64,000 nucleotides of DNA from Eubacteriales bacterium (GTDB taxonomy: Bacteria > Bacillota > Clostridia > Oscillospirales > CAG-272), in assembly GCA_045533505.1 (NCBI GenBank), contig JAZSHY010000014.1, positions 28,361-92,360 of the forward strand, read 5' to 3'. The position numbers and the translations under genes were made by a program. This document shows positions 1 to 64,000 of this stretch, in pieces (the first letter of the stretch is position 1; the number at the start of each line of letters is the position of its first letter). The notes under the pieces are model-generated. The model worked only from the letters and a program-made list of their open reading frames with translations, made no database searches and was not told the origin of the DNA.

Positions 1-841
1 GAGGCGTTCCGATGCCCTCGGCATAGGCGGTGCCGACAGAAAGGGCAGCAGAAAGCGAGCCCTCATCGGCGGCAAGCAGATGGAGGCGAAGGGCGGTGGT
101 AGGAAGCCCAGCCGCCATGGCCTCGTTCCCAAGGGCCAAAAGGCTTTCCGCCGTATGCGGGCTTTCCGCCACAGGCTCCTCGGGAAGGGGATTTTTAAAG
201 AACAGCCTGAGCACCGCGGCACGAAGAGCGCGATGGGGCAGAAGCCGCAGAGCCCATGCGGCAGACTCGGGTGAGCGGGGCACTCCTCTGCCGAAAAGAT
301 AGGCCGAAAAAAGGCGTGAGGCAGCCTTCCTGTGCCCTGCACGGGCCGAAAGCTGAAGGTAAGCAAAGCGCACGTCGGCAGGGAGCGAAAGCCTATCTCG
401 TGATTCGGCAAGGCAGAAGGAGGCATCGACGTTGCCGAGCGCGGAGGCAACACGAAGCCAGAGGGCTGCGTTCCCGCGCCCCTCCGAAAGACGGGGGTGC
501 GAAAGCAGAAGGCGGCCAAGGCGGTAGGCTGAGCGCACCGAGCCGTGCTCGGCAGCCTCAAGGTAGGCATCCGCCGCACGCACGAGGTCCTTTTGCGTTC
601 CGATGCCACGCTCGGTGAGGCGGGCCAGGGCCTCCTCTCCGTCAAGAGAGCCGGCACGGCAAAGAAGGGCGTAAAGCGCGTAGGCCTCCTTATCCTTTTT
701 GTCCTGCTCCAGTGCCACCGCGCGGCTGAAAAGAGCCGCGAGCTCGGCCTTATCGGGAGTGGCGGGTGTGCGGCAGGAGGGGCAAAGCAGGCCCGCCTCC
801 TCCAAGGACCACTCCTTTTGGCAACGCTTACAAACTACCAT
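1..841 (-). CDS. Sel1-like (TPR-family) repeat protein with N-terminal CxxC..CxxC zinc ribbon; 3' end lies beyond the left edge
   Basis: Absent from the ORF track because it is open-ended. Manual minus-strand translation from ATG (841-839) gives MVVCKRCQKEWSLEEAGLLCPSCRTPATPDKAELAALFSRAVALEQDKKDKEAYALYALLCRAGSLDGEEALARLTERGIGTQKDLVRAADAYLEAAEHGSVRSAYRLGRLLL..., with no stop down to position 1. The recurring G.G...D...A......AA..G...A...LG pattern is Sel1-like. The + strand ORFs here (30..302, 256..618, 545..868) look like GC-shadow ORFs. Confidence 0.6.
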   Translation of the reverse strand, partial: MVVCKRCQKEWSLEEAGLLCPSCRTPATPDKAELAALFSRAVALEQDKKDKEAYALYALLCRAGSLDGEEALARLTERGIGTQKDLVRAADAYLEAAEHGSVRSAYRLGRLLLSHPRLSEGRGNAALWLRVASALGNVDASFCLAESRDRLSLPADVRFAYLQLSARAGHRKAASRLFSAYLFGRGVPRSPESAAWALRLLPHRALRAAVLRLFFKNPLPEEPVAESPHTAESLLALGNEAMAAGLPTTALRLHLLAADEGSLSAALSVGTAYAEGIGTP

Positions 842-1011
842 AGCGTTCTCCTCGGTAAAAAAATTTGAAAGATTCAGAATTTTAGACTTCCTATGCTATT
901 ATCATACCACATTCCCTTTCTCTTTTGCAAGAGAAAAGAAAAAAAGAGCGAATAAGCTCTTCTCGCATTGGCTATACTGTGAGTAAAGAAACGGTAAAGA
1001 GAGGAACGGTT

Positions 1012-1206
1012 ATGTTTACAAAGCAACGAAAAATGGGGTTTGTGTGTGAGCACCCTCTTATCTCCTGCCTTCTCTCCGTAATGCTCTCCGCCGCCGCGAC
1101 TGCCCTGCTTCTCAAGAAGTGGCATTCGCTTCCCATGATGGCACGGAAGCTGGCGGATACAATGGAGAGCTGCCCATGCGCGGCAGGGACACAGGAGCAA
1201 GAGTGA
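1012..1206 (+). CDS. Small hypothetical membrane protein (64 aa)
   Basis: Internal ATG of ORF 925..1206, preceded by AGAGAGGAA 6 nt upstream. Product is MFTKQRKMGFVCEHPLISCLLSVMLSAAATALLLKKWHSL..., with one hydrophobic helix. A + strand intrinsic terminator follows at 1226-1261. No family recognised. Confidence 0.3.
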   Translation: MFTKQRKMGFVCEHPLISCLLSVMLSAAATALLLKKWHSLPMMARKLADTMESCPCAAGTQEQE

Positions 1207-1225
1207 GGAAACCTCGGAGACGCAT

Positions 1226-1261
1226 GAGGCAGCCAAAAGCCCGGCGGGCTTTGGCTGCCTC
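1226..1261 (+). terminator. Intrinsic terminator hairpin
   Basis: GAGGCAGCCAAAAGCCC-GGC-GGGCTTTGGCTGCCTC forms ~16 bp with one bulged A. It is followed on + by CTTTGTCTTTTTGT. It also sits just 3' of the convergent minus-strand gene ending at 1279. Confidence 0.6.
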
Positions 1262-1278
1262 CTTTGTCTTTTTGTATA

Positions 1279-3000
1279 TCAGTCCACGGTTTTATCAATC
1301 GAAAAGCGTGTGATTTTTCTTGTTGTGGTTTTGGGGAACTCCTCGGTGCGGAGCTTCACGTATTCGATTTTCTTGTAGGGTGCCATGCGCGAATTCACCT
1401 TGGCAACCTCCTCATGGAAATAGGTATCGAGGTCTTTGATGCCGCGAAGGGCCAATGCCTCGGCATCGGGGAAAATCTCTGCCACAATCAGCTCACGGTT
1501 CTTATCCGAGCGGCTCTCGCCCGCATACACCACGGCCTCGGCAATCCCGTAAATGCGCGAGAGCTCGGTCTCGATTTCCTCGGGATACACATTCTTGCCG
1601 TTGGAAAGAATGATAAGATTCTTCAAGCGCCCCGTAATGTAAATCCAGCCCTCGCTGTCAAGCCGACCAAGGTCGCCCGTGTGGAAATAGCCCTCATCAT
1701 CAAAGACTGCCGCCGTGGCTTCCTCATTTTCAAAATAGCCGAGCATGACATTCGTGCCCTTGACGCAAATCTCGCCCTCGCCGTTTTCGTTTGGATTGTC
1801 GATTTTCACCTGCTCACCCACAATGCACCGCCCCACCGAGCCCGCCTTGCGGTAGTTGTTGCGGTTGCAGGAAATAAGGGGAGCACATTCTGTAATACCG
1901 TAGCCGTTCAGAATGGTGATGCCGAGGGACTCAAAGTCACGAATGATATCCGGGTTGAGCGCAGCCCCGCCCGACACGATGAGCCTCATGCGGCTTCCAA
2001 AGTTCGAAAGGACCTCGGCAAAAAGCTTCTCTCTGAGGTCAATGCCCACGCGGCGCAGGGCGTTTGAAATCTTCATCATGCGGCGCACAAGCGAAAGCTT
2101 GCCCTTCTTTTCAATGGCCGCAAATATCTTCTTATAGAAGGTTTCCACATAAAGAGGTACAAGGACAAGGTGCGTCGGGTTCTCCGCCTTCACCTCGTTC
2201 AGAAGATACCTCGTCCCGCTGCTGATGTAAATCTCAATTCCCTGCATATAATGACCTATGAGGTTTACGGTGGAGCCGAAGGTGTGGTGAGCCGGGAGCG
2301 TAAAGAGGGTTTTCTCGGGCATAGAGAAAAGGTAAATCCCGTTCGTCATATCCTCAAGGATATTGCGGGTTGTGAGCATAACGCCCTTTCCCTTGCCCGT
2401 TGTACCCGAGGTGAAGACGATGGAAACGAGCGCGTCGGGGTCAATGGGCTCCTCAAAGAAGCCGCGCTCCCCCTTCTCTATAAGGGCGCCTCCCTCGGAA
2501 ATGAGTTCGTCAACCGATGGGCACTCTCCGTCCCCCATAGGAGAAAACGAAATAAAGGCAGAGAGCGACGGCACATCGGCACGCAGCTGAAGCAGCTTTT
2601 CCTTAAGGCTCGTGCCGAAGATAAGCGCCTCGCAGCGCGCGGTGTTAAGTATGCTCGCCATATCCTCGGCGGGATACTCCTTATCCACGGGGACGACCAC
2701 GGCCCCTATTGAGCAAAGGGCAAAATAGCTGCAAACCCAGCCATAGCTGTTTTCGCCGATAAGAGCAACCTTCCTGCCGCGGAGGCCTCGTGCAGTGAGA
2801 GCGGTGCCAAGCGCGGCAACCTCCTCGTACACACGGCGGAAGGAAAGACGGACCGCATCGGCATCCGCAGGGTTTTTGCGAAAAGAGAGCGCAGGCTTAT
2901 CCCCGAAGCGCTCGGCAGCTCCCTTAAGCATATCACGCACGTCGGCATAGCTGACCGTTTCATACAACGGATAATCTTTTTTTCGGTTAGGGTACTTCAT
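1279..3000 (-). CDS. Long-chain acyl-CoA synthetase (AMP-forming adenylate-forming enzyme)
   Basis: 573-aa ORF with the AMP-binding signature FTSGTTGKGKGVMLTTRNI, GYGITE, and TGDLG..D.EGW.YITGR.K. The C-terminal KTTTRKI lysine motif is typical of the FadD/ANL superfamily. Confidence 0.9.
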   Translation of the reverse strand: MKYPNRKKDYPLYETVSYADVRDMLKGAAERFGDKPALSFRKNPADADAVRLSFRRVYEEVAALGTALTARGLRGRKVALIGENSYGWVCSYFALCSIGAVVVPVDKEYPAEDMASILNTARCEALIFGTSLKEKLLQLRADVPSLSAFISFSPMGDGECPSVDELISEGGALIEKGERGFFEEPIDPDALVSIVFTSGTTGKGKGVMLTTRNILEDMTNGIYLFSMPEKTLFTLPAHHTFGSTVNLIGHYMQGIEIYISSGTRYLLNEVKAENPTHLVLVPLYVETFYKKIFAAIEKKGKLSLVRRMMKISNALRRVGIDLREKLFAEVLSNFGSRMRLIVSGGAALNPDIIRDFESLGITILNGYGITECAPLISCNRNNYRKAGSVGRCIVGEQVKIDNPNENGEGEICVKGTNVMLGYFENEEATAAVFDDEGYFHTGDLGRLDSEGWIYITGRLKNLIILSNGKNVYPEEIETELSRIYGIAEAVVYAGESRSDKNRELIVAEIFPDAEALALRGIKDLDTYFHEEVAKVNSRMAPYKKIEYVKLRTEEFPKTTTRKITRFSIDKTVD

Positions 3001-3320
3001 TATATTTACACCTCACATTGGGGCCCGAAAGCCCGATTTCAAGGACAGTATACCGCAAAATGCAGAAAAATGCTATCTACGATTGCACCGCTTCCCTCTC
3101 ACCGATGTGGAGAACGCGGTTCGAAATTCTCCGTTCTTTTTTTCGTTTCCACTCCCCGTAGAAGCCCGCGGAGCCCGTGAGGATTTTTGTTAAAAAAAGA
3201 AAAGTTTTATTTACATAAAGAAGGGGGCTTCACAAAAAACGCCTCCTCTCGGCAACCCGTGCCGACACCCTCGGACGGAGAACAGCAACAGGCAGAGCCC
3301 GATTTCAGGAGGATTTGGAT

Positions 3321-4241
3321 ATGAAGAACAGGCAAAAAGGAGGGAGCCCTCTCGCGGGTGAGGCAGCGAGGGCTCTTTGCATCGTGCTCACTGCCGTCAC
3401 CGTGGCGGCAGGCCTCCACATCTTTGCCTATCGCGCCAATTTTTCTCCAAGCGGCATCGACGGGCTTGCCACCATGCTTCATTATCTCACAAGAGCGCTC
3501 GGCTTTCCCGTAAATCCCGGTATCTTCACCCTGCTTTTGAACCTGCCCCTTTTGCTTCTTGCCTGGTCAAAGCTTCGCCGCCGCTACGTGCTTTACACCC
3601 TCCTCTATATCGGGGTGCTCTCGCTTTCTCTCGTTTTCTACGAGGCCATCTCGCTTTATCAGTACGACTGCCTGACCGAGGGGACAAAAAACAGCCCCCT
3701 GATTGCCGCCGTTTTCGCGGGTGTCATTCAGGGCCTGACGGGAATCCCCCTGCGCCTCGGCGGCTCCTCCGGGGGCTCGGACATTATCGGAGGGCTTCTT
3801 TTCCTGCGTGCGCCGCACAAGAATATTGAGCAGCTGATATCGCTCGTCGGCTATTGCATTGTGGGGCTTGCCTTTCTCGTCTACCGCGATATAGGGGCAG
3901 CCTGCCTCTCTCTTATTTCGGTATTTGCCTGCGAAAGAGTCAGCGCAAGCCTTCTGCGCCCCACGCGGGGAGCTCTGCGCTTTGATATTTTCGCCGCAGA
4001 GGGGGCAGAGGAGGAAATTCGCCGCTTTGTGCTTTCCCGCCTAGGGCATGGGGTAACCCTCCTTCGCGGAGAGGGAGGCTTTTCCCACGAGGGGAGATGC
4101 GTTCTCGTTTGCCTCGTGGCTTACCCGCAGCTTGGCGATTTTCTCGCCTTTTTAAAAACGCAGAGGGACATCTTCTACTGCTATAACGAGGCACTCGGGC
4201 TGGGAGGCTGCTTCGTGCGCGAGGGGCGCGCCTCAGGTTGA
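3321..4241 (+). CDS. YitT-family membrane protein (C-terminal DUF2179-like domain)
   Basis: Multi-pass hydrophobic N-terminal part, then a soluble C-terminal GHGVTLLRGEGGFSHEGRCVLVCLV motif typical of YitT/DUF2179. The ATG at 3321 sits 7 nt after AGGAGG and is preferred over the TTG at 3315. Confidence 0.8.
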   Translation: MKNRQKGGSPLAGEAARALCIVLTAVTVAAGLHIFAYRANFSPSGIDGLATMLHYLTRALGFPVNPGIFTLLLNLPLLLLAWSKLRRRYVLYTLLYIGVLSLSLVFYEAISLYQYDCLTEGTKNSPLIAAVFAGVIQGLTGIPLRLGGSSGGSDIIGGLLFLRAPHKNIEQLISLVGYCIVGLAFLVYRDIGAACLSLISVFACERVSASLLRPTRGALRFDIFAAEGAEEEIRRFVLSRLGHGVTLLRGEGGFSHEGRCVLVCLVAYPQLGDFLAFLKTQRDIFYCYNEALGLGGCFVREGRASG

Positions 4242-4300
4242 GGATTTTGCCCTAGGGGAGGCGGCTCCGTGCCGCCCTCTTCGGGCTCGGGGAAAGGAGG

Positions 4301-4329
4301 TTGACATTGACGGTAAAAAGTAGTATGAT
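4301..4329 (+). promoter_or_regulatory. Sigma-A type promoter TTGACA-17-TATGAT
   Basis: TTGACA at 4301-4306, a 17-nt spacer, TATGAT at 4324-4329. It lies ~75 nt upstream of the 4405 ATG. Confidence 0.5.
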
Positions 4330-4404
4330 ACCAATGTACGTATTATTTATAGGAGGAGCGCGGCGCGCGTGCCCCGTCGCCCCTTAAGAAAGGATTGACA
4401 CCCT

Positions 4405-7400
4405 ATGGAAAAAACAGCTGTCCTTACTTACCTTTTGGAATGTGCGGATGCGATGAGATTGGATGATAAGCGGAACGCGCTTTCGGCCAACTACTTCATC
4501 GTGGCTCTGATAGACACCTGCCTCGCCTTGAAGGAGGGGGAGCTGAAGGCCGAGCTTGCAACCGAAGAAAATCTTGCGGAGCTGCGTGCGGCAGAGGCGC
4601 TTCTCCGGGCGAGGTGCGATATCACGCCTGCCCTTCGCGACAGAATTCTTTCCGGCGTACGGGAGGAGGGCTACAATCCGCAGCTGGATGAGTTCCAGTT
4701 CCGCAAGGCACTTTTCCGCGTGCGTGAGGAGGCCAAGAAGACCTCCGTGGAAAGGGCGGATGCCTCTCTCTACCTTTCGGTCATTCTCGAATCACCCCCC
4801 GTTCTTCTGCGCACGGCCCTCGGCATGCAGGTCATCGAAACCACCCTGGTTCCGCCGTCCTCCGGCACCGCACGGGAGGAGGCGCGCCCCACTGCCGACA
4901 GCGAGGAGAAGGGGACGAAAAAGCGCCGCAGCTCGGGCACCGCGGCAAGCAAGCCCTTCTCGCTGGACGGCTCTATCAAAAAGGCAATGGACATTCAGCG
5001 CGGGCTGCTCGAAAGGGTGGTCGGTCAGGACCTGGCCGTTGCCGCCTTTGCCTCGGGCTGCTTTCAGAGCGAAATGATTGCCGCCGAAAAGAAAAAGCAC
5101 CGCGGCCCGCTTGCCACCTTCCTCTTTGCGGGCCCTCCCGGCGTCGGAAAAACCTTCCTCGCCGAAAGCGCCGCCGAGCTCCTCGGCCTCCCCTTTCTCC
5201 GTGTGGACATGAGCGAATATGCCGACAACGACTCTCTTGTGGAGTTCTGCGGCTCGGACAATGTATACAAGAACGGCAAAGAGGGTAACATCACAAAGTT
5301 TGTGACCGAGAACCCGAGAAGCGTCATTCTTTTTGATGAAATCGAAAAGGCACACCTGAGCATTATCCACCTCTTTTTGCAAATTCTTGACACGGGCAGC
5401 ATCCGCGACAACTTCACGGACAAGCCTGTTTCCTTTGGAGAGGTAACCGCCATCTTCACCACCAATGTGGGGCGCAAGCTGTACGAGGACCCCTCGGTGC
5501 AGAACCTCGCGGCCATTCCGCGCAAGCGGGTGCTGGAGGCCTTGGCAACCGAACGAGACCCGAAGAGCGGAACCCTCATGTTCCCCACCGCCATCTGCTC
5601 GCGCTTTGCCTCAGGCAACGTCCTGATGTTCAATCGCCTCGGCACCGACAACCTCTACTTCATCACCAAGCGCGAAATTGATTCGCAGGTGGAGGGCTTT
5701 ACAAAGGCAAGCGGCATTCAGGTGGAGGTGGACCGCAAGCTCCCCACCACCCTCATCTTTGCCGCCGGCGGAAAGACCGACGCGCGCACAATACGGGGCC
5801 GCGCCTCCACCATCTTCCACGAGGAGATGTATGAGCTCCTGCGCCTTATGCGTGAATGCGGCGCTAAGGTGGAAAAGCTCAAGAAAATCAAGCTGGAGGT
5901 CTCGCTTGAAAAAAGCGGCCTCGAAACATCCTCGCTCTTTGTAGGGGCCGAAAAGCCCAAGGTCCTCGTCTTCGCCGAGGAGGAAGTTGCCGAGCGTTGC
6001 CGCCGCGCCCTCCCCTCGGTTGAGGTGCTCAGTGCAAGCGACCTTGACTCGGCCAAGGCGCTCCTCTTTAACCACGATTTTCTCCTGATACTTACCGACA
6101 TTGACTGCCGCCGTGACCGCTCCTGCCCGAAGCCTCTTAACAGAGAGGACACCGAATCGGTGGGCATGGAGTTCCTTGCCCATGCGCTCACCCTCGAAGA
6201 AAAGCCTGTCTATCTTCTGCTTGACAGGGATGACGGGCTTTCGGAGGCCGAGCGACTCTCCTTTGCCCGTATGGGCACAAGGGGCTGCTTTGCCATGGAG
6301 GCCGAGGATTTTGAGGAGCAGGTGGTGTCGCGCTGCGACGTTGCCTACCAGCAGGAGGCCGTGGCGCGGCTTGCCCGCGACAGCAAGGTGCTCTCCTATA
6401 AAACGGTGCAGTCGCTCTCGAAGGACGGCTCCCAGGCTACCGTCTCCTTCTGCGGCTTCCGCCTTGCACGTGCCACCGACAGCGACGATGCGGGAAGCAT
6501 TCTGGATGCGGCGGCGCGCCCGAGCACCCGCTTCCCCGACGTCATCGGCGCCGAGGACGCCAAGCGCGAGCTCACCTACTTCTCCGAATATCTTAAGGAC
6601 CCCCGCAAATACGCAAGGCGCGGTCTGCGCGCGCCAAAGGGCGTGCTTCTCTACGGCCCTCCCGGTACGGGGAAAACTATGCTGGCCAAGGCGCTGGCGG
6701 GAGAATCCGACGTCACCTTCCTTGCCACCGAGGGCAACCGCTTCTTAAAGCGGTATGTCGGAGAGGGCCCTGCCGCCGTGCATGACCTCTTCCGCACGGC
6801 GCGCAAGTATGCCCCTGCCATCATCTTTATCGACGAAATCGACGCGATTGCCAAGGACAGGAGCGAAGGCCGCAACGACGAGCAAATCGGAGATATTCTC
6901 ACCGCCCTTCTCACCGAGATGGACGGCTTCTCCCAGAACCCCGACAAGCCCGTCTTTGTCCTCGCCGCCACCAACTACGCGGTGGATAAGTCAAGCGGCA
7001 AATCGCTCGACCCTGCCATACTGCGCCGCTTTGACAGACGCATTTACGTTGACCTGCCGAACAAGGAGGAGCGTCTGCGCTATTGCGAAATGCGTGTTGC
7101 CAAGAGCCCCGCGATGGCCGTCAGCCGTGAGGAGCTTGAAAACCTTGCCATTCGCTCGGTGGGCATGAGCCTTGCTCAGCTGGAATCGGTCTTTGAAATG
7201 GCCCTTCGCGGCGCCGTCCATTCGGAAAACGGCACGGTAGGGGATGCTGAGCTTGAGGAGGCCTTTGAAACCTTCACAAGCGGTGAAAAGCGCAGCCGCA
7301 CCAAGGAGGCGGTGACAAGAACCGCCTGCCATGAGGCGGGGCACGCCCTGCTTTGCTGGCTGGGCGGTGAATGTCCCTCCTATCTCACGGTGGTCTCGCG

Positions 7401-7848
7401 CGGCGACCACGGCGGCTATATGCAGCACGGCGACACTGAGGACAAGGGGGTTTACACCCGTGCCGAGCTGCTCTCGCGCATTCGCACCTCGCTTGCGGGG
7501 CGTGCCGCCGAGCTCGTCTATTACGGCGAGGAGGACGGCGTCACCACGGGCCCGAGCGGCGACCTTGCCCAGGCCACCTCGCTTGCCACGCATATGCTTT
7601 GCACCTACGGCATGGATGATTCCTTTGGCCTCGCCGCCCTTTCAGGCAGCCCCGAAGGCTCCCCCTACTACGGTGAAATCCGCAAAAAAATCAACGGAAT
7701 CCTGGAGGCCGAGCTTCTCCGCGCAAGACACGCAATAGAGGAAAACCGCAGGGCGATGGACGCCCTGGTTGCCGCTCTTGTGGAAAAGAACCAGCTGAAG
7801 GGGAAGGAAATCGAAGCCATTCTTACGGCTACCGTCAAGAGGCCGTAA
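4405..7848 (+). CDS. Soluble AAA+ fusion: Clp-N-like region, ClpA/B-D2-type ATPase, receiver-like insert, FtsH-type ATPase and M41 zinc protease
   Basis: 1147-aa ORF. The first module has VVGQD..A, GPPGVGKT (nt ~5130-5153) and ILFDEIEKAH. The second has GPPGTGKT (nt 6655-6678), IIFIDEIDA and LDPAILRRFDR, followed by HEAGH (nt 7330-7344). No TM-length hydrophobic segment is seen. Confidence 0.9.
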   Translation: MEKTAVLTYLLECADAMRLDDKRNALSANYFIVALIDTCLALKEGELKAELATEENLAELRAAEALLRARCDITPALRDRILSGVREEGYNPQLDEFQFRKALFRVREEAKKTSVERADASLYLSVILESPPVLLRTALGMQVIETTLVPPSSGTAREEARPTADSEEKGTKKRRSSGTAASKPFSLDGSIKKAMDIQRGLLERVVGQDLAVAAFASGCFQSEMIAAEKKKHRGPLATFLFAGPPGVGKTFLAESAAELLGLPFLRVDMSEYADNDSLVEFCGSDNVYKNGKEGNITKFVTENPRSVILFDEIEKAHLSIIHLFLQILDTGSIRDNFTDKPVSFGEVTAIFTTNVGRKLYEDPSVQNLAAIPRKRVLEALATERDPKSGTLMFPTAICSRFASGNVLMFNRLGTDNLYFITKREIDSQVEGFTKASGIQVEVDRKLPTTLIFAAGGKTDARTIRGRASTIFHEEMYELLRLMRECGAKVEKLKKIKLEVSLEKSGLETSSLFVGAEKPKVLVFAEEEVAERCRRALPSVEVLSASDLDSAKALLFNHDFLLILTDIDCRRDRSCPKPLNREDTESVGMEFLAHALTLEEKPVYLLLDRDDGLSEAERLSFARMGTRGCFAMEAEDFEEQVVSRCDVAYQQEAVARLARDSKVLSYKTVQSLSKDGSQATVSFCGFRLARATDSDDAGSILDAAARPSTRFPDVIGAEDAKRELTYFSEYLKDPRKYARRGLRAPKGVLLYGPPGTGKTMLAKALAGESDVTFLATEGNRFLKRYVGEGPAAVHDLFRTARKYAPAIIFIDEIDAIAKDRSEGRNDEQIGDILTALLTEMDGFSQNPDKPVFVLAATNYAVDKSSGKSLDPAILRRFDRRIYVDLPNKEERLRYCEMRVAKSPAMAVSREELENLAIRSVGMSLAQLESVFEMALRGAVHSENGTVGDAELEEAFETFTSGEKRSRTKEAVTRTACHEAGHALLCWLGGECPSYLTVVSRGDHGGYMQHGDTEDKGVYTRAELLSRIRTSLAGRAAELVYYGEEDGVTTGPSGDLAQATSLATHMLCTYGMDDSFGLAALSGSPEGSPYYGEIRKKINGILEAELLRARHAIEENRRAMDALVAALVEKNQLKGKEIEAILTATVKRP

Positions 7849-7880
7849 AGGGGCCCATTCCACGGAAGATACCGCATACA

Positions 7881-7917
7881 AAAGCTGCCCAAGCCGAATT
7901 TCGGCTTGGGCAGCTTT
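7881..7917. terminator. Bidirectional intrinsic terminator between convergent genes
   Basis: Perfect inverted repeat AAAGCTGCCCAAGCCGAA/TTCGGCTTGGGCAGCTTT, flanked by an A-run on the left and a T-run on the right. Confidence 0.7.
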
Positions 7918-7931
7918 TTATTAAGTTTTGT

Positions 7932-9161
7932 TTACAAAAGCATTGGGAGGGGCGGTGTCTCGGCGGAAAGCACGATGGCATGCTCTGCCGCCTCGGTAAG
8001 CTCGGGCACAAGAGCCGGCTCAGCGGCTGAGCCCGTCAACGAAAAGAGAAAGATGAGCAGGGCAAGGAAGGTAAGGCCGCCAAGGACCGCGAGGAGAACC
8101 TTGAAAACCGAGACGGGAGCCTCTCCCGCCACCCTGCCGCTTTCCCCGTTCACGGCAAAGCGATAGAGCTTGCCGCCGTAGCGGTAGGAGGAGAGCCAGA
8201 CAGGGAGAAGAATATGCTTGAAGAGCACCCTCCTATACGTGTGGTTATACTGCATGAAGCGATAGGTATCGTACCCGAGGGACGCACGAATAGTGCTCTG
8301 CATACGCTCCTCCGCCACGGGGCGGATGCGTGCGAAGCCCTCGTCAAGCCCGAGCGTGTATCTCTCGGCCTGAAAGCCAGAAAGATAGGCGGGGTTATAG
8401 ACGTGCAGAACCTTAGTGCCGAAGGGCTCTATTTTTTTCAGCATGTTGGCGTCCACGCCCCGCGAGGCGCAAAAGGAGATATCATCAAAATACTCCCGTC
8501 GCTCCCCCGCCACGGGATACCAATCTGTCACCGTGCGCGTTCTCGTTTGCGTTTTGCCGTTGACACGGACGGTGTAGGTGACCACCCGTGTACGCCCGCC
8601 CTGCCCCGAATAGGAGGTGTCAAGGTCGGTGTCGTAGGTGAAATACGGCAGATATACCCCCTTCATATCGGGGTTATGTGCCATACGGCGGAAGGCGCGC
8701 GGCGCGAAATAACGGCGCCTTGCCCATTTGGCAAACAGGGCCTCTGCCTCCTCGCGCGAGAGCTTGTGGGGCACCATCGTCTCGGGCCTGAGAATCGGCA
8801 GAGCGGGATGCGGCTCGGTAACATAGTGGCTACCGCAAAAGGGACAGCTGACCGTCATGCTTTCTGCCTCCGAAAGGGTTTCGGCACCGCAGGCGGGACA
8901 TACGTGCGTAAAGCTCCCCTCCTCCTCCCAGTTGGGTGCGCTGACCGTGGCGCTCTCCGCGTCATACTCGTACTCGGCAGCCTCGATTTCGGGCGAGGGG
9001 ATTTCCTCGGTTGTGCCGCAGTAGGCGCAAAATAACCCTCCCTCCCTCGGGGAATATACCATGCGATTTCCGCAAGAACGGCAGGGGAATGCACAGCTTC
9101 TCGGTGGGGTGGGCTCAGCGCGGCCTTCCGTCTCCTCCCGTGTATTTTTTCTTTCGTCCAT
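7932..9161 (-). CDS. Hypothetical multi-zinc-ribbon protein with C-terminal transmembrane anchor
   Basis: 409 aa. Four CxxC pairs near the N-terminus (CRSCGN..CAYCG and CPACGA..CPFCG), a ~250-aa conserved-looking beta-rich body, then the hydrophobic helix VFKVLLAVLGGLTFLALLIFLF. No named family recognised with certainty. Confidence 0.75.
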   Translation of the reverse strand: MDERKNTREETEGRAEPTPPRSCAFPCRSCGNRMVYSPREGGLFCAYCGTTEEIPSPEIEAAEYEYDAESATVSAPNWEEEGSFTHVCPACGAETLSEAESMTVSCPFCGSHYVTEPHPALPILRPETMVPHKLSREEAEALFAKWARRRYFAPRAFRRMAHNPDMKGVYLPYFTYDTDLDTSYSGQGGRTRVVTYTVRVNGKTQTRTRTVTDWYPVAGERREYFDDISFCASRGVDANMLKKIEPFGTKVLHVYNPAYLSGFQAERYTLGLDEGFARIRPVAEERMQSTIRASLGYDTYRFMQYNHTYRRVLFKHILLPVWLSSYRYGGKLYRFAVNGESGRVAGEAPVSVFKVLLAVLGGLTFLALLIFLFSLTGSAAEPALVPELTEAAEHAIVLSAETPPLPMLL

Positions 9162-9234
9162 ACTAACCTCCTAAAGGGAAACGGCGCCGCTGTTCTTTTC
9201 AGCTGCGCCGTTTCATACAATAGAGAATAAGAAA

Positions 9235-9477
9235 TCAGCGCTTGCCGATTTCCTCGCGGCAACGCTTGCAAATTTTTCTGCCGCAGTATTCCGCAATATC
9301 CTCTCCGCTGCCGCAGAAAAGGCAAAGGGGAAGATATTTGGAAAGCACAATGTGCTCGCCGTCCACAAAAATTTCAAAGGCATCGCCATCGCCAATGTTC
9401 ATCGTGCGGCGCATTTCCATCGGAATAACCACACGCCCAAGCTCGTCAATTTTGCGCACCATGCCGGTAGATTTCAT
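9235..9477 (-). CDS. AbrB/SpoVT-family transition-state regulator with Cys-rich C-terminal tail
   Basis: The N-terminus MKSTGMVRKIDELGRVVIPMEMRRTMNIGDGDAFEIFVDGEHIVLSKY is near-identical in pattern to B. subtilis AbrB. The C-terminus carries CLFCG...C....CKRC. Confidence 0.85.
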   Translation of the reverse strand: MKSTGMVRKIDELGRVVIPMEMRRTMNIGDGDAFEIFVDGEHIVLSKYLPLCLFCGSGEDIAEYCGRKICKRCREEIGKR

Positions 9478-9588
9478 TTTGTTACCTCCTTAGGGGAACC
9501 CTTTTTTATTTCGTTTCCATTCTATCACAAAAATTTCCAAATGTCAATAGTATTTGCTATTTTTTAACATTTTTTTCAAAATACCCTT

Positions 9589-10554
9589 TTGGAGGTACAA
9601 ACGCGATGGGAGGGCGTGCTCTATGCTGATGCTGCCGAAAACCGTGCTATGACAGAGGCCGTGGCGGAACGGCTCCTTCCCCTTTTGCCGCCGAGCGTTA
9701 CTTTGGCGCTTTCGGCGCAAAGGGCCTCGCGCAAGGAGCTTTTTGTCGCCCTTTCGGAAATTCGGCTGAGGGCAGAGCGATGCGCCTCGCTCACAGTTGA
9801 GGGCGAGAACATTCCCCTCCCCGTTTTCCTTAGCGCAGCCGAGCTGTCCTCGCAGCTTCTCCGCCTCTGTCAGGGCTCGCTTTATGCCTACCGCGAGGCG
9901 CTCGCCGAGGGCTACCTTCCGCTTTTTGACGGGATACGCCTCGGCGTAGCGGGGCGCGCCGTTTGCGAGGGCGGCAGAGTCACGGGAGTGACCGATATAC
10001 GCTCACTCTCCTTCCGTATTCCTCACCCCGTCCCCTCGGCAGCCGAGGAGGCCGAGGAGGTGTTTCGCTCTCTTGACGGGCGCGGCCTTCTCGTGTATTC
10101 GCGCCCGGGGGTGGGAAAGACCACGCTCCTGCGCGACCTCGGGCGACGGCTTGCTAACGGACGGCAGGCCAAAAGAGTGGTGCTGATAGACAGCCGCGGT
10201 GAGCTTTCGGGAGGAGACTACGGGCGGTTCGCGCTTATCGACATTCTGCTCGGCTATCCGAAGGCTGTGGGAATTGAGCAGGCCGTGCGCACCCTCTCGC
10301 CCGAGGTGCTTCTTCTTGATGAAATCGGCTCGCGCGAGGAGGCGGAGGCCATTCTCGCGGTGTCGGGCTGCGGCGTTCCGATGGTAGCGACGGCGCATGC
10401 CGCCACGCGAGAGGAGCTTTGTGCGCGCCCTGCCGTACGCATGCTGCTTGAGGCAGGCATCTTCGGCGCGCTTTTCGGCCTCGCACGGCACGGGGGGAGA
10501 GTCGTGGGAGTGCGGGAGGAAATCTTGCTCTCTCCCCGGGAGGAGGTTATATGA
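9589..10554 (+). CDS. spoIIIAA: Stage III sporulation protein AA (ATPase)
   Basis: Walker A SRPGVGKTTLLRDLGRRL and Walker B LLLDEIG. It is the first gene of a colinear AA-AH operon. The start is uncertain: TTG 9589, GTG 9616 or ATG 9649. Confidence 0.85.
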   Translation: MEVQTRWEGVLYADAAENRAMTEAVAERLLPLLPPSVTLALSAQRASRKELFVALSEIRLRAERCASLTVEGENIPLPVFLSAAELSSQLLRLCQGSLYAYREALAEGYLPLFDGIRLGVAGRAVCEGGRVTGVTDIRSLSFRIPHPVPSAAEEAEEVFRSLDGRGLLVYSRPGVGKTTLLRDLGRRLANGRQAKRVVLIDSRGELSGGDYGRFALIDILLGYPKAVGIEQAVRTLSPEVLLLDEIGSREEAEAILAVSGCGVPMVATAHAATREELCARPAVRMLLEAGIFGALFGLARHGGRVVGVREEILLSPREEVI

Positions 10555-11036
10555 CGGTCAAGCTCTGCGGAGCCTGTCTTATGCTGCTGCTCGCCACCAT
10601 GCTTGCAAGCCGCGGCCAAGCGGCCCTTCGGGAAAGGGTTGCGGTGCTTGAGGGCTTTCTTTCGCTTTTGCGGTACATTCGGGAGAAAATTGCCTGCTTC
10701 CGCACCCCTGCGCCCGATATCTTCGAAAGCTTTCACTGCGAGGCACTCAGCCGCACGGGCTTTCTTACGCAGCTGCGCGATGGGGGCATGCTCTTCGCGC
10801 TTGAGCATAGGGGGGACGGACTCTATCTTGACGGAGAGACGATGGCTCTGCTTTCCGAGTTCGCCGCCGAGCTCGGGGGCGGCTATGCCGAGGAGGAGCT
10901 TGCACGGTGTGAGCTTGCGATAGCGCGGCTCTCCGACATTCTTGCCTCCTATAAGGAAAGCCTGCCGAAGAGCACGAGGCTTTACCGCACCCTTATGCTA
11001 AGCGGTACCCTTGCGGTCATTATTGTGCTTTTGTAA
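10551..11036 (+). CDS. spoIIIAB: Stage III sporulation protein AB
   Basis: 161 aa with an N-terminal TM helix. There is a 4-nt ATGA overlap with spoIIIAA. Operon position and size match SpoIIIAB. Confidence 0.8.
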   Translation: MTVKLCGACLMLLLATMLASRGQAALRERVAVLEGFLSLLRYIREKIACFRTPAPDIFESFHCEALSRTGFLTQLRDGGMLFALEHRGDGLYLDGETMALLSEFAAELGGGYAEEELARCELAIARLSDILASYKESLPKSTRLYRTLMLSGTLAVIIVLL

Positions 11037-11079
11037 TCATATGGTAATAGGGGACAAGAACAAGGAGGAGGAAGGAAAA

Positions 11080-11274
11080 ATGGAGGTAGGTCTTATATTG
11101 AAGGTGGTGGGGGTAGGTATGCTGGTAACCGTATCCTGCCAGATTTTATCAAAGGCGGGGCGTGACGAGCAGGCCATGCTCGTCTCGCTTGCGGGAATTG
11201 TCGTGGTGCTCCTTTTGCTGATGGGAGAGATTGGAAAGCTTTATGAAGCCATACGGAGCATTTTTCAGTTTTGA
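11080..11274 (+). CDS. spoIIIAC: Stage III sporulation protein AC
   Basis: Internal ATG of ORF 11011..11274 after AGGAGGAGGAAGG. The 64-aa two-TM product is MEVGLILKVVGVGMLVTVSCQILSKAGRDEQA..., typical of SpoIIIAC. Confidence 0.85.
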   Translation: MEVGLILKVVGVGMLVTVSCQILSKAGRDEQAMLVSLAGIVVVLLLLMGEIGKLYEAIRSIFQF

Positions 11275-11654
11275 CCTTCTTAAAGCTATGCGGGCTTTGC
11301 CTCCTTGCCGCCTGCCTTCTTCTGCTTCTTCGGGAAGCGGGAGGGCGTTACCTCCCCCTCATTGCCCTCTCGGGCGGCGTTATCCTTCTTCTCTATCTTT
11401 TCGAGGAGCTTCGGCTTGTAACCTCCTTTCTGGAGGAGCTCGCGGTGGGAGACACGGTGAAGGACGTGCTCTCGCTCTCCCTGCGCATTCTCGGCCTTTG
11501 CCTTCTCACCGAGCTGACGGCAAGCCTTTGCCGCGACATGGGGGAGGGAGGGCTTGCCTCACGGCTGGAGCTTTGCGGACGGGTGGAAATTCTTGTGGTC
11601 TCGCTCCCCACCCTCGCGCGCCTCGTAGAGACCGCCGTCGCGCTTATCGGATGA
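11271..11654 (+). CDS. spoIIIAD: Stage III sporulation protein AD
   Basis: 127-aa polytopic membrane protein containing ...LCRDMGEGGLASRLELCGRV.... It overlaps the AC stop and the AE start. Confidence 0.85.
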   Translation: MTFLKLCGLCLLAACLLLLLREAGGRYLPLIALSGGVILLLYLFEELRLVTSFLEELAVGDTVKDVLSLSLRILGLCLLTELTASLCRDMGEGGLASRLELCGRVEILVVSLPTLARLVETAVALIG

Positions 11655-12745
11655 AGCGGCTCTCGCTTCTCCTTCTCCTTCTCCTTTTCCCTCTTTGCTT
11701 CTCTCTTTCGGCCACAGCCGCCGAGCCGAAGGACTATGTTGACGAGCTTTACGGAGGATTGCCCTCTCTTTCAAGAGAGGCCCTCCCCGATGAGCTCAGC
11801 GAGGAATCGCTTGCCGAGGCCATCGGCATACGTCACCTTGCCGAGGTTATGCTTTCGGGAGCCTCGGAGGCTGCGCCTCGCCTTTTGCGGATATTTCTCC
11901 GTCTTCTCGGCATGGCCCTCTTTCTTTCTCTCCTGCATCAGCTGGGCGGTGATGCGGGCGGCGGCGCGCGCGTTGCCGAGATGGCCCTCTCGGCAGCCTC
12001 CTGCCTTTTGCTTTACGAAAGCTTCTCTCCTCTTTTTATGGGGGCCGTTTCCTATCTTTCGGACATGGCAGCGCTTGCGGAGCACGCCGCCCCGCTTATG
12101 GGGGCTCTGTATGCGGCAGGGGGAAACATCGCAACGGCGGCTGCCTCGGGCGGTGTGATGGCGGCCCTCTCTCTCCTTCTTGAATTTCTCTGCGGCGAGA
12201 CACTTCTACCGCTTATACGGGTAATGCTCGGCTTTCTTCTCGTCTCCTCGCTCGGCGAGGTGCGCACCGACGGAGTCATGGCCTCCTTGCGCAATCTCTA
12301 TATGCTTCTTATCGGCTTTTTCTCGGTTCTGATTGCCGCCTCGCAGGCCTTCGGCAATGCCCTCGGGAGCGCGCGGGACAGCTTCTCCCTGCGTACCCTT
12401 AAATTTGCCGTGGGACAGATGCTGCCCGTGGTGGGCGGTACGGTTTCGGGCTCGCTCGGCACGGCTATGGCCTCGCTCGGTCTTTTGCGCGGCACGGCGG
12501 GCATCACCGTGGCGGCAGCGGTGCTCCTCCCGCTTTTACCTATTATCACCGAGCTCCTCCTCTCGCGGCTCGGCCTTGGTCTTCTGGCAGGGGTTTCCGG
12601 CATGCTCGGCGCCCCTGCGGCGGGCCGCCTCTTCTCCTCCTTTCGCTCTCTTTTTGACCTCGTGCTTGCCGCCGTCAGCGTTTCCTCCCTCCTCTTTCTC
12701 TTTATTGCGGGGAGCTTTGCCCGCTGTGCACCCGTTGCCCTATGA
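11651..12745 (+). CDS. spoIIIAE: Stage III sporulation protein AE
   Basis: ATG at 11651 (ATGA overlap with spoIIIAD) inside the longer listed ORF 11231..12745. Signal-like MKRLSLLLLLLLFPLCFSLSATA is followed by a polytopic membrane domain. The upstream 140 codons of the listed ORF overlap spoIIIAD out of frame and are rejected. Confidence 0.85.
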   Translation: MKRLSLLLLLLLFPLCFSLSATAAEPKDYVDELYGGLPSLSREALPDELSEESLAEAIGIRHLAEVMLSGASEAAPRLLRIFLRLLGMALFLSLLHQLGGDAGGGARVAEMALSAASCLLLYESFSPLFMGAVSYLSDMAALAEHAAPLMGALYAAGGNIATAAASGGVMAALSLLLEFLCGETLLPLIRVMLGFLLVSSLGEVRTDGVMASLRNLYMLLIGFFSVLIAASQAFGNALGSARDSFSLRTLKFAVGQMLPVVGGTVSGSLGTAMASLGLLRGTAGITVAAAVLLPLLPIITELLLSRLGLGLLAGVSGMLGAPAAGRLFSSFRSLFDLVLAAVSVSSLLFLFIAGSFARCAPVAL

Positions 12746-13212
12746 CAGAGTATCTGCAAAGCATTCTCCTCGTTTCGGCAGTCACGGCGATTCTCGGTCT
12801 TCTGCCGGGCGAGGAGAAAATGAAAAAGGCCGTGAGCTTCGCCCTTGCCGTCGCTGTCCTTTCTGCCCTTGTGCTTCCTCTGCCAAAGCTGCTTCTCGGC
12901 CTGCCGAGCGACTATTCCTCCCTTCTCGAGAGGCTGGAGGGGGAGGCACTCGGGGAGGAGGGCTACCTCAAGGCAGAAACCCTGTCTGCAGTCGAGGAGG
13001 GAATGCACGCCTATCTTACCGAAAGGTATCGGCTTTCCCCAGAGGACCTTACGCTTTCGCTGGAGGGGGATATTGTGGACAACACGGTCATTGTGCGGCG
13101 CGTCACCCTCACGCTTTCGGGGCGCGGGGTGATGGGGGATGTGCGCTCCATGGTGGAGCATATCGAAAAAAATACAAATGCCGAATGTGTGGTGAATTAC
13201 CGTGAAGGATAA
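12742..13212 (+). CDS. spoIIIAF: Stage III sporulation protein AF
   Basis: 156 aa with two N-terminal TM helices plus a soluble domain. ATGA overlap with AE; called mainly from operon position. Confidence 0.7.
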   Translation: MTEYLQSILLVSAVTAILGLLPGEEKMKKAVSFALAVAVLSALVLPLPKLLLGLPSDYSSLLERLEGEALGEEGYLKAETLSAVEEGMHAYLTERYRLSPEDLTLSLEGDIVDNTVIVRRVTLTLSGRGVMGDVRSMVEHIEKNTNAECVVNYREG

Positions 13213-13651
13213 CGCCCTTCTCCTAAAGAGCTTTAAAAATATGAAAGGAAAGTGGAGCCTTGCCCTCCTTGGGCTTCTCGGCATTCTCGCGCTTCTTTTC
13301 GGCGGCGGCCTCGGCGAAGGACAGGAGACCGCCGCCGATACCGAAGGCTACCGCAAGGTCATGGAGGCCGAGGTCGCCTCTCTCCTTTCGGAGGTGGAGG
13401 GGGTGAGCGAGGTCAGCGTCCTTCTCACGCTTGAAGCAGGAGAGAGCTCTCTCTTTGCCGAGGACGAGGGGGGGTACCTCACGGTGGGAGGCGACGGGCT
13501 TCTGATTGAAAAGCGCCCGCCCCGCGTGGCAGGTGTAGCCGTTGTTTGCCGAGGCGGAGGCGACGCGCGCGTGCAGGAAACCGTCAAGGCACTTCTTTCG
13601 GCCTCGCTCGGTATCGGAACGCACCGCGTGGTCATCGCCGAAAAAAAATAA
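13202..13651 (+). CDS. spoIIIAG: Stage III sporulation protein AG
   Basis: 149 aa with an N-terminal TM helix. The C-terminal VAGVAVVCRGGGDARVQETVKALLSASLGIGTHRVVI motif is characteristic of SpoIIIAG. Start is GTG, with an alternative ATG at 13241. Confidence 0.75.
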   Translation: MKDNALLLKSFKNMKGKWSLALLGLLGILALLFGGGLGEGQETAADTEGYRKVMEAEVASLLSEVEGVSEVSVLLTLEAGESSLFAEDEGGYLTVGGDGLLIEKRPPRVAGVAVVCRGGGDARVQETVKALLSASLGIGTHRVVIAEKK

Positions 13652-13726
13652 ATTTTTCGGCATACCGTGGGAATACGGCGCATATAGATGGTAACACAGA
13701 AATGAAATTCAGCTGGAGGAACTGTT

Positions 13727-14266
13727 ATGGCAAAAATCGCATTCAAATCAAAGCTTTTTTCCAAAATCGGTAAGCGCGGTATTGTTATCGCCTGTGCCGT
13801 GCTTCTTATCGGAGCCGCCGTGTATCTCAATTACCAATGGTTCTACGGTGCGGGAGATGACCTCGGGTACGGTGACAACAACATGACCGGAGGCGAGGGC
13901 GGCGACACGGTCAACGTATCGACCTATTTCAGTGCCACCCAGCTTTCCCGTCAGGAGGCGCGCGACGAGGCCCTTGAGGTGCTTCAGAATGTGGTAGAGA
14001 GCGAGGATTCGCTCGCGGCCACCAAGGAAGCGGCTATGGCCGAGATGAGCCAGATTGCCCTTGACATCCAGAACGAGGCCAACATCGAAAGCCTTGTGAA
14101 GGCAAAGGGCTTTGAAAACTGTGTGGCCGTTATCAGCGGCGACAAAATTCACGTAGTGGTCGCCTCCGAGGAGGAGCTGATTGCCTCGCAGGTGGCACAA
14201 ATCAACGAAATCGTGTATGAGGCCACGGGCATTCTGCCGACCAACGTGAAAATCATGCGCAAATAA
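13727..14266 (+). CDS. spoIIIAH: Stage III sporulation protein AH
   Basis: 179 aa with an N-terminal TM helix (GIVIACAVLLIGAAVYL) and an acidic linker. The C-terminal domain ends IHVVVASEE...EATGILPTNVKIM. It is the last gene of the operon. Confidence 0.7.
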   Translation: MAKIAFKSKLFSKIGKRGIVIACAVLLIGAAVYLNYQWFYGAGDDLGYGDNNMTGGEGGDTVNVSTYFSATQLSRQEARDEALEVLQNVVESEDSLAATKEAAMAEMSQIALDIQNEANIESLVKAKGFENCVAVISGDKIHVVVASEEELIASQVAQINEIVYEATGILPTNVKIMRK

Positions 14267-14284
14267 CACCGAAGGGCGAAGAAC

Positions 14285-14320
14285 GGAGCTGCAGCAAGCA
14301 TGGACTGCGGCTCCTTTTTT
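14285..14320 (+). terminator. Intrinsic terminator after spoIIIAH
   Basis: GGAGCTGCAG...CTGCGGCTCC stem (one G-U pair) followed by TTTTTT. Confidence 0.65.
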
Positions 14321-14460
14321 CTGGTTTTCATCTCCGTTCTCTTGCGCTTTCCCGTCAAAAGTGATATACTGTTTTTACAAGCCGCGAGGCGCTTCGGAGA
14401 GGCCGTTGCTTAGCTCCTGCCGTCCTGCCCCGCGGAAATCCCCCCAAAAAAGGAACCAAA

Positions 14461-16935
14461 ATGAAACAGTTTCGTGTGACGGGAATGAGCTGTGCCGCCT
14501 GCTCCTCCCGTGTAGAGGCGGCGGTGCTTTCCTGCCCGGGTGTGTCGTCCTGTGACGTGAACCTTCTTACAGGCACAATGCGCGTTCAGGGCGAGGCCAC
14601 CGAGGAGGAAATTGTCGCCGCCGTCAGGGCGGCGGGCTACGGAGCCTCCCCTATGGAGGAGGCTGCCGCATCCCCTGCGGTGAAGGAGGGCGAGGACCGC
14701 GCCCGCCGCGATGTGGCGCGGCGGCTTCTCCTTTCCTTTATCCTTTTGCTGCCCCTTATGTATCTCTCCATGGGACACAGCATGCTGGGGCTGCCCCTGC
14801 CGCGCCTCCTTGCCGATACGCCTGCCGCAAACGGCCTTTGCCAGATGCTTCTCTCGCTTGCCGTTATGCTCCTGAACCGAGGCTTCTTCCTTCGCGGCGC
14901 GCGTGCCCTTCTTCATCGTGCCGCCACCATGGACACGCTCGTTTCGCTCGGCTCGGCGGCCTCCTTCGGATACAGCCTTTTCCGCCTTCTTTCGCTGCTC
15001 CTGCACCCCGAGGCTCCGCTTGCCCACGATTTCTATTTCGATTCGGCGGCCATGATTCTCGTGCTCATTACCCTCGGGAAGCTTCTGGAGGCTCGCTCCA
15101 AGGGGAAAACCATGACGGCCCTTGCGGCCCTGGAACGGCTCTCTCCCGCCACGGTCTCGGTTCTGCGCGACGGGGTGGAGTGTCTCCTCCCCATCGAGCA
15201 GCTTTCGCGGGATGACGTCTTTCTCGTCCGCCCCGGGGAAAGCATTGCCGCCGACGGCATTGTGCTCTCGGGGGAAAGCGCGGTAAACGAGGCCTCCCTC
15301 ACGGGAGAGAGCCTCCCCGCCTATAAAAAGGTCGGCGACAGCGTGTCTGCCGCTACCATAAACCAATCGGGCGTGCTCACCTGCCGCGCCACGCGCGTCG
15401 GGCAGGAGACCACCCTCTCGCAAATGATACGGACGGTGAGCGATGCCGCCGCCTCCAAGGCACCTGTGGCAAGGCTTGCCGACAGGGTATCCGGCGTTTT
15501 CGTCCCCCTCGTGCTGGGGCTCTCTGCCATAACCGCCCTCGTCTGGCTGCTACTTGGCCAAGGAGCAGGCTTTGCCATGACGCGTGCCGTTTCTGTGCTT
15601 GTTATCTCCTGCCCATGCGCCCTCGGGCTTGCCACGCCCGTGGCTATCATGGTAGGCTGCGGCGTCGGGGCAAGGCAGGGTATTCTCTTTAAAACCGCCG
15701 CCGCACTTGAAGGGCTCGGCAGGGTGAGGGTGGTCGCCCTTGACAAAACGGGGACCGTCACACGGGGCGAGCCCTCGGTCACCGACTGCCTCCCTTCCGA
15801 TACGGTAAGCGAAGCGGAGCTTTTCCGTATTGCCTATGACTTAGAATACCGCAGCGAGCACCCCTTGGGCAGGGCAATTGTCGCGTACGGGACGGAAAGA
15901 GGGCTCACACCCCGCGAGATAGAGGACTTCACGGTTTTGCCCGGCGAGGGGCTCTCGGCGAAACGGGAGGGAACCCTGCTTTACGGCGGAAGCCTTCGCT
16001 TTATCGAAACGGTGGCAAGCCTCGACAGCACGGTGAAGGACCGTGCGAGGGCCCTTGCCGATGAGGGCAAAACACCCCTCTTTTTTGCCGCGGAGGGGCG
16101 CTTCCTCGGCTGTATTGCCGTGGCCGACACCGAAAAGCCCGAGGCCGCCGATGCCATAGCGGCGCTTTCCGACATGGGTATCCGAACGGTCATGCTGACA
16201 GGGGATAACGCTGCCACCGCGAGGGCGGTGGGCAGCCTTGTGGGGATAGACACCGTCATGGCCGAGCTCCTCCCGACGGGGAAGGCCGATGTCCTTCGCG
16301 CGCTCCGCCGTGAGGGCGCGGTGGCCATGGTGGGGGACGGCATCAACGACGCCCCTGCCCTCGCGGTGGCCGACGTGGGCATTGCCATAGGCAGCGGCAC
16401 CGACATCGCGCAGGACACCGCCGAGGTTTTGCTGCTCGGAAGCCGTCTTACCGATGCCGTCGATGCCATACGCCTCGGGCGCGCTACCCTTCGCACCATT
16501 CGGCAGAATCTCTTCTGGGCCTTTTTCTACAATCTTATCGCCATTCCCGTGGCCGCGGGGCTTTTCGTGCCGCTCGGGATTGCGCTCTCCCCCATGCTGG
16601 GCGCGGCAGCCATGAGCCTTTCCAGCCTTTTCGTGGTAGGCAATGCTCTTCGGCTCGGGCGCTTTGCGAAAAGCGAAGAGAGGACGATTTCATACAAAAA
16701 AATAAACGAAAGGACGACACAGCAAATGGAAAAAACCGTGAAAATCAAGGGCATGATGTGCCCGCACTGCGAGGCGAGAGTCAAGAGCCTCCTGGAAGCG
16801 ATGAGCGAGGTGGCCGCCGCCGAGGTCAGCCACGTGACGGGGACCGCCGTGCTTCGGCTTTCCGCCCCTCTTGACGACGGCAGGCTGAGGGCCGCCATTG
16901 AGGCCGAGGGCTATACCGTAACCGAAATTCTGTAA
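14461..16935 (+). CDS. copA: Copper-translocating P1B-type ATPase with N-terminal and extra C-terminal HMA domains
   Basis: N-terminal GMSCAACSSRVE (HMA), the CPC motif SCPCALGLATP, the phosphorylation site DKTGT, and the GDGINDAP hinge. A second HMA (MEKTVKIKGMMCPHCEARV) follows the last TM segment. Confidence 0.95.
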   Translation: MKQFRVTGMSCAACSSRVEAAVLSCPGVSSCDVNLLTGTMRVQGEATEEEIVAAVRAAGYGASPMEEAAASPAVKEGEDRARRDVARRLLLSFILLLPLMYLSMGHSMLGLPLPRLLADTPAANGLCQMLLSLAVMLLNRGFFLRGARALLHRAATMDTLVSLGSAASFGYSLFRLLSLLLHPEAPLAHDFYFDSAAMILVLITLGKLLEARSKGKTMTALAALERLSPATVSVLRDGVECLLPIEQLSRDDVFLVRPGESIAADGIVLSGESAVNEASLTGESLPAYKKVGDSVSAATINQSGVLTCRATRVGQETTLSQMIRTVSDAAASKAPVARLADRVSGVFVPLVLGLSAITALVWLLLGQGAGFAMTRAVSVLVISCPCALGLATPVAIMVGCGVGARQGILFKTAAALEGLGRVRVVALDKTGTVTRGEPSVTDCLPSDTVSEAELFRIAYDLEYRSEHPLGRAIVAYGTERGLTPREIEDFTVLPGEGLSAKREGTLLYGGSLRFIETVASLDSTVKDRARALADEGKTPLFFAAEGRFLGCIAVADTEKPEAADAIAALSDMGIRTVMLTGDNAATARAVGSLVGIDTVMAELLPTGKADVLRALRREGAVAMVGDGINDAPALAVADVGIAIGSGTDIAQDTAEVLLLGSRLTDAVDAIRLGRATLRTIRQNLFWAFFYNLIAIPVAAGLFVPLGIALSPMLGAAAMSLSSLFVVGNALRLGRFAKSEERTISYKKINERTTQQMEKTVKIKGMMCPHCEARVKSLLEAMSEVAAAEVSHVTGTAVLRLSAPLDDGRLRAAIEAEGYTVTEIL

Positions 16936-16981
16936 AAGAGGATATCCGACTCTGAATTTCTCGGTTTCTCTCTTTTTCGGA

Positions 16982-17010
16982 TTGACTTTTTCCCACGAAT
17001 ATGCTATAAT
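16982..17010 (+). promoter_or_regulatory. Sigma-A type promoter TTGACT-17-TATAAT upstream of asd
   Basis: TTGACT at 16982-16987, a 17-nt spacer, TATAAT at 17005-17010. Confidence 0.55.
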
Positions 17011-17063
17011 TCTCTGGTGTTACTGTAATACAATGTTTACTATACTCTCTGGAGGTACGAAAG

Positions 17064-18143
17064 ATGAAGCTGAAGGTAGGAATTGTTGGCGCAACAGGCA
17101 TGGTAGGACAGCGCTTTATCACCCTTCTTGAAAATCACCCGTATTTTGAAATTTCCGCCGTGATTGCCAGCGGACGCAGCGCGGGCAAAACCTATGAGGA
17201 GGCTGTGGGCGAAAGATGGAAGCTCTCGGTCCCGATGCCCGAGTGCGTCAAGCGCATGGTGGTGCTTGACTCCGAGGACACCGCCGCCATTGCCGACGCC
17301 GCCGATTTCGTTTTTTGCGCCGTGAATATGCCGAAGGCCGATGTCGTGGCCCTTGAGGAGAGGCTCGCCCGTGCGGAGCTCCCCGTGGTATCGAATAACT
17401 CTGCCAACCGTTGGACGCCCGACGTACCGATGATTATTCCCGAAATCAACAACCATCACCTTGCCGTCATTGAGGCACAGAGAAGAAGGCTCGGCACCGA
17501 GCGCGGCTTCATCGCCGTCAAGCCGAACTGCTCCATTCAGAGCTACGTGCCTGCCCTCACTCCCCTTCTCCCCTTCCGCCCGCTTCGTGTGGTGGCCACT
17601 ACCTACCAGGCCATCAGCGGTGCCGGCAAGACCTTCCGCGAATGGCCCGAAATGGTGGGGAACGTCATTCCCTACATCGGCGGCGAGGAGGAAAAGAGCG
17701 AGCAGGAGCCCCTCCGCATCTGGGGCCGTATTGAGGACGGGAAGATTGTGAAGGCCGAGGCACCTCTTATCACCACGCAGTGCATTCGCGTGCCCGTGAC
17801 CGATGGGCATCTGGCTGCCGTGTTTGTGGACTTTGAGAGGAAGCCCACAAAGGAGCAGATTCTGGAGGCCTGGGCCACCTTCCGCGGGCGCCCGCAGGAG
17901 CTGGGGCTCCCCTCCGCACCCGAGCAGTTCATCACCTACTTTGAGGAGGATAACCGCCCGCAGACCGCCCTTGACCGCGACCTTTACGGCGGTATGGGTG
18001 TCGCGCTTGGTCGCCTCCGTGAGGATACCCTTTTCGATTACAAGTTCGTCGGCCTTTCGCACAACACCCTGCGCGGTGCGGCGGGCGGCGCCCTTCTGAA
18101 CGCCGAGCTCCTCTACCGCGAGGGCTTCATCACGAAAAAATAA
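17064..18143 (+). CDS. asd: Aspartate-semialdehyde dehydrogenase
   Basis: VGIVGATGMVGQRF NAD(P)-binding start, active-site KPNCSIQ, and GLSHNTLRGAAGGA near the C-terminus. Length is 359 aa. Confidence 0.95.
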   Translation: MKLKVGIVGATGMVGQRFITLLENHPYFEISAVIASGRSAGKTYEEAVGERWKLSVPMPECVKRMVVLDSEDTAAIADAADFVFCAVNMPKADVVALEERLARAELPVVSNNSANRWTPDVPMIIPEINNHHLAVIEAQRRRLGTERGFIAVKPNCSIQSYVPALTPLLPFRPLRVVATTYQAISGAGKTFREWPEMVGNVIPYIGGEEEKSEQEPLRIWGRIEDGKIVKAEAPLITTQCIRVPVTDGHLAAVFVDFERKPTKEQILEAWATFRGRPQELGLPSAPEQFITYFEEDNRPQTALDRDLYGGMGVALGRLREDTLFDYKFVGLSHNTLRGAAGGALLNAELLYREGFITKK

Positions 18144-18172
18144 GAGAAGCGCAACAGCAGGATGACCAAAAG

Positions 18173-18199
18173 AAAAAAGCCGACAGCGTCGGCTTTTTT
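18173..18199. terminator. Bidirectional terminator
   Basis: AAAAAAGCCGAC-AGC-GTCGGCTTTTTT lies between the convergent asd and oxidoreductase genes. Confidence 0.7.
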
Positions 18200-18210
18200 C
18201 TTTTGTAATA

Positions 18211-19479
18211 TCAGAACTCAACAAGAGTCTTGACACGGACGGGAGCACCCGTGGCAAGCGACTTGTTGGCGGCGATGCCCGTGAGGATACTCATGGCACC
18301 GTCGATGTGCGTAGCGGCTCTCTTGAAGGGGTCCTCCTGAGGAACGCCGAAGATGTCGTTCAGCATGACAACGTCGCCGCCGCCGTGGCCGCCCACGCCC
18401 TCGGGAATCTCCACCTCATAGGACTGACCGAACATCGGGTACACCACGATGTATTTATCCTTACCGTTGCTTTCAATGGCATTGCCGCCCTTTTCGTTGA
18501 CGTAAAGGACAAGTCTTCCCTTCGTGCCCGTGAAGCATACGCGGAAGCCCTCAACGGGAGAGTAGGCCGTCAGCGAGTAGGACATGATAGCACCGCTGTT
18601 ATACTTGACAAGCACGCTCATCGTATCCTCAATGCTGGCACCGTCACCGAACACGGAGAGGTCGCGGAGGTATCCGTCGTCCTTCTCGGCATCGTAGTAA
18701 AGCTCTCTTTCGTGGTCACGCGTCAGGTCGATGGCAAAGGGGTCGCCCTTGGCGTTCTCGGCACCGGTGGAACGGAGATAAAACTTGGTGATTCCTCTTT
18801 CCTCGGCATTCGCACGCCCGTAGAACATAAGGTCGGAGAAGGAGAAGACCTCCTTCGGCGAGGTGCCGAGCCAGTAATTGACAAGGTCGAAATGGTGGGT
18901 GGACTTGTGAACGAGAAGGCCGCCGCTGTTTCTCTTGTCCTTGTGCCATCTTCTGAAATAGTCGGCACCGTGGCTGGTGTCAAGCATCCATTCAAAGTGA
19001 ACGTGCTTGACGTCGCCGATGGCACCGTCACGAAGGAGCTCACGGACCTTGGTGTTGTGGGGAGCATAGCGGTAGTTGAAGCCAACGCGCAGGCTTCTGC
19101 CCGTTCTCTTGACGCAGTCAAGGATAGCCTGGCACTTCTCGGCATCCATGGTCATGGGCTTTTCGGTGATAACGTCACAGCCCATCTCCATGGCCTTGAT
19201 GATGTAGCGGTGGTGGGTGCGGTCAATTGAGGTGACGATAACAACATCGGGCTTCTGCTCGAGAATCATCTTCTCGAATTCATCGGCACCGTAAAGGGCC
19301 ACATCGTGGAAGCCCAGCTCATCGACGAGAATCTTTCTCGCGTATTCAAGCCTCGACCTGTTGATGTCGCAGAACGCCAGAATATCGCTGGTATCCTTGT
19401 AGGTTGAGGCGATGGCCTTATAGTACATACGGGCGCGCGCGCCGACACCTACCTGCACAAACTTCTTTTTTGCTTGCAT
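18211..19479 (-). CDS. Gfo/Idh/MocA-family oxidoreductase (paralog 1)
   Basis: 422 aa. N-terminal Rossmann VQVGVGARARMY, EKPM motif (DVITEKPM), and GADYFRRWH...LVHKSTHHFDLVNYW. Clearly paralogous to ORF 20594..21844. Confidence 0.9.
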   Translation of the reverse strand: MQAKKKFVQVGVGARARMYYKAIASTYKDTSDILAFCDINRSRLEYARKILVDELGFHDVALYGADEFEKMILEQKPDVVIVTSIDRTHHRYIIKAMEMGCDVITEKPMTMDAEKCQAILDCVKRTGRSLRVGFNYRYAPHNTKVRELLRDGAIGDVKHVHFEWMLDTSHGADYFRRWHKDKRNSGGLLVHKSTHHFDLVNYWLGTSPKEVFSFSDLMFYGRANAEERGITKFYLRSTGAENAKGDPFAIDLTRDHERELYYDAEKDDGYLRDLSVFGDGASIEDTMSVLVKYNSGAIMSYSLTAYSPVEGFRVCFTGTKGRLVLYVNEKGGNAIESNGKDKYIVVYPMFGQSYEVEIPEGVGGHGGGDVVMLNDIFGVPQEDPFKRAATHIDGAMSILTGIAANKSLATGAPVRVKTLVEF

Positions 19480-19666
19480 AATAGCCTCCTTATGCTATAA
19501 TTTTGGTACACCTTAACTTTAACATATCTTTTCTCCGCTTGCAAGACAATTCTTGCCGTGTTTTTCGACTTTCTACAAAAATTGCTCTTTTCGCCCCGTT
19601 TTTCCCCTTGTTTTTTCTCTTTTTTCGTGATATAATGCACATAGAGCCGCAAAAACCACCCGGGAG

Positions 19667-20557
19667 GTGATTGTCATTTCGGTGAATATACCGGCAGCAG
19701 AGAGGTCTGTCACGGAAAACCCCTGTCGGGAGGGATACCGTTTTCATATCGAGGTCAATAAGGTAAAAAAGCCCGACTCCATGTTCTACCCCCACGCCCA
19801 CCCCTGCTATGAGCTTTATTTTCTCATGTCGGGTGACAGGTATTACTACATAGGGGAAAAGGTGCTTCGCGTCAAAAGCGGCGACATGGTGCTGATACCC
19901 AAGGAGGAGCAGCATTGCACAAAAAACTACAAGGAATCTCCCTACGAAAGGGTTGTGCTTTCGGTCTTTGAGGATTTTCTTGCACCCCTCTCCCACACCC
20001 TTCCCTTCAACCCCTTCTCGCTCTTTGAAAAGGGGGGGCACATCATCCGCCTCGCCCCCAAGGAGCAGCTCCGCGTGCTTCGGCTCCTGGAGGCCATGCT
20101 GAGCGACTTCGCCTCTCCCTCGGCAGAGAGCACCTGCCTTCTGCAGGCCGCCCTCCTTGAGCTCCTTTGCCTCCTTTACCGCGCGGGCGATGCCGCCTCG
20201 CACTACGGTGACGATACCCACAGCGAGTCCCGAAAGACGGTGATGGACATTACAGCCTACATCACTTCTCACTATGCGGAGTCACTCACCCTTCACGCGC
20301 TGGCAGAGAAGCACTACATCAGCCCCTACTATTTATCCCGTATTTTCAAGAAAACAACAGGGGTGTCCTTCCCCGAATATGTCAATTCCGTGAGGATACG
20401 CGCCGCCAAGGAGCTTCTCTCCGAGCCCGCCCTCTCGGTTGCCGACGTGGCTATGCGCACGGGCTTTTCAAGCCTCACGCACTTCGGCAGATGCTTCAAG
20501 GCTCTTGTGGGCATCTCTCCCCGAGAATACCGCGCGGCAAGCGCGAAAAAGAAGTAA
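19667..20557 (+). CDS. AraC-family transcriptional regulator (cupin sensor plus HTH)
   Basis: N-terminal cupin-like HAHPCYELYFLMSGD. The C-terminal double HTH reads LTLHALAEKHYISPYYLSRIFKKTTGVSFPEYVNSVRIRAAKELL...GFSSLTHFGRCFK. The GTG start overlaps its putative RBS, so the true start is uncertain. Confidence 0.85.
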   Translation: MIVISVNIPAAERSVTENPCREGYRFHIEVNKVKKPDSMFYPHAHPCYELYFLMSGDRYYYIGEKVLRVKSGDMVLIPKEEQHCTKNYKESPYERVVLSVFEDFLAPLSHTLPFNPFSLFEKGGHIIRLAPKEQLRVLRLLEAMLSDFASPSAESTCLLQAALLELLCLLYRAGDAASHYGDDTHSESRKTVMDITAYITSHYAESLTLHALAEKHYISPYYLSRIFKKTTGVSFPEYVNSVRIRAAKELLSEPALSVADVAMRTGFSSLTHFGRCFKALVGISPREYRAASAKKK

Positions 20558-20593
20558 AAAAAAGCAACCGCCGAGGCGGTTGCTTTTTTATGC

Positions 20594-21844
20594 TTACGAA
20601 AGCTCGTCGATGGCGATGGCCCTTCCCGTTTTGGAGGAAAGAACCGCCATATCGCCGATAGCAAGCGAATAGTAGCCCTCGATAGAGGGGGCGAAATGAC
20701 GCAACGGGTCATTCTCGTCGTGGGCGCGGAAGATGTCGTCGCGCATCTTGTTGTCGCCGCCGCCGTGAGCACCCGTGTCGAAGCCCGTGCGAATCCACTG
20801 CTCCTCGCCGTGAAGGGGCTTGACATGAATCAGAAGGTTGCCGTCGCCGCTGACGTTGGCTCCCTTTTCGGCAAGCTCGTCAATAACCGTCACGCCGCCG
20901 CCCATGTTCTCGAATTCCACACGCCCTTCGGTACCGATGAAGCGCATGCGGTAGCCCTCGTCGGGGCTGTATGCCACAAGAGAATAGTTCATGGTGGTGC
21001 CGTCCTCGTAAAGGACGTTGAGGGCCATTCTGTCGTAAATGTCGATATCCTCGGCAAAGACGCAGCCGTCGCGGTAGTACTTGGATTCCTCCTCGGTGGC
21101 AATCAGGTAGCAGTCCTCAAAGCTCCCCTTGGGAATGTTCAGGCGCAGGGGGCATTCGGTGTGCTCGCACTTGCGGCAGTATTCGCCGCGGTAGGGGCCG
21201 TTCTTGCCGTAGAACTCAAGGGTGTTGCGGGCGAACACCGAGGCCGGCTTCTTCTCAAGAATCCAGTTGATGCAGTCAAAGTGGTGCGTGGACTTGTGGA
21301 GAAGGAGGCTGTTGGAGTTCTCCATGTATCTGTGCCAGCGGCGGAAGTAGTCGGCGCCGTGGCGGCGGTCAAGCAGCCAGGAAAGCTCCACATGGCGCAC
21401 CTCACCGATGACACCGCTCTGAATGACTCTCTTGAGGTCCTCAATCGGGCGCATATAGCGCATATTGAAGGTCACGAGAACCTTGTGCCCCGTGCGCTTC
21501 TCCGCTTCCATAATGGCAAGCGCGTTCTTGCGCGATTCGGTCATCGGCTTTTCGGAAACGACGTCAAAGCCTGCCTCAAGCGCGCGGATGATGTACTCAT
21601 GGTGGGCAGAGTCCTTGGTGGTGACAATGACGAAATCGGGCTTCACGGCATTCAGCATTTCCTCAAAATCGGTGTAATAGGGCACACCGAAATTCTCGCT
21701 GATAATCTTAGCACGCGAATGGACGGCATCGTAAACACCGAGAAGCTCGCAGCAATCCGAGAGATGGCCTCTCACAATGGGCTCTATGTAGCTCCCTGTG
21801 CCTCTGGTTCCCGTGCCAACAATGACACACTTTTTCTTTTCCAT
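20594..21844 (-). CDS. Gfo/Idh/MocA-family oxidoreductase (paralog 2)
   Basis: 416 aa. Contains VIVGTGTRGTGSY, DVVSEKPM, and GADYFRRWH...LLHKSTHHFDCINW. Confidence 0.9.
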   Translation of the reverse strand: MEKKKCVIVGTGTRGTGSYIEPIVRGHLSDCCELLGVYDAVHSRAKIISENFGVPYYTDFEEMLNAVKPDFVIVTTKDSAHHEYIIRALEAGFDVVSEKPMTESRKNALAIMEAEKRTGHKVLVTFNMRYMRPIEDLKRVIQSGVIGEVRHVELSWLLDRRHGADYFRRWHRYMENSNSLLLHKSTHHFDCINWILEKKPASVFARNTLEFYGKNGPYRGEYCRKCEHTECPLRLNIPKGSFEDCYLIATEEESKYYRDGCVFAEDIDIYDRMALNVLYEDGTTMNYSLVAYSPDEGYRMRFIGTEGRVEFENMGGGVTVIDELAEKGANVSGDGNLLIHVKPLHGEEQWIRTGFDTGAHGGGDNKMRDDIFRAHDENDPLRHFAPSIEGYYSLAIGDMAVLSSKTGRAIAIDELS

Positions 21845-21934
21845 TTTTTCTACCTCATTTCAAGTATCAAGCGAGCTCTCGGCACGCTTGACAAAATACG
21901 GCTTCGATTGTGATAAGGTCGAAGCGAAGGGTGT

Positions 21935-22675
21935 TCAGAACGCGATGTCGATAATCTTCGCGGAGGAATCGGCATCCGCGTAGAGAATGAAGTTCTCGTG
22001 CTCCTTAAGAAGGGTGGAGGGAACCATGGGAGTCGTACCCTTGGTATGCACCGTCTTCTCCACGGCATCGGCCTTCACGGCGTAGGGCACGCAGGAAACG
22101 ACCACCTTGCACTGCATAATCTGGTAAGCGGTCATGGAAACAGCCTGCTTCGGCACATCGTCGATGGTGGCAAACCAGCCCTCGCCCATCTGCTGGCGCT
22201 TGCAGCGCTCGTCAAGATTCACCACAATATAGGCCTCGCGGGTGTTGAAATCGGCAGGCGGGTCATTGAAGGCAATGTGGGTGTTCTCACCGATACCGAT
22301 AAGACCGATGTCAATCTCATCCTCACGGAGCTTTGCGGTGAGGGCAGCAATTCCCTCGGGGGTGCCGTCCACGAAATTCACCGAGCGAAGCGCGGTGGGA
22401 AGAAGGTCAACAAATCTCTCCTGGAGGTACTTGCGGAAGCTGGCGGGGTGGGTGATGGGAAGCCCCACGTACTCGTCAAGATGGAACATATCCACCTTCG
22501 TCCAATCCACATCCTCCTTCACGAGGGCCGAGATGGTGTCAAACTGCGAAGCACCGGTTGAGAGCACGATGCGGGCATAGCCCTTCTTCGCGATGGCGTG
22601 ACGGAGAATTTCTGCCGTGTAGGCAGCGGCACTTTTGCCGAGATCTTCCTTGGTCTTGCAAATTCTGATTTCCAT
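21935..22675 (-). CDS. nagB: Glucosamine-6-phosphate deaminase
   Basis: 246 aa. Contains VLSTGASQ, MFHLDEYVGL and GIGENTHIAFNDPPA, which match the NagB/6-phosphogluconolactonase fold signature. Adjacent to nagA. Confidence 0.85.
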   Translation of the reverse strand: MEIRICKTKEDLGKSAAAYTAEILRHAIAKKGYARIVLSTGASQFDTISALVKEDVDWTKVDMFHLDEYVGLPITHPASFRKYLQERFVDLLPTALRSVNFVDGTPEGIAALTAKLREDEIDIGLIGIGENTHIAFNDPPADFNTREAYIVVNLDERCKRQQMGEGWFATIDDVPKQAVSMTAYQIMQCKVVVSCVPYAVKADAVEKTVHTKGTTPMVPSTLLKEHENFILYADADSSAKIIDIAF

Positions 22676-22728
22676 AATGACAATCCTTCTTTCAAAGTAT
22701 ATTTTTCTTTGTGTTTTGCGCTTTACTT

Positions 22729-23871
22729 TTATTTTGAAACAACCCTGCCGTTCAGCATAACCGTACGAACCCTGATATCGTCGTCAAAGAAGACAAGGTC
22801 GGCATCGTACCCCACAAGAAGCTCGCCCTTGCCGCGGAGGCCAAGGAAGCTTGCGGGGTTCTTGGTCATCATACGGACAGCCGTCGGCAGGTCGCAGCCT
22901 GCCTCGTTCACCATCGTTCTCACGATGCGGTCCGTGGTGGCGATGCTGCCCCCAAAGCAGGTGCGGTCAGGGAGCTTGCAAACACCGTCCTCAATGATGT
23001 AGCCGTTCGGCACCGCGGCCCCCTCGGGCAAAAGCGCGGGCGAGGTGGCATCGGTAATCGTCATTACGCGGTGCGGGCCCTTTACCTTGAGAATCATTTT
23101 AAGAAGGGGAGGCGGCAGGTGGCAGCCGTCGCCAATCACCTCAACCCACATCTCGTCAAGAAGATAGCCTGCCTCCACCACGCCGAGGATACGGAAGCCC
23201 GAGCGCCTCGTGATGGTGGACATGGAGGAATAGAAATGCGTAAGGCACCGCGCGCCGTGCTCATAGGCGAGAAGCACATCGTCATAGGTGGCGTCGGTAT
23301 GGCCGATAACCGGGAAAATCCCGTTTTTCACCATCGTGTCACAGAAGGCAAGCGCCCCCTCAAGCTCGGGTGCAAAGCTCCATTTGAGGATACCGCCCTC
23401 GGCGCGGGCAATCAGCTCATTGTACTCCGCAGGACGGGGGGGATAGATGTACTCGGGAGGCTGGGCACCCGCCTGCATGGGCGAGAAATACGGCCCCTCA
23501 AGGTGCATGCCGGGCATATGCGGAAGCACACCGCCCTCGGCCACCACCGCCTTGAAGCTGTCAATCGCCGCGACGGTTGCCTCATAGGAGGCGGCCATCG
23601 TGGTGGGCAGAAGCGTTGTGGTACCGTGGGAAAGATGCAGCGAGGCCGCTGTGCGGAAGTCCTCGGGCGTGCCCATGAAGTCAACGCCGCCCGCCCCGTG
23701 CACATGGGTGTCAATAAAGCCGGGCGCTACATACCGCCCCGCGGCATCCAGTGTTTCATCGGCAGGAAGGTCGGCCTCAGAAAGCGCTGCAATCCTCCCA
23801 TTTTCTATGTAGATATTGGTGTTCTTCACCGAATTGTCAAGAACGGCGCGTGCATGTTGAATTTTTAACAT
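22729..23871 (-). CDS. nagA: N-acetylglucosamine-6-phosphate deacetylase
   Basis: 380 aa amidohydrolase. Contains GFIDTHVHG (HxH), MHLEGPY, IGHTDAT and HFYSSM. Confidence 0.9.
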   Translation of the reverse strand: MLKIQHARAVLDNSVKNTNIYIENGRIAALSEADLPADETLDAAGRYVAPGFIDTHVHGAGGVDFMGTPEDFRTAASLHLSHGTTTLLPTTMAASYEATVAAIDSFKAVVAEGGVLPHMPGMHLEGPYFSPMQAGAQPPEYIYPPRPAEYNELIARAEGGILKWSFAPELEGALAFCDTMVKNGIFPVIGHTDATYDDVLLAYEHGARCLTHFYSSMSTITRRSGFRILGVVEAGYLLDEMWVEVIGDGCHLPPPLLKMILKVKGPHRVMTITDATSPALLPEGAAVPNGYIIEDGVCKLPDRTCFGGSIATTDRIVRTMVNEAGCDLPTAVRMMTKNPASFLGLRGKGELLVGYDADLVFFDDDIRVRTVMLNGRVVSK

Positions 23872-23937
23872 ACCATACCTCTTTTTCGGAAGAAGCGTAT
23901 GCTTCCTCCCTTACAATTTCTACCCGTATTATAACAA

Positions 23938-23967
23938 GGGCCGGCCTTCAAAGTCAATTGCTTTTTG
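23938..23967 (-). promoter_or_regulatory. Sigma-A type promoter for nagA-nagB (TTGACT-18-TATAAT) with upstream A-tract
   Basis: Read on the minus strand: TTGACT (23967-23962), an 18-nt spacer, TATAAT (23943-23938). A long A/T-only tract (23984-24013) lies just upstream and is UP-element-like. Confidence 0.45.
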
Positions 23968-24040
23968 GAAAAACACACATTGCATTTTTTATTTTATTTT
24001 TATTTTGTTTTTACCGTTTTTCTTCCCCGCCCCGTAAAAA

Positions 24041-24067
24041 ACCGCGGCCTCGCAAGAGAACCGCGGT
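24041..24067 (-). terminator. Terminator hairpin 3' of the SPFH gene
   Basis: ACCGCGG...CCGCGGT stem with an A-run on the + left side, which gives a T-run after the hairpin on the minus strand. Confidence 0.5.
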
Positions 24068-24078
24068 GTCTTTTCTTT

Positions 24079-25272
24079 TTATGCCTTCTTCCCGCATTCG
24101 GGGCAGAACTTAAAGGGCCGGGAGGCGGAATAGCCGCACTCGCAGGTGTAGCGCACGGCGCGAGGCGCGCCGCATTCGGGGCAAAACTTCCCCTTGGCCA
24201 CGGCCCCGCATTCGGGGCAGTAGTCTCCCTTGCCGTCCGAGACGGCCTCCTTGCGTGCGGCAAGCTCGTCGGCCCGCGAGAGCAGCGTCTCCTGCCCGCG
24301 CATTCCCATGGCACCCGCCGCCATACCGATGCCCATGAAGCCCTGCATGGCCCCGCCCTCGTTGTTGGCGGCATCGCGCATGGCACGCATCTGCGCATAG
24401 GCCATTCCGCCCGCCATCGCGTCGGGAGCAGCGTGCATCACATTCGTATCAAACTCCTCGATGCGCTTGCGGCTTTCTTCGTCGGGCGTCACCTTGGTGA
24501 GCGCGACTGAAACAACCTCAATACCGCGCCTCGCTTTCCACTCCTCGTCCAGCGTGTCGCTCATGTATTTGGCGATTTCCCTCTGCCTTACAGGGAGCTG
24601 GCTGAACTTGACGCCGTCAGCCGAAAGACGGGCAAGCGCGGAGTCAAGCGCCGTCATGAATTCATCGGTAGCGGTAGCCTTCAGGTCCTCGCAGGTGTAG
24701 ACCGAGCCGACGTTACCCGAAATACTTGAAAAGAAGATAAGCGGGTCAACGATGCGGAAGGTGTACTGCCCGAAATAGCGGATATAGAGCGCGGTTTTGT
24801 AGTAAGGGTCATCGTAGGGCATCGGGGTGGTAGTGCCGAACTTATTGTCAAGGATTTCCTTAGTGTTCACGTAATACACCCTCTGCTGCGAGCCCGCGTC
24901 GCCCCCGAAGGTAAAGCGGTAGCCTACCCGCTTGAAGGAATCGACAAGCCCGCGGAAGAGGTCGCCGCAGAAGAGAGAGGGCTCTGCCGTCTTATCCCAG
25001 CGGTAATAGCCCGCCTCGGCGCAGAAATCCACAATTTTGCCGTCCGACACCATAAGAGCCACCTGCCCCTCGTTCACGGCAATGACCGAGCCGTTCGTGA
25101 CGATATCCTCGGTGGCCTTGTTGCGCGCGCCGAAAAGACCGCGCTTTTTGGTCTTCATCTCGCCCTTTCTGACAAGGACATTCCCCTCCAGAGAATCGCA
25201 GACAAAGTATTCACGCCACTGGTCAGAAAGAACGGTGGTGGCACCTGCGGCCAAAGCTCTCACTAATCCCAT
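24079..25272 (-). CDS. SPFH/band-7 domain protein with C-terminal double zinc ribbon (COG4260, YdjI-like)
   Basis: 397 aa. The N-terminus MGLVRALAAGATTVLSDQWREYF...VRKG is typical of the YdjI / virion-core-like SPFH family. A Gly/Met-rich linker leads to CPECG..(x)..CPECG and CECG..CPECG ribbons. Confidence 0.85.
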   Translation of the reverse strand: MGLVRALAAGATTVLSDQWREYFVCDSLEGNVLVRKGEMKTKKRGLFGARNKATEDIVTNGSVIAVNEGQVALMVSDGKIVDFCAEAGYYRWDKTAEPSLFCGDLFRGLVDSFKRVGYRFTFGGDAGSQQRVYYVNTKEILDNKFGTTTPMPYDDPYYKTALYIRYFGQYTFRIVDPLIFFSSISGNVGSVYTCEDLKATATDEFMTALDSALARLSADGVKFSQLPVRQREIAKYMSDTLDEEWKARRGIEVVSVALTKVTPDEESRKRIEEFDTNVMHAAPDAMAGGMAYAQMRAMRDAANNEGGAMQGFMGIGMAAGAMGMRGQETLLSRADELAARKEAVSDGKGDYCPECGAVAKGKFCPECGAPRAVRYTCECGYSASRPFKFCPECGKKA

Positions 25273-25516
25273 AATTCCTCCTCAGTATAAAAAGAAACCC
25301 CGCCGAGCCGTGTAAAGCCGAACTTAGCCCTGCGACAGCAGGTGGGTGCCCTCTCCGCAACATTGCGCTCCCAGCGTCCGCTGCCCTCGCGGTGCAAGAC
25401 GGCGAGGGGCGGGAGGTCTGCATCCCGAGGCGGAAGGTCGGGCTCCCTTTAAAGAAGTGTAGGCCCAATCGAGACTTTATCACGAGCTAAGCAGGAAATT
25501 TCTTTCAAATTTTAAT

Positions 25517-25795
25517 TTAAGCCTTATCGTGGTCGACAATGCCGAAAATCTCATTGTCAAAGTAGGCGGCGGCACGCTCCCACTCATCATCGTCCTCTAT
25601 AGTGGCGAAAAGGAGACGCTCCCCCTCGCTCTCCATGCGGAGAATGACGTATTCCTCAACCTCTTCTCCGTAAGGAACAATGGCAGCATAGCGAATGCCC
25701 GAAAGCGCCGCAAGCCCGACAACCTCATACTCGGCTGTCTTGCCGCTTTCGTCATCGGTCAGCTCATAGACGTTTCCTACCTCAATTTCGTTCAT
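25517..25795 (-). CDS. DUF1292-family small acidic protein
   Basis: 92 aa. The pattern ...YEVVGLAALSGIRYAAIVPYGEE..EYVILRME....LLFATIEDDDEWE is the DUF1292 pattern. Confidence 0.8.
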   Translation of the reverse strand: MNEIEVGNVYELTDDESGKTAEYEVVGLAALSGIRYAAIVPYGEEVEEYVILRMESEGERLLFATIEDDDEWERAAAYFDNEIFGIVDHDKA

Positions 25796-25951
25796 TGTCT
25801 ACCTCCCGAGGGGAAAATCCATACGGGCTCCCCCCTTTATGCTATCTGTATTATAGCAAAAACGCCCTCCCCTGTCAAGTGAGAAATTCAGGCAGCCGCC
25901 CTCTCCCCGACACAAAAGGGCCCCCACGGCTGTGGGAGCCCTTTGTGCTTG

Positions 25952-27712
25952 TTACTCGGCGTCCTCGGACGGAAGCTCGTAGGTGACGGTATCCTTCACG
26001 GTATCATAAAGGGCAAGCGACACCTTCTCATAATAATAATTGTAGAGGATAGACTGCTTGGTAATGCCCTGGTCGGCAAGGTCTTCCTTGGTGAAGGACC
26101 CACCGTTCAGCTGGCTTTCATACATCGCGTTATAATACTCGATAATGGCCGCCATCTCCTCCTCGAAGACCTTGTTCTCCTCGCGCTCCTTCATTCTGAG
26201 GCCGAGCGAGTCTGTGATATAGAAGACGGCCATCTCCTGCTTCAGCTGCTCCTCAGCCATTCTGCGGAAGCCGTCGGCGACGCTTTCCTTGTTCGGGAAA
26301 TATTTGTCGTCATAGTTGTTGGCCACATACTCCTCCATGGAGGAATAGAGGGCGTTCCCGCTGGACGCTGTATACTCGTCGAACTCCCGCTTGGCCTGCA
26401 AGGTGAGGGCCTCAACATAGTTATCCAAAAGCTCCTGCGGCCATTCCTTAACTTCTACCTTCCCGACGATGTGCTCCCAAAGGGCCGACACCGTGTTGCT
26501 CTGCAGCTGGTTCGTGCGGCTTTCTTCAAGTGCCTTTTTGATATACTCCCTGTAATGAGCAAGAACGGCGTCCTGCTTCCCCTTTTCGCTGGCGGAGGCG
26601 GCAAGGGCCTCGGCCTCGGTGAGAAGCGGCTTCACCTTGTCAAAGGTAATGCCAAGGCCTATCGAGGTATTCGCCACGAAGTCATAGGTCACCTGACTGA
26701 GGCTCGGCTCCTCCTCGCTGTAACGGGTAATCCTGTCAGCGTAGACGTACCATCTTGCCGTCTTGCCCGCAAGGGCGGCATTGGAGGAATAGGGGTTCGG
26801 GAAGGCGAGGGAGAAGGTGTAAGGAAGCGTGGCATCCTCCTTGTTTTTAAGAGGCGTGTCCTGCTTCACAATCTCTGCCACCTCAACACCCCAGACCGTA
26901 AGCTCCTCTGCCTCAAGGTCGCCCGTGATATCAAAGCTCTCGCTGAACTCGGCAACCGTAAGGCGCCCGCCCTCGGTGGTCTGCAAAACCTCCCCGACAT
27001 ACAGCCCGAAGAGAGCGTCGCGCAGGGCCGTGCTGTAACGGCTGTCGGAAAGATACGCATCCCCCTCCTTGCGGAGGTCTACGCGGTCATACATAATCCC
27101 CTTTTTCGGGTTGCCGTTGGTATCCTTATATTCATAGGAATACTTGATATACACGATGTCGGAAAGCCCGTCCTTGCCCACAAAGTTATGCTTATCCTTC
27201 ACCGTGGCGAGCTTGCTCTCGGAAATCTCAAGCCCGACAAGCGCATCCTCAAAGCCCGCAATCATATTGCCCGAGCCGATGAGGAGGTCGGTGGCGGAGG
27301 CCGCCGTCGCGGCGCTCGTAGGATAGAAGTTGCAGCCGCCGATAAAATCAATCCATTTTTCGGGCTCGCCCTCGGCGGCCACGTTTACCTCGCCGCGATA
27401 CCAAATAGCAACGACGTCGCCCTTCTTTATGATGCCGTCGGTCAGCGTATCGGGCTTACCCTTGCTCACATTGTAGGAGGCGAGGGTGGAGAGCACCGTC
27501 TTGTCCACATCGGCATCGGTGATTTCGGCAACCCCCGGCACGGTAAGCGCTACCCCCGAATAGTCGGAGGGGCTGAGCGAAATAAAGTCGGCCATATTCT
27601 CATCAAGGAAGAAGAAGCTCTCCTGCTTGCCGCAGGAGGCAAGGACAAGCGTGGAGGCAAGCATTGCCGCAAGAAGGCAAAGCGCCGTAACGGTTTTCTT
27701 TACTTTATGCAT
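25952..27712 (-). CDS. Lipoprotein with FKBP-type PPIase core and trigger-factor-like C-terminal arm domain
   Basis: Start moved to the ATG at 27712, giving MHKVKKTVTALCLLAAMLASTLVLASCGK (signal peptide plus LASC lipobox). GDVVAIWYRGEV...FIGG...LLIGSGNMIAGFEDALVGL matches the trigger-factor/FKBP PPIase signature. The long helical C-terminal half resembles the TF C-domain. Confidence 0.8.
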   Translation of the reverse strand: MHKVKKTVTALCLLAAMLASTLVLASCGKQESFFFLDENMADFISLSPSDYSGVALTVPGVAEITDADVDKTVLSTLASYNVSKGKPDTLTDGIIKKGDVVAIWYRGEVNVAAEGEPEKWIDFIGGCNFYPTSAATAASATDLLIGSGNMIAGFEDALVGLEISESKLATVKDKHNFVGKDGLSDIVYIKYSYEYKDTNGNPKKGIMYDRVDLRKEGDAYLSDSRYSTALRDALFGLYVGEVLQTTEGGRLTVAEFSESFDITGDLEAEELTVWGVEVAEIVKQDTPLKNKEDATLPYTFSLAFPNPYSSNAALAGKTARWYVYADRITRYSEEEPSLSQVTYDFVANTSIGLGITFDKVKPLLTEAEALAASASEKGKQDAVLAHYREYIKKALEESRTNQLQSNTVSALWEHIVGKVEVKEWPQELLDNYVEALTLQAKREFDEYTASSGNALYSSMEEYVANNYDDKYFPNKESVADGFRRMAEEQLKQEMAVFYITDSLGLRMKEREENKVFEEEMAAIIEYYNAMYESQLNGGSFTKEDLADQGITKQSILYNYYYEKVSLALYDTVKDTVTYELPSEDAE

Positions 27713-27728
27713 AATAGTTCTCCTAAAC

Positions 27729-28181
27729 TTATTCTGTCGGTGTGCCGTTGCCTCCGCGGAAGCTGTCTGCCGCCGCCGTGGCAAGGGCATCGCACCTCTC
27801 GTTTTCGGGGTGGCCGTCATGGCCGCGCACCCAGACAAGCGTTACCCTGTGCGTGTCCATGAGAGAAAGGAGCCTTTCCCAAAGGTCAATGTTTTTGGCC
27901 TTTCCGCGCTTCCAGCCCGTGGCCTGCCAGCTGCGGGCCCAGCCGAGCGTGACCGAATCCACAAGATAGCGCGAATCCGAATAGAGCGTGACCTCGCAGG
28001 GCTCACGCAGGGCCGAAAGCCCCTCGATGGCGGCGAGCAGCTCCATGCGGTTGTTGGTCGTTTCCGCCTCCCCGCCCGAAAGCTCGCGCCGTGCCGTGCC
28101 GTACTGCAAAATCACACCGAAGCCGCCGGGGCCCGGGTTCCCCCGACAGGCCCCGTCGGTAAAAATCTGTACCTTTTTCAT
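27729..28181 (-). CDS. rnhA: Ribonuclease HI
   Basis: 150 aa. Contains [23 protein letters not shown] and W.KGH.GH.ENE.CD. The DEDD catalytic pattern is present. Confidence 0.9.
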
Positions 28182-28193
28182 AGGACAGTGTCC

Positions 28194-30080
28194 TTAGTCC
28201 TCAAGCTCGCCCTCAAGCGTCCACGTGACATACTGATACTCGGCAGGGTTGGGGACAAGAAGCTTCTGCACCTTTTCAAGCAGAACACACTCGCGGTAGT
28301 AGGTCTTGCTGTACGCATTGGCCTCGGTTTTTGCGGTGTCGCTCGCCATCACCTTCATCTCACCCTCCGACATCGTGCTGGCATAGTACATCTTGTACAT
28401 CGAAAGGTAGTAGGCCTCCTTGGCCTCGCGGAAGTTCTTCTTGTAGTCGCGGATTTCCTTGCCCGTAGCCGTGAGGTCATTTTCCCCCGCGATGGCAAAG
28501 AGGATAATCTTCTCTACAATAGCCTCGCGCACATCAGCCTCAATATAGGCACGGATGGCGGCCTTCTGCTCATCGGCAGTCTTCTTGGCGGCATCGTCGT
28601 CCTCATACACGGCACGGAGGATATATTCCTCAAGGCTCTTATAGGTCTTGCCGTCGGCATAGGTCGTGGCATAGGTGTTCTTGTGGTATGCCATCTGAGC
28701 ATCATACATCGCCTGCTTTTCGGACTCGGGGAGCTTCGCAATCACATCGCTCTTGCTGAAGCGCTCCACCACCTCGTTCCAAAGCGCGGTGCGCACCTTC
28801 TGCGCGTAGCTTTCGGCGTTATCCTTAATCGTCTTCTCGGAATCTCTGCGCATACCGGCCTCCACATAGTCTATATAGGCCTGCGCGTAGGCGGCGTCCT
28901 CGCTCGGGGTGAGCTCGGTGGGGGCGGCGAAATCCTCCTTGCCCTTCGTCAGCTCCTCCACCGTCGCACGGTTAAGCGAAAGCACAGCCTCGGGCGTGAG
29001 ACGGACAGTGAGCATGCCCTCGGACACCTTTTTGGTGGAGCCCGACGAATCCTTGTAGGAGAAGGTCATGCCCTTGAAGGGATAGGTGCTGTCCTCGTTG
29101 TCAAGGTCAATGGTGCCCACCTTCATCTCGGCGAGGAAGATGGATTTGAGGGTAATCTTGTAATGGGCGGGCTTTTCAGCGGTGGTGCTGTCCAGCGTAA
29201 GGCTCATATCGCCCTCTATCACCTCGCCCACCTTGGTGAGCGTGGCGGCCTTTGCGTTGATTTCGGTAATCAGGTCGGCATCTATCGTCTTCACCGAGGA
29301 ATCGGTGGCGGTGGTGGAGGTGAGAACCTCGGAGGCACCCGTGTAGTAGGTCTTACCCGCAGGCTGGGGTGTTGCGGGTTGATAGTAAAAGTCCTTCAGA
29401 GAGAGATAGTTCTTTTCGACATCCGGAGTGGTGACACCCGACGTATCGGTAACATCGGTCTTATAGGTGACCGAAACGTCAAGCACCAGCGTGCAGCCGG
29501 GGAGCTCGGAAATCAGGGTGTCTGCATCGGTACGGCGCACCACCGTGGTGCCAAACTCGGGAAATTCCTGCATATACTTCTCAATCATCTCGTTGAGGTC
29601 CTTGGTCCCGAGCGTTACCACGTCGGCCTCGGCAGGGTCCGCGTACATAACGTTCGACATAAGGACCACCTGAGGGTCTCCCTCGTTTTCGCCGGGGCCG
29701 AGAATTTCATAATAGAGATACACCGTATCGGCGAACGGAAGACTCGTCGTGATGTTGGCATCCGCGCCCGTTTTCTTGTAGGGCGTAAGCTGCTTAATGT
29801 TGACAAGGTTTTTGCCAACAGCTTCGGTCACATCCTCCTTGCTGACGGTGGTTTCAAGGCGTATCGGCAGCTTCATGAGCTCCGAAAGCTCGGTGCGAAT
29901 GACACCGTCCTTGAAGAAGGCGGCAAGGTCAACCCTGTCATAGCGGTAGCTATGGTCAACCGTCGTCCATACGATGCCGAAAATGAGCGCGGCAAGAAGG
30001 ACGATTGCCGTTACGATAACGGCAATTTTTGCGGGGCTTTTCTTTCCTCCCCGAGCCTGTGCATAAGCATTCTTTTTCAT
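28194..30080 (-). CDS. Membrane-anchored trigger-factor-like protein (degenerate FKBP core), paralog-like to 25952..27712
   Basis: 628 aa. N-terminal signal-anchor IAVIVTAIVLLAALIFGIVW. The C-terminal helical region (ALWNEVVERFSKSDVIAKLPESE..) parallels ALWEHIVGKVEVKEWPQELL of the neighbouring protein. The PPIase motif is poorly conserved. Confidence 0.7.
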   Translation of the reverse strand: MKKNAYAQARGGKKSPAKIAVIVTAIVLLAALIFGIVWTTVDHSYRYDRVDLAAFFKDGVIRTELSELMKLPIRLETTVSKEDVTEAVGKNLVNIKQLTPYKKTGADANITTSLPFADTVYLYYEILGPGENEGDPQVVLMSNVMYADPAEADVVTLGTKDLNEMIEKYMQEFPEFGTTVVRRTDADTLISELPGCTLVLDVSVTYKTDVTDTSGVTTPDVEKNYLSLKDFYYQPATPQPAGKTYYTGASEVLTSTTATDSSVKTIDADLITEINAKAATLTKVGEVIEGDMSLTLDSTTAEKPAHYKITLKSIFLAEMKVGTIDLDNEDSTYPFKGMTFSYKDSSGSTKKVSEGMLTVRLTPEAVLSLNRATVEELTKGKEDFAAPTELTPSEDAAYAQAYIDYVEAGMRRDSEKTIKDNAESYAQKVRTALWNEVVERFSKSDVIAKLPESEKQAMYDAQMAYHKNTYATTYADGKTYKSLEEYILRAVYEDDDAAKKTADEQKAAIRAYIEADVREAIVEKIILFAIAGENDLTATGKEIRDYKKNFREAKEAYYLSMYKMYYASTMSEGEMKVMASDTAKTEANAYSKTYYRECVLLEKVQKLLVPNPAEYQYVTWTLEGELED

Positions 30081-30121
30081 TTCTTCGTTTCCTCATCTAT
30101 AAAAATTTTTATTTGAAGCCG

Positions 30122-32035
30122 TCAATACTGCCCTTCGGGGTCGGGACAGCCGCCCGAAAGAAGCACCTCGATATCGCGGTATATCTTCTCTACCTCAGGT
30201 GCGAGGATATAGAAGAGACCGCCCTCGCTGCCTCCCTGCTCACACACCGTCACGAGCACGTGACGCGAGCTGTAGGGATAGAAGCGGTACACAAACTGTC
30301 TGTCACCGCGCACGGTAACGCGCATGGTGAGAACAGACTCGCCTGCCATCACCTCCGAAACAGGGGCCTCTCCGTCATAATCGCCCGAATAGTAGATGGT
30401 GACAAGATGCATGTAGAGCTTCTTGAAATACTCCACATTTACGGCGCGGCTGTCACCGAGATAGGTGACACCGTTCACCGAGAGCTTGCCGCTGTCATCT
30501 TCCTTCTGTGAGAGGGCAAAGGCATAGGACGCCGCCCGGTCACGGTAGGAGAAATCAAACTCCAGCTTTTTGACCTCATTGATTTTTACGGCAAACATGG
30601 TTTCCTCCAGCCAGAAGGACTCCTTCCTTTCAAGGAAGGAAAGGAGAGAGCCGTCCACCTTTGCGACAACATCGGCAAGCACGCTGCCGACAAAATAGGT
30701 TCCGTCGGCCTGCTTTTCGCTGATGTAAAGGTAGTTCGGCAGATACTGCTCGGCCTTCACATCGTTGCTGCCCGGAATACTCTCGACAATGAGCGGATTT
30801 TCATAATAGAGCGTATAGGCACCGAGCCCGTACTCCGAGATAAGCTCGGGGTGGCGTTCAAGGCCGATGGCAACAACCTCAAGGCATTCGAGCTGCCCGA
30901 GGGTTTCCAGCACCGTCATATAATGCGAGGAGTTCGGGGTGTAGCCCTTCTTGGAGGCGGGAGCCGAGATGGTATAGGCGCAGCCCGCATGGAAGCTGTC
31001 ACGCTCGGACTCGTTCAGATAATTGAGACGGAGGACGAGCTTATCCACACGGAGGATTTCCTCCACGCGGAATTCCACCGTTTTGCCTCGGTATTTTTCC
31101 TCGTGCGCCTCCTCGTTCGGATAGGTTATAGAGAAGGAGAAGCCACCCGAGCCAAGCCGTTTCCCCCCATCGCAAAACGCGGCGCGAACCTCGGGGACGG
31201 CGAGGTTCATATCGGTGGCGGCCTCCATCGGCGACGACACCACGCCGTCAATCACCTCCCGGTAACGGTAGGTGACGGTATCCTCGGCGGTGACGGTATA
31301 CTCAGACGCCATCGCACGGAAGAGGGTGAAATCCTTCATATAATAATAAGAATACGGCGAGAGGGCTGTGCCAAGCTTCTTGCTGACGAAGCTCGCCGCC
31401 TCGGAAAGGGCAGTGCTGCCAACGCTGGCCGTATGGCTGACGTACACCGTGTCGCGCCCCGCAACACGGACGTAATAGCCGTTGTCGGTCACGGCCCTGT
31501 CTCCGATATACACCCTCACGGGCTCTCCCTCAAGGGGGGTGATTTCAAACCATGGGAGGGCCGAAAGGTCAGAAAGACCGTAGTCGGCAAAATCAAGAGG
31601 CTGCCCCTGTGTTTCGGGCTCCTCGCTCAGGTTCTTCAGGTAATAGAAGGTGCCCGTCGCTACCACAAGCTCCGAGAAGCGCTCCTCGTCGTACGGAATG
31701 TGCCCGTACTCCACAAAGCTGCCTCCCTCCTCAAGAAAGAGGGCGAAATTGTCTCTCACGGTAGGAGCCGCCCCCTCCTCGCCCACACGGGCGAAGCGGT
31801 AGGTGCCCTTTTCGTTATGCACCGTGATGGAGAGCATCTCCTCACGGGGAATGGGCGGATAAAGGGTGCCCTTGTTGTAATGCGAGCCCTCGCCCTCACC
31901 CGTGACAACGGGAGGCACCGTGGTATCCTCGGGCTCTCTCGTCAGGGGCCTTACTACGGCGAAATACAGGATAAGCAGCAGGAGCGCGGCACCGAGAAGA
32001 AGGAGGGGAAGAAGTCTTTTTGTATGGGAATTCAT
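30122..32035 (-). CDS. DUF4340-like membrane-anchored protein
   Basis: Start moved to the ATG at 32035 (RBS AAGGAGGA), giving MNSHTKRLLPLLLLGAALLLLILYFAVV followed by a large extracytoplasmic body. It sits directly downstream of GldG-like genes, where DUF4340 proteins usually occur. Family assignment is by recollection only. Confidence 0.65.
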   Translation of the reverse strand: MNSHTKRLLPLLLLGAALLLLILYFAVVRPLTREPEDTTVPPVVTGEGEGSHYNKGTLYPPIPREEMLSITVHNEKGTYRFARVGEEGAAPTVRDNFALFLEEGGSFVEYGHIPYDEERFSELVVATGTFYYLKNLSEEPETQGQPLDFADYGLSDLSALPWFEITPLEGEPVRVYIGDRAVTDNGYYVRVAGRDTVYVSHTASVGSTALSEAASFVSKKLGTALSPYSYYYMKDFTLFRAMASEYTVTAEDTVTYRYREVIDGVVSSPMEAATDMNLAVPEVRAAFCDGGKRLGSGGFSFSITYPNEEAHEEKYRGKTVEFRVEEILRVDKLVLRLNYLNESERDSFHAGCAYTISAPASKKGYTPNSSHYMTVLETLGQLECLEVVAIGLERHPELISEYGLGAYTLYYENPLIVESIPGSNDVKAEQYLPNYLYISEKQADGTYFVGSVLADVVAKVDGSLLSFLERKESFWLEETMFAVKINEVKKLEFDFSYRDRAASYAFALSQKEDDSGKLSVNGVTYLGDSRAVNVEYFKKLYMHLVTIYYSGDYDGEAPVSEVMAGESVLTMRVTVRGDRQFVYRFYPYSSRHVLVTVCEQGGSEGGLFYILAPEVEKIYRDIEVLLSGGCPDPEGQY

Positions 32036-32048
32036 TCTGCTTTCCTCC

Positions 32049-33662
32049 TTATCGGTATTTCCTGCGCACGCACAGCACGGTTCCAACCGCCGCGAGGACC
32101 GGAACGGGCAGCAGCACGAGGAGAGTGTACAGCACCGTTGCGAGAGGGGTAAGGCCGTAATAGACACGTACCACCTTCCCGTCCTTATACACGGGCCTAT
32201 CCTCTGTCCCTATGGCGTCCGAATGCAGGTGCTTGCCGCCGTATTTATCCGAATTGATATTCAGACCGCCAAGCGCGTCGCTGGCGTATTTATCGGTGCG
32301 CGAGATAGAGCGAATGGCCGAAAAGAAGGTGTCGTAGTTGGCATAGTTCGGGTTATCGAGATATTCGGTCTCCACAAGCGCGGTGGAGGCGGCGCAGAAC
32401 ACGTAGGAGAAATAATCCCTCGTGTCCACCGTTCTCACCCGTGCGGTCATGCGCGCGAGGGCATAGCCGCCTCCCTCACCCGCAAGACGCCCCTCGCTGT
32501 CATAGAGCTTGGTGTCGGGGGAGGAATAGAACACGGCGGAGGTCATGGCCGACACGTGGTTTGAGATAAACTTAGTGCTTTCTATCCAGCTTGAAGCGAT
32601 GTGCCCGCTTTTCGGTATCACAACGCGGGGTGCGGTGGCAAGCCCCGATACGTCACCGAAGAGCGAATGGGCAAGCGAATCCTCCTCTGTGGGGTATTCG
32701 GCCCTCAGAATTTCGGGTGCCTCCTCGGCACGCCCGCCCTTCACCGTAAGGCCGTTCACAAACTGCATGCCAAACTCGCTGAGATATTCCTCAAGCGCAG
32801 GGAGAGAGACAGAGGGGTCCTTAAGCACCATAAGCGAGCCCGCACCGTCGAGATAGCGGTCAATCCTTTCCAGCGCCGGAAGCGAATCCACAAGGAACCA
32901 ATCCTCCCTTGCAGAGGCGTAGTCGGACGTCGGCCCGTTCATGATAAGCAGGGCGCAGTCCGAGGGAATCTCCTCCTCGTCAAGGCACACGGTGTCAACG
33001 GCAAGCCCCTCGTCGCGCAGCAGCTGCCAGAAGGCGCGCTGCCTCTCGTTTTCGGCATCCTCCGGGCGCGCGGGGTCATACACCCTCTCGCCGTGCCCCA
33101 CCGTGAAATACGCCACGGGGCGTTCGATGGCCGTCACGGAAAGCATGGCGGTTGCCATCTTGTATTCGCCGTTGAAGGCGAAGTAATTGCCTGTTGAGGA
33201 GTCCTTGCTCCAAAAGGCACTCGCCTTCAGCGTGCGGTAGCTTCTGTCACAGCTGACTATAACGTGGTTCCAGGATATCACCGTGGAGGAGGTGGTGCGG
33301 TATTCCTGCACCGCCGTCGGGTTGCTCGCGATGTCATAGGTCTTCACCGTGACGTTCGGCATGCGCTTCTCGATTTCCCTTGCCATAATATAGACGTAGC
33401 GGGTTTCATAATTCTCAAGAAGCACGTCGGGGTCGGCACAGAAGGTAATCGTGATATCGTCCTTGATTTTCCCTACCTCGGAAACAAAGTCGGAGGTCAG
33501 GGTATAGAGCCCCTCCTCTGTCATATCCGCATAGGAATTCCATCGGCTTTTAAGGAAGGCCGAGCCTACGCCGATGAGAAGGGTAGCCAAAAGCACGGCA
33601 AGTGACACAAGGGCCATTACCGTTTTGCGGCGGGGGCGCCGATTGGCAAAGGATGCTTTCAT
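32049..33662 (-). CDS. GldG-like ABC-transport auxiliary protein (copy 2)
   Basis: 537 aa with an N-terminal TM (MALVSLAVLLATLLIGV) and a C-terminal TM (LYTLLVLLPVPVLAAVGTV). The large periplasm-like domain has the ABC_transp_aux layout. Confidence 0.75.
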   Translation of the reverse strand: MKASFANRRPRRKTVMALVSLAVLLATLLIGVGSAFLKSRWNSYADMTEEGLYTLTSDFVSEVGKIKDDITITFCADPDVLLENYETRYVYIMAREIEKRMPNVTVKTYDIASNPTAVQEYRTTSSTVISWNHVIVSCDRSYRTLKASAFWSKDSSTGNYFAFNGEYKMATAMLSVTAIERPVAYFTVGHGERVYDPARPEDAENERQRAFWQLLRDEGLAVDTVCLDEEEIPSDCALLIMNGPTSDYASAREDWFLVDSLPALERIDRYLDGAGSLMVLKDPSVSLPALEEYLSEFGMQFVNGLTVKGGRAEEAPEILRAEYPTEEDSLAHSLFGDVSGLATAPRVVIPKSGHIASSWIESTKFISNHVSAMTSAVFYSSPDTKLYDSEGRLAGEGGGYALARMTARVRTVDTRDYFSYVFCAASTALVETEYLDNPNYANYDTFFSAIRSISRTDKYASDALGGLNINSDKYGGKHLHSDAIGTEDRPVYKDGKVVRVYYGLTPLATVLYTLLVLLPVPVLAAVGTVLCVRRKYR

Positions 33663-33672
33663 ACCATTCTCC

Positions 33673-35142
33673 TCAACGGGTTTTTCTTCGTATTACGCAA
33701 ATGCCTCCCACCGAAAGCACGGCAAGCGGCAAAACAACCGACAGAAGCACGGCGTAAAGGCGTGCCGTACCCATCGTCAAATCCTCAAGATGCCCTGTCT
33801 CCACCGCAAGAATGCGGCAGCCCACGGGGTTTTTCTCGCCCGAAGCAAGCTCAAGCGCCGCAAGCACCGTAGCACGGTTCTCGTAGGTGGCGGAATTGAG
33901 AACGTCATCTGCCAAAAGGTAGACGCCCGAGGAAAGCAGCACGGTGGCGGCTTTGCCCCCCTCTGCCTCGGCAGACGACACGGCAAGCACGGGATAGCTC
34001 CCCTCGCGGTCAACAAGAACGCCGCCCTCATAGCACTCAGCCGAGGGGGAGGAAAGGAGCAGAGGCTCGGCCTGCCAGCCTCCCACCGCACGGCAGGTGA
34101 TGGCAGAGGCCTCACGCACAACCGAATGCGACGAGGTATAGGCGCCGAGGCGCTCGGCAAGAGCCGCCGCGCGGGGGCCTTCGGCCATATCGGTCACAAG
34201 CGTGTAGCCGTCGGGGGTGAGGGAATTTTCGCTGTCGCGGATGACCGCCGTCCCTGCGGTGAGGCCGCGCTCGGCAAGAAAGCCGCGCAGGCCCTCAAGG
34301 TCGGCCTTGGCATAGGGGTCAAGCGACACGAAGAGTGAGCCGCCGCGCTCAAGGAACTCAGCAAGACGGTCAAGCTCCGAGCGGACGCCGGGGCCGGGAG
34401 CGCTGCGGTCAAAATCCCAGCGGGGGTTGGCTATCACAATCAGCTCCACCTCCTCGGGGATTTCCCCGTGCAGGTCCAGAACCGAAAGGTCATACCCCGA
34501 GGCAGTCAGGGTAGTGGCGAAGGCAAGCAGCTCGCCAAAGTTCTCGCCGTGGGTGGAGGTGAAGGCCGCCACGGGATGGCGGTCACTCAGCACCCAACGG
34601 ATGCAGGAAAGGCCGATTTCCTCACCGTTGTAGGCCGTGACGGTCTTTTCTTCATTCAGCACGAAGAAGGAGGAAAGGCTTTCCACGCGGAAGACCTCCT
34701 CGGCTCCCTGCCCTCTTACGAAAATGACGCTCTGCTCAGTAATGGGGTAAAGCTCCTCCCCCGTTTCGGGGTCCTCGCCCCGATAGGGCTTTACGGCACT
34801 CGGGTGGAGATAGATGTTGACAAATTCAACACTGAGAAAATCGTGCCGCGCCTCAAGCTGGCGGAAGGTGTTCAGGACGAGCGAATAGATGCTGTCCCCA
34901 AGAAGCTCCTCCTCAGGCATACAGAATATCACGCGCACCTCCTCCTCGTTCCCCGAAAACAGAGCCTCGGAGGCTGTGCCGATTTCATGCGTATATTGCT
35001 CGCTTGTATAGAGATACCAGCGGAAGCGCATGGCGAAGGCGTGGAAAATCACATTCAGAAGTATCAGGAGGGCAAGCACACCGCAAAGCATAAGGCGGGA
35101 CCTTTGCCTATGCCCCGAAAGCATTCGAAATTTCGTATCCAT
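33673..35142 (-). CDS. GldG-like ABC-transport auxiliary protein (copy 1)
   Basis: ATG at 35142, 2 nt after the permease stop and preceded by GGGGGT. It shows the same N-TM / large domain / C-TM layout as the next gene. Confidence 0.75.
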   Translation of the reverse strand: MDTKFRMLSGHRQRSRLMLCGVLALLILLNVIFHAFAMRFRWYLYTSEQYTHEIGTASEALFSGNEEEVRVIFCMPEEELLGDSIYSLVLNTFRQLEARHDFLSVEFVNIYLHPSAVKPYRGEDPETGEELYPITEQSVIFVRGQGAEEVFRVESLSSFFVLNEEKTVTAYNGEEIGLSCIRWVLSDRHPVAAFTSTHGENFGELLAFATTLTASGYDLSVLDLHGEIPEEVELIVIANPRWDFDRSAPGPGVRSELDRLAEFLERGGSLFVSLDPYAKADLEGLRGFLAERGLTAGTAVIRDSENSLTPDGYTLVTDMAEGPRAAALAERLGAYTSSHSVVREASAITCRAVGGWQAEPLLLSSPSAECYEGGVLVDREGSYPVLAVSSAEAEGGKAATVLLSSGVYLLADDVLNSATYENRATVLAALELASGEKNPVGCRILAVETGHLEDLTMGTARLYAVLLSVVLPLAVLSVGGICVIRRKTR

Positions 35143-35144
35143 TC

Positions 35145-35849
35145 TTACCCCCAACGGCGCTTATCAAACACACGCACTGTCAGATACAGGAAGGCTGCCG
35201 CGACGCTGAGGTAATAAAGAAGCGCGGAGAAATCAAACACCCCTTGGGTGAAGTTCTGGAAGCGGGCAAAGACCGAAATGCTTGAAAAAACAAAGCGAAT
35301 CCAATAGACGGGAATAAGGCTGTTGACAAGACTTATAAGCAAAAGGACAAGGAGAATGGCCACCGTGCCGATGGCGGCGGCAAGCTGGTTCTCGGTGAGA
35401 GCCGAGACGAAAAGCCCGATGGCGATAAAGGTCATGCCGAGAAGAAGCAGCGCGACAAGATTGCCGAAAAGCACCGCCGTCTTCACATCGGCATACAAAT
35501 AAAGGATAAAGAAGCTCGAAAACGAGGTAAGGGTGCAGGCGGCAAACAACGTGTAAGCGGCAAGGAACTTCCCGCCTACCATCGCATAGAGCGAAACGGG
35601 GGCCGTGAGAAGAAGCTGCTCGGTCTTTTGCTTGCGCTCCTCGCTGAAAAGCTTCATGGTGAGAATAGGCACAAGAATGACGAGAAGAACCAGCATATAG
35701 GTGAAGTAGCTCGTCACATCGGCAGTCATAGAAAAGAGAGTAGTATAGGAAAATACAGCTCCTGCCAGTGCAAGAAAGATGGCGCAGAAGACATAGCCGA
35801 TGGGTGTATGAAAATAGGTGGCAAGCTCACGCTTGTATATGGCAAACAT
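35145..35849 (-). CDS. ABC-2 type permease (GldF-like)
   Basis: 234 aa with ~6 hydrophobic helices. The N-terminus MFAIYKRELATYFHTPIGYVF is typical of ABC-2/GldF permeases. Confidence 0.85.
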   Translation of the reverse strand: MFAIYKRELATYFHTPIGYVFCAIFLALAGAVFSYTTLFSMTADVTSYFTYMLVLLVILVPILTMKLFSEERKQKTEQLLLTAPVSLYAMVGGKFLAAYTLFAACTLTSFSSFFILYLYADVKTAVLFGNLVALLLLGMTFIAIGLFVSALTENQLAAAIGTVAILLVLLLISLVNSLIPVYWIRFVFSSISVFARFQNFTQGVFDFSALLYYLSVAAAFLYLTVRVFDKRRWG

Positions 35850-35863
35850 ACAGGGAACCCTCC

Positions 35864-36874
35864 TTATTTCTTTTCTACGCCTTCCCGCCCGACAAGGGCA
35901 AGGAAGATGTCCTCAAGCTCGGCCCCCACGGGCTGAAGCCCGACAATCGGCCAGGAAGAGGCGGCACAAACACCGAAGACGGTGCGGCGCACGTCCACGC
36001 CGCGCTCAGATTCCACAAGCAGGACCGCCGCCTCACCCTCCCTCTCGGGGAGCAGCTCGCAGCGGGCAATGCCGTGCTTGGCGCGGAGGGCGCTCACAAT
36101 CTCGCGCCCCGGGCCGAGAATGGCATAACGGTAACGGGGGTTGTCCCCCACCGCGCGGCTCAGCGAATCGGTTGCCTCGTCGGCGATAAGACAGCCGCGG
36201 TCAATCACCACGATTCTCTCGCAAACGGCCTGAACCTCCGAGAGAATATGTGTCGAAAGAATGACGGTATGGCGGCGCCCAAGGGCGCGCAGAAGGCTCC
36301 TGACCTCAATAATCTGCTTCGGGTCAAGCCCGACTGTGGGCTCGTCGAAGATAAGCAGGGGCGGGTCGCCCACAAGTGCCTGGGCAATGCCGACACGCTG
36401 ACGGTAGCCCTTGGAAAGATTGCGGATAAGCCTCCCCCTGACATCGGTGAGGCGCACTGCCTTCACAATGTCGGCAAGATGCTCCTCCTTCGGGAGCGTG
36501 CAGCCCTTGAGCGCAAAGACAAAGGAAAGATACTCGTCCACCGTCATGTCGGGATACAGGGGCGGCTGCTCGGGCAGGTAACCGATTTTTCGCTTGGCGG
36601 CGAGGGGGTCCTCCAGCACATCAATCCCGTCAATGAGAACGCGCCCGCTGCTGGCGGAGAGGTAGCCCGTGAGAATATTCATCATCGTGCTCTTCCCCGC
36701 GCCGTTCGGCCCGAGAAGCCCGACAATCTGCCCGCGCCCCACGGTGAGATTGAAGGAGTCGAGAGCCGTGAGGCTCCCATAACGCTTGCAGAGATTTTCA
36801 AGACAGATGACAGGAGTCTCGTTTTTCTCGGTGAGCTCCGGGCTCTTGCCCTTTGCGGTGCTTGACTTTTTCAT
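35864..36874 (-). CDS. ABC transporter ATP-binding protein (GldA-like)
   Basis: Walker A GLLGPNGAGKST, signature LSKGYRQR, and Walker B LLIFDEPTVGLD. There is a ~100-aa C-terminal extension. Confidence 0.9.
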   Translation of the reverse strand: MKKSSTAKGKSPELTEKNETPVICLENLCKRYGSLTALDSFNLTVGRGQIVGLLGPNGAGKSTMMNILTGYLSASSGRVLIDGIDVLEDPLAAKRKIGYLPEQPPLYPDMTVDEYLSFVFALKGCTLPKEEHLADIVKAVRLTDVRGRLIRNLSKGYRQRVGIAQALVGDPPLLIFDEPTVGLDPKQIIEVRSLLRALGRRHTVILSTHILSEVQAVCERIVVIDRGCLIADEATDSLSRAVGDNPRYRYAILGPGREIVSALRAKHGIARCELLPEREGEAAVLLVESERGVDVRRTVFGVCAASSWPIVGLQPVGAELEDIFLALVGREGVEKK

Positions 36875-37244
36875 TGGCTTTGCGGCAACGGTGCCGCCTC
36901 CTTTCGCTGACCTCGGCAGGAGAGGGATGCGCCCCCTGTCGGGAACCCGGCTTCTCGCCCGGCTTTACCCCCGCGGCCAAGGGCGGGAGGGCCGCCTCGG
37001 CCTTCGGTTTTTATAGTATCTAAATAAAGAACTAAATATATTCTAATACAGTTTGATATGGTTACCGTACAAGTATAGCATACGATTATGAACGATTCGT
37101 GAATGAAGCGGCTTTTTCGCGTTATTTTCACAGCACACCCGACAAAAAGCCGCAGATTGCGCCGTCGGATAGGAGGCAGCGGCTCGGCGGGAAAGCCGCA
37201 CGGCGGAGAAGAAGGGGCAGGACGGAGGCGCTGTGGCGAAGGCG

Positions 37245-37418
37245 GGAGCACGGGCACCTCGCTTCACGGCAAAGGTACGAAAAGGAGCACGGGCACCTCA
37301 CTTCACGGCAAAGGTGCGAAAAGGAGCACAGGCACCTCGCTTCACGGCAAAGGTGCGAAAAGGAGCACAGGTCCCTCGCCGCACAGCGAAAAGCCTCGCA
37401 CAGCAAAAGTGCGAAAGG
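37245..37418. repeat. 39-bp tandem repeat: three near-perfect copies plus one degenerate copy
   Basis: Copies at 37245-37283, 37284-37322 and 37323-37361 read GGAGCAC(G/A)GGCACCTC(G/A)CTTCACGGCAAAGGT(A/G)CGAAAA. A decayed fourth copy runs to ~37418. Each unit contains the inverted repeat GCACCT(N13)AGGTGC. Confidence 0.85.
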
Positions 37419-37630
37419 GGTGACGCTCCGAAAGGCGCCTCGTAACAGACTTCTTGATTGTAATGTTTTCTTTGCGTTTTTCTCGCTTTATCCGCCTGTA
37501 TGCCGTCGTTTTGGTTCCCCCCGCCAGGGTGTACCGAAGCCTACCGCGGAAAAATTCCCCCATGAAGGAAGCGAGGCACAAAAAGCCGTAGGATATGCCG
37601 TGCCCTGCCGTCCCTTCCTCTCTTTTCCGC

Positions 37631-37659
37631 TTGACGAAGGGCACGCGCCCTTGTAGAAT
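37631..37659 (+). promoter_or_regulatory. Promoter-like TTGACG-17-TAGAAT
   Basis: TTGACG at 37631-37636, a 17-nt spacer, TAGAAT at 37654-37659. It lies 34 nt upstream of the 37693 ATG. Confidence 0.4.
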
Positions 37660-37692
37660 GGTATCAGACATATCTCCCGAAAGGAGCTTCTT

Positions 37693-37956
37693 ATGAAGCA
37701 AAAATCTTTTCTCCTTACCTACCTTGCCTCGCTGAGCGAGCATTCGGTGCGCCTCCTCGCCGTCGGCCTTATTCCTATTTTTCTGGCGCTCGCCTTTCTC
37801 CTTTACGCGCATAACGCGCCCCCCTCCTTCCCGTACGGGAGCCTATGGCTCGCCCGCTCCTTTGCCTTCTGGGTGGACAGCGTGGGCATTTCTCTTTTGC
37901 TTCTTATGGGCGGGGTATTCGTACTCGACTATTCCGAGAAGCATGACGCTTCCTGA
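37693..37956 (+). CDS. Small hypothetical membrane protein (87 aa)
   Basis: RBS AAAGGAG lies 8 nt upstream. There are three hydrophobic helices (e.g. LLAVGLIPIFLALAFLLY and GISLLLLMGGVFVL). No family recognised. Confidence 0.45.
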   Translation: MKQKSFLLTYLASLSEHSVRLLAVGLIPIFLALAFLLYAHNAPPSFPYGSLWLARSFAFWVDSVGISLLLLMGGVFVLDYSEKHDAS

Positions 37957-38552
37957 GGGCGCACCGTAAAAGAGTCACTCGGAAGGCCGTCGCGGGAAGC
38001 CCCGCTTCAAAATCTCGCCAAAAGTCCCCGGCGAAGCCCTCAACAAAAGCCCCCGGCAAAGGTGCCACCCATAGGAAAGGAGCCATCGCGGGACAGGGTG
38101 AGGCTTTTTCTCCGCAGGCTCCCCCCTTACCCCCGTCGTCCCTTCGGGGTAAGGGGCCTAATTCCGCTTTTTCCGCAAAGGCACTCCCGTAGCTTAGCAA
38201 AACCAAGCACGGGGGTGTTTTTGTTGTTTTTTCAAAAAATGCGGCTCTACGGTTTGTAGAGTACCCGTTTTTTCTCTCTACTCCCCCATTCGCAGTCTCT
38301 ACTTCAAGAATTTTTTTCGTTTCCTCTTCAAATTGCTTCGTAGCTTGCATGTTTTCCCGCGGCGCGGTACAATCCTATATAGGAAAGGCTCCGCCGTGCC
38401 GAAGGTGCAAGGCGAAATGGAAAAGCCGAAAGAAAACGAAACGCAAGAAAGTGTGCGGAAGGGCACGCGGGTTGCTTCAAGGCTACATAAAAAGTATATA
38501 GAGTGTCAACTGCAAAAAACGCATGCCAAGGCATGGCGCCAAGTGCGAACGG

Positions 38553-38600
38553 AAGGAGAACCGTATGAACCGTATAAAGGAGAACCGTATGAACCGTATA
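38553..38600 (+). repeat. Perfect 24-bp tandem duplication spanning RBS and start codon
   Basis: AAGGAGAACCGTATGAACCGTATA occurs twice in tandem (38553-38576 and 38577-38600). Each copy contains AAGGAGA plus an in-frame ATG (38565 and 38589). Confidence 0.9.
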
Positions 38601-39416
38601 GATGAAAGAACAGATAGAAAACGCCCTGCAAACGAAGGGCTTGTAAGGCTTGCAAACGAAGGAACGGCAAAAAGCCGGCTTGACTGCCGTCCTTATCCCT
38701 CGTGGATTACAAGCACAAGCGCCCTCCCCCCCAGCTACTGCGGCGCCGACAAGGCTCTGAGCCTCATGGGAGCCTTCTCTCTCCTTGTGGATACCGCCGC
38801 CGTTCACTGCGAGCGAATCGGCACGGGCTGTGCCGACATGGCAGAGGCGCACCGCTTCTGGCTTATGACACGGGCGCGCATCGTCTTTCACCGCCGCCCC
38901 TCTATGATGGAGGAAATCACGGTCACCACCTGGCCCGAGGCACCGCGCCATTTTCTCTGCAACCGCAATTACACAGTAGAGGGGAACGGAGGACTCCTTC
39001 TTGAGGGGTACCACGAATGGGCGGTGCTTGACACCGACACCCTGCAGCCGATTCGCACCGAGGAAATCTACCCCGCTGCTTTTTCTCCCTTGCCGAGGAC
39101 AGGGCCCTCGCCCTTCTCGCGCCTCCGTGATACTCTCGGCGAGGATACGCTCAGCTACACGTACAAGGTCGCCGCCTCGGACATCGACTTCGGGAACCAC
39201 GTGAACAACACGCGGTATATCCGCATGCTGACCGACAGCTTTTCGGTTCGGGAGTTTTCGGAGCTCTCGCTCCGCGAAGCGGAAATCCAGTACCTGAGCT
39301 CGGCCACCGAGGGTGAGGTGCTTGGAATTTTCAAGGAAAGAACCGAGGACGGCTACCGCTTTGCCATCCGCCATGAGGACGGCAGAACGGCGGCGCTTGC
39401 CCGTTTCGTCGCATAA
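38565..39416 (+). CDS. Acyl-[acyl-carrier-protein] thioesterase
   Basis: Double hotdog pattern: ...HRFWLMTRARIVFHRRPSMMEEITVTTWPE...RNYTVEG...GYHEWAVLD... and ...YKVAASDIDFGNHVNNTRYIRML. The start is ATG 38565 or 38589 (duplicated); the listed ATG at 38523 lacks an RBS. Confidence 0.8.
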   Translation: MNRIKENRMNRIDERTDRKRPANEGLVRLANEGTAKSRLDCRPYPSWITSTSALPPSYCGADKALSLMGAFSLLVDTAAVHCERIGTGCADMAEAHRFWLMTRARIVFHRRPSMMEEITVTTWPEAPRHFLCNRNYTVEGNGGLLLEGYHEWAVLDTDTLQPIRTEEIYPAAFSPLPRTGPSPFSRLRDTLGEDTLSYTYKVAASDIDFGNHVNNTRYIRMLTDSFSVREFSELSLREAEIQYLSSATEGEVLGIFKERTEDGYRFAIRHEDGRTAALARFVA

Positions 39417-39433
39417 GACGCAGAAGCGGCACG

Positions 39434-39475
39434 GCACCGTTCGCTCCCGCAAGGGGAGAGGGCGGTGCTTTTTTC
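39434..39475 (+). terminator. Intrinsic terminator after the thioesterase gene
   Basis: GCACCG...CTCCC-GCAAG-GGGAG...CGGTGC followed by TTTTTT. Confidence 0.65.
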
Positions 39476-39629
39476 TGCGCCGCATAAGGGCGCCCGGTTG
39501 CGCGGAACCGGAATTTCCAGAAATTCCCTTGCTTTTTTGCGTTTTTTGTGCTATGTTATACTTGGTATAGTAGGGACCACTTCGTAAATCCCGATAAAAA
39601 AGACGACTCAAAAAGCACAAGGAGACACT

Positions 39630-41399
39630 ATGGGAATTTTTGAAGCACTCGCCATGCTCGGCGGCTTATGCCTTTTCCTCTTTGGAATGAACCTTATGGG
39701 CAGCGCGCTTGAGAGGCGAGCAGGAAACCGCCTTCGCAGCATTCTCGGCAAACTGACAAACAACCCGTTTGCGGGCTTTCTGACAGGCCTTGGCATTACC
39801 TCTGTCATTCAGTCCTCCTCTGCCACAACGGTCATGGTGGTGGGCTTTGTCAACTCGGGGCTGATGACGCTGCGTCAGTCCGTCGCGGTGATTATGGGGG
39901 CCAACGTCGGCACCACGGTCACGGCGTGGGTTCTGAGCCTTGGAGGCATTTCGGGCAATGTCGGCTTTTTCCTGAAGCTCCTGAAGCCCTCCTCCTTCAC
40001 CCCTGTTCTTGCGCTCATCGGTATCATTTTTTATATGTTCCTCAAGGGGGACAAGCGGAAGGATACCGGCATGATACTCCTCGGCTTTGCCACCCTTATG
40101 TTCGGTATGGAGGCCATGTCGGATGCCGTAAGCGGCCTTGCCGAGGCCGAAGGCTTCCGCCAAGTCTTCATGATGTTTGAAAATCCCATTCTCGGTATGC
40201 TGGCAGGAGCCGTGCTCACCGCCTTGATTCAATCCTCGTCGGCCTCTGTCGGTATTCTGCAGGCACTTGCCGTGGGAACGGGCGCCGTCACCTTTGGCGC
40301 AGCCATCCCGATTATGATGGGTATGGGCATCGGCACCTGCATCACCGCCATGCTCTCCTCCATCGGCGCGAACAAGGACGCACGCCGCGCCGCAGTCGTC
40401 CATCTCTTCTTCAATATACTCGGCACCGCCGTATGGCTTACCGTCTTCTGCATCGTCTCGGTCTTCCTCCCCGAAGGGCTTTTGCAAACCCCCGTCGGCG
40501 TGCTTGGTATTCCGATAGCCAACACCGCCTTCAAGGCACTCTGCACGCTTCTCTTCTTCCCCATGCCGGGCGTCCTTGTTTTTATCGCACGCAAGCTGAT
40601 TCCCGACAGCAAGGAGCCCGACGAGGTGGCCGAGCTTGACGAGCGCCTTTTGAAAACTCCTCCGCTTGCCCTTTCTGCCAGCCACAACCTGACCGTCACC
40701 ATGGCCAATACGGCAGTTCGCTCACTGAAGAACGCCATGCTCTCTCTTACCGCCTACACGCCCGAGCTTGCCGCCGGTGTCCGTGCGGACGAGGAGAAGA
40801 GCGACCACTACGAGGACGTCCTCGGTGATTACCTCGTGCGCCTCAGCACCGCTAAGCTCGACGATGCCGACAGTGCGGAGGCCGCCAAGCTCCTTCACCT
40901 GATTGGTGACTTCGAAAGAATTTCCGACCACAGCGTAAATGTCCTGGAGGCGGCTGAGGAGCTTCTCGAAAAGAAGCTTGCCTTCTCCGACTCTGCCGCG
41001 GGTGAGCTCTCCGTGCTTTGCCGCGCCGTCGGCGAAAGCCTTGACCTCGCTCTTTTCGCCTTTTCCAATGCCGATTATGAGGCCGCCCTCTCGGTGGAGC
41101 CGCTGGAGCAGGTGATTGACGAGCTGAAAAAGAAGCTGCGCAGCGCTCACATTTTGCGCATGCAGAAGGGCATGTGCAGCATTGAGGCGGGCTTTGTTTG
41201 GTCCGACCTTCTCACAAACCTTGAGCGCGTTTCGGACCATTGCTCGAATATCGCGGGGTGCCTCCTCGATATGGGAAGCAAGGGGCTCGCACTTCACGAA
41301 ACCCTGCGCGCCCTCCGCGAGGATGACAGCGACTATGCTCGCCGCCACGCCGCCTATCGGGAGCGCTTTGCCCTCCCCGCGGACACGGCGCAGCCCTGA
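39630..41399 (+). CDS. Na+/phosphate cotransporter family protein with C-terminal PhoU-like domain
   Basis: 589 aa. Contains the duplicated NaPi-II motifs (ITSVIQSSSATTVMVVGFV and LTALIQSSSASVGIL). The C-terminal helical repeats carry ERISDH / ERVSDH PhoU-type motifs. Confidence 0.9.
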   Translation: MGIFEALAMLGGLCLFLFGMNLMGSALERRAGNRLRSILGKLTNNPFAGFLTGLGITSVIQSSSATTVMVVGFVNSGLMTLRQSVAVIMGANVGTTVTAWVLSLGGISGNVGFFLKLLKPSSFTPVLALIGIIFYMFLKGDKRKDTGMILLGFATLMFGMEAMSDAVSGLAEAEGFRQVFMMFENPILGMLAGAVLTALIQSSSASVGILQALAVGTGAVTFGAAIPIMMGMGIGTCITAMLSSIGANKDARRAAVVHLFFNILGTAVWLTVFCIVSVFLPEGLLQTPVGVLGIPIANTAFKALCTLLFFPMPGVLVFIARKLIPDSKEPDEVAELDERLLKTPPLALSASHNLTVTMANTAVRSLKNAMLSLTAYTPELAAGVRADEEKSDHYEDVLGDYLVRLSTAKLDDADSAEAAKLLHLIGDFERISDHSVNVLEAAEELLEKKLAFSDSAAGELSVLCRAVGESLDLALFAFSNADYEAALSVEPLEQVIDELKKKLRSAHILRMQKGMCSIEAGFVWSDLLTNLERVSDHCSNIAGCLLDMGSKGLALHETLRALREDDSDYARRHAAYRERFALPADTAQP

Positions 41400-41451
41400 G
41401 CCCCATGCCATAGAAAAAACCGCCAAAGACAGCTCTTTGGCAGTTTTTTCT

Positions 41452-42006
41452 TTATTCCTCGCTGTACTCGGCGATATAGGGGAGGTTGCGGTAGTATTCT
41501 CCGCAATCAAGACCGTAGCCGATAACAAAATGGTCGGGAATGGTGAAGAGCGAAAGGTCGGCACGAAAATCGACAATGCGGCGCGAGGGCTTGTCAAGCA
41601 GTGTCACCACGTGAAGCGAGCGCGGCTGCCGCCCCTGCAAAAGGCCGACAACATCCGAGAGGGTGCGGCCCGTATCGACAATGTCCTCCACAATGACAAC
41701 GTGGTAGTCCTTCACATCGCGGTCAAGGTCCATCGTAATCCGAACAACCCCCGAGGAGGAGGTGCCCTCATAATAGCTCTTGGCGCACATAAAGCCGATT
41801 TCGCACGGCACCGTCACGGCACGGCAGAGGTCGGAGAGAAACACGAAGGCCCCCTTCAGAATACTCACGAGGAGAATGGGGTGCCCGTCATACAGCGCAT
41901 CCACCCATTCCCCCGCGCGGCGGATGGCGGCGGAAATTTCGGCCTCCTCAATGAGGACACGCTTGATATGGGAGGAAAAATCCTCAACCGATGTGATTTT
42001 TTTCAT
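41452..42006 (-). CDS. hpt: Hypoxanthine phosphoribosyltransferase
   Basis: 184 aa. Contains LVSILKGAFVFLSDL and the PRPP loop VVIVEDIVDTGRTLS. Confidence 0.9.
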   Translation of the reverse strand: MKKITSVEDFSSHIKRVLIEEAEISAAIRRAGEWVDALYDGHPILLVSILKGAFVFLSDLCRAVTVPCEIGFMCAKSYYEGTSSSGVVRITMDLDRDVKDYHVVIVEDIVDTGRTLSDVVGLLQGRQPRSLHVVTLLDKPSRRIVDFRADLSLFTIPDHFVIGYGLDCGEYYRNLPYIAEYSEE

Positions 42007-42118
42007 AAAAAGCCCCTTTGCTTTGATTGAATGTCCCTTTCGGTTGGTTTTAGTATACTACAAAATTCACCGAATTTCAACCGTTTTCCCTATTTTCCTT
42101 TTTCCTTCTCAAAAGGCC

Positions 42119-42147
42119 TTGACTTTCCCACCTTTTCTCTGTATAAT
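42119..42147 (+). promoter_or_regulatory. Sigma-A promoter TTGACT-17-TATAAT driving the THF riboswitch-folT-folC unit
   Basis: TTGACT at 42119-42124, a 17-nt spacer, TATAAT at 42142-42147. Confidence 0.6.
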
Positions 42148-42162
42148 GGGGAAGAAATATAT

Positions 42163-42260
42163 GAAGAGTAAGCGTTGCTGCGTGAAGTGCCGTGCGGACG
42201 GGGAGTTGCCGCGCGGACGAAGGGTTCCCCCCGCGGTAGCATCGCTGCATCCCGCTTCCG
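42163..42260 (+). promoter_or_regulatory. THF (tetrahydrofolate) riboswitch aptamer
   Basis: GAAGAGUAAGCGUUGCUGCGUGAAGUGCCGUGCGGACGGGGAGUUGCCGCGCGGACGAAGGGUUCCCCCCGCGGUAGCAUCGCUGCAUCCCGCUUCC parallels the remembered THF aptamer. The shared elements are GAGUAG..GCGU.AAGUG...GGGA.GU.G.C...ACGAAG...GCGGU...CAU.GCAUCCGCUC. It lies upstream of a folate ECF S-component, the classic context. Confidence 0.75.
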
Positions 42261-42276
42261 CGCGATATAGAGCCTG

Positions 42277-42320
42277 CCTCCATTTCCGCTCGTGAATTCG
42301 GGAAAGGAGGTTTTTCTTTT
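42277..42320 (+). terminator. Expression platform: terminator hairpin whose 3' arm contains the folT RBS
   Basis: CCTCCATTTCCG (42277-42288) pairs with CGGGAAAGGAGG (42299-42310), followed by TTTTTCTTTT and then the ATG at 42321. Confidence 0.6.
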
Positions 42321-42866
42321 ATGGCAAAAGCTCACACGTCCCTGCGCCGCCACACCTATCGGCTGGCCCTCGGCGCTCTTTTTGCGGCCCTCTCGTTTCT
42401 CATCGGGCTTCTGGCCAAAACCCTGCAGGGAGGCAGCCCCCTGCGCGTTACCCTCGAGGGGCTCCCCGTGGTTCTTGCGGGGATAACGCTCGGCCCCGTC
42501 GTGGGCGGTCTTGTCGGAGTGGCGGCAGACCTCCTTTCCTGCCTGCTTGCAGGGCAGGCTCCCCTCCCCCTCATCTCCGTGGGTGCCTTTGCCCTCGGCC
42601 TTGTGCCGGGCCTTCTGAGCCTTCCCTGTCGATGGCGGCAGGAGCTTCCCTACCGCTTTCTCCCGTTGCTTTTCTATGATGGACTTGCGCACCTCGCAGG
42701 CTCGGTTCTCCTGAAAAGCGCGGCGCTCGCGCTCTTTTATCCGCTTCCCGTTTTGCTCCTCCGTATTCCCATTTACGCGGGAATTATCCTCGTTGAGAGC
42801 TATCTCCTTCATCTCTTGCTCAGCTCTCGGCTTATAAGGCACGAATTGGAGGTGCTTCTCAAATGA
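42321..42866 (+). CDS. folT: Folate-family ECF transporter S component
   Basis: 181 aa with ~6 TM helices. The N-terminus ...LALGALFAALSFLIGL is typical of ECF S components. The THF riboswitch lies upstream and folC downstream. Confidence 0.75.
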   Translation: MAKAHTSLRRHTYRLALGALFAALSFLIGLLAKTLQGGSPLRVTLEGLPVVLAGITLGPVVGGLVGVAADLLSCLLAGQAPLPLISVGAFALGLVPGLLSLPCRWRQELPYRFLPLLFYDGLAHLAGSVLLKSAALALFYPLPVLLLRIPIYAGIILVESYLLHLLLSSRLIRHELEVLLK

Positions 42867-44149
42867 ATATCGAAGAAGCCATGCGCTATATCCACAAAAC
42901 CGAATGGCAGGGCAGCCGCCCCGGGCTCTCGCGCATCTCAGCCCTTCTTGCCATGCTCGGAAATCCGCAGGATTCGCTTGCGGCCATTCACATCGCGGGC
43001 ACCAACGGCAAGGGCTCGACGAGTGCCATGCTGGCCTCGGTCCTGCGTGCTGAGGGCTACCGCACCGCCCTCTATACCTCACCCTATCTCTACCGCTTCG
43101 GTGAGCGCATTCAGGTGGACGGTGAGCCGATTCCCGACGATGCGCTTTGCCGCGTGACCGAGAGGCTGCGCCCCCTCTGTGACAGCATGGAGGACAGCCC
43201 CACCGAATTTGAGCTTATCACGGCTGCCGCCTTTTTGTATTTTGCCGAGAGAGAGGTGGATTATGCCGTGATTGAGGTGGGCATGGGCGGCAGGCTCGAT
43301 GCCACCAACGTCCTGTCCCATCCGCTTCTTTCTGTGGTGACGGGCATTGCGCTCGACCACACGGCTTACCTTGGCGACACCGTATCGGCCATTGCCCGTG
43401 AAAAGGCAGGCATTTTTCGCAGCGGAACCCCTGCCGTGGCCGGCATGCTCCTCCCCGAGGCCGCCGCCGTCCTTGCGGAGGAGGCCGCGCGAATCGGCAC
43501 TACCCTCACCTTTGCCGAGGAGGGGGCGCTCTCGGATATCGCTGCCACTCCCTACGGCACAAGCTTTTCCTACCGTGAAAGGCGGGAGGTACGCCTCCCC
43601 TTTGCCGCACTCTATCAGCCGCGGAACGCCGCCCTCGTGCTTGACGCCTGCGACGCCCTCCGCAAGCGCGGCGTAAGGCTGAGCGAGGAGTCCGTGCGAA
43701 GGGGGCTTGCCACGGTCAGCTGGCCCGGGCGCTTTGAGTATTTCAGCCATGAGCCCGACGTCGTATTTGACGGCTCCCACAACCCCGAGGGGATTGCCGC
43801 TGCCGAGGCCTCCATCCGACACCTGTACGGAGGACGTATTCTTCTCCTTACGGGCGTAATGCGCGACAAGGACTACGCCTCCATGCTCGACTGTCTTGCC
43901 GGGTGCACCGCGCGTGTTTTTGCCGTGCGCCCCGACAACCCCCGCGCTCTCCCCGCCGCCGAGCTTGCCGAGGCATGGCGCGAGAGGGGAATTCCCGCCA
44001 CCCCCCATTCTGACGTCGGGGAGGCCATGAAGGAGGCGCTTCGTGAGGCAAGGGAGGAGGGGCTCCCCCTCTTCATTCTCGGCTCGCTCTACCTTTACCG
44101 TGAGGCAAAAGACGCCTTTGACGCCGCAAAGGAAGAGCTTGGATTGTAA
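42863..44149 (+). CDS. folC: Bifunctional folylpolyglutamate synthase / dihydrofolate synthase
   Basis: Mur-ligase P-loop HIAGTNGKGST, plus VIEVGMGGRLDATN and FDGSHNPEG. Confidence 0.9.
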   Translation: MNIEEAMRYIHKTEWQGSRPGLSRISALLAMLGNPQDSLAAIHIAGTNGKGSTSAMLASVLRAEGYRTALYTSPYLYRFGERIQVDGEPIPDDALCRVTERLRPLCDSMEDSPTEFELITAAAFLYFAEREVDYAVIEVGMGGRLDATNVLSHPLLSVVTGIALDHTAYLGDTVSAIAREKAGIFRSGTPAVAGMLLPEAAAVLAEEAARIGTTLTFAEEGALSDIAATPYGTSFSYRERREVRLPFAALYQPRNAALVLDACDALRKRGVRLSEESVRRGLATVSWPGRFEYFSHEPDVVFDGSHNPEGIAAAEASIRHLYGGRILLLTGVMRDKDYASMLDCLAGCTARVFAVRPDNPRALPAAELAEAWRERGIPATPHSDVGEAMKEALREAREEGLPLFILGSLYLYREAKDAFDAAKEELGL

Positions 44150-44280
44150 AGAATACCTTGCATATAGGTCTTTTTCCGGAAGCACCTGCGCAAAAAACGC
44201 AGGTGCTTCTTTGTCGTAAAAAGAGGAGAAAAGGTGCGGCAAAGAAATCCCCTTTGCTTAAATAAAATTCTCCCCGTCAC

Positions 44281-44309
44281 TTTACAAAAGAGAAAGACTG
44301 TGGTACAAT
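44281..44309 (+). promoter_or_regulatory. Promoter-like TTTACA-17-TACAAT
   Basis: TTTACA at 44281-44286, a 17-nt spacer ending in TGG, TACAAT at 44304-44309. Confidence 0.4.
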
Positions 44310-44352
44310 AGAGGAACATCGCCGTACGGCAACATGAAGGGAGGAGAGAGGC

Positions 44353-45075
44353 TTGCGTCTTGATAAATTCTTCACCACCGTGGGGCTTCTTTCGCGGCGT
44401 GAATGTGCCGTTGCCGTGAAGCGGGGGGAAATCACCGTGAACGGCATGGTGCCGCGCGACGCGAGCGTCGCCGTGGACCCCGAAAAGGATGCCGTGACAT
44501 ACCGCGGAGAGACGGTTGCCTATCGGCAGTTCGTCTATCTCTGGCTCAATAAGCCCCCGGGGTATGTCAGTGCCACCGAGGACGGGCATCTCCCCGTGGT
44601 GACCGAGCTTGTCCCCCCCGAATACCGCCGCCTTGCGCTCTTCCCGTGCGGAAGGCTTGACCGCGACACCGTGGGGCTTATGCTCCTCACAAACGACGGA
44701 GCCCTCGCACACTCCCTGCTCTCGCCCCGCCGCGCGGTGCCGAAGGTCTACCGCTTTGAAACCTCGGCGCCTCTGCCGAGCCATGCCGAGGCCGCGCTTT
44801 CTGCGGGAATGCGGCTTGGCGAGCTCACCTGCCGCCCCGCCCATCTTGCAGCCGAGCCCTCACGCATGGGAGGCAAGCTTACCCTCACGGAGGGGAAATA
44901 CCATGAGGTGAAGCGCATGATGGCCGCCCTCGGCGCGCCCGTTTGCTACCTTGAGCGCATTGCCTTTGCGGGCATTCCGCTTGACCCTGCTCTCCCACGC
45001 GGAGAGTGCCGTCCTCTCAGGGAGGAGGAGCTTCGTATCCTCCTCGTCGCCGCAAGCTCACCCCGAACCGAATAA
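44353..45075 (+). CDS. RsuA/RluB-family pseudouridine synthase (S4 domain plus catalytic domain)
   Basis: TTG start 6 nt after GGGAGGAGAGAGG. S4 motif MRLDKFFTTVGLLSRRE..A...G.ITVNG and catalytic GRLDRDTVGLMLLTNDG. Confidence 0.85.
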   Translation: MRLDKFFTTVGLLSRRECAVAVKRGEITVNGMVPRDASVAVDPEKDAVTYRGETVAYRQFVYLWLNKPPGYVSATEDGHLPVVTELVPPEYRRLALFPCGRLDRDTVGLMLLTNDGALAHSLLSPRRAVPKVYRFETSAPLPSHAEAALSAGMRLGELTCRPAHLAAEPSRMGGKLTLTEGKYHEVKRMMAALGAPVCYLERIAFAGIPLDPALPRGECRPLREEELRILLVAASSPRTE

Positions 45076-45086
45076 AGGAGAATCCT

Positions 45087-47258
45087 ATGGACATCATCAA
45101 AACCCTTGCCAGCGAACTGAACCTCTCTGCCGATAAGGTAGAAAAGACCGTCGCCCTCATTGACGAGGGCAACACCATTCCCTTCATCGCCCGTTACCGT
45201 AAGGAGGTGACAGGCTCGCTCGACGATATCACCCTGCGCGCCCTGAGTGACCGCCTCACCTACCTCCGCAAGCTGGATGAGAGACGGGCCGAAATCGCAA
45301 GTGCCATAGAGGGGCAGGGGAAGCTGACCGAGGAAATCACGCACGCCCTCTCGCTCGCCACTACCCTTGTGGAGCTTGAGGACATCTACCGTCCCTACAA
45401 GCAAAAGCGGCGCACCCGTGCCTCGATTGCGCGTGAGCGCGGCCTTGCCCCGCTTGCCGAATACCTGATGAGTCAGCCCTCCGCCCCCGAGCGCGCCGCC
45501 GAGGAGGAGGCCGCCCTCTATATCAATGAGGAAAAGGGAGTGCCCGATGCCGCTGCGGCCCTGGCAGGTGCCTCCGACATTATCGCCGAGGACATTTCGG
45601 ACAATGCCGAATGCCGCAAGCTCCTCCGTGATTTTGCCTTTGAGGAGGCCGTCCTGGAAACCTCGCTCACCGACGAGGAAAAGGAAAATGCCAAAATCTA
45701 TGCCGATTACGCCGAATACCGCGAGAGCGTGCGCACCGTCAAGGGGCACCGCGTGCTTGCCATCACGAGAGGGGAGCGCGAGGAATGCCTGAAGGTCACC
45801 ATGACGCTTCCGCGCGAGGCCGCCACGGCGCGCCTTGCCTCACGCGTGATTGTCAATAAGGAAACTCCCTTCCTGCCGCTGCTTCTCGCGGCCCTCACCG
45901 ACAGCTATGACCGCCTCATCTTCCCCTCCCTTGAGCGCGAGGTGCGTGCCGAGCTTTTCGACACGGCAAGCGAGGAGGCCCTCCTCGTCTTTGCCGACAA
46001 CCTGCGGCACCTCCTGCTCGCCGCCCCTCTCAAGGGGAAAACCGTCCTCGGCTATGACCCCGGCTACCGCACGGGCTGCAAGCTTGCCGTGGTGGACAAG
46101 ACGGGCAAGGTGCTGGACACCGCCGTCATCTACCCCACAAAGCCGCGCGAGGAGACCGAAAAGAGCCGACGGCTGGTGCTGCGCCTGATTGACGCCTACA
46201 AGATTGACGTCATCGCCATCGGCAACGGCACCGCCTCCCGCGAGAGCGAGGCCTTTATCGCCGACACCCTCCGCGAATGCGAAAGAAAGGTTTCCTACAC
46301 CATCGTTTCGGAGGCAGGGGCCAGCGTCTACTCCGCCTCCCCCCTTGCCGCCGAGGAGTTCCCCGACTTCGACGTGACCGAGCGCTCCGCCGTTTCGATT
46401 GCGCGCCGCCTGCAGGACCCCCTTGCCGAGCTTGTGAAGATTGACCCGAAATCCATCGGTGTCGGCCAATACCAGCATGACATGAAGCAGAACCGTCTGA
46501 CCGAGGCTCTTGACGGCGTGGTGGAGGACTGCGTCAACAGCGTGGGCGTTGACCTGAACACCGCCTCCTTCTCGCTCCTCTCGCATATCGCGGGCATAGG
46601 CGCGACAGCCGCCAAGAACATCGTGAGCTACCGCGAGGAGCACGGTGAATTCCGCAGCCGCGCGGCCATTCTCAAGGTGCCGAAAATCGGCCAGAAGGCC
46701 TTCCAGCAGTGCGCGGGCTTCCTTCGCGTTTCGGGCGGGGACGAGGTCCTCGATTCGACAGGCGTTCACCCCGAATCCTATCCCGTGGCACGTGCCCTCC
46801 TCGCCGAATTCGGCATGGAGGAGTCCGAAATCCGCGCGGGCGGCGTCACCTCCCTGCGTGCGCTTGCCATGGCACGCGGCACCGCAAAGCTCGCAAAAAA
46901 GCTCGGCTGCGGCGAGCCCACCCTCCTCGATATCATCGGGGAGCTGGAGAAGCCCGGGCGCGACCTGCGCGACGATGCCCCTGCCCCCATTCTCCGCACC
47001 GACGTGCTTTCGGTGGACGACCTTGAGGAGGGCATGCTCCTTAAGGGCACCGTTCGCAACGTGGTCGCCTTTGGTGCCTTTGTGGACATCGGCGTCCACG
47101 ACGACGGGCTCCTGCACGTTTCGGAAATGAGTGACCGCTTTGTCAAAAACCCCGCCGACGTCCTGAAGGTGGGTGACGTCATTGAGGTCCGTATCAAAAG
47201 CGTGGACAAAAAGCGCGGGCGCATCTCCCTCACGCGAAAAACGCCAAAGGGCAATTGA
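45087..47258 (+). CDS. tex: Tex-like transcription accessory protein (YqgF/HhH/S1 domains)
   Basis: Start at ATG 45087 (RBS AAAGGAG) inside the listed ORF 45006... The N-terminus is IPFIARYRKE. The central region is YqgF-like and the C-terminal S1 domain reads GMLLKGTVRNVVAFGAFVDIGVHDDGLLHVSEM. Confidence 0.9.
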   Translation: MDIIKTLASELNLSADKVEKTVALIDEGNTIPFIARYRKEVTGSLDDITLRALSDRLTYLRKLDERRAEIASAIEGQGKLTEEITHALSLATTLVELEDIYRPYKQKRRTRASIARERGLAPLAEYLMSQPSAPERAAEEEAALYINEEKGVPDAAAALAGASDIIAEDISDNAECRKLLRDFAFEEAVLETSLTDEEKENAKIYADYAEYRESVRTVKGHRVLAITRGEREECLKVTMTLPREAATARLASRVIVNKETPFLPLLLAALTDSYDRLIFPSLEREVRAELFDTASEEALLVFADNLRHLLLAAPLKGKTVLGYDPGYRTGCKLAVVDKTGKVLDTAVIYPTKPREETEKSRRLVLRLIDAYKIDVIAIGNGTASRESEAFIADTLRECERKVSYTIVSEAGASVYSASPLAAEEFPDFDVTERSAVSIARRLQDPLAELVKIDPKSIGVGQYQHDMKQNRLTEALDGVVEDCVNSVGVDLNTASFSLLSHIAGIGATAAKNIVSYREEHGEFRSRAAILKVPKIGQKAFQQCAGFLRVSGGDEVLDSTGVHPESYPVARALLAEFGMEESEIRAGGVTSLRALAMARGTAKLAKKLGCGEPTLLDIIGELEKPGRDLRDDAPAPILRTDVLSVDDLEEGMLLKGTVRNVVAFGAFVDIGVHDDGLLHVSEMSDRFVKNPADVLKVGDVIEVRIKSVDKKRGRISLTRKTPKGN

Positions 47259-47438
47259 AGCTAATTTATTAGAGGCTCAAACGGCGCGCCCTTCGTACCG
47301 TTTCGTGAAATCCGAGCGTTTTTGTGCAATATGAACAAAAGAAGGATAGAAAGTTCAGAGGGTTGCCCTCTTCCCAAACCGACTTTTTTCTGCTATAATA
47401 GGCGGTAAGGAATTTAACTTTTTTGAAGGAGAACGCAA

Positions 47439-48572
47439 ATGGCAAGTCTTTCGCTCAAGCACATCTATAAGAAATATCCCGGCGGCGTTACCGCTGTTTC
47501 GGATTTTAACCTTGAAATCAAGGACAAGGAGTTCCTTATCCTCGTCGGCCCCTCGGGCTGCGGTAAGTCAACCACCCTCCGTATGATTGCCGGCCTTGAG
47601 GAAATCTCCGAGGGCGAGCTCTGGATTGGGGATACCCTCGTCAACGACGTGGCCCCGAAGGACCGCGACATCGCGATGGTGTTCCAGAACTATGCTCTTT
47701 ATCCTCACATGACCGTGTTTGAAAACATGGCCTTCGGCCTTAAGCTCCGCAAGGTGCCGAAGGAGGAAATCAAGCGCCGCGTGGAGGAGGCCGCCCGCAT
47801 TCTTGACATCAACCACCTCCTTGAGCGCCGCCCGAAGGCTCTTTCCGGCGGTCAGAAGCAGCGTGTTGCCCTTGGTCGTGCCATCGTGCGCAATCCGAAG
47901 GTCTTCCTTCTTGACGAGCCGCTTTCCAACCTTGACGCTAAGCTCCGCGCCTCGATGAGAACCGAGCTCACGAAGCTTCATAAGAAGGTGGAAACCACCT
48001 TTGTTTACGTTACCCACGACCAGGTTGAGGCTATGACCATGGCCACCCGCATCGTCGTTATGAAGGACGGTCTTATCCAGCAGGTGGATACGCCTCAGAA
48101 CCTCTACGATTTCCCTGTGAACCTCTTTGTCGCAGGCTTCATCGGCACGCCGCAGATGAACTTCATCACGGCAAAGCTTGTGGAGGAGGGCAGCGACCTC
48201 TTCGTCACCTTCGGCAGCAACAAGATTAAGGTGCCCGCCGAAAAGGCCAACAACCCCGCGATTAAGGAATACATCGGCCAGGAGGTTGTGGTAGGCATTC
48301 GTCCCGAGTGCCTCTACGATGACCCTGCCCACATTGCCTCCATGCCCGACAGTATTATCGAGGCCGGTGTTGAGGTCACCGAGCTTATGGGTGCTGAAAT
48401 TTATCTCTATCTGAGCTTTGACGGCCAGGAGGACGCCACCAACGGCAAGAATATTATTGCCCGTGTTTCCTCGCGCTCCACCTCGCGCGCAGGCGACTCC
48501 ATCCAGATTGCCTTCGAAGCCAGCAGAATGCACATCTTCGATAAGGATACAGAGCGCTGCATCGTTCACTGA
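47439..48572 (+). CDS. Sugar ABC importer ATPase of MsmX/MalK/UgpC type (no adjacent permease genes)
   Basis: Contains [32 protein letters not shown] and [12 protein letters not shown]. The C-terminal regulatory TOBE-like domain is present. An extended -10 TGCTATAAT sits at 47391-47399. Confidence 0.9.
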
Positions 48573-48673
48573 TGCCGCAGAAAAAGCCCTCGGCCTCCTC
48601 CGCAAGGAAGGAACGCCGGGGGCTTTTTGTCGCAAGAAACCGAGGGGGCTGACACATTTTGGAACAGCCGAAG

Positions 48674-48718
48674 AAAAAAGGGGAATTGTGCTGCTTTTGC
48701 AGTGCAATTCCCTTTTTT
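48674..48718. terminator. Bidirectional terminator between the msmX-like gene and pcrA
   Basis: A-run, then GGGAATTGTGCTGC-TTTT-GCAGTGCAATTCCC (two G-U pairs), then a T-run. Confidence 0.6.
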
Positions 48719-48761
48719 CATCCACGAAGGCCGATTTACATGATGAGGGGCGAGGCCACCC

Positions 48762-51143
48762 TTACAGCCTTGTGAGCTTCGCGTAGGTGGCCATCAGCTT
48801 TTTAACCGTGCCGTCGTCAAAGCGCACCTCATAGAGAACATCTCCTCCCATCGGGCGGCAGGAAAGCACCGTCCCCGCGCCGAAAATGCCGTGTGACACG
48901 CGCTCCCCGACGGCGAAGCGAAGCAGAGCACCCGTACCGCCGCGCGGTGTGGGGGCAGACGTGGGACGGCGGAGGAATTCTCCCGAAAGCGAGGGAGAGG
49001 CAGGCTTCCTCTCGGGGAGGCGGTAGGCGGGCGCCGGACGGCGCGGCGCCTCCTCCTCCACAAGCTGCGGCGGCAGCTCCTCCTTCACAAAGCGGGAAAG
49101 AGGATTGCAGGTCGTGCGCCCGTACATCATGCGCTCACGGGTATGCGAAAGATAGAGCTTCTCCTTGGCTCTTGTGATGGCGACATAGGCAAGACGGCGC
49201 TCCTCCCCCAGCTCGTCGGGGTTGGTGCGCGACTGCGAGCCCGGGAAAAGCCCCTCCTCCATACCGGGCAGGAACACGATGGGGAATTCAAGCCCCTTGG
49301 CGCTGTGTATGGTCATCAGCACCACGGCATCGGCTCCCTCATCGTACTTGTCCACATCGCTGATAAGCGCGACCTCCTCCAGAAAGCCGACGAGGGAGGC
49401 CGTATCCCCCGCCCTCTTTTCGTATTCTGCGGCGGCAGACTGAAGCTCCCCTATATGGTCAATCCGCGTTTTGCCCGTCTCGCCCTCGGCAAGCAGCATG
49501 TCGCGGTAGCCTGTGCGCTGAAGGATATGGCCGATAAGGGAGGCAAGGTCGCACTCGGTGGCGGCCAACGAGGCGAGAAGCCCCGAGAAGGCAAGGAGAC
49601 GCGGGGCCGCCTTCGCGAGGGACGGATAGCGGTCTGCCCCGTCCAGCACGCGGCGGAGCGAAATGCCCTCCTCGCGGGCAATCGCCAGGGCCGCCTCCAC
49701 CGTGGCCGCGCCTATCTTCCGCGCCGGCTTATTGACAATACGGACAAGACGAAGGTCGTCCTCGGGGTTGGCGATGGCGTGAAGATAGGCCACCATGTCA
49801 CGGATTTCCTCGCGGTCATAGAAGCGTTGGCCGCCGAGCACGCGGTAAGGCATTCCGCTTTTCGCAAAGGCAGCCTCAAGCGAACGGGAAAGCTCGTTCA
49901 CACGGTAAAGGACGGCCACATCACGGTAACGGCGGCGGTCTCTTATGACCAAATCCATGACGGTATCCTTAATCCAAAGAGCCTCCTCGTTCTGATTTTC
50001 AGACTTATGTAAAGTTATCTTTGCGCCCTCTGGCCCGTCGCACCATAGGCTTTTTTCGTGGCGCGCCTCATTGTGGGAAATCACGGCGTTGGCCGCCGCC
50101 AGAATGGTCTTGGTGCTTCGGTAGTTCTGCTCCAGCTTCACCACCCGTGCCGTCGGATAGGTCTTGTCAAAGTTCAGAATGTTCTCCACCGTGGCACCGC
50201 GGAAGCGGTAAATGCTCTGGTCATCGTCACCCACCACCATAATGTTGCCCGAGCCCTCGGAAAGGAGGGCCGAGAGGCGGAACTGGGCATAGTTCGTGTC
50301 CTGATACTCGTCAATCAGGACGTAGCGGAATTTTTTGCGGTATTGCTCGGCAATCTCAGGGTTCTCCTCAAGAAGGCGCACGGTTTTCATAATGATGTCG
50401 TCAAAGTCGAGGGCGTTGGCGACCTCAAGCCGCTTCTGATATTCCCTGTAAATCTTAGCAATGCGGCTGAGGCGGAAGTCGCCGTGGTCGGCAAACTCGC
50501 GCGGAGACACGAGGTTGTTTTTCGCGTTGCTGATTTCCTGCATAACGCTCTTGACGGGAAGAAGCTTCTCGTCGATGTCGAGGGCCTTCATGGCATCGGC
50601 CACCACGCGCTTCTGGTCATCGGTATCGTAAATCGAAAAGCCGGGGCGGTAGCCTGCCGCCTCGGTATGGCTGCGGAGAATGCGCACTGAAACCGAATGG
50701 AAGGTGCCTGCCCAGATTGCATCGCTCACGGAGGGGTCGCCGAAGGCAGCCGAGAGCCTTTCGCGGATTTCGCGCGCCGCCTTATTGGTAAAGGTGATGG
50801 CAAGAAGCGCCCACGGCGGGCACGGCTCGTGCGTGAATTCCCCGAGGCATTCCTCAAGCTCCTCACGGGTGGCGGCCTCGGCAAAAAGCTCCATGCCCTT
50901 CACGTAGTCCTCCCCGATACCGGAGGGCACAAAATCGGTCTCATAGGCATCGCCGAAGCGTATCAGGTGGACGATACGGCGCACGAGAACGGTGGTCTTG
51001 CCGCTCCCTGCGCCCGCCAGCACAAGAAGGGGCCCGCGCTCCATGCACACAGCCTCCGCCTGACGGGGGTTCAGGGTGTATTCGTAATATTTGCGGAAGA
51101 GGGCTCTCTTCGCGGCAAGGTAACGGTCTTGCAAGCTCTGCAT
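48762..51143 (-). CDS. pcrA: ATP-dependent DNA helicase PcrA/UvrD family
   Basis: Start moved to the ATG at 51143 (MQSLQDRYL...). Contains GAGSGKTTVLVRRI, LIDEYQDTN, VGDDDQSIYRFRGA and TIHSAKGLEF. The C-terminal Tudor-like tail reads GERVSHGIFGAGTV. Confidence 0.9.
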   Translation of the reverse strand: MQSLQDRYLAAKRALFRKYYEYTLNPRQAEAVCMERGPLLVLAGAGSGKTTVLVRRIVHLIRFGDAYETDFVPSGIGEDYVKGMELFAEAATREELEECLGEFTHEPCPPWALLAITFTNKAAREIRERLSAAFGDPSVSDAIWAGTFHSVSVRILRSHTEAAGYRPGFSIYDTDDQKRVVADAMKALDIDEKLLPVKSVMQEISNAKNNLVSPREFADHGDFRLSRIAKIYREYQKRLEVANALDFDDIIMKTVRLLEENPEIAEQYRKKFRYVLIDEYQDTNYAQFRLSALLSEGSGNIMVVGDDDQSIYRFRGATVENILNFDKTYPTARVVKLEQNYRSTKTILAAANAVISHNEARHEKSLWCDGPEGAKITLHKSENQNEEALWIKDTVMDLVIRDRRRYRDVAVLYRVNELSRSLEAAFAKSGMPYRVLGGQRFYDREEIRDMVAYLHAIANPEDDLRLVRIVNKPARKIGAATVEAALAIAREEGISLRRVLDGADRYPSLAKAAPRLLAFSGLLASLAATECDLASLIGHILQRTGYRDMLLAEGETGKTRIDHIGELQSAAAEYEKRAGDTASLVGFLEEVALISDVDKYDEGADAVVLMTIHSAKGLEFPIVFLPGMEEGLFPGSQSRTNPDELGEERRLAYVAITRAKEKLYLSHTRERMMYGRTTCNPLSRFVKEELPPQLVEEEAPRRPAPAYRLPERKPASPSLSGEFLRRPTSAPTPRGGTGALLRFAVGERVSHGIFGAGTVLSCRPMGGDVLYEVRFDDGTVKKLMATYAKLTRL

Positions 51144-51243
51144 GGATATTCTCCCTGTGTTTTTACTCCTTGATATTATAGCATTTTTTGCCCCACTTTG
51201 CAAGAGCAAAACAAAAAGAGAAGGGGCCGCATATATTTATCTA

Positions 51244-51272
51244 TTGCTTTTTCCTTGGAGAAGTGCTATAAT
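51244..51272 (+). promoter_or_regulatory. Promoter TTGCTT-17-TATAAT (TGc extended -10) upstream of trkA
   Basis: TTGCTT at 51244-51249 and TATAAT at 51267-51272, preceded by TGC. Confidence 0.5.
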
Positions 51273-51321
51273 GCTAAATAACAAAATCAAGCCTTATAAG
51301 CACAGTCGGGAGGGCTTTCTT

Positions 51322-52692
51322 ATGAAAATCGTGGTGATTGGGGCAGGCACTGTGGGCTATTCCATCTGCGAGGAATTGGCCGCCGAGGGGCATGACCTCA
51401 CGGTAATCGACAGCGACACGCAGGTGCTCACCGAGCTTTCGAACACGCTTGACATCTTCGCCGTCGAGGGCAGCGGTGCCGACCTGCAGGCCCTGCGCGA
51501 GGCGGGGGTGGAGCATGCCGACCTCGTGATTGCGGTCACGGCGGGGGACGAATTGAATATTCTCTGCTGCACGGCGGCGCGCAAGTTGGGTGCAAAATAC
51601 ACGGTAGCGCGCGTGCGCAACCCCGAATATGCCGAGCTCCTGCACCTCCTTGAGGCTGACATGAACCTTTCGCTCACCATCAACCCCGAGCTTTCGGTGG
51701 CTAAGGAAATTTACCGTATGCTCCGCTTCCCCGCCGCTGCCAAAATTGATGTTTTCTGCCGAGGCCTCGTGGAGCTTGCCGAATTCGCGGTAGCAGAGGG
51801 CTCGCCTCTCGCGGGCGCCACACTGACCGAGCTCCGCGCACGAATCCCCGTAGGCTTTCTGGTCTGCGGCGTGCTTCGCGACGGTGAAACCTACATTCCT
51901 ACGGGTGATTTCCGCCTGATGGCGGGTGACGTCCTCTGTGTAACGGCCTCGGAGCAGGATATTGCCGCCTTCTTCAAGGCGGTAGGCATGTACCGCCACC
52001 CCATTCACAGCGTTCTGATTGCAGGCGGAGGAAGCATCACCTATTATCTTGAGGAGCTGCTCCGCGGAGAGAAGATACGCATGAGCTCCACCGTCATTGA
52101 AAAGGACAAGGCGCGCTGTTCCCTCCTCGCCGAAAAAACCAATGCCACCGTGATTTGCGATGCCCACACCAATCAGGAAACGCTCGAAAGAGAGGGGCTT
52201 GAGCGCGCCGACGCCTTCCTCGCCCTTGCCGATATCGACGAGGAAAACGCCATCGTGTCGCTCTACGCCAAGGCCCTCGGCGTTCCCAAGATTATCACAC
52301 TTATCCGCCGTCTTTCGTACATTGACTTTTTCAAAAGCGCGGGGCTTGAAAGCATCGTCTCGCCAAAATCCTCTACGGTAGCGCAAATTCTTCGCTACGT
52401 GCGTGCCCTTGCTCCCGCCAAGGACCATTCGCAGATTGAAACACTTTACAAGCTGATGGACGGAAGCGTGGAGGCACTGGAGCTGCTTGTCAAGGAGGAG
52501 GTTCCCTCTCTCACGGGCATTCCCCTCCGTGACCTCGACACGGCGGAGGGGCTGCTCCTCGCCTGCATAGTCAGGGAGGACAAGGTCATTCTCCCCACGG
52601 GTAACGATGTCATTCTGAAGGGCGACACCGTCGTGGTCGTCACCTCCTCGGGACGGCAAACCGAAAGCATAGGAGACATCATAAAGAAATGA
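51322..52692 (+). CDS. trkA: Trk system potassium uptake protein TrkA (two RCK/NAD-binding repeats)
   Basis: ATG at 51322 inside the listed ORF 51142... Begins MKIVVIGAGTVGYSICEELA. A second repeat reads VLIAGGGSITYYL. Confidence 0.9.
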   Translation: MKIVVIGAGTVGYSICEELAAEGHDLTVIDSDTQVLTELSNTLDIFAVEGSGADLQALREAGVEHADLVIAVTAGDELNILCCTAARKLGAKYTVARVRNPEYAELLHLLEADMNLSLTINPELSVAKEIYRMLRFPAAAKIDVFCRGLVELAEFAVAEGSPLAGATLTELRARIPVGFLVCGVLRDGETYIPTGDFRLMAGDVLCVTASEQDIAAFFKAVGMYRHPIHSVLIAGGGSITYYLEELLRGEKIRMSSTVIEKDKARCSLLAEKTNATVICDAHTNQETLEREGLERADAFLALADIDEENAIVSLYAKALGVPKIITLIRRLSYIDFFKSAGLESIVSPKSSTVAQILRYVRALAPAKDHSQIETLYKLMDGSVEALELLVKEEVPSLTGIPLRDLDTAEGLLLACIVREDKVILPTGNDVILKGDTVVVVTSSGRQTESIGDIIKK

Positions 52693-54128
52693 ACCTGCGT
52701 ATGCTCGGATACCTCTTCGGTGTCCTTATGACAATTGAGGCCTCCTTCCTCCTTCTGCCTCTTTTGACGGCGGCTGTGTACGGCGAGAGCGTTCTCCCCT
52801 TTCTCTATACCGTTATCATGGCACTCGCACTCGCCCTTCCCCTTATCCTGCTTCGCCCGCGTGACCGCCGCTTCTATGCGCGCGAGGGCTTTGTGGCGGT
52901 GGCAGGCTCCTGGATTCTGCTCTCGCTTATCGGAGCCTTCCCCTTCGTGTTCTCGGGTGCCATTCCACACTATATAGATGCCTTCTTTGAGACCGTTTCG
53001 GGCTTTACCACCACGGGTGCCACCGTTCTTCGCGAAATCGAGAGCCTGCCGCGCAGTATTCTTCTCTGGCGGAGCTTTACCCACTGGGTGGGAGGCATGG
53101 GGGTTCTCGTGCTGATGCTTGCCATTCTCCCCGCCGACAACAGCCGCGCCATGCATCTGCTCCGTGCGGAGGTGCCGGGGCCTACCAAGGGCAAGCTCGT
53201 GCCGCGCCTGCGCGAAACCGCAAAAATTCTTTACGGCCTCTATCTTGTGCTCACCCTCCTTGAGCTGCTCGCCCTTCTCATCGCGGGGCTTCCCTTCTAC
53301 GATGCCCTTGTCACCGCCCTTTCCACGGCGGGCACGGGCGGCTTTTCGGTGATGAACGCTTCGGTGGCCGGCTACGAAAATCCTGCTGCCGAATGGATTA
53401 TTGCCGTCTTTATGCTGCTTTTCGGCATCAACTTCAACCTCTATTTCTTTCTTCTGCTCGGCAAATTCAGGTCGGTTCTCCGAAACGAGGAGCTCCGCAC
53501 CTATCTCCTGATTGCGCTGGCGGCAACTGCTGTAATTGCAGTCAATATACTCCCCCTTTACGAAGGCCTCGGAGGTGCACTGCGGGCTTCTTTCTTCCAG
53601 GTGGCCTCCATTATGTCCACCACGGGCTTTGTGACGGCAGACTTCTCCCTATGGCCCATGCTATCCAAAGGACTTCTGCTTCTTCTTATGCTGACGGGGG
53701 CCTCAGCAGGCTCCACGGCAGGCGGACTTAAAATTTCACGCGTGATTATCCTCTGCAAGAATGCCGTGCGCGAGGTGAAGCACATTCTGCGTCCTCGCTC
53801 GGTCAACGTCACCCGTCTTGACGGCGTGGCGCTCCCCGAGGAAACCGTCAGAGCCACGAGCACCTATCTGACGCTCTACCTCGCGGTTCTTCTTTCCTCG
53901 GCACTCCTTGTGTCGTTTGACGGGCTCCCTGTGGATATCACCTTCTCGGCCTCGCTTACCTGCCTCAGCAACGTGGGGCCGGGGCTCGGGGCTTTGGGCC
54001 CTGTCGGAAATTTTGCCGACCTCTCCTTCTTCTCGAAGCTCGTCCTTTCGCTCGAAATGCTGTTTGGCAGACTGGAAATATTCCCCCTGCTCGTCCTCTT
54101 CTCTCCCTCTACCTGGAGAAAAATGTGA
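52689..54128 (+). CDS. trkH: Trk-type potassium transporter membrane subunit TrkH
   Basis: 479 aa, polytopic. The repeated selectivity-filter-like motifs TTTGATV, STAGTGGF, MSTTGF and SAGSTAGG are present. ATGA overlap with trkA. Confidence 0.9.
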   Translation: MNLRMLGYLFGVLMTIEASFLLLPLLTAAVYGESVLPFLYTVIMALALALPLILLRPRDRRFYAREGFVAVAGSWILLSLIGAFPFVFSGAIPHYIDAFFETVSGFTTTGATVLREIESLPRSILLWRSFTHWVGGMGVLVLMLAILPADNSRAMHLLRAEVPGPTKGKLVPRLRETAKILYGLYLVLTLLELLALLIAGLPFYDALVTALSTAGTGGFSVMNASVAGYENPAAEWIIAVFMLLFGINFNLYFFLLLGKFRSVLRNEELRTYLLIALAATAVIAVNILPLYEGLGGALRASFFQVASIMSTTGFVTADFSLWPMLSKGLLLLLMLTGASAGSTAGGLKISRVIILCKNAVREVKHILRPRSVNVTRLDGVALPEETVRATSTYLTLYLAVLLSSALLVSFDGLPVDITFSASLTCLSNVGPGLGALGPVGNFADLSFFSKLVLSLEMLFGRLEIFPLLVLFSPSTWRKM

Positions 54129-54393
54129 TGTGCCCCCGCGGGAAAGCACCCGTATGCGCTTGCTTTCAAAACGGCAAGGTCCCTCCTCTTTTTTGTGCAT
54201 AATGATTCAAAAAAGACGGGAGTTTTTGGTGCTTTTTCATATAGAAATTGCCCCGAAAAGTTGTTATAATGTTATAATGAATATGTTTTGTGTCCCTCCT
54301 CCCTGCGGAGAGGATACCTCTATGCATTTTACGGGCCTCCGTGTCCCGCCGTCCCTATCCCGGTTTTCAATTTCTTTCTAAGAGGAGTGCTTT

Positions 54394-55587
54394 ATGTCTT
54401 CGTTACTGAAAAAATGCCGTGAGTTCACCCGAGCCGATGACATTCGTGCCATGGGGCTGTATCCTTATTTCCATGAGCTCGAATCCCGTCAGGATGCCGA
54501 AGTGGTTATGGAGGGGGCGCGGCGCATCATGCTCGGCTCGAACAACTACCTTGGCCTTACGGTGCATCCCGAGGTGACCGCCGCCGCCGAGGAGGCCATT
54601 CGCCAACTGGGCACGGGCTGCTCGGGCTCACGCTTTCTGAACGGCACCCTCGCTCTCCACGTGAAGCTTGAACGGGAGCTTGCCGATTTTGTCGAAAAGG
54701 AGGAGGCCGTCACCTTCTCGACGGGCTTTCAGTCCAACCTCGGCATTATCGGAACGGTTGCCGCCCCCGGCGACTATATCCTCTGTGACAGAGAGAACCA
54801 TGCCTCGATTTATGACGGCTGCAAGCTTTCGGGCGCAAAGACAACCGTCTACCGCCACGGAAACATGGACATGCTGGAAAAGAAGCTTTCGGAAATCCCG
54901 GAGGGGGCGGGTAAGCTCATTGTGACAGACGGTGTCTTCTCCATGAGCGGTGATATCGCCAAGCTCCCCGACATTGTGGAGCTTGCCGAAAAATACGATG
55001 CCTCTATTCTCGTGGACGATGCCCACGGTCTCGGCGTCATCGGGCGCGGAGGACGCGGCACCGCCGACCACTTCGGCCTCACCGACAAGGTGGATATGAT
55101 TATGGGCACCTTTTCGAAGTCCCTTGCCTCGCTTGGCGGCTTTATGGCCTCCTCGCACCTGATTGCCGAATACATACGCCACACCTCGCGTCCCTTTATC
55201 TTCTCGGCCTCCATTCCTCCTGCCGCCTGTGCCACGGCCCTGGCCTCTCTTTCGGTCATCCGCCGCCACCCCGAGCTTGTCACACGGCTTTCGGAGCTTG
55301 CCGCGCATCTTAAGGAGCAGCTGACGGCGCGCGGTGTGCCGATTACCCATGCCCCTACCCCGATTGTTCCCATTCACACCAAGGATACGGTAACCACGCT
55401 TCGGGTTGCCAAGACGCTTTACGAGCGCGGTGTGTATGTAAACCCCGTCCTTCCTCCCGCCACCTCTCCCGACGATTGCCTCCTCCGTGTGAGCCTTATG
55501 GCCTCGCACACCGAGGCTCTCCTGGACGAGGCCGCCGACATTATTGCCAAAACCCTTGAGGAAGAGGGACTTCTCCATGCCGAATAA
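54394..55587 (+). CDS. Alpha-oxoamine synthase family PLP enzyme (serine palmitoyltransferase / KBL / BioF-like)
   Basis: 397 aa. Contains LGSNNYLGL, GSRFLNGT, FSTGFQSN, VDDAHGLG and the PLP lysine in GTFSKSL. It aligns by eye along its whole length with the remembered Sphingomonas SPT. Confidence 0.85.
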   Translation: MSSLLKKCREFTRADDIRAMGLYPYFHELESRQDAEVVMEGARRIMLGSNNYLGLTVHPEVTAAAEEAIRQLGTGCSGSRFLNGTLALHVKLERELADFVEKEEAVTFSTGFQSNLGIIGTVAAPGDYILCDRENHASIYDGCKLSGAKTTVYRHGNMDMLEKKLSEIPEGAGKLIVTDGVFSMSGDIAKLPDIVELAEKYDASILVDDAHGLGVIGRGGRGTADHFGLTDKVDMIMGTFSKSLASLGGFMASSHLIAEYIRHTSRPFIFSASIPPAACATALASLSVIRRHPELVTRLSELAAHLKEQLTARGVPITHAPTPIVPIHTKDTVTTLRVAKTLYERGVYVNPVLPPATSPDDCLLRVSLMASHTEALLDEAADIIAKTLEEEGLLHAE

Positions 55588-56365
55588 GGTTGCCGTCGTG
55601 ACAGGGGCCTCCTGCGGTCTCGGTGCCGCCGTTTCGTCCCTGCTTGCCGATAAGGGCTACACCGTGTACGGGCTTTCGCGCCGCGGCACCGCCCCTCCGG
55701 GGGTGATTCCTCTTGCGGTAGACGTCACCGAGGAGGACAGGCTTTTTTCTGCCGTTGCCGACATTCAGGGACGGGAGGGCGGCATAGATGTTGCCGTTCT
55801 TGCCGCCGGTTGCGGAATCGCGGGCGCACTTGAATATCTGCCCACCGAGGAGGTGTCCCGTCAGGTGTCGGTCAACCTTATGGGGCTGGACGCCTCGCTT
55901 CGCGCGCTCACCCCTGCCCTCAGGGAAAGAGGAGGGCGCGTGCTGGCTATCGGCTCAGCCGCAGGTGTTTTCCCCATTCCCTTTCAGGCGCATTATTCTG
56001 CCACAAAGGCTGCTGTTGAGGTTCTGCTCCGCGCCTACGCGGGCGAGGTCGCGCCCTTTGGTATTCGTGTGGGAGTTGCGCTTCTCGGTGACACTGCCAC
56101 AGGCTTCACAGCCGCAAGACGCACCTGCACCGAGGGAGACACGCTTTACGGCGGAAGGATTACGGGCAGCGTTGCCAGAATGCAAAAGGATGAGGAGGGC
56201 GGCGCCTCCGCCGATGCCGTGGCGGCAGTGCTTGTCAGACGGTTGACCTCGCGCAGAATGCCCTACCGCTTTACCGTGGGCCTTCGGTATCGCCTTCTTT
56301 TGTTTCTGAACCGTCTCCTCCCCACACGCTGGGTAGACGGAATTATCCGCGCTATGTACCGATAG
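55577..56365 (+). CDS. Classical short-chain dehydrogenase/reductase (SDR)
   Basis: ATG at 55577 overlaps the upstream stop by 11 nt. Contains VAVVTGASCGLG (TGxxxGxG) and YSATKAA (YxxxK). Confidence 0.8.
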   Translation: MPNKVAVVTGASCGLGAAVSSLLADKGYTVYGLSRRGTAPPGVIPLAVDVTEEDRLFSAVADIQGREGGIDVAVLAAGCGIAGALEYLPTEEVSRQVSVNLMGLDASLRALTPALRERGGRVLAIGSAAGVFPIPFQAHYSATKAAVEVLLRAYAGEVAPFGIRVGVALLGDTATGFTAARRTCTEGDTLYGGRITGSVARMQKDEEGGASADAVAAVLVRRLTSRRMPYRFTVGLRYRLLLFLNRLLPTRWVDGIIRAMYR

Positions 56366-56484
56366 ACGCAAGCAAAAGGGCACCGCCTGCACACACGTCG
56401 CAGAGAACGGTGCCCTTTTTTGAAAATTCTGCGCTGTTATCCCCCGACATACGGGGGATTTTCGAAAGAATTTACAAAAAGATA

Positions 56485-56513
56485 TTGCAAGGCGCGGCGC
56501 ACAAGCATATAAT
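56485..56513 (+). promoter_or_regulatory. Promoter TTGCAA-17-TATAAT ending 6 nt before the murD ATG
   Basis: TTGCAA at 56485-56490, a 17-nt spacer, TATAAT at 56508-56513. The ATG is at 56520. Confidence 0.45.
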
Positions 56514-56519
56514 GATAGC

Positions 56520-57938
56520 ATGCCTGATTGCTTTTCGCCCCAAGAATTATCAAAAAGAGGACGTTCCATCGGAGGCGTGCCCCTCCCCGTGCTTTTTGAG
56601 AGAATGCGGCAAGGCGGCGTTGAGATTTGCGGAATCGGCGCGGCCAACCTGCCTCTTGTTTCTCTTTTGCCGGGGCTCGGTGTTAAGGTGCATACCGTGC
56701 GCGACAGAGCACAGCCCTCCCCTGACATTCTTGTCGAAATACAAAAAAGCGGCGCGCGCCCCCTCTTTGGCCCGGGATATCTTGCGGGGCTATCTGCCCC
56801 CGTCATCTTCCGCACTCCCTCGCTTCGCCCCGATACCCCCGAGCTCCTCGCGGCACGGGAACGGGGGGCCGTTGTTCTGACCGAGGCGGCGCTCACGCTT
56901 GCCATGGTGCCCTGCGAGCTCTTTGCCATCACGGGGAGCGACGGAAAAACCACCACCGCCATGTTGACGGCAGCCATGCTGCGGGCCGCAGGAAGGCGGG
57001 TGCATCTCGGCGGCAATATCGGCACGCCGCTGTTTTCGGCTCTCCCCTCTATGAAACGGGAGGACGCCGCCGTGCTTGAGCTTTCCAGCTTCCAGCTCAT
57101 GGACCTTGCCCCGCCCGAGGGAAGGTGCGCCGTTACGTGCCTTTCCGAGAACCATCTTGACTGGCACTCCGATTTTTCCGAATACGCGGCTGCCAAAGCC
57201 CGCATTCTGGGCGGCGGCACTGCCGTTCTGCCGTATGACGAGGCTCTGCTCGCCATGCTCGCCTACCGCGGCGACGTGTGCTATTTCGGGGAGGTGCCTC
57301 CCGAGGATACCGACCACCCTGCCGTTTTCCCTCACGGGGACACGGTTGTGCTTTCCGAGGGCGGCAGGCTGCTGCCCCTCTTTCCCGCCTCGCTTGCACC
57401 GCGCGGCGCCCATAATTTCAAAAACGCCATGACGGCGGCTGCCCTTACCCTCGGCAGTGTGCCGTGTGAGGCGATGGCAGCTGCCCTTGCCTCCTTTTCG
57501 CCGCCCCCTCACCGCGCCTCCTTCCTCGGACATTTTCGGGGGGTTGCCTGCTATGACTCCTCGATTGACACCACGCCGAGCCGCACCGCCGTAACGCTCG
57601 CCTCCTTCCCAAGCCCTCCCTACGTCCTTGTGGGAGGCAGAGGAAAGCGGCTTTCCTACCGCCCGCTTGCCGAGGCTCTGCTGGCCTTCGCTGTCGGGGC
57701 GGTCATCACGGGGGAGGACCGCATCGAAATGGCAAACGCCCTTGCCGAGGTCGACCCCGACGGACGCTTCCCCTTCCTCGTGGTGGCGGATTTCACCGAG
57801 GCCACCGCCCTCGCGCTTACGCTGGCGGAGCCGTGCGGCTGTCTCCTTCTCTCGCCCGCCGCTACCTCGCACGACGTCTTCCCCGATTACAGGGCAAGGG
57901 GCCGTGCCTTTGCCGAAATTCTCGCCGCCCTATCGTAA
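56520..57938 (+). CDS. murD: UDP-N-acetylmuramoyl-L-alanine--D-glutamate ligase
   Basis: Contains VEICGIGAANLPL (N-terminal Rossmann), ITGSDGKTTT (P-loop), LSSFQL and DSSIDTTPSRT. The start is provisional (ATG 56520 or ATG 56604). Confidence 0.8.
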   Translation: MPDCFSPQELSKRGRSIGGVPLPVLFERMRQGGVEICGIGAANLPLVSLLPGLGVKVHTVRDRAQPSPDILVEIQKSGARPLFGPGYLAGLSAPVIFRTPSLRPDTPELLAARERGAVVLTEAALTLAMVPCELFAITGSDGKTTTAMLTAAMLRAAGRRVHLGGNIGTPLFSALPSMKREDAAVLELSSFQLMDLAPPEGRCAVTCLSENHLDWHSDFSEYAAAKARILGGGTAVLPYDEALLAMLAYRGDVCYFGEVPPEDTDHPAVFPHGDTVVLSEGGRLLPLFPASLAPRGAHNFKNAMTAAALTLGSVPCEAMAAALASFSPPPHRASFLGHFRGVACYDSSIDTTPSRTAVTLASFPSPPYVLVGGRGKRLSYRPLAEALLAFAVGAVITGEDRIEMANALAEVDPDGRFPFLVVADFTEATALALTLAEPCGCLLLSPAATSHDVFPDYRARGRAFAEILAALS

Positions 57939-58006
57939 ATGCCGTGCTGTCGGTGCCCCCGTGGCGCCGACAGCCGAAAGAATAACCCCCCGAAAGTGAG
58001 GACCGT

Positions 58007-59074
58007 ATGTTGAAAAAGCTTTTTGCCCTTCTTCTCCTTCTGGCCCTGCCCTGCAGCCTTTTTGCCTGCGGTGGCAAGGAGCCGCCTTCTCTTCCCGAGG
58101 GCATGCAGATTGCCGAGCAGGGAGACGGCTACACCTTCTACGCCCCCGAGGGCTGGACGGTAGACGTCTCAACGGGAATTCCGATGGCCTATGTTTCGGC
58201 GGTGGATACCTCCAACATCACGCTCGTGCGGATTCTCTCCGACGCGCAGCCCGCCGACTACTTTGAAGCCTCTCGGACAAGCCTTGCTGCGCGCTTTGAG
58301 GACTTTCTGTACCTTGAGGAGCAGGAAAACAACGAAACCCTCCTCGGCGGCATGCCTGCCATTGTGCGTATGTACAGCGGCAAGCTTCTCGGCGTGTCTT
58401 ACACGGTAAAGCAGTATCTCTGCCGCAAGGACGCATACCTCTATCTTTTCACCTACACAGCCAAGAACGAGATACCCGCGGGCGAGAAAACCTACTTTGA
58501 GCGATATGAGGAGATGGCAGACAAGGCTGCCTCCGTCCTTTCCTTTCAGGGAGAAAGGGAGCCCTCGGTTCCCGCCGATGTACCGCCCGTAACCAATGCG
58601 GCAGGCATGACGCTTATTTCGGACCCCGCCGTCTCGCGCTATTCGATGTTTGTGCCGACGGGCTGGGAGAGCGACCTCAGGAACGGCACCACCTCGGCCA
58701 CAAGACCGGAGGGGGCAGTGCTCACGCTTTCGTACGAAATCCCCAAGGAAAACACCTTGCAGGAGCACTGGGAGGCACGCAGCCTTGCCTACGCCTCGCT
58801 CTATGAGGGCTATACCCTCCTCCCGGAGGAATGCTCGCCCCCCGCCGAAACCGAGGCAGAGGTGAGCTTCCGCCTCGGCGGTCAGCAGGCCGCCGCCTAC
58901 GTCTTCCGCTTCACAAGAGGGGGGCACACCTACAAATGCCGCAAGCTGATGACCGTGAGAGGGGTGTACGTCTACACCCTCTCCTACACCGCCCTTTACG
59001 AGGGCGAGGAGACCGTCTATGACCGCTATCTCGGCGAGGCAGACGCCGTAGCCGATGCCTTTACCTTTGACTGA
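58007..59074 (+). CDS. Hypothetical lipoprotein with two similar PsbP/DcrB-like halves
   Basis: Signal peptide plus lipobox MLKKLFALLLLLALPCSLFACGG. Two repeats each begin ...F.AP/VPxGW..D.... No firm family assignment. Confidence 0.65.
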   Translation: MLKKLFALLLLLALPCSLFACGGKEPPSLPEGMQIAEQGDGYTFYAPEGWTVDVSTGIPMAYVSAVDTSNITLVRILSDAQPADYFEASRTSLAARFEDFLYLEEQENNETLLGGMPAIVRMYSGKLLGVSYTVKQYLCRKDAYLYLFTYTAKNEIPAGEKTYFERYEEMADKAASVLSFQGEREPSVPADVPPVTNAAGMTLISDPAVSRYSMFVPTGWESDLRNGTTSATRPEGAVLTLSYEIPKENTLQEHWEARSLAYASLYEGYTLLPEECSPPAETEAEVSFRLGGQQAAAYVFRFTRGGHTYKCRKLMTVRGVYVYTLSYTALYEGEETVYDRYLGEADAVADAFTFD

Positions 59075-59075
59075 T

Positions 59076-60245
59076 ATGGCAGGCACCGTTTATCTCGACA
59101 ACAGCGCGACAACTCCCATCTGTGAGGAAGCACTCGCCCGATACTGCGAGGTGAGCCGCACGGTCTTCGGGAACCCCTCCTCCCTCCATGCCGTCGGTAA
59201 GCAGGCAGAGGACGTTCTGAAGGGGGCGCGCCTCTCTCTCCTCTCGGCCATCGGAGCAAAAGGCGGTCATATTGCCTTCCTCGCCTCGGGCACAGAGGCC
59301 AACAGCCTTGCCCTTTGGGGCAGGGCCCATGCGAAGGCGCGTTACCGCCGCGGAAAAATCCTCGCATCAAAGGGAGAGCACGCCTCGGTGAGCCAAACGC
59401 TTGCCGCCCTCCGCGAGGAGGGCTTTGCGGTGGAGGAAATACCCACCGTGGGCGGCGCTCTGGACATGGCAGCTCTTGAAGCCGCGCTGACGCCCGACAC
59501 CTTTCTCGTGTCGGTGATGGCGGTCAACAACGAAACGGGGGCCGTTTATCCGCTTTCGGAGGTGTCGCGTCTCATCGCGGCACGCGCGCCCGACTGCCTT
59601 CTGCATGTCGATGCCACTCAGGCACTCTTTCATATTCCGCTTTCGGTCTCCGCACTCGGAATCGACCTTCTTACGGTCTCCGCCCATAAGGTGGAGGGCC
59701 CGAAGGGTGTGGGTGCGCTGTATTACACCGAAAGGGTGAGAAAGGAAAAGGGGCTTGTGCCCCAGATTCTCGGCGGCGGCCAGGAGGACGGCATGCGCTC
59801 GGGCACCGAGAACGTACCGGGGATTGCCGCTTTTGCCGCCGCGTGCGATATAGGTAAAGAAAACTTTGCAAAAAGAGAGAAAATTCTTCTTTCCTTGCGG
59901 CAGTATCTCCTCAGGCGGCTTGCCGAGGAGCCTGCCCTCCGCGAGGTGAAGCCTCTTTTGCCGCCCGTCGCGGCACCGCACATTCTCACGCTGATTCTCC
60001 CGGGCATCAAGAGTGAGGTCATGCTGCACCATCTCTCGGCAGACGGCATCTCGGTGTCCAGCGGCTCGGCCTGCTCGTCCCACGGGAAGACGGGCTCTTC
60101 GCCCCTTCTGGCCTTCGGCTGCTCGCCCCGCGAGGCAGACACGGCCATTCGCGTGAGCCTTTCGCACCGCAACACCGAGGAGGAGCTTGCCCTCTTCCTG
60201 GCCTCGCTCGAGAGGGGCCTTGCCCGTCTCTCCCGCCTGCGCTGA
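59076..60245 (+). CDS. Cysteine desulfurase (NifS/IscS class V aminotransferase)
   Basis: ATG at 59076 (MAGTVYLDNSATTP). PLP lysine in SAHKVEGPKGVGALY and catalytic Cys in SSGSACSS. Confidence 0.9.
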   Translation: MAGTVYLDNSATTPICEEALARYCEVSRTVFGNPSSLHAVGKQAEDVLKGARLSLLSAIGAKGGHIAFLASGTEANSLALWGRAHAKARYRRGKILASKGEHASVSQTLAALREEGFAVEEIPTVGGALDMAALEAALTPDTFLVSVMAVNNETGAVYPLSEVSRLIAARAPDCLLHVDATQALFHIPLSVSALGIDLLTVSAHKVEGPKGVGALYYTERVRKEKGLVPQILGGGQEDGMRSGTENVPGIAAFAAACDIGKENFAKREKILLSLRQYLLRRLAEEPALREVKPLLPPVAAPHILTLILPGIKSEVMLHHLSADGISVSSGSACSSHGKTGSSPLLAFGCSPREADTAIRVSLSHRNTEEELALFLASLERGLARLSRLR

Positions 60246-60250
60246 CCGTA

Positions 60251-60287
60251 AAAAAAACCAACCGAGCGACAAATGTCGCTCGGTTGG
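60251..60287 (-). terminator. Minus-strand intrinsic terminator (T-run only on the minus strand)
   Basis: The + strand reads AAAAAAAA-CCAACCGAGCGAC-AAAT-GTCGCTCGGTTGG-CCCC. On the minus strand the 13-bp hairpin is followed by TTTTTTTT. It therefore terminates a transcript coming from the right, not the + strand desulfurase gene. Confidence 0.7.
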
Positions 60288-60545
60288 CCCCATAAGCCGG
60301 ACAGTTATATCAACGGGCTGTCTGCCTTCCGTCTCCCGAACGGGAGCCTACAACCGTGGGCAGGGGGCGTCCTCGCGGCACAACGCCGCCACCTTAGGGA
60401 AAAGCCCTGACCTCGCGCCGCCCATTCCCCACCTTGGCAAGCCGAAGGGCTGCCGATACGGAAGGATGCTATGGGAGGGAGCGCCGACACGCTCCCTCAC
60501 GAAAGCCCGTCTTGCGCTACCACCGTTATCTTGCCCCGAGGGCAC
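60251..60545 (-). ncRNA. Candidate ~290-nt structured non-coding RNA of unassigned class
   Basis: Bounded by a minus-strand promoter-like element (60549-60577) and the minus-strand terminator, with no credible ORF inside. Nested complementary segments: 60313-60319/60504-60510 (7 bp), 60325-60332/60458-60465 (8 bp), and hairpins at 60333-60346, 60436-60454 and 60475-60498 (9 bp). The minus strand is G-rich. Confidence 0.45.
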
Positions 60546-60548
60546 CGC

Positions 60549-60577
60549 TTTATACATAAAATTTTTGAAAAAAACAA
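60549..60577 (-). promoter_or_regulatory. Promoter-like TTGTTT-17-TATAAA on the minus strand
   Basis: The reverse complement reads TTGTTT (60577-60572), a 17-nt spacer ending in TG, then TATAAA (60554-60549). Confidence 0.4.
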
Positions 60578-60593
60578 AAAGGACAGACATATC

Positions 60594-61838
60594 ATGCAAA
60601 ACGGAATCTTCACGGAGGCAGACCTCCTTTTGCCCGACTTTCAAAAAACCGACGGCAGCCGCTACGCCGTTATCGCCTGCGACCAGTTCACAAGCGAGCC
60701 CCTCTACTGGGAGGAGGCCGAGCGCCTTGTGGCCGATGCCCCCTCTACCCTCGGCATGATTCTTCCCGAATGCTATCTTGCCCTTCGTGAGGAAAAAATC
60801 CCCGCCATCAACAGGACCATGGAGAGCCTCCTCGCCGAGGGCTTCTTCCTCTCCTACCCCCAAAGCATTCTCTATCTTTGCCGCACCCTGCCCGACGGGA
60901 GAATACGCCGTGGGCTCGTCGGCGCCTGTGACCTTGAGGCCTACGGCTTTCTGCCCGAGGACCGCCTCCCCATCCGTGCCACCGAGGGCACGGTGCTCGA
61001 AAGAATTCCGCCCCGTGTGGAAATCCGCCGTGACGCGCCCCTGGAGCTCCCCCACGTGATGCTTCTTATGGACGACAGAGAGGACACCGTCTTCTCCCGT
61101 GTTGTGCGCACCGAGGAGGACCGCCCCCTTTATGACTTCCCCCTGATGGCAGAGGGCGGGCATGTGCGCGGTTACCTCCTCACCGATGATGAAAAGGCCG
61201 CCATCGACAAGGCGCTCTCGGCACTGAGCGTGAAGGACGAGACGGGTGCCCCGCTTCTTTTTGCCGTGGGTGACGGCAACCACTCGCTTGCCACCGCCAA
61301 GACCTGCTATACGGAGCTTAAAGCACGCATCGGCGCCGAGGCGGCGGCGCGCCACCCCGCGCGCTACGCGCTCGTGGAGCTTGTCAATCTGCACGACGAG
61401 GCACTCGACTTTGAGCCCATCTTCCGCGTTGTGATGGGGGCAGACGCCGATGACCTTGTCGCCTCCCTCCGCGACTACACCGAGAGGGCTGCCGATGCCT
61501 CGCTCGGCACCGCCGATTTCACGGTGATTGCCGCGGGGCACGAGGAGAAGCTCACGCTCAAGGGGACGCACGTGCAGCCCGTCGGCACTCTGCAAGCCTT
61601 CCTCGACGTCTATACCGCCGCCCACCCCGAGGTGACGGTGGACTACATTCATGACGAGGACTCGCTCCGTGCCCTCTCGGTGCGCGAGGGAGCCGTGGGC
61701 TTCCTCTTCCGCGGCATGAAAAAGGAAGACCTCTTCCCCGCCATTCTTCGCTCGGGCCCCCTGCCGAGAAAAACCTTTTCGATGGGGCACGCGAGAGATA
61801 AGCGGTACTACCTTGAAGCACGGCGGATTCGCCCCTGA
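60594..61838 (+). CDS. DUF1015-family protein
   Basis: ATG at 60594 inside the listed ORF 60471... Contains GLVGACDLEAY, IRATEGT, LELPHVMLLMDD, FAVGDGNHSLATAK and LVELVNLHDEALDFEPIFRVV, matching the DUF1015 pattern as I remember it. Confidence 0.75.
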   Translation: MQNGIFTEADLLLPDFQKTDGSRYAVIACDQFTSEPLYWEEAERLVADAPSTLGMILPECYLALREEKIPAINRTMESLLAEGFFLSYPQSILYLCRTLPDGRIRRGLVGACDLEAYGFLPEDRLPIRATEGTVLERIPPRVEIRRDAPLELPHVMLLMDDREDTVFSRVVRTEEDRPLYDFPLMAEGGHVRGYLLTDDEKAAIDKALSALSVKDETGAPLLFAVGDGNHSLATAKTCYTELKARIGAEAAARHPARYALVELVNLHDEALDFEPIFRVVMGADADDLVASLRDYTERAADASLGTADFTVIAAGHEEKLTLKGTHVQPVGTLQAFLDVYTAAHPEVTVDYIHDEDSLRALSVREGAVGFLFRGMKKEDLFPAILRSGPLPRKTFSMGHARDKRYYLEARRIRP

Positions 61839-62034
61839 TAAAATAAAAAGCTACACCTAAGTTTGCCCTCTGGGCATTATACTCGTTGCAATTCAATTCA
61901 TGGAGAAGACAATACGCCGACAAGAACTCATGGCGAAGCCAATTCATGATGCGATAGCATCAATTCACCTATAAAAACAAGCAGAGCAAGAATAGCGTGA
62001 TATTCTTAATGGAGAATTATTGCTACTTAAACAC

Positions 62035-62068
62035 AAAAAGGTCTTTGCAAACTTGCAAAGACCTTTTT
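62035..62068. terminator. Terminator hairpin 3' of the methyltransferase gene
   Basis: AAAAAGGTCTTTGCAA-AC-TTGCAAAGACCTTTTT is a perfect 16-bp arm palindrome with A/T runs on both sides. Confidence 0.7.
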
Positions 62069-62077
62069 GTGTTTATC

Positions 62078-63262
62078 TTAGTTATCGTATGCTCGCAAGG
62101 ACTTCAGCATTTCTTCTGCTACCGCCTTAATAACAGGCACAGCTACGGAGTTGCCGCATTGTTTCTTTATCTTTCCATACGGTAATACAATTCTGAATGT
62201 ATCAGGAAATCCTTGTATGCGAAGCATTTCTCTTTCTGTCGGGCGGCGTTCGTCATTAACAAGAATATAGTTTGCGGAAGCTCCTGCACGGAGTGCCGAA
62301 GAATACGGATGCGGAGTAACCGATCCAGCCATATTTTCGTGAGAAATGTAGGGCTTAGGATAGTCCTTGTCTCGCAGTCTATCCAGCCTTGACAACTTGA
62401 TAGATTCTTTTACATAGTATCTTGCATCAACATTCTCTTCAAGAATATCGGAAAGCGAAAGTCTATCGCTTTCACTAACAGGCTTTGGAAATTCAAACGG
62501 AATATCCTTTAAGAAACCAACAATAATAATTCTTTCTCTCTTTTGCGGCACACCATAATCAAGAGCATTGAGAACCTTTGCGTGAACGGTATATCCAAGA
62601 GCCTCCAAATGTTCACGAATAACCTTAAATGTATTTCCGTTATCGTGTGCCACCAAGTTTCTAACATTCTCAAGCATAAATGCCGAGGGGCGTTTTGCCT
62701 TCAGTATACGCTCGATATCAAAAAACAGAGTGCCGCAAGTTTCGTTGGCAAACCCCTCTTTTTTTCCTATAATGGAAAAGGCTTGACAAGGGAAACCGCC
62801 AAGAAGGATATCAAAGTCGGGAATATCCTCGGCATTGATTTTGGTTATATCTCCCGATGGGTATTCGCCAAAATTTGCTTCATAGGTCTTACACGCATCT
62901 TCATCAAATTCAGAGGAAAATACACATTGTCCTCCTACACTCTCAAAACCCAGTCGAATACCTCCAATACCTGCAAACAAATCAATAAACTTAAATGTAT
63001 TCCACTTATTATTTGGAGATTGTGTCGGAATGATGGGCGTAGCTATTACAACCTCAGGTGTAGCCGTTGTGTCAGAAACACGGAACAGATCTTCAACGGT
63101 TGTATTCAGTATAGTTGCCAATTTTAAGGCTATATCCACCGAAGGAATAGAGGTAGATTTTTCTATGGATGAAAGTGCCCTGCGGCTAATGCCGACTTTG
63201 TTAGACAGTTCGGTTTGAGTTAATCCGACTCGCTTTCTTTGTATTTCAACAGTAGAAATCAT
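62078..63262 (-). CDS. DNA (cytosine-5)-methyltransferase with N-terminal XRE-type HTH domain
   Basis: ATG at 63262 (MISTVEIQRKRVGLTQTELSNKVGISRRALSSIEKSTSIPSVDIALKLATIL is an HTH_3-like domain). The C5-MTase motifs follow: I FIDLFAGIGG, IV GGFPCQAFS, VI FMLENV, VIII QKRERIIIVGF, X GNSVAVPV. Confidence 0.9.
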   Translation of the reverse strand: MISTVEIQRKRVGLTQTELSNKVGISRRALSSIEKSTSIPSVDIALKLATILNTTVEDLFRVSDTTATPEVVIATPIIPTQSPNNKWNTFKFIDLFAGIGGIRLGFESVGGQCVFSSEFDEDACKTYEANFGEYPSGDITKINAEDIPDFDILLGGFPCQAFSIIGKKEGFANETCGTLFFDIERILKAKRPSAFMLENVRNLVAHDNGNTFKVIREHLEALGYTVHAKVLNALDYGVPQKRERIIIVGFLKDIPFEFPKPVSESDRLSLSDILEENVDARYYVKESIKLSRLDRLRDKDYPKPYISHENMAGSVTPHPYSSALRAGASANYILVNDERRPTEREMLRIQGFPDTFRIVLPYGKIKKQCGNSVAVPVIKAVAEEMLKSLRAYDN

Positions 63263-63336
63263 AGTACATCCCTTCACCAACTATGAGAAGTTTGCTTCCC
63301 GTTTAGTGTAACATAAATCGAATAAATTGTCAAGCG

Positions 63337-63348
63337 ATATTCGAATAT
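63337..63348. promoter_or_regulatory. Perfect 12-bp palindrome ATATTCGAATAT in the divergent M/R intergenic region (candidate operator)
   Basis: It is centred in the 185-bp spacer between the divergent genes. Related TCGAA(T/A)A half-sites lie at ~63318 and ~63351. A direct repeat TATGATATAA occurs twice (63397-63406 and 63408-63417), giving -10-like boxes for the + strand gene. Confidence 0.35.
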
Positions 63349-63447
63349 TCTCGAAAAATTTATTTTTAGCTTTAACTATATACAACGACGAAAATCTATG
63401 ATATAATTATGATATAAAGTGACTATTTGTGTACTTGGGAGGAAGAT

Positions 63448-64000
63448 ATGGCTGAACCGAGATTAAGAACTGTAAATAGAGCTGTGCACCCATATCCCAT
63501 CAATCAATTTCCTTCTGCGTTTGTTGAGCGTTTTGCAGAAGAGATAGTTTATATGCTTGCCACAAAATCCACAATGTCATTAGAAGGCCCTGAGTGGGAG
63601 CAAATATTTGCGAATTGTATAGGAGCAGAATGGCATCCTTCTAATGTCGACTTGGACGATGTTGTGTTAAACAACTGCTGTTGGAGTGCCAAAACTGTGA
63701 AATCAGGTAGCAACATCGGTGAGCAAAAGACAGTTAGGTTAATAAGTGGCAGAAACTCACCTACATATAGTTTCGGTGTTGACAGAATCACAGAAGCCGA
63801 TCCGAATGAAATCGGCAAAATGGTTCTTGATATATGGAATGAGCGTGTATCAGGTATTCGTCAATATTTCAAGTTTGCAAGAACTGTTGTCTTAGTCAAG
63901 GGTCCGAACTATGACGAGTATTTGATATTTGAAACAGAAACCGTTCGTTACGATGTCGATCAGTTTGTGTTTGTATGGAACGATAGAGGTAATCTCGAAG
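63448..64000 (+). CDS. Partial ORF (184 codons, continues past the window): putative restriction endonuclease partner of the methyltransferase
   Basis: Not in the ORF track because it is open-ended. The ATG at 63448 follows GGGAGGAAG. Manual translation gives MAEPRLRTVNRAVHPYPINQFPSAFVERFAEEIVYMLATKSTMSLEGPEWEQIFANCIGAEWHPSNVDLDDVVLNNCCWSAKTVKSGSNIGEQKTVRLISGRNSPTYSFGVDRITEADPNEIGKMVLDIWNERVSGIRQYFKFARTVVLVKGPNYDEYLIFETETVRYDVDQFVFVWNDRGNLE..., with no stop. D..D(x10)SAK resembles a PD-(D/E)xK variant. The functional call is by context only. Confidence 0.5.
   Translation, partial: MAEPRLRTVNRAVHPYPINQFPSAFVERFAEEIVYMLATKSTMSLEGPEWEQIFANCIGAEWHPSNVDLDDVVLNNCCWSAKTVKSGSNIGEQKTVRLISGRNSPTYSFGVDRITEADPNEIGKMVLDIWNERVSGIRQYFKFARTVVLVKGPNYDEYLIFETETVRYDVDQFVFVWNDRGNLE

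Follow-up and report, generated by a model that had tools for sequence, protein, structure and literature searches.

The gene at positions 4405-7848 of the window (the whole stretch of 64 kb of DNA that was analysed) raises the question of whether one uninterrupted chain of 1147 residues can really combine parts of Clp/Hsp100 unfoldases, of receiver domains and of FtsH proteases, and what such a protein may do. The features considered here are as follows.

4301-4329, plus strand: promoter-like site of sigma-70 type, TTGACA-17-TATGAT, matching 11/12 consensus positions
4388-4394, plus strand: Shine-Dalgarno-like GAAAGGA, 10 nt 5' of the ATG (sequence inspection)
4405-7848, plus strand: coding sequence of the Clp_N-like / AAA_2 / putative pseudo-receiver / FtsH-AAA / M41 protein, one open reading frame of 1147 aa with an ATG start
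4405-4824, plus strand: residues 1-140, all-helical module predicted to be Clp N-domain-like (AF2 and Foldseek)
4825-4977, plus strand: residues 141-191, low-complexity linker of variable length (columns unconserved in the homolog alignment)
4978-5844, plus strand: residues 192-480, AAA+ module of ClpA/B/C-D2 type (Pfam, TIGR02639, PDB alignments)
5884-5901, plus strand: residues 494-499, beta-strand before the receiver fold (DSSP on the AF2 model)
5959-6378, plus strand: residues 519-658, CheY-like (beta-alpha)5 domain, probably a pseudo-receiver (AF2, Foldseek)
6385-6471, plus strand: residues 661-689, conserved beta-hairpin at the receiver-to-FtsH junction (DSSP on the AF2 model)
6514-7290, plus strand: residues 704-962, AAA+ module of FtsH type, classic clade (Pfam, TIGR01241, alignment to 4ww0)
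7303-7821, plus strand: residues 967-1139, M41 zinc peptidase (Pfam M41, E 1.2e-29; alignment to 4ww0)
7880-7918, no strand assigned: hairpin resembling an intrinsic terminator, its stem of 18 bp flanked by an A-run at one end and a T-run at the other

The fusion itself could in principle be an assembly or annotation artefact, in which a Clp-like ATPase gene and an ftsH paralog had been merged by error. Nothing except the odd architecture speaks for this explanation, and it is vanishingly improbable. The frame is unbroken in over 119 clusters of homologs, as it is in 80 assemblies made independently from different species, with the gene present as a full-length single reading frame (1054-1281 aa) in 76 of the 80 species loci and cut by a contig end in the other four, and the junction region (receiver and hairpin) is conserved. 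Because continuity on this scale lies far beyond chance, a chimera is excluded and the artefact is rejected for the family. The search for the same domain order, its spread and its gene neighbours that an earlier note on this DNA had proposed recovered a family with recurrent partners, 112 species matches (almost all to gut Clostridia MAGs) and 265 clusters at 50% identity. These proteins are annotated in databases only as "AAA family ATPase", and a literature search on the family found no study, including prior functional work on this exact fusion. They form a conserved, unnamed protein family of gut Clostridia, and the architecture is not peculiar to the source genome.

At the N-terminus, residues 1-140 had been described as a helical region reminiscent of a Clp N-domain, and structure prediction agrees with this. 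The AF2 model of this region has a pLDDT of 95.9, and every one of its top 50 Foldseek matches in the PDB is either an N-domain of Clp/Hsp100 type or a homologous double-Clp-N domain (from ClpC, ClpA, ClpB, Hsp104, ClpV, ClpD and a few others), with TM-scores of 0.5-0.64, weak E-values of 0.06-0.8 and probabilities up to 0.99. The Pfam Clp_N profile matched neither the window protein nor any of 42 family members. The module is thus predicted to adopt a Clp N-domain-like fold, a likeness that stands at the level of fold, invisible to Pfam and without sequence-profile support. In the linker that follows, K/E/A/P-rich expansions distinguish the homologs that are 1190-1280 aa long. The first ATPase module, read earlier as being in the style of the ClpA/B/C D2 ring, is confirmed as a ClpA/B/C/E D2-type module by Pfam AAA_2 (residues 235-364, E 3.8e-33), by the TIGR02639 ClpA profile (matched over positions 446-685), by the D2 regions of the ClpA, ClpB and ClpV models, and by PDB alignments to the D2 modules of ClpE, ClpB and ClpA. 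Its Walker A motif GPPGVGKT (residues 243-250) had been correctly recognized and placed at nt ~5130-5153, one base away from its actual position at nt 5131-5154. This motif, Walker B (ILFDEIEKAH, residues 308-317, with D311 and E312 as key residues), sensor-1 N354, R400 and the sensor-2-like R461 are invariant in 119 homologs, and Tyr288, which falls on the GYVG pore-loop tyrosine in alignments to the D2 modules of ClpE and ClpB, is conserved in at least 90% of them. A second Clp-type module (a preceding D1) was not found, residues 1-190 consisting of the helical domain and linker.

The C-terminal part is of FtsH type, as the profile searches that had been suggested (AAA_2, AAA and Peptidase_M41) and alignment to a PDB entry agree in supporting two AAA modules plus an M41 protease with its HEAGH site. 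The alignment to Aquifex aeolicus FtsH (PDB 4ww0, E 2e-72) runs from residue 704 to residue 1135 and spans the cytosolic AAA+ and protease part from end to end, and Pfam AAA matches residues 747-883 (E 5.7e-52); the TIGR01241 FtsH equivalog is matched only from its position 155 onward, with 349 bits where the cutoff is 600. Walker A (GPPGTGKT, residues 751-758, nt 6655-6678) and Walker B (IIFIDEIDA, nt 6820-6846, with D810 and E811 as key residues) are invariant in the 119 homologs, as are the pore loop Y784-V-G, N857, the arginines R874/R875, the HEAGH residues H976, E977 and H980 (nt 7330-7344), and E1036 and D1053, which match the FtsH 'AEE' and 'NDL' positions in the 4ww0 alignment. Among 100 divergent representatives, HExxH is found in 98 and two Walker A motifs in 91. 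The hydropathy scan detected no stretch of transmembrane length in the 1147-aa protein, in agreement with the earlier reading: the highest Kyte-Doolittle mean over 19 residues is 1.45, compared with 2.23 and 2.83 for two adjacent membrane-protein genes used as controls.

Taken together, the protein is likely to be an active zinc metalloprotease of the cytosol, ATP-dependent and self-compartmentalising, whose single chain carries two different unfolding motors; catalytic competence is predicted because the Walker, arginine and zinc-site residues are invariant in the 119 homologs. By analogy with the hexamers of FtsH and Clp/Hsp100, six copies would be stacked as a hexamer, at the top of which Clp_N-like domains on flexible linkers might capture substrates or adaptors. 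Next, a ClpA/B-D2-type ATPase ring would grip the substrate via its Tyr288 pore loops, and below it the FtsH-type ring, with its Tyr784-Val-Gly loops, would feed the M41 chamber (His976, Glu977, His980, Asp1053). Coaxial stacking is here an assumption, because an inter-ring module of ~220 residues is unprecedented in stacked type-II AAA+ machines.

The role of this inter-ring module depends on how its receiver-like fold is to be read. The beta-alpha rhythm of CheY that had been noticed at nt ~5950-6330 (KVLVFAEEE, nt 5959-5985; FLLILTDID, nt 6079-6105; PVYLLLD, nt 6205-6225) corresponds to a CheY-like fold in AF2 blocks with pLDDT 84-98, and receiver domains make up the whole of the top 50 Foldseek matches in the PDB (E about 1e-5, TMt 0.66-0.76). 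The region between the AAA modules also holds an extra strand and a beta-hairpin beside the receiver fold, the hairpin (661-689) carrying the conserved motif K.L.YKT.Q...A.I in the homolog alignment. Within the fold, the alpha4-beta5 segment is strongly conserved, and a 22-residue loop after strand 3 (L578, N579, E581, D582, S585, G587) is conserved. It could be proposed that this is a working receiver: a histidine kinase or small phosphodonor would phosphorylate Asp565, and the FtsH ring would thereby be switched in its assembly or activity, in the manner of NtrC1/DctD. The receivers of NtrC1 and NtrX are indeed among the top structural matches, helix 5 is long and runs towards the second AAA+ module in the AF2 model, acidic residues E525-E527 follow strand 1 in the window protein, and Asp565, which occupies the phospho-acceptor position where strand 3 ends, is kept in all close homologs (119/119) and in 90/100 of the divergent representatives. 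However, the acidic pair is not fixed (D/E in 63% of members at position 525, with 526-527 variable), and the beta-4 position 606 holds Q/E, Thr being found there in 5/119 homologs and Thr/Ser in about 5-7% across sets. Lys stands at the beta-5 position 632 in 33/119 of the close homologs and in 9/100 of the divergent ones (range 9-28%), the Pfam Response_reg HMM matched one of 25 family members (E 0.034), and among 80 neighbourhoods there is no recurring histidine kinase, all of which make phospho-relay gating unlikely. These residue frequencies bear out the non-canonical acidic pocket pointed out earlier. Since the conserved Thr/Ser and Lys are missing despite Asp565, the middle domain is, judging from sequence, probably a pseudo-receiver and not a canonical phospho-acceptor, and within the proposed protease it would most likely be a switch for regulation or assembly, or a spacer between the rings, and not a classical phospho-receiver.

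The surroundings of the gene have been considered as another source of functional hints. As had been claimed, the window copy has the look of a monocistronic gene with its own promoter and terminator: the scans returned the site at 4301-4329, of a grade (11/12) found only three times in the 6.4 kb scanned, and the hairpin at 7880-7918, which probably serves both convergent genes as a bidirectional terminator. The copy stands alone and is probably monocistronic, with a putative housekeeping-type promoter. Recurrent partners and kinase-fused variants, not visible from the window alone, are found elsewhere in the family. At least one recurrent partner occurs in 57 of ~80 loci (YbjN in 44, RyR-TM in 19, Card1-like in 12, vWA+PP2C+kinase in 5), the YbjN-type (type-III-chaperone-like) gene lying on the same strand within 4 kb in 44/80 loci and, among the 68 loci whose flank is long enough, directly following the protease gene downstream in 36; the vWA, PP2C and Ser/Thr-kinase genes co-occur with YbjN in five loci. 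Six of ten long family members have an N-terminal Pkinase domain, and the Clp_N-like domain was not detected in kinase-fused members. In many other species, the protease is probably co-transcribed with a YbjN-type protein, and in subsets it may be tied to Ser/Thr phosphorylation through the vWA/PP2C/kinase triad or direct kinase fusion; from these ties, the proteolysis carried out by the family is probably regulated and not of the bulk kind. None of the partners (YbjN, RyR, Card1-like, vWA/PP2C/kinase) turned up in the 64 kb of the window or at the locus of the closest homolog, so that this regulatory context may not apply here.

The same neighbourhoods could be taken as signs that the protease belongs to a signalling system or to a conflict system (anti-phage or programmed-death), as effector or regulator beside YbjN, RyR, a Card1-like nuclease and vWA/PP2C/kinase, degrading a specific target upon phosphorylation or a nucleotide signal. 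The frequency of recurrent partners and the existence of kinase-fused members fit this idea, as does the published description of conflict systems that include the triad of kinase, PP2C and stand-alone vWA as well as double-AAA FtsH-type components (PMC7159879). It is nonetheless doubtful: the partner set is heterogeneous, the Card1-like match lies below Pfam's cutoff, PADLOC-DB 2.0 gave no specific defence match but generic AAA matches only (IetA, DolB, PDC-M37B, TRIP13), and the window gene and its closest homolog, which sits in a syntenic locus, lack these partners and are flanked by housekeeping (YitT) and sporulation genes. This last setting, with the spoIIIA operon 1.7 kb away in both loci, brings up a sporulation-linked protease of endospore-forming Clostridia that would remodel the mother-cell or forespore proteome, an idea in keeping with the near confinement of the family to Clostridia and with sigma-factor genes upstream in Christensenellales-type loci. 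Linkage to spoIIIA is nevertheless seen in only about 4/81 loci, two opposite-strand genes and a terminator separate the protease gene from spoIIIA, and the promoter-like site resembles sigma-70/sigma-A sites, which makes such a role very unlikely.

With FtsH (MEROPS M41, TIGR01241), the window protein has in common the Walker A/B motifs, an aromatic-hydrophobic-Gly pore loop (YVG here, FVG in FtsH), the arginines of the second region of homology, HEAGH and the downstream Glu/Asp. It differs from FtsH by ~700 residues of added upstream modules, and it has neither the two N-terminal transmembrane helices nor the periplasmic domain. Likeness to class I Clp/Hsp100 proteins lies in the D2-type module with its GxPGVGKT Walker A, LFDEIEKAH Walker B, TTN sensor-1 and pore-loop tyrosine, over an alignment of 240 residues with ClpA and about 300 with Hsp104, and possibly, at the level of fold, in the predicted N-terminal domain. 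In contrast to these proteins, the window protein lacks both a D1 (classic-clade) module and the middle coiled-coil domain, its AAA+ clades come in the opposite order (HCLR-type ring first, classic-clade second), and its protease is part of the same chain instead of being a separate protein as in Clp; inspection of the window protein revealed no IGF/IGL ClpP-docking loop. In the McsB/ClpC system, the arginine kinase McsB works with ClpC-ClpP, phospho-degrons being recognized by the Clp N-domain. The likeness is conceptual only, namely a kinase coupled to an AAA+ protease with a Clp_N-type docking domain: the kinases fused to or adjoining some family members are of Ser/Thr Hanks type instead of arginine kinases, no phospho-binding residues were recognized, and no kinase gene was found in the 64-kb window.

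Receivers are known to act on AAA+ machines, CpdR being a receiver-type ClpXP adaptor and NtrC1 a receiver-controlled AAA+ activator. The RssB receiver likewise controls AAA+ proteolysis (PMC7226468). As in REC-AAA+ proteins of the NtrC1/DctD type, a CheY-fold domain lies directly N-terminal to an AAA+ module. Unlike in NtrC1/DctD, RssB and CpdR, this domain is built into the protease chain with an ATPase module on either side, is without the Thr/Ser and Lys, has a conserved 22-residue loop after strand 3, and has no cognate histidine kinase nearby. The double-AAA protein of the 'FtsH ternary system' (Kaur, Burroughs, Iyer, Aravind 2020 eLife, PMC7159879) is, according to the part of that description available, also soluble, with two AAA+ modules of which the second is of active FtsH type, and vWA proteins also occur in these multi-gene systems. 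Both of its modules are nevertheless of FtsH type, the first being inactive because its P-loop and its Walker B are lost, whereas the first module here is of Clp-D2 type with intact Walker A/B; its partners are MoxR and vWA, its hosts are deltaproteobacteria, actinobacteria and planctomycetes, and that part of the description makes no mention of M41, a receiver or a Clp-D2 module (PMC7159879). With this first module, with no recurrent neighbour cluster assigned to MoxR in 80 loci and with vWA in five loci only, membership in the ternary system as there described is rejected. Altogether, FtsH, Clp-D2 and receiver folds are known parts, and what is new to the literature searched is their combination in one chain, a soluble FtsH-type protease with a Clp-type motor, a predicted Clp-like docking domain and a probably degenerate receiver, found across gut Clostridia.

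The protease gene occupies positions 4405..7848 of the window on the forward strand as one ORF of 1147 codons, with an ATG start and a ribosome-binding-like GAAAGGA located 10 nt 5' of it. The motifs quoted in the earlier note, which was made from the sequence alone, are all present, each at most one base from its quoted position. The promoter proposed there at 4301-4329 was recovered by a consensus scan as a promoter-like pattern match (TTGACA-17-TATGAT, 11/12 consensus positions), and the terminator placed at 7881-7917 as a hairpin pattern match at 7880-7918, whose 18-bp stem lies between an A-run and a T-run. The gene at 7932-9161 converges on this hairpin, which lies between convergent genes and would therefore terminate both transcripts. 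With its own promoter-like site and a hairpin common to the convergent neighbor, the protease gene looks monocistronic, as had been claimed from these signals. The surrounding features are as follows.

1279-3000, reverse strand: gene for an AMP-binding (acyl-CoA-synthetase-type) enzyme, upstream of the YitT gene
3315-4241: YitT-family membrane-protein gene, upstream neighbor of the protease gene
7932-9161, reverse strand: zinc-ribbon membrane-protein gene (409 aa), convergent downstream neighbor
9235-9477, reverse strand: AbrB/MazE-like gene (SpoVT-AbrB fold, 80 aa)
9589-12745 and beyond, forward strand: spoIIIA operon (SpoIIIAA, AB and AE by Pfam)
25293-25500, reverse strand: 6S/SsrS RNA gene (69.5 bits vs a gathering score of 46.4)
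42162-42259, forward strand: THF (tetrahydrofolate) riboswitch aptamer (84 bits vs a gathering score of 36)

The spoIIIA operon makes it probable that the window comes from an endospore-forming, Clostridium-type bacterium. The closest homolog (65% identity, locus L081) has the same gene arrangement, spoIIIA synteny included, and there too the zinc-ribbon gene adjoins the protease gene. The 409-aa zinc-ribbon protein has its two zinc-ribbon motifs at the N-terminus and a TM helix at the C-terminus (maximal 19-residue Kyte-Doolittle mean, KD19, 2.83). The best promoter match of the region belongs to the AbrB/MazE-like gene (9547-9519, reverse strand, TTGACA-17-TAGAAT with an extended TG), and many long shadow ORFs lie on the strand opposite to the gene at 1279-3000.

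Exactly three Pfam matches above threshold were obtained in the protein: AAA_2 at residues 235-364 (E 3.8e-33), AAA at residues 747-883 (E 5.7e-52) and Peptidase_M41 at residues 967-1139 (E 1.2e-29). Together with NCBIfam, they bear out the initial reading of a ClpA/B-D2-type module joined to an FtsH ATPase and M41 peptidase. In NCBIfam, residues 192-446 map to the D2 half of ClpA, and residues 704-1136 correspond to positions 155-598 of the FtsH equivalog model, leaving out just its membrane and periplasmic part, with a score of 349 bits vs a cutoff of 600. In a phmmer comparison with PDB sequences, the soluble part of Aquifex FtsH (4ww0, E 2e-72) aligned end to end with residues 704-1135, and the ClpE and ClpB D2 modules with residues 190-365; the alignment to ClpA and Hsp104 extends to about residue 495. 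Invariance was assessed in an alignment of 119 full-length homologs sharing 48-66% identity. Both Walker A motifs, the Walker B Asp-Glu pairs D311/E312 and D810/E811, the sensor-1 asparagines N354 and N857, the arginines R400 and R461 of the Clp-type module (residues 192-480) and R874/R875 of the FtsH-type module (residues 704-962), and the zinc site H976, E977 and H980 are invariant, as are E1036 and D1053, aligned to the FtsH 'AEE' and 'NDL' positions. Tyr288, conserved in at least 90% of sequences, matches the pore-loop tyrosine (GYVG) of Clp D2 in the alignment, and residues 784-786 of the second module form a YVG pore loop. Among divergent representatives, HExxH is kept in 98/100 and two Walker A motifs in 91/100. 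Altogether, residue conservation shows two AAA+ modules of different clades and an M41 site that are predicted to be catalytically intact, and the alignments give no sign that a ring is degenerate or the protease dead in the family.

Pfam is silent on residues 1-190 and 485-700, and structure prediction was therefore applied to both regions. The Clp_N profile likewise matched 0/42 family members scanned one by one. Residues 1-145 are predicted to form a seven-helix domain (pLDDT 95.9), followed by a linker that is variable in the family. The 50 best PDB matches of this model found by Foldseek were all Clp/Hsp100-type N-domains or homologous double-Clp-N domains, mostly from ClpC, ClpA, ClpB, Hsp104 and ClpV, with ClpD and a few others (TM-scores 0.5-0.64, Foldseek probability up to 0.99, weak E-values of 0.06-0.8). 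The helical region thought from the outset to resemble a Clp N-domain thus finds its counterpart in fold matches only, and the predicted domain is a divergent Clp_N-like fold at the level of fold similarity.

For the middle region, the Response_reg profile matched only 1/25 family members scanned one by one (E 0.034). The model of residues 481-745 (pLDDT 84 overall, 84-98 across the core) comprises the following elements.

Residues 494-499: strand before the receiver fold
Residues 519-658: (beta-alpha)5 unit with a long fifth helix
Residues 661-689: beta-hairpin

Response-regulator receiver domains make up all 50 top PDB matches at E of about 1e-5, including PmrA, PhoB, ArcA, KdpE, NtrC1 and NtrX, with target-normalized TM-scores of 0.66-0.76, which agrees with the suggestion of a CheY-like receiver. 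Asp565, at the end of strand 3, is in the phospho-acceptor position and is found in 119/119 close homologs and 90/100 representatives of 50%-identity clusters. As anticipated, the rest of the pocket is non-canonical, the acidic-pair, Thr/Ser and Lys signature positions not being kept in the family.

Canonical receiver positions in the family
After strand 1 (525), canonical acidic pair: D/E in 63% at 525; 526-527 variable
After strand 4 (606), canonical Thr/Ser: Gln/Glu observed; Thr in 5/119
After strand 5 (632), canonical Lys: Lys in 33/119 and in 9/100 divergent representatives

Conservation is found instead in a 22-residue loop after strand 3 (L578, N579, E581, D582, S585, G587) and in an alpha4-beta5 segment (E616, L618, S619, F620, G624). 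We conclude that the middle domain is either a pseudo-receiver or a receiver of strongly atypical type, and infer that its conserved surfaces serve protein-protein or ligand contacts, not a classical phosphorylation switch. An exhaustive search with the receiver-plus-hairpin region as HMM query retrieved 265 clusters (50% identity) at E up to 1e-3, and 180 at E up to 1e-10. In nearly all of them the region lies at about residues 450-720 of proteins of 1100-1250 aa, and the middle module is therefore almost confined to this architecture.

The search for the same domain order proposed in the earlier note uncovered a family present mainly in gut and rumen Clostridia. In a word-indexed search, essentially full-length coverage was reached by more than 120 clusters (971-1282 aa). 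Scanning one genome per species with a conserved pattern from the alignment of the Clp-type module gave 112 species matches, and 80 loci were kept. Nearly all of these come from Clostridia MAGs of gut or rumen origin, in taxa including Oscillospiraceae, Acutalibacteraceae, Christensenellaceae, Borkfalkiaceae, Lachnospiraceae, Ruminococcus and Coproplasma; a cultured isolate, Ruminococcaceae bacterium AB4001, accounts for one (locus L077). The sole full-length member outside Firmicutes among the 80 loci lies at 1549-5040 of a 5.3-kb contig of a Pirellulales MAG (L079, JABWBD010000483.1); it has 40% identity in the Clp module, and horizontal transfer or contamination during binning could explain its presence. 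Databases label members no more specifically than "AAA family ATPase" or "ATP-dependent metalloprotease FtsH", and full-text literature searches turned up no paper describing the architecture.

Other explanations of so unusual an ORF were weighed against these data. A chimera or merged gene was ruled out by the 80 species loci, in which a single ORF contains the match, 1054-1281 aa long except in 4/80, where a contig end cuts it. A protease-dead unfoldase was rejected because the zinc site is invariant, and a membrane FtsH paralog because there is no TM segment. KD19 in the protein peaks at 1.45, within an N-terminal-domain helix, vs 2.23 and 2.83 in the adjacent YitT and zinc-ribbon membrane proteins, so that the hydropathy scan upholds the claimed lack of a TM stretch. 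Values above 1.6 occur in 6/119 homologs, with all six peaks on N-domain helices modeled within the globular bundle. Hydropathy thus shows a protein predicted to be soluble.

Gene neighborhoods were compared across the 80 loci, with partners counted by tblastn in place of ORF-based counting and all statistics given as raw counts uncorrected for phylogeny. In 44/80 loci a same-strand gene of the YbjN family (PF10722, about 159 aa) is found no more than 4 kb away; among the 68 loci with sufficient flank, it is the immediate downstream neighbor in 36. The YbjN superfamily is considered peptide-binding and type-III-secretion-chaperone-like (PMC9503650). Its presence is associated with the N-domain (Fisher p = 0.02, phylogeny uncorrected), which is only a hint. 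An RyR-domain membrane protein accompanies the homolog in 19 loci and a Card1-like endonuclease-domain protein, whose Pfam match is just under the cutoff, in 12. Both flank the homolog in loci L046, L047, L053, L054, L057, L071 and L077. The RyR-domain protein (600-950 aa) has a weak TrkA_N-like match, the Card1-like protein is about 415 aa long, and some of these loci also encode a small RyR protein of 98 aa. In 5 loci, YbjN is followed by a group of vWA, PP2C and Ser/Thr-kinase genes; the order 3' of the protease gene in L014, L017, L020, L051 and L055 is YbjN, one or two vWA, PP2C-like (about 700 aa) and Ser/Thr kinase. The triad of kinase, PP2C and stand-alone vWA is described in PMC7159879 as a recurring regulatory module in bacterial conflict systems. 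Neighbor cluster 2 was discarded as an apparent antisense shadow ORF of the YbjN gene, with junk-like composition, in the YbjN position and on the opposite strand. In the 64-kb window, tblastn found no homolog of YbjN, RyR, Card1-like, c4-cluster, vWA, PP2C or kinase proteins, and functional ideas based on these partners may be inapplicable to the window's clade.

Unusually long members (1550-2100 aa) carry an N-terminal Hanks-type kinase in 6/10 cases (P0207, P0265, P0205, P0240, P0260, P0229), often with TPR repeats (detected in P0207 and P0205), and the kinase is fused upstream of the AAA_2/receiver/FtsH/M41 core. The N-domain profile, built from trimmed homolog segments, matches 71/80 ordinary locus ORFs and 0/11 of the long variants tested, which therefore have no detectable Clp_N-like domain. 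In one member, P0253, the M41 peptidase is followed by an RNase H1 N-terminal (Cauli_VI) domain (residues 1366-1408), a domain that binds hybrids or double-stranded RNA.

By analogy with the hexamers of FtsH and Clp/Hsp100, the protein would assemble as a hexamer in which substrates are captured at the N-domains and threaded past pore-loop residues Tyr288 and Tyr784 to reach the M41 chamber. The position and conservation of the pseudo-receiver suggest that it may regulate assembly or coupling of the FtsH ring, and fusions and neighborhoods may tie the family to a YbjN-type adaptor or client chaperone and partly to Ser/Thr phosphorylation. For the stand-alone copy in the window, we commit only to a putative regulated cytosolic AAA+ metalloprotease with a housekeeping-type promoter-like site. 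It seems rather doubtful that the family constitutes an undescribed, phosphorylation-coupled cytosolic degradation machine. Such a machine would use the Hanks-type Ser/Thr kinase, fused or encoded next door, and PP2C to mark substrates or switch the pseudo-receiver, with the Asp565, Asp582 and Ser585 loop as candidate switch; a YbjN-type chaperone would bring clients to the Clp_N-like domain, the hybrid Clp-ring/FtsH-ring motor would then destroy them, and in some lineages RyR-domain and Card1-like nuclease proteins might wire it as a conflict or stress system. If true, it would be a bacterial counterpart of phospho-degron proteolysis on an FtsH chassis.

Judging from the domain order, a soluble machine has been built from the FtsH ATPase and M41 chamber, with a Clp/Hsp100-type ring in front and a signaling-type domain between. 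If active as predicted, the protein would be, to our knowledge, the first two-tier AAA+ protease in nature to carry its peptidase in the same chain, and would offer a membrane-free route to a full-length FtsH-type enzyme and to inter-ring coordination. The recurrent YbjN and Ser/Thr kinase/phosphatase links point to regulated proteolysis in abundant, poorly studied gut Clostridia, and hundreds of "AAA family ATPase" database entries could receive more precise names.

Among known systems, FtsH has a single ATPase ring, and the C-terminal half of the protein would work like FtsH. FtsH is membrane-anchored, according to PMC9020784, whereas the protein lacks an anchor and scores under the equivalog cutoff. 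With Clp/Hsp100 proteins it has the D2 module and the N-domain fold in common, but it is without D1 and the middle domain, no ClpP-docking loop was seen on inspection, and its order of AAA+ clades is opposite to that of ClpA, ClpB and Hsp104. PADLOC returned generic AAA matches alone, no specific defense model matching. The nearest published double-AAA FtsH relative is the FtsH ternary system protein, with two FtsH-type modules of which the first is inactive, MoxR/vWA partners and a distribution in other phyla (Kaur et al. 2020, PMC7159879). A receiver directly before an AAA+ domain is also the arrangement of NtrC1-type activators. Control of ClpXP by a receiver protein is known for RssB (PMC7226468). 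We file the protein with the AAA+ proteases.
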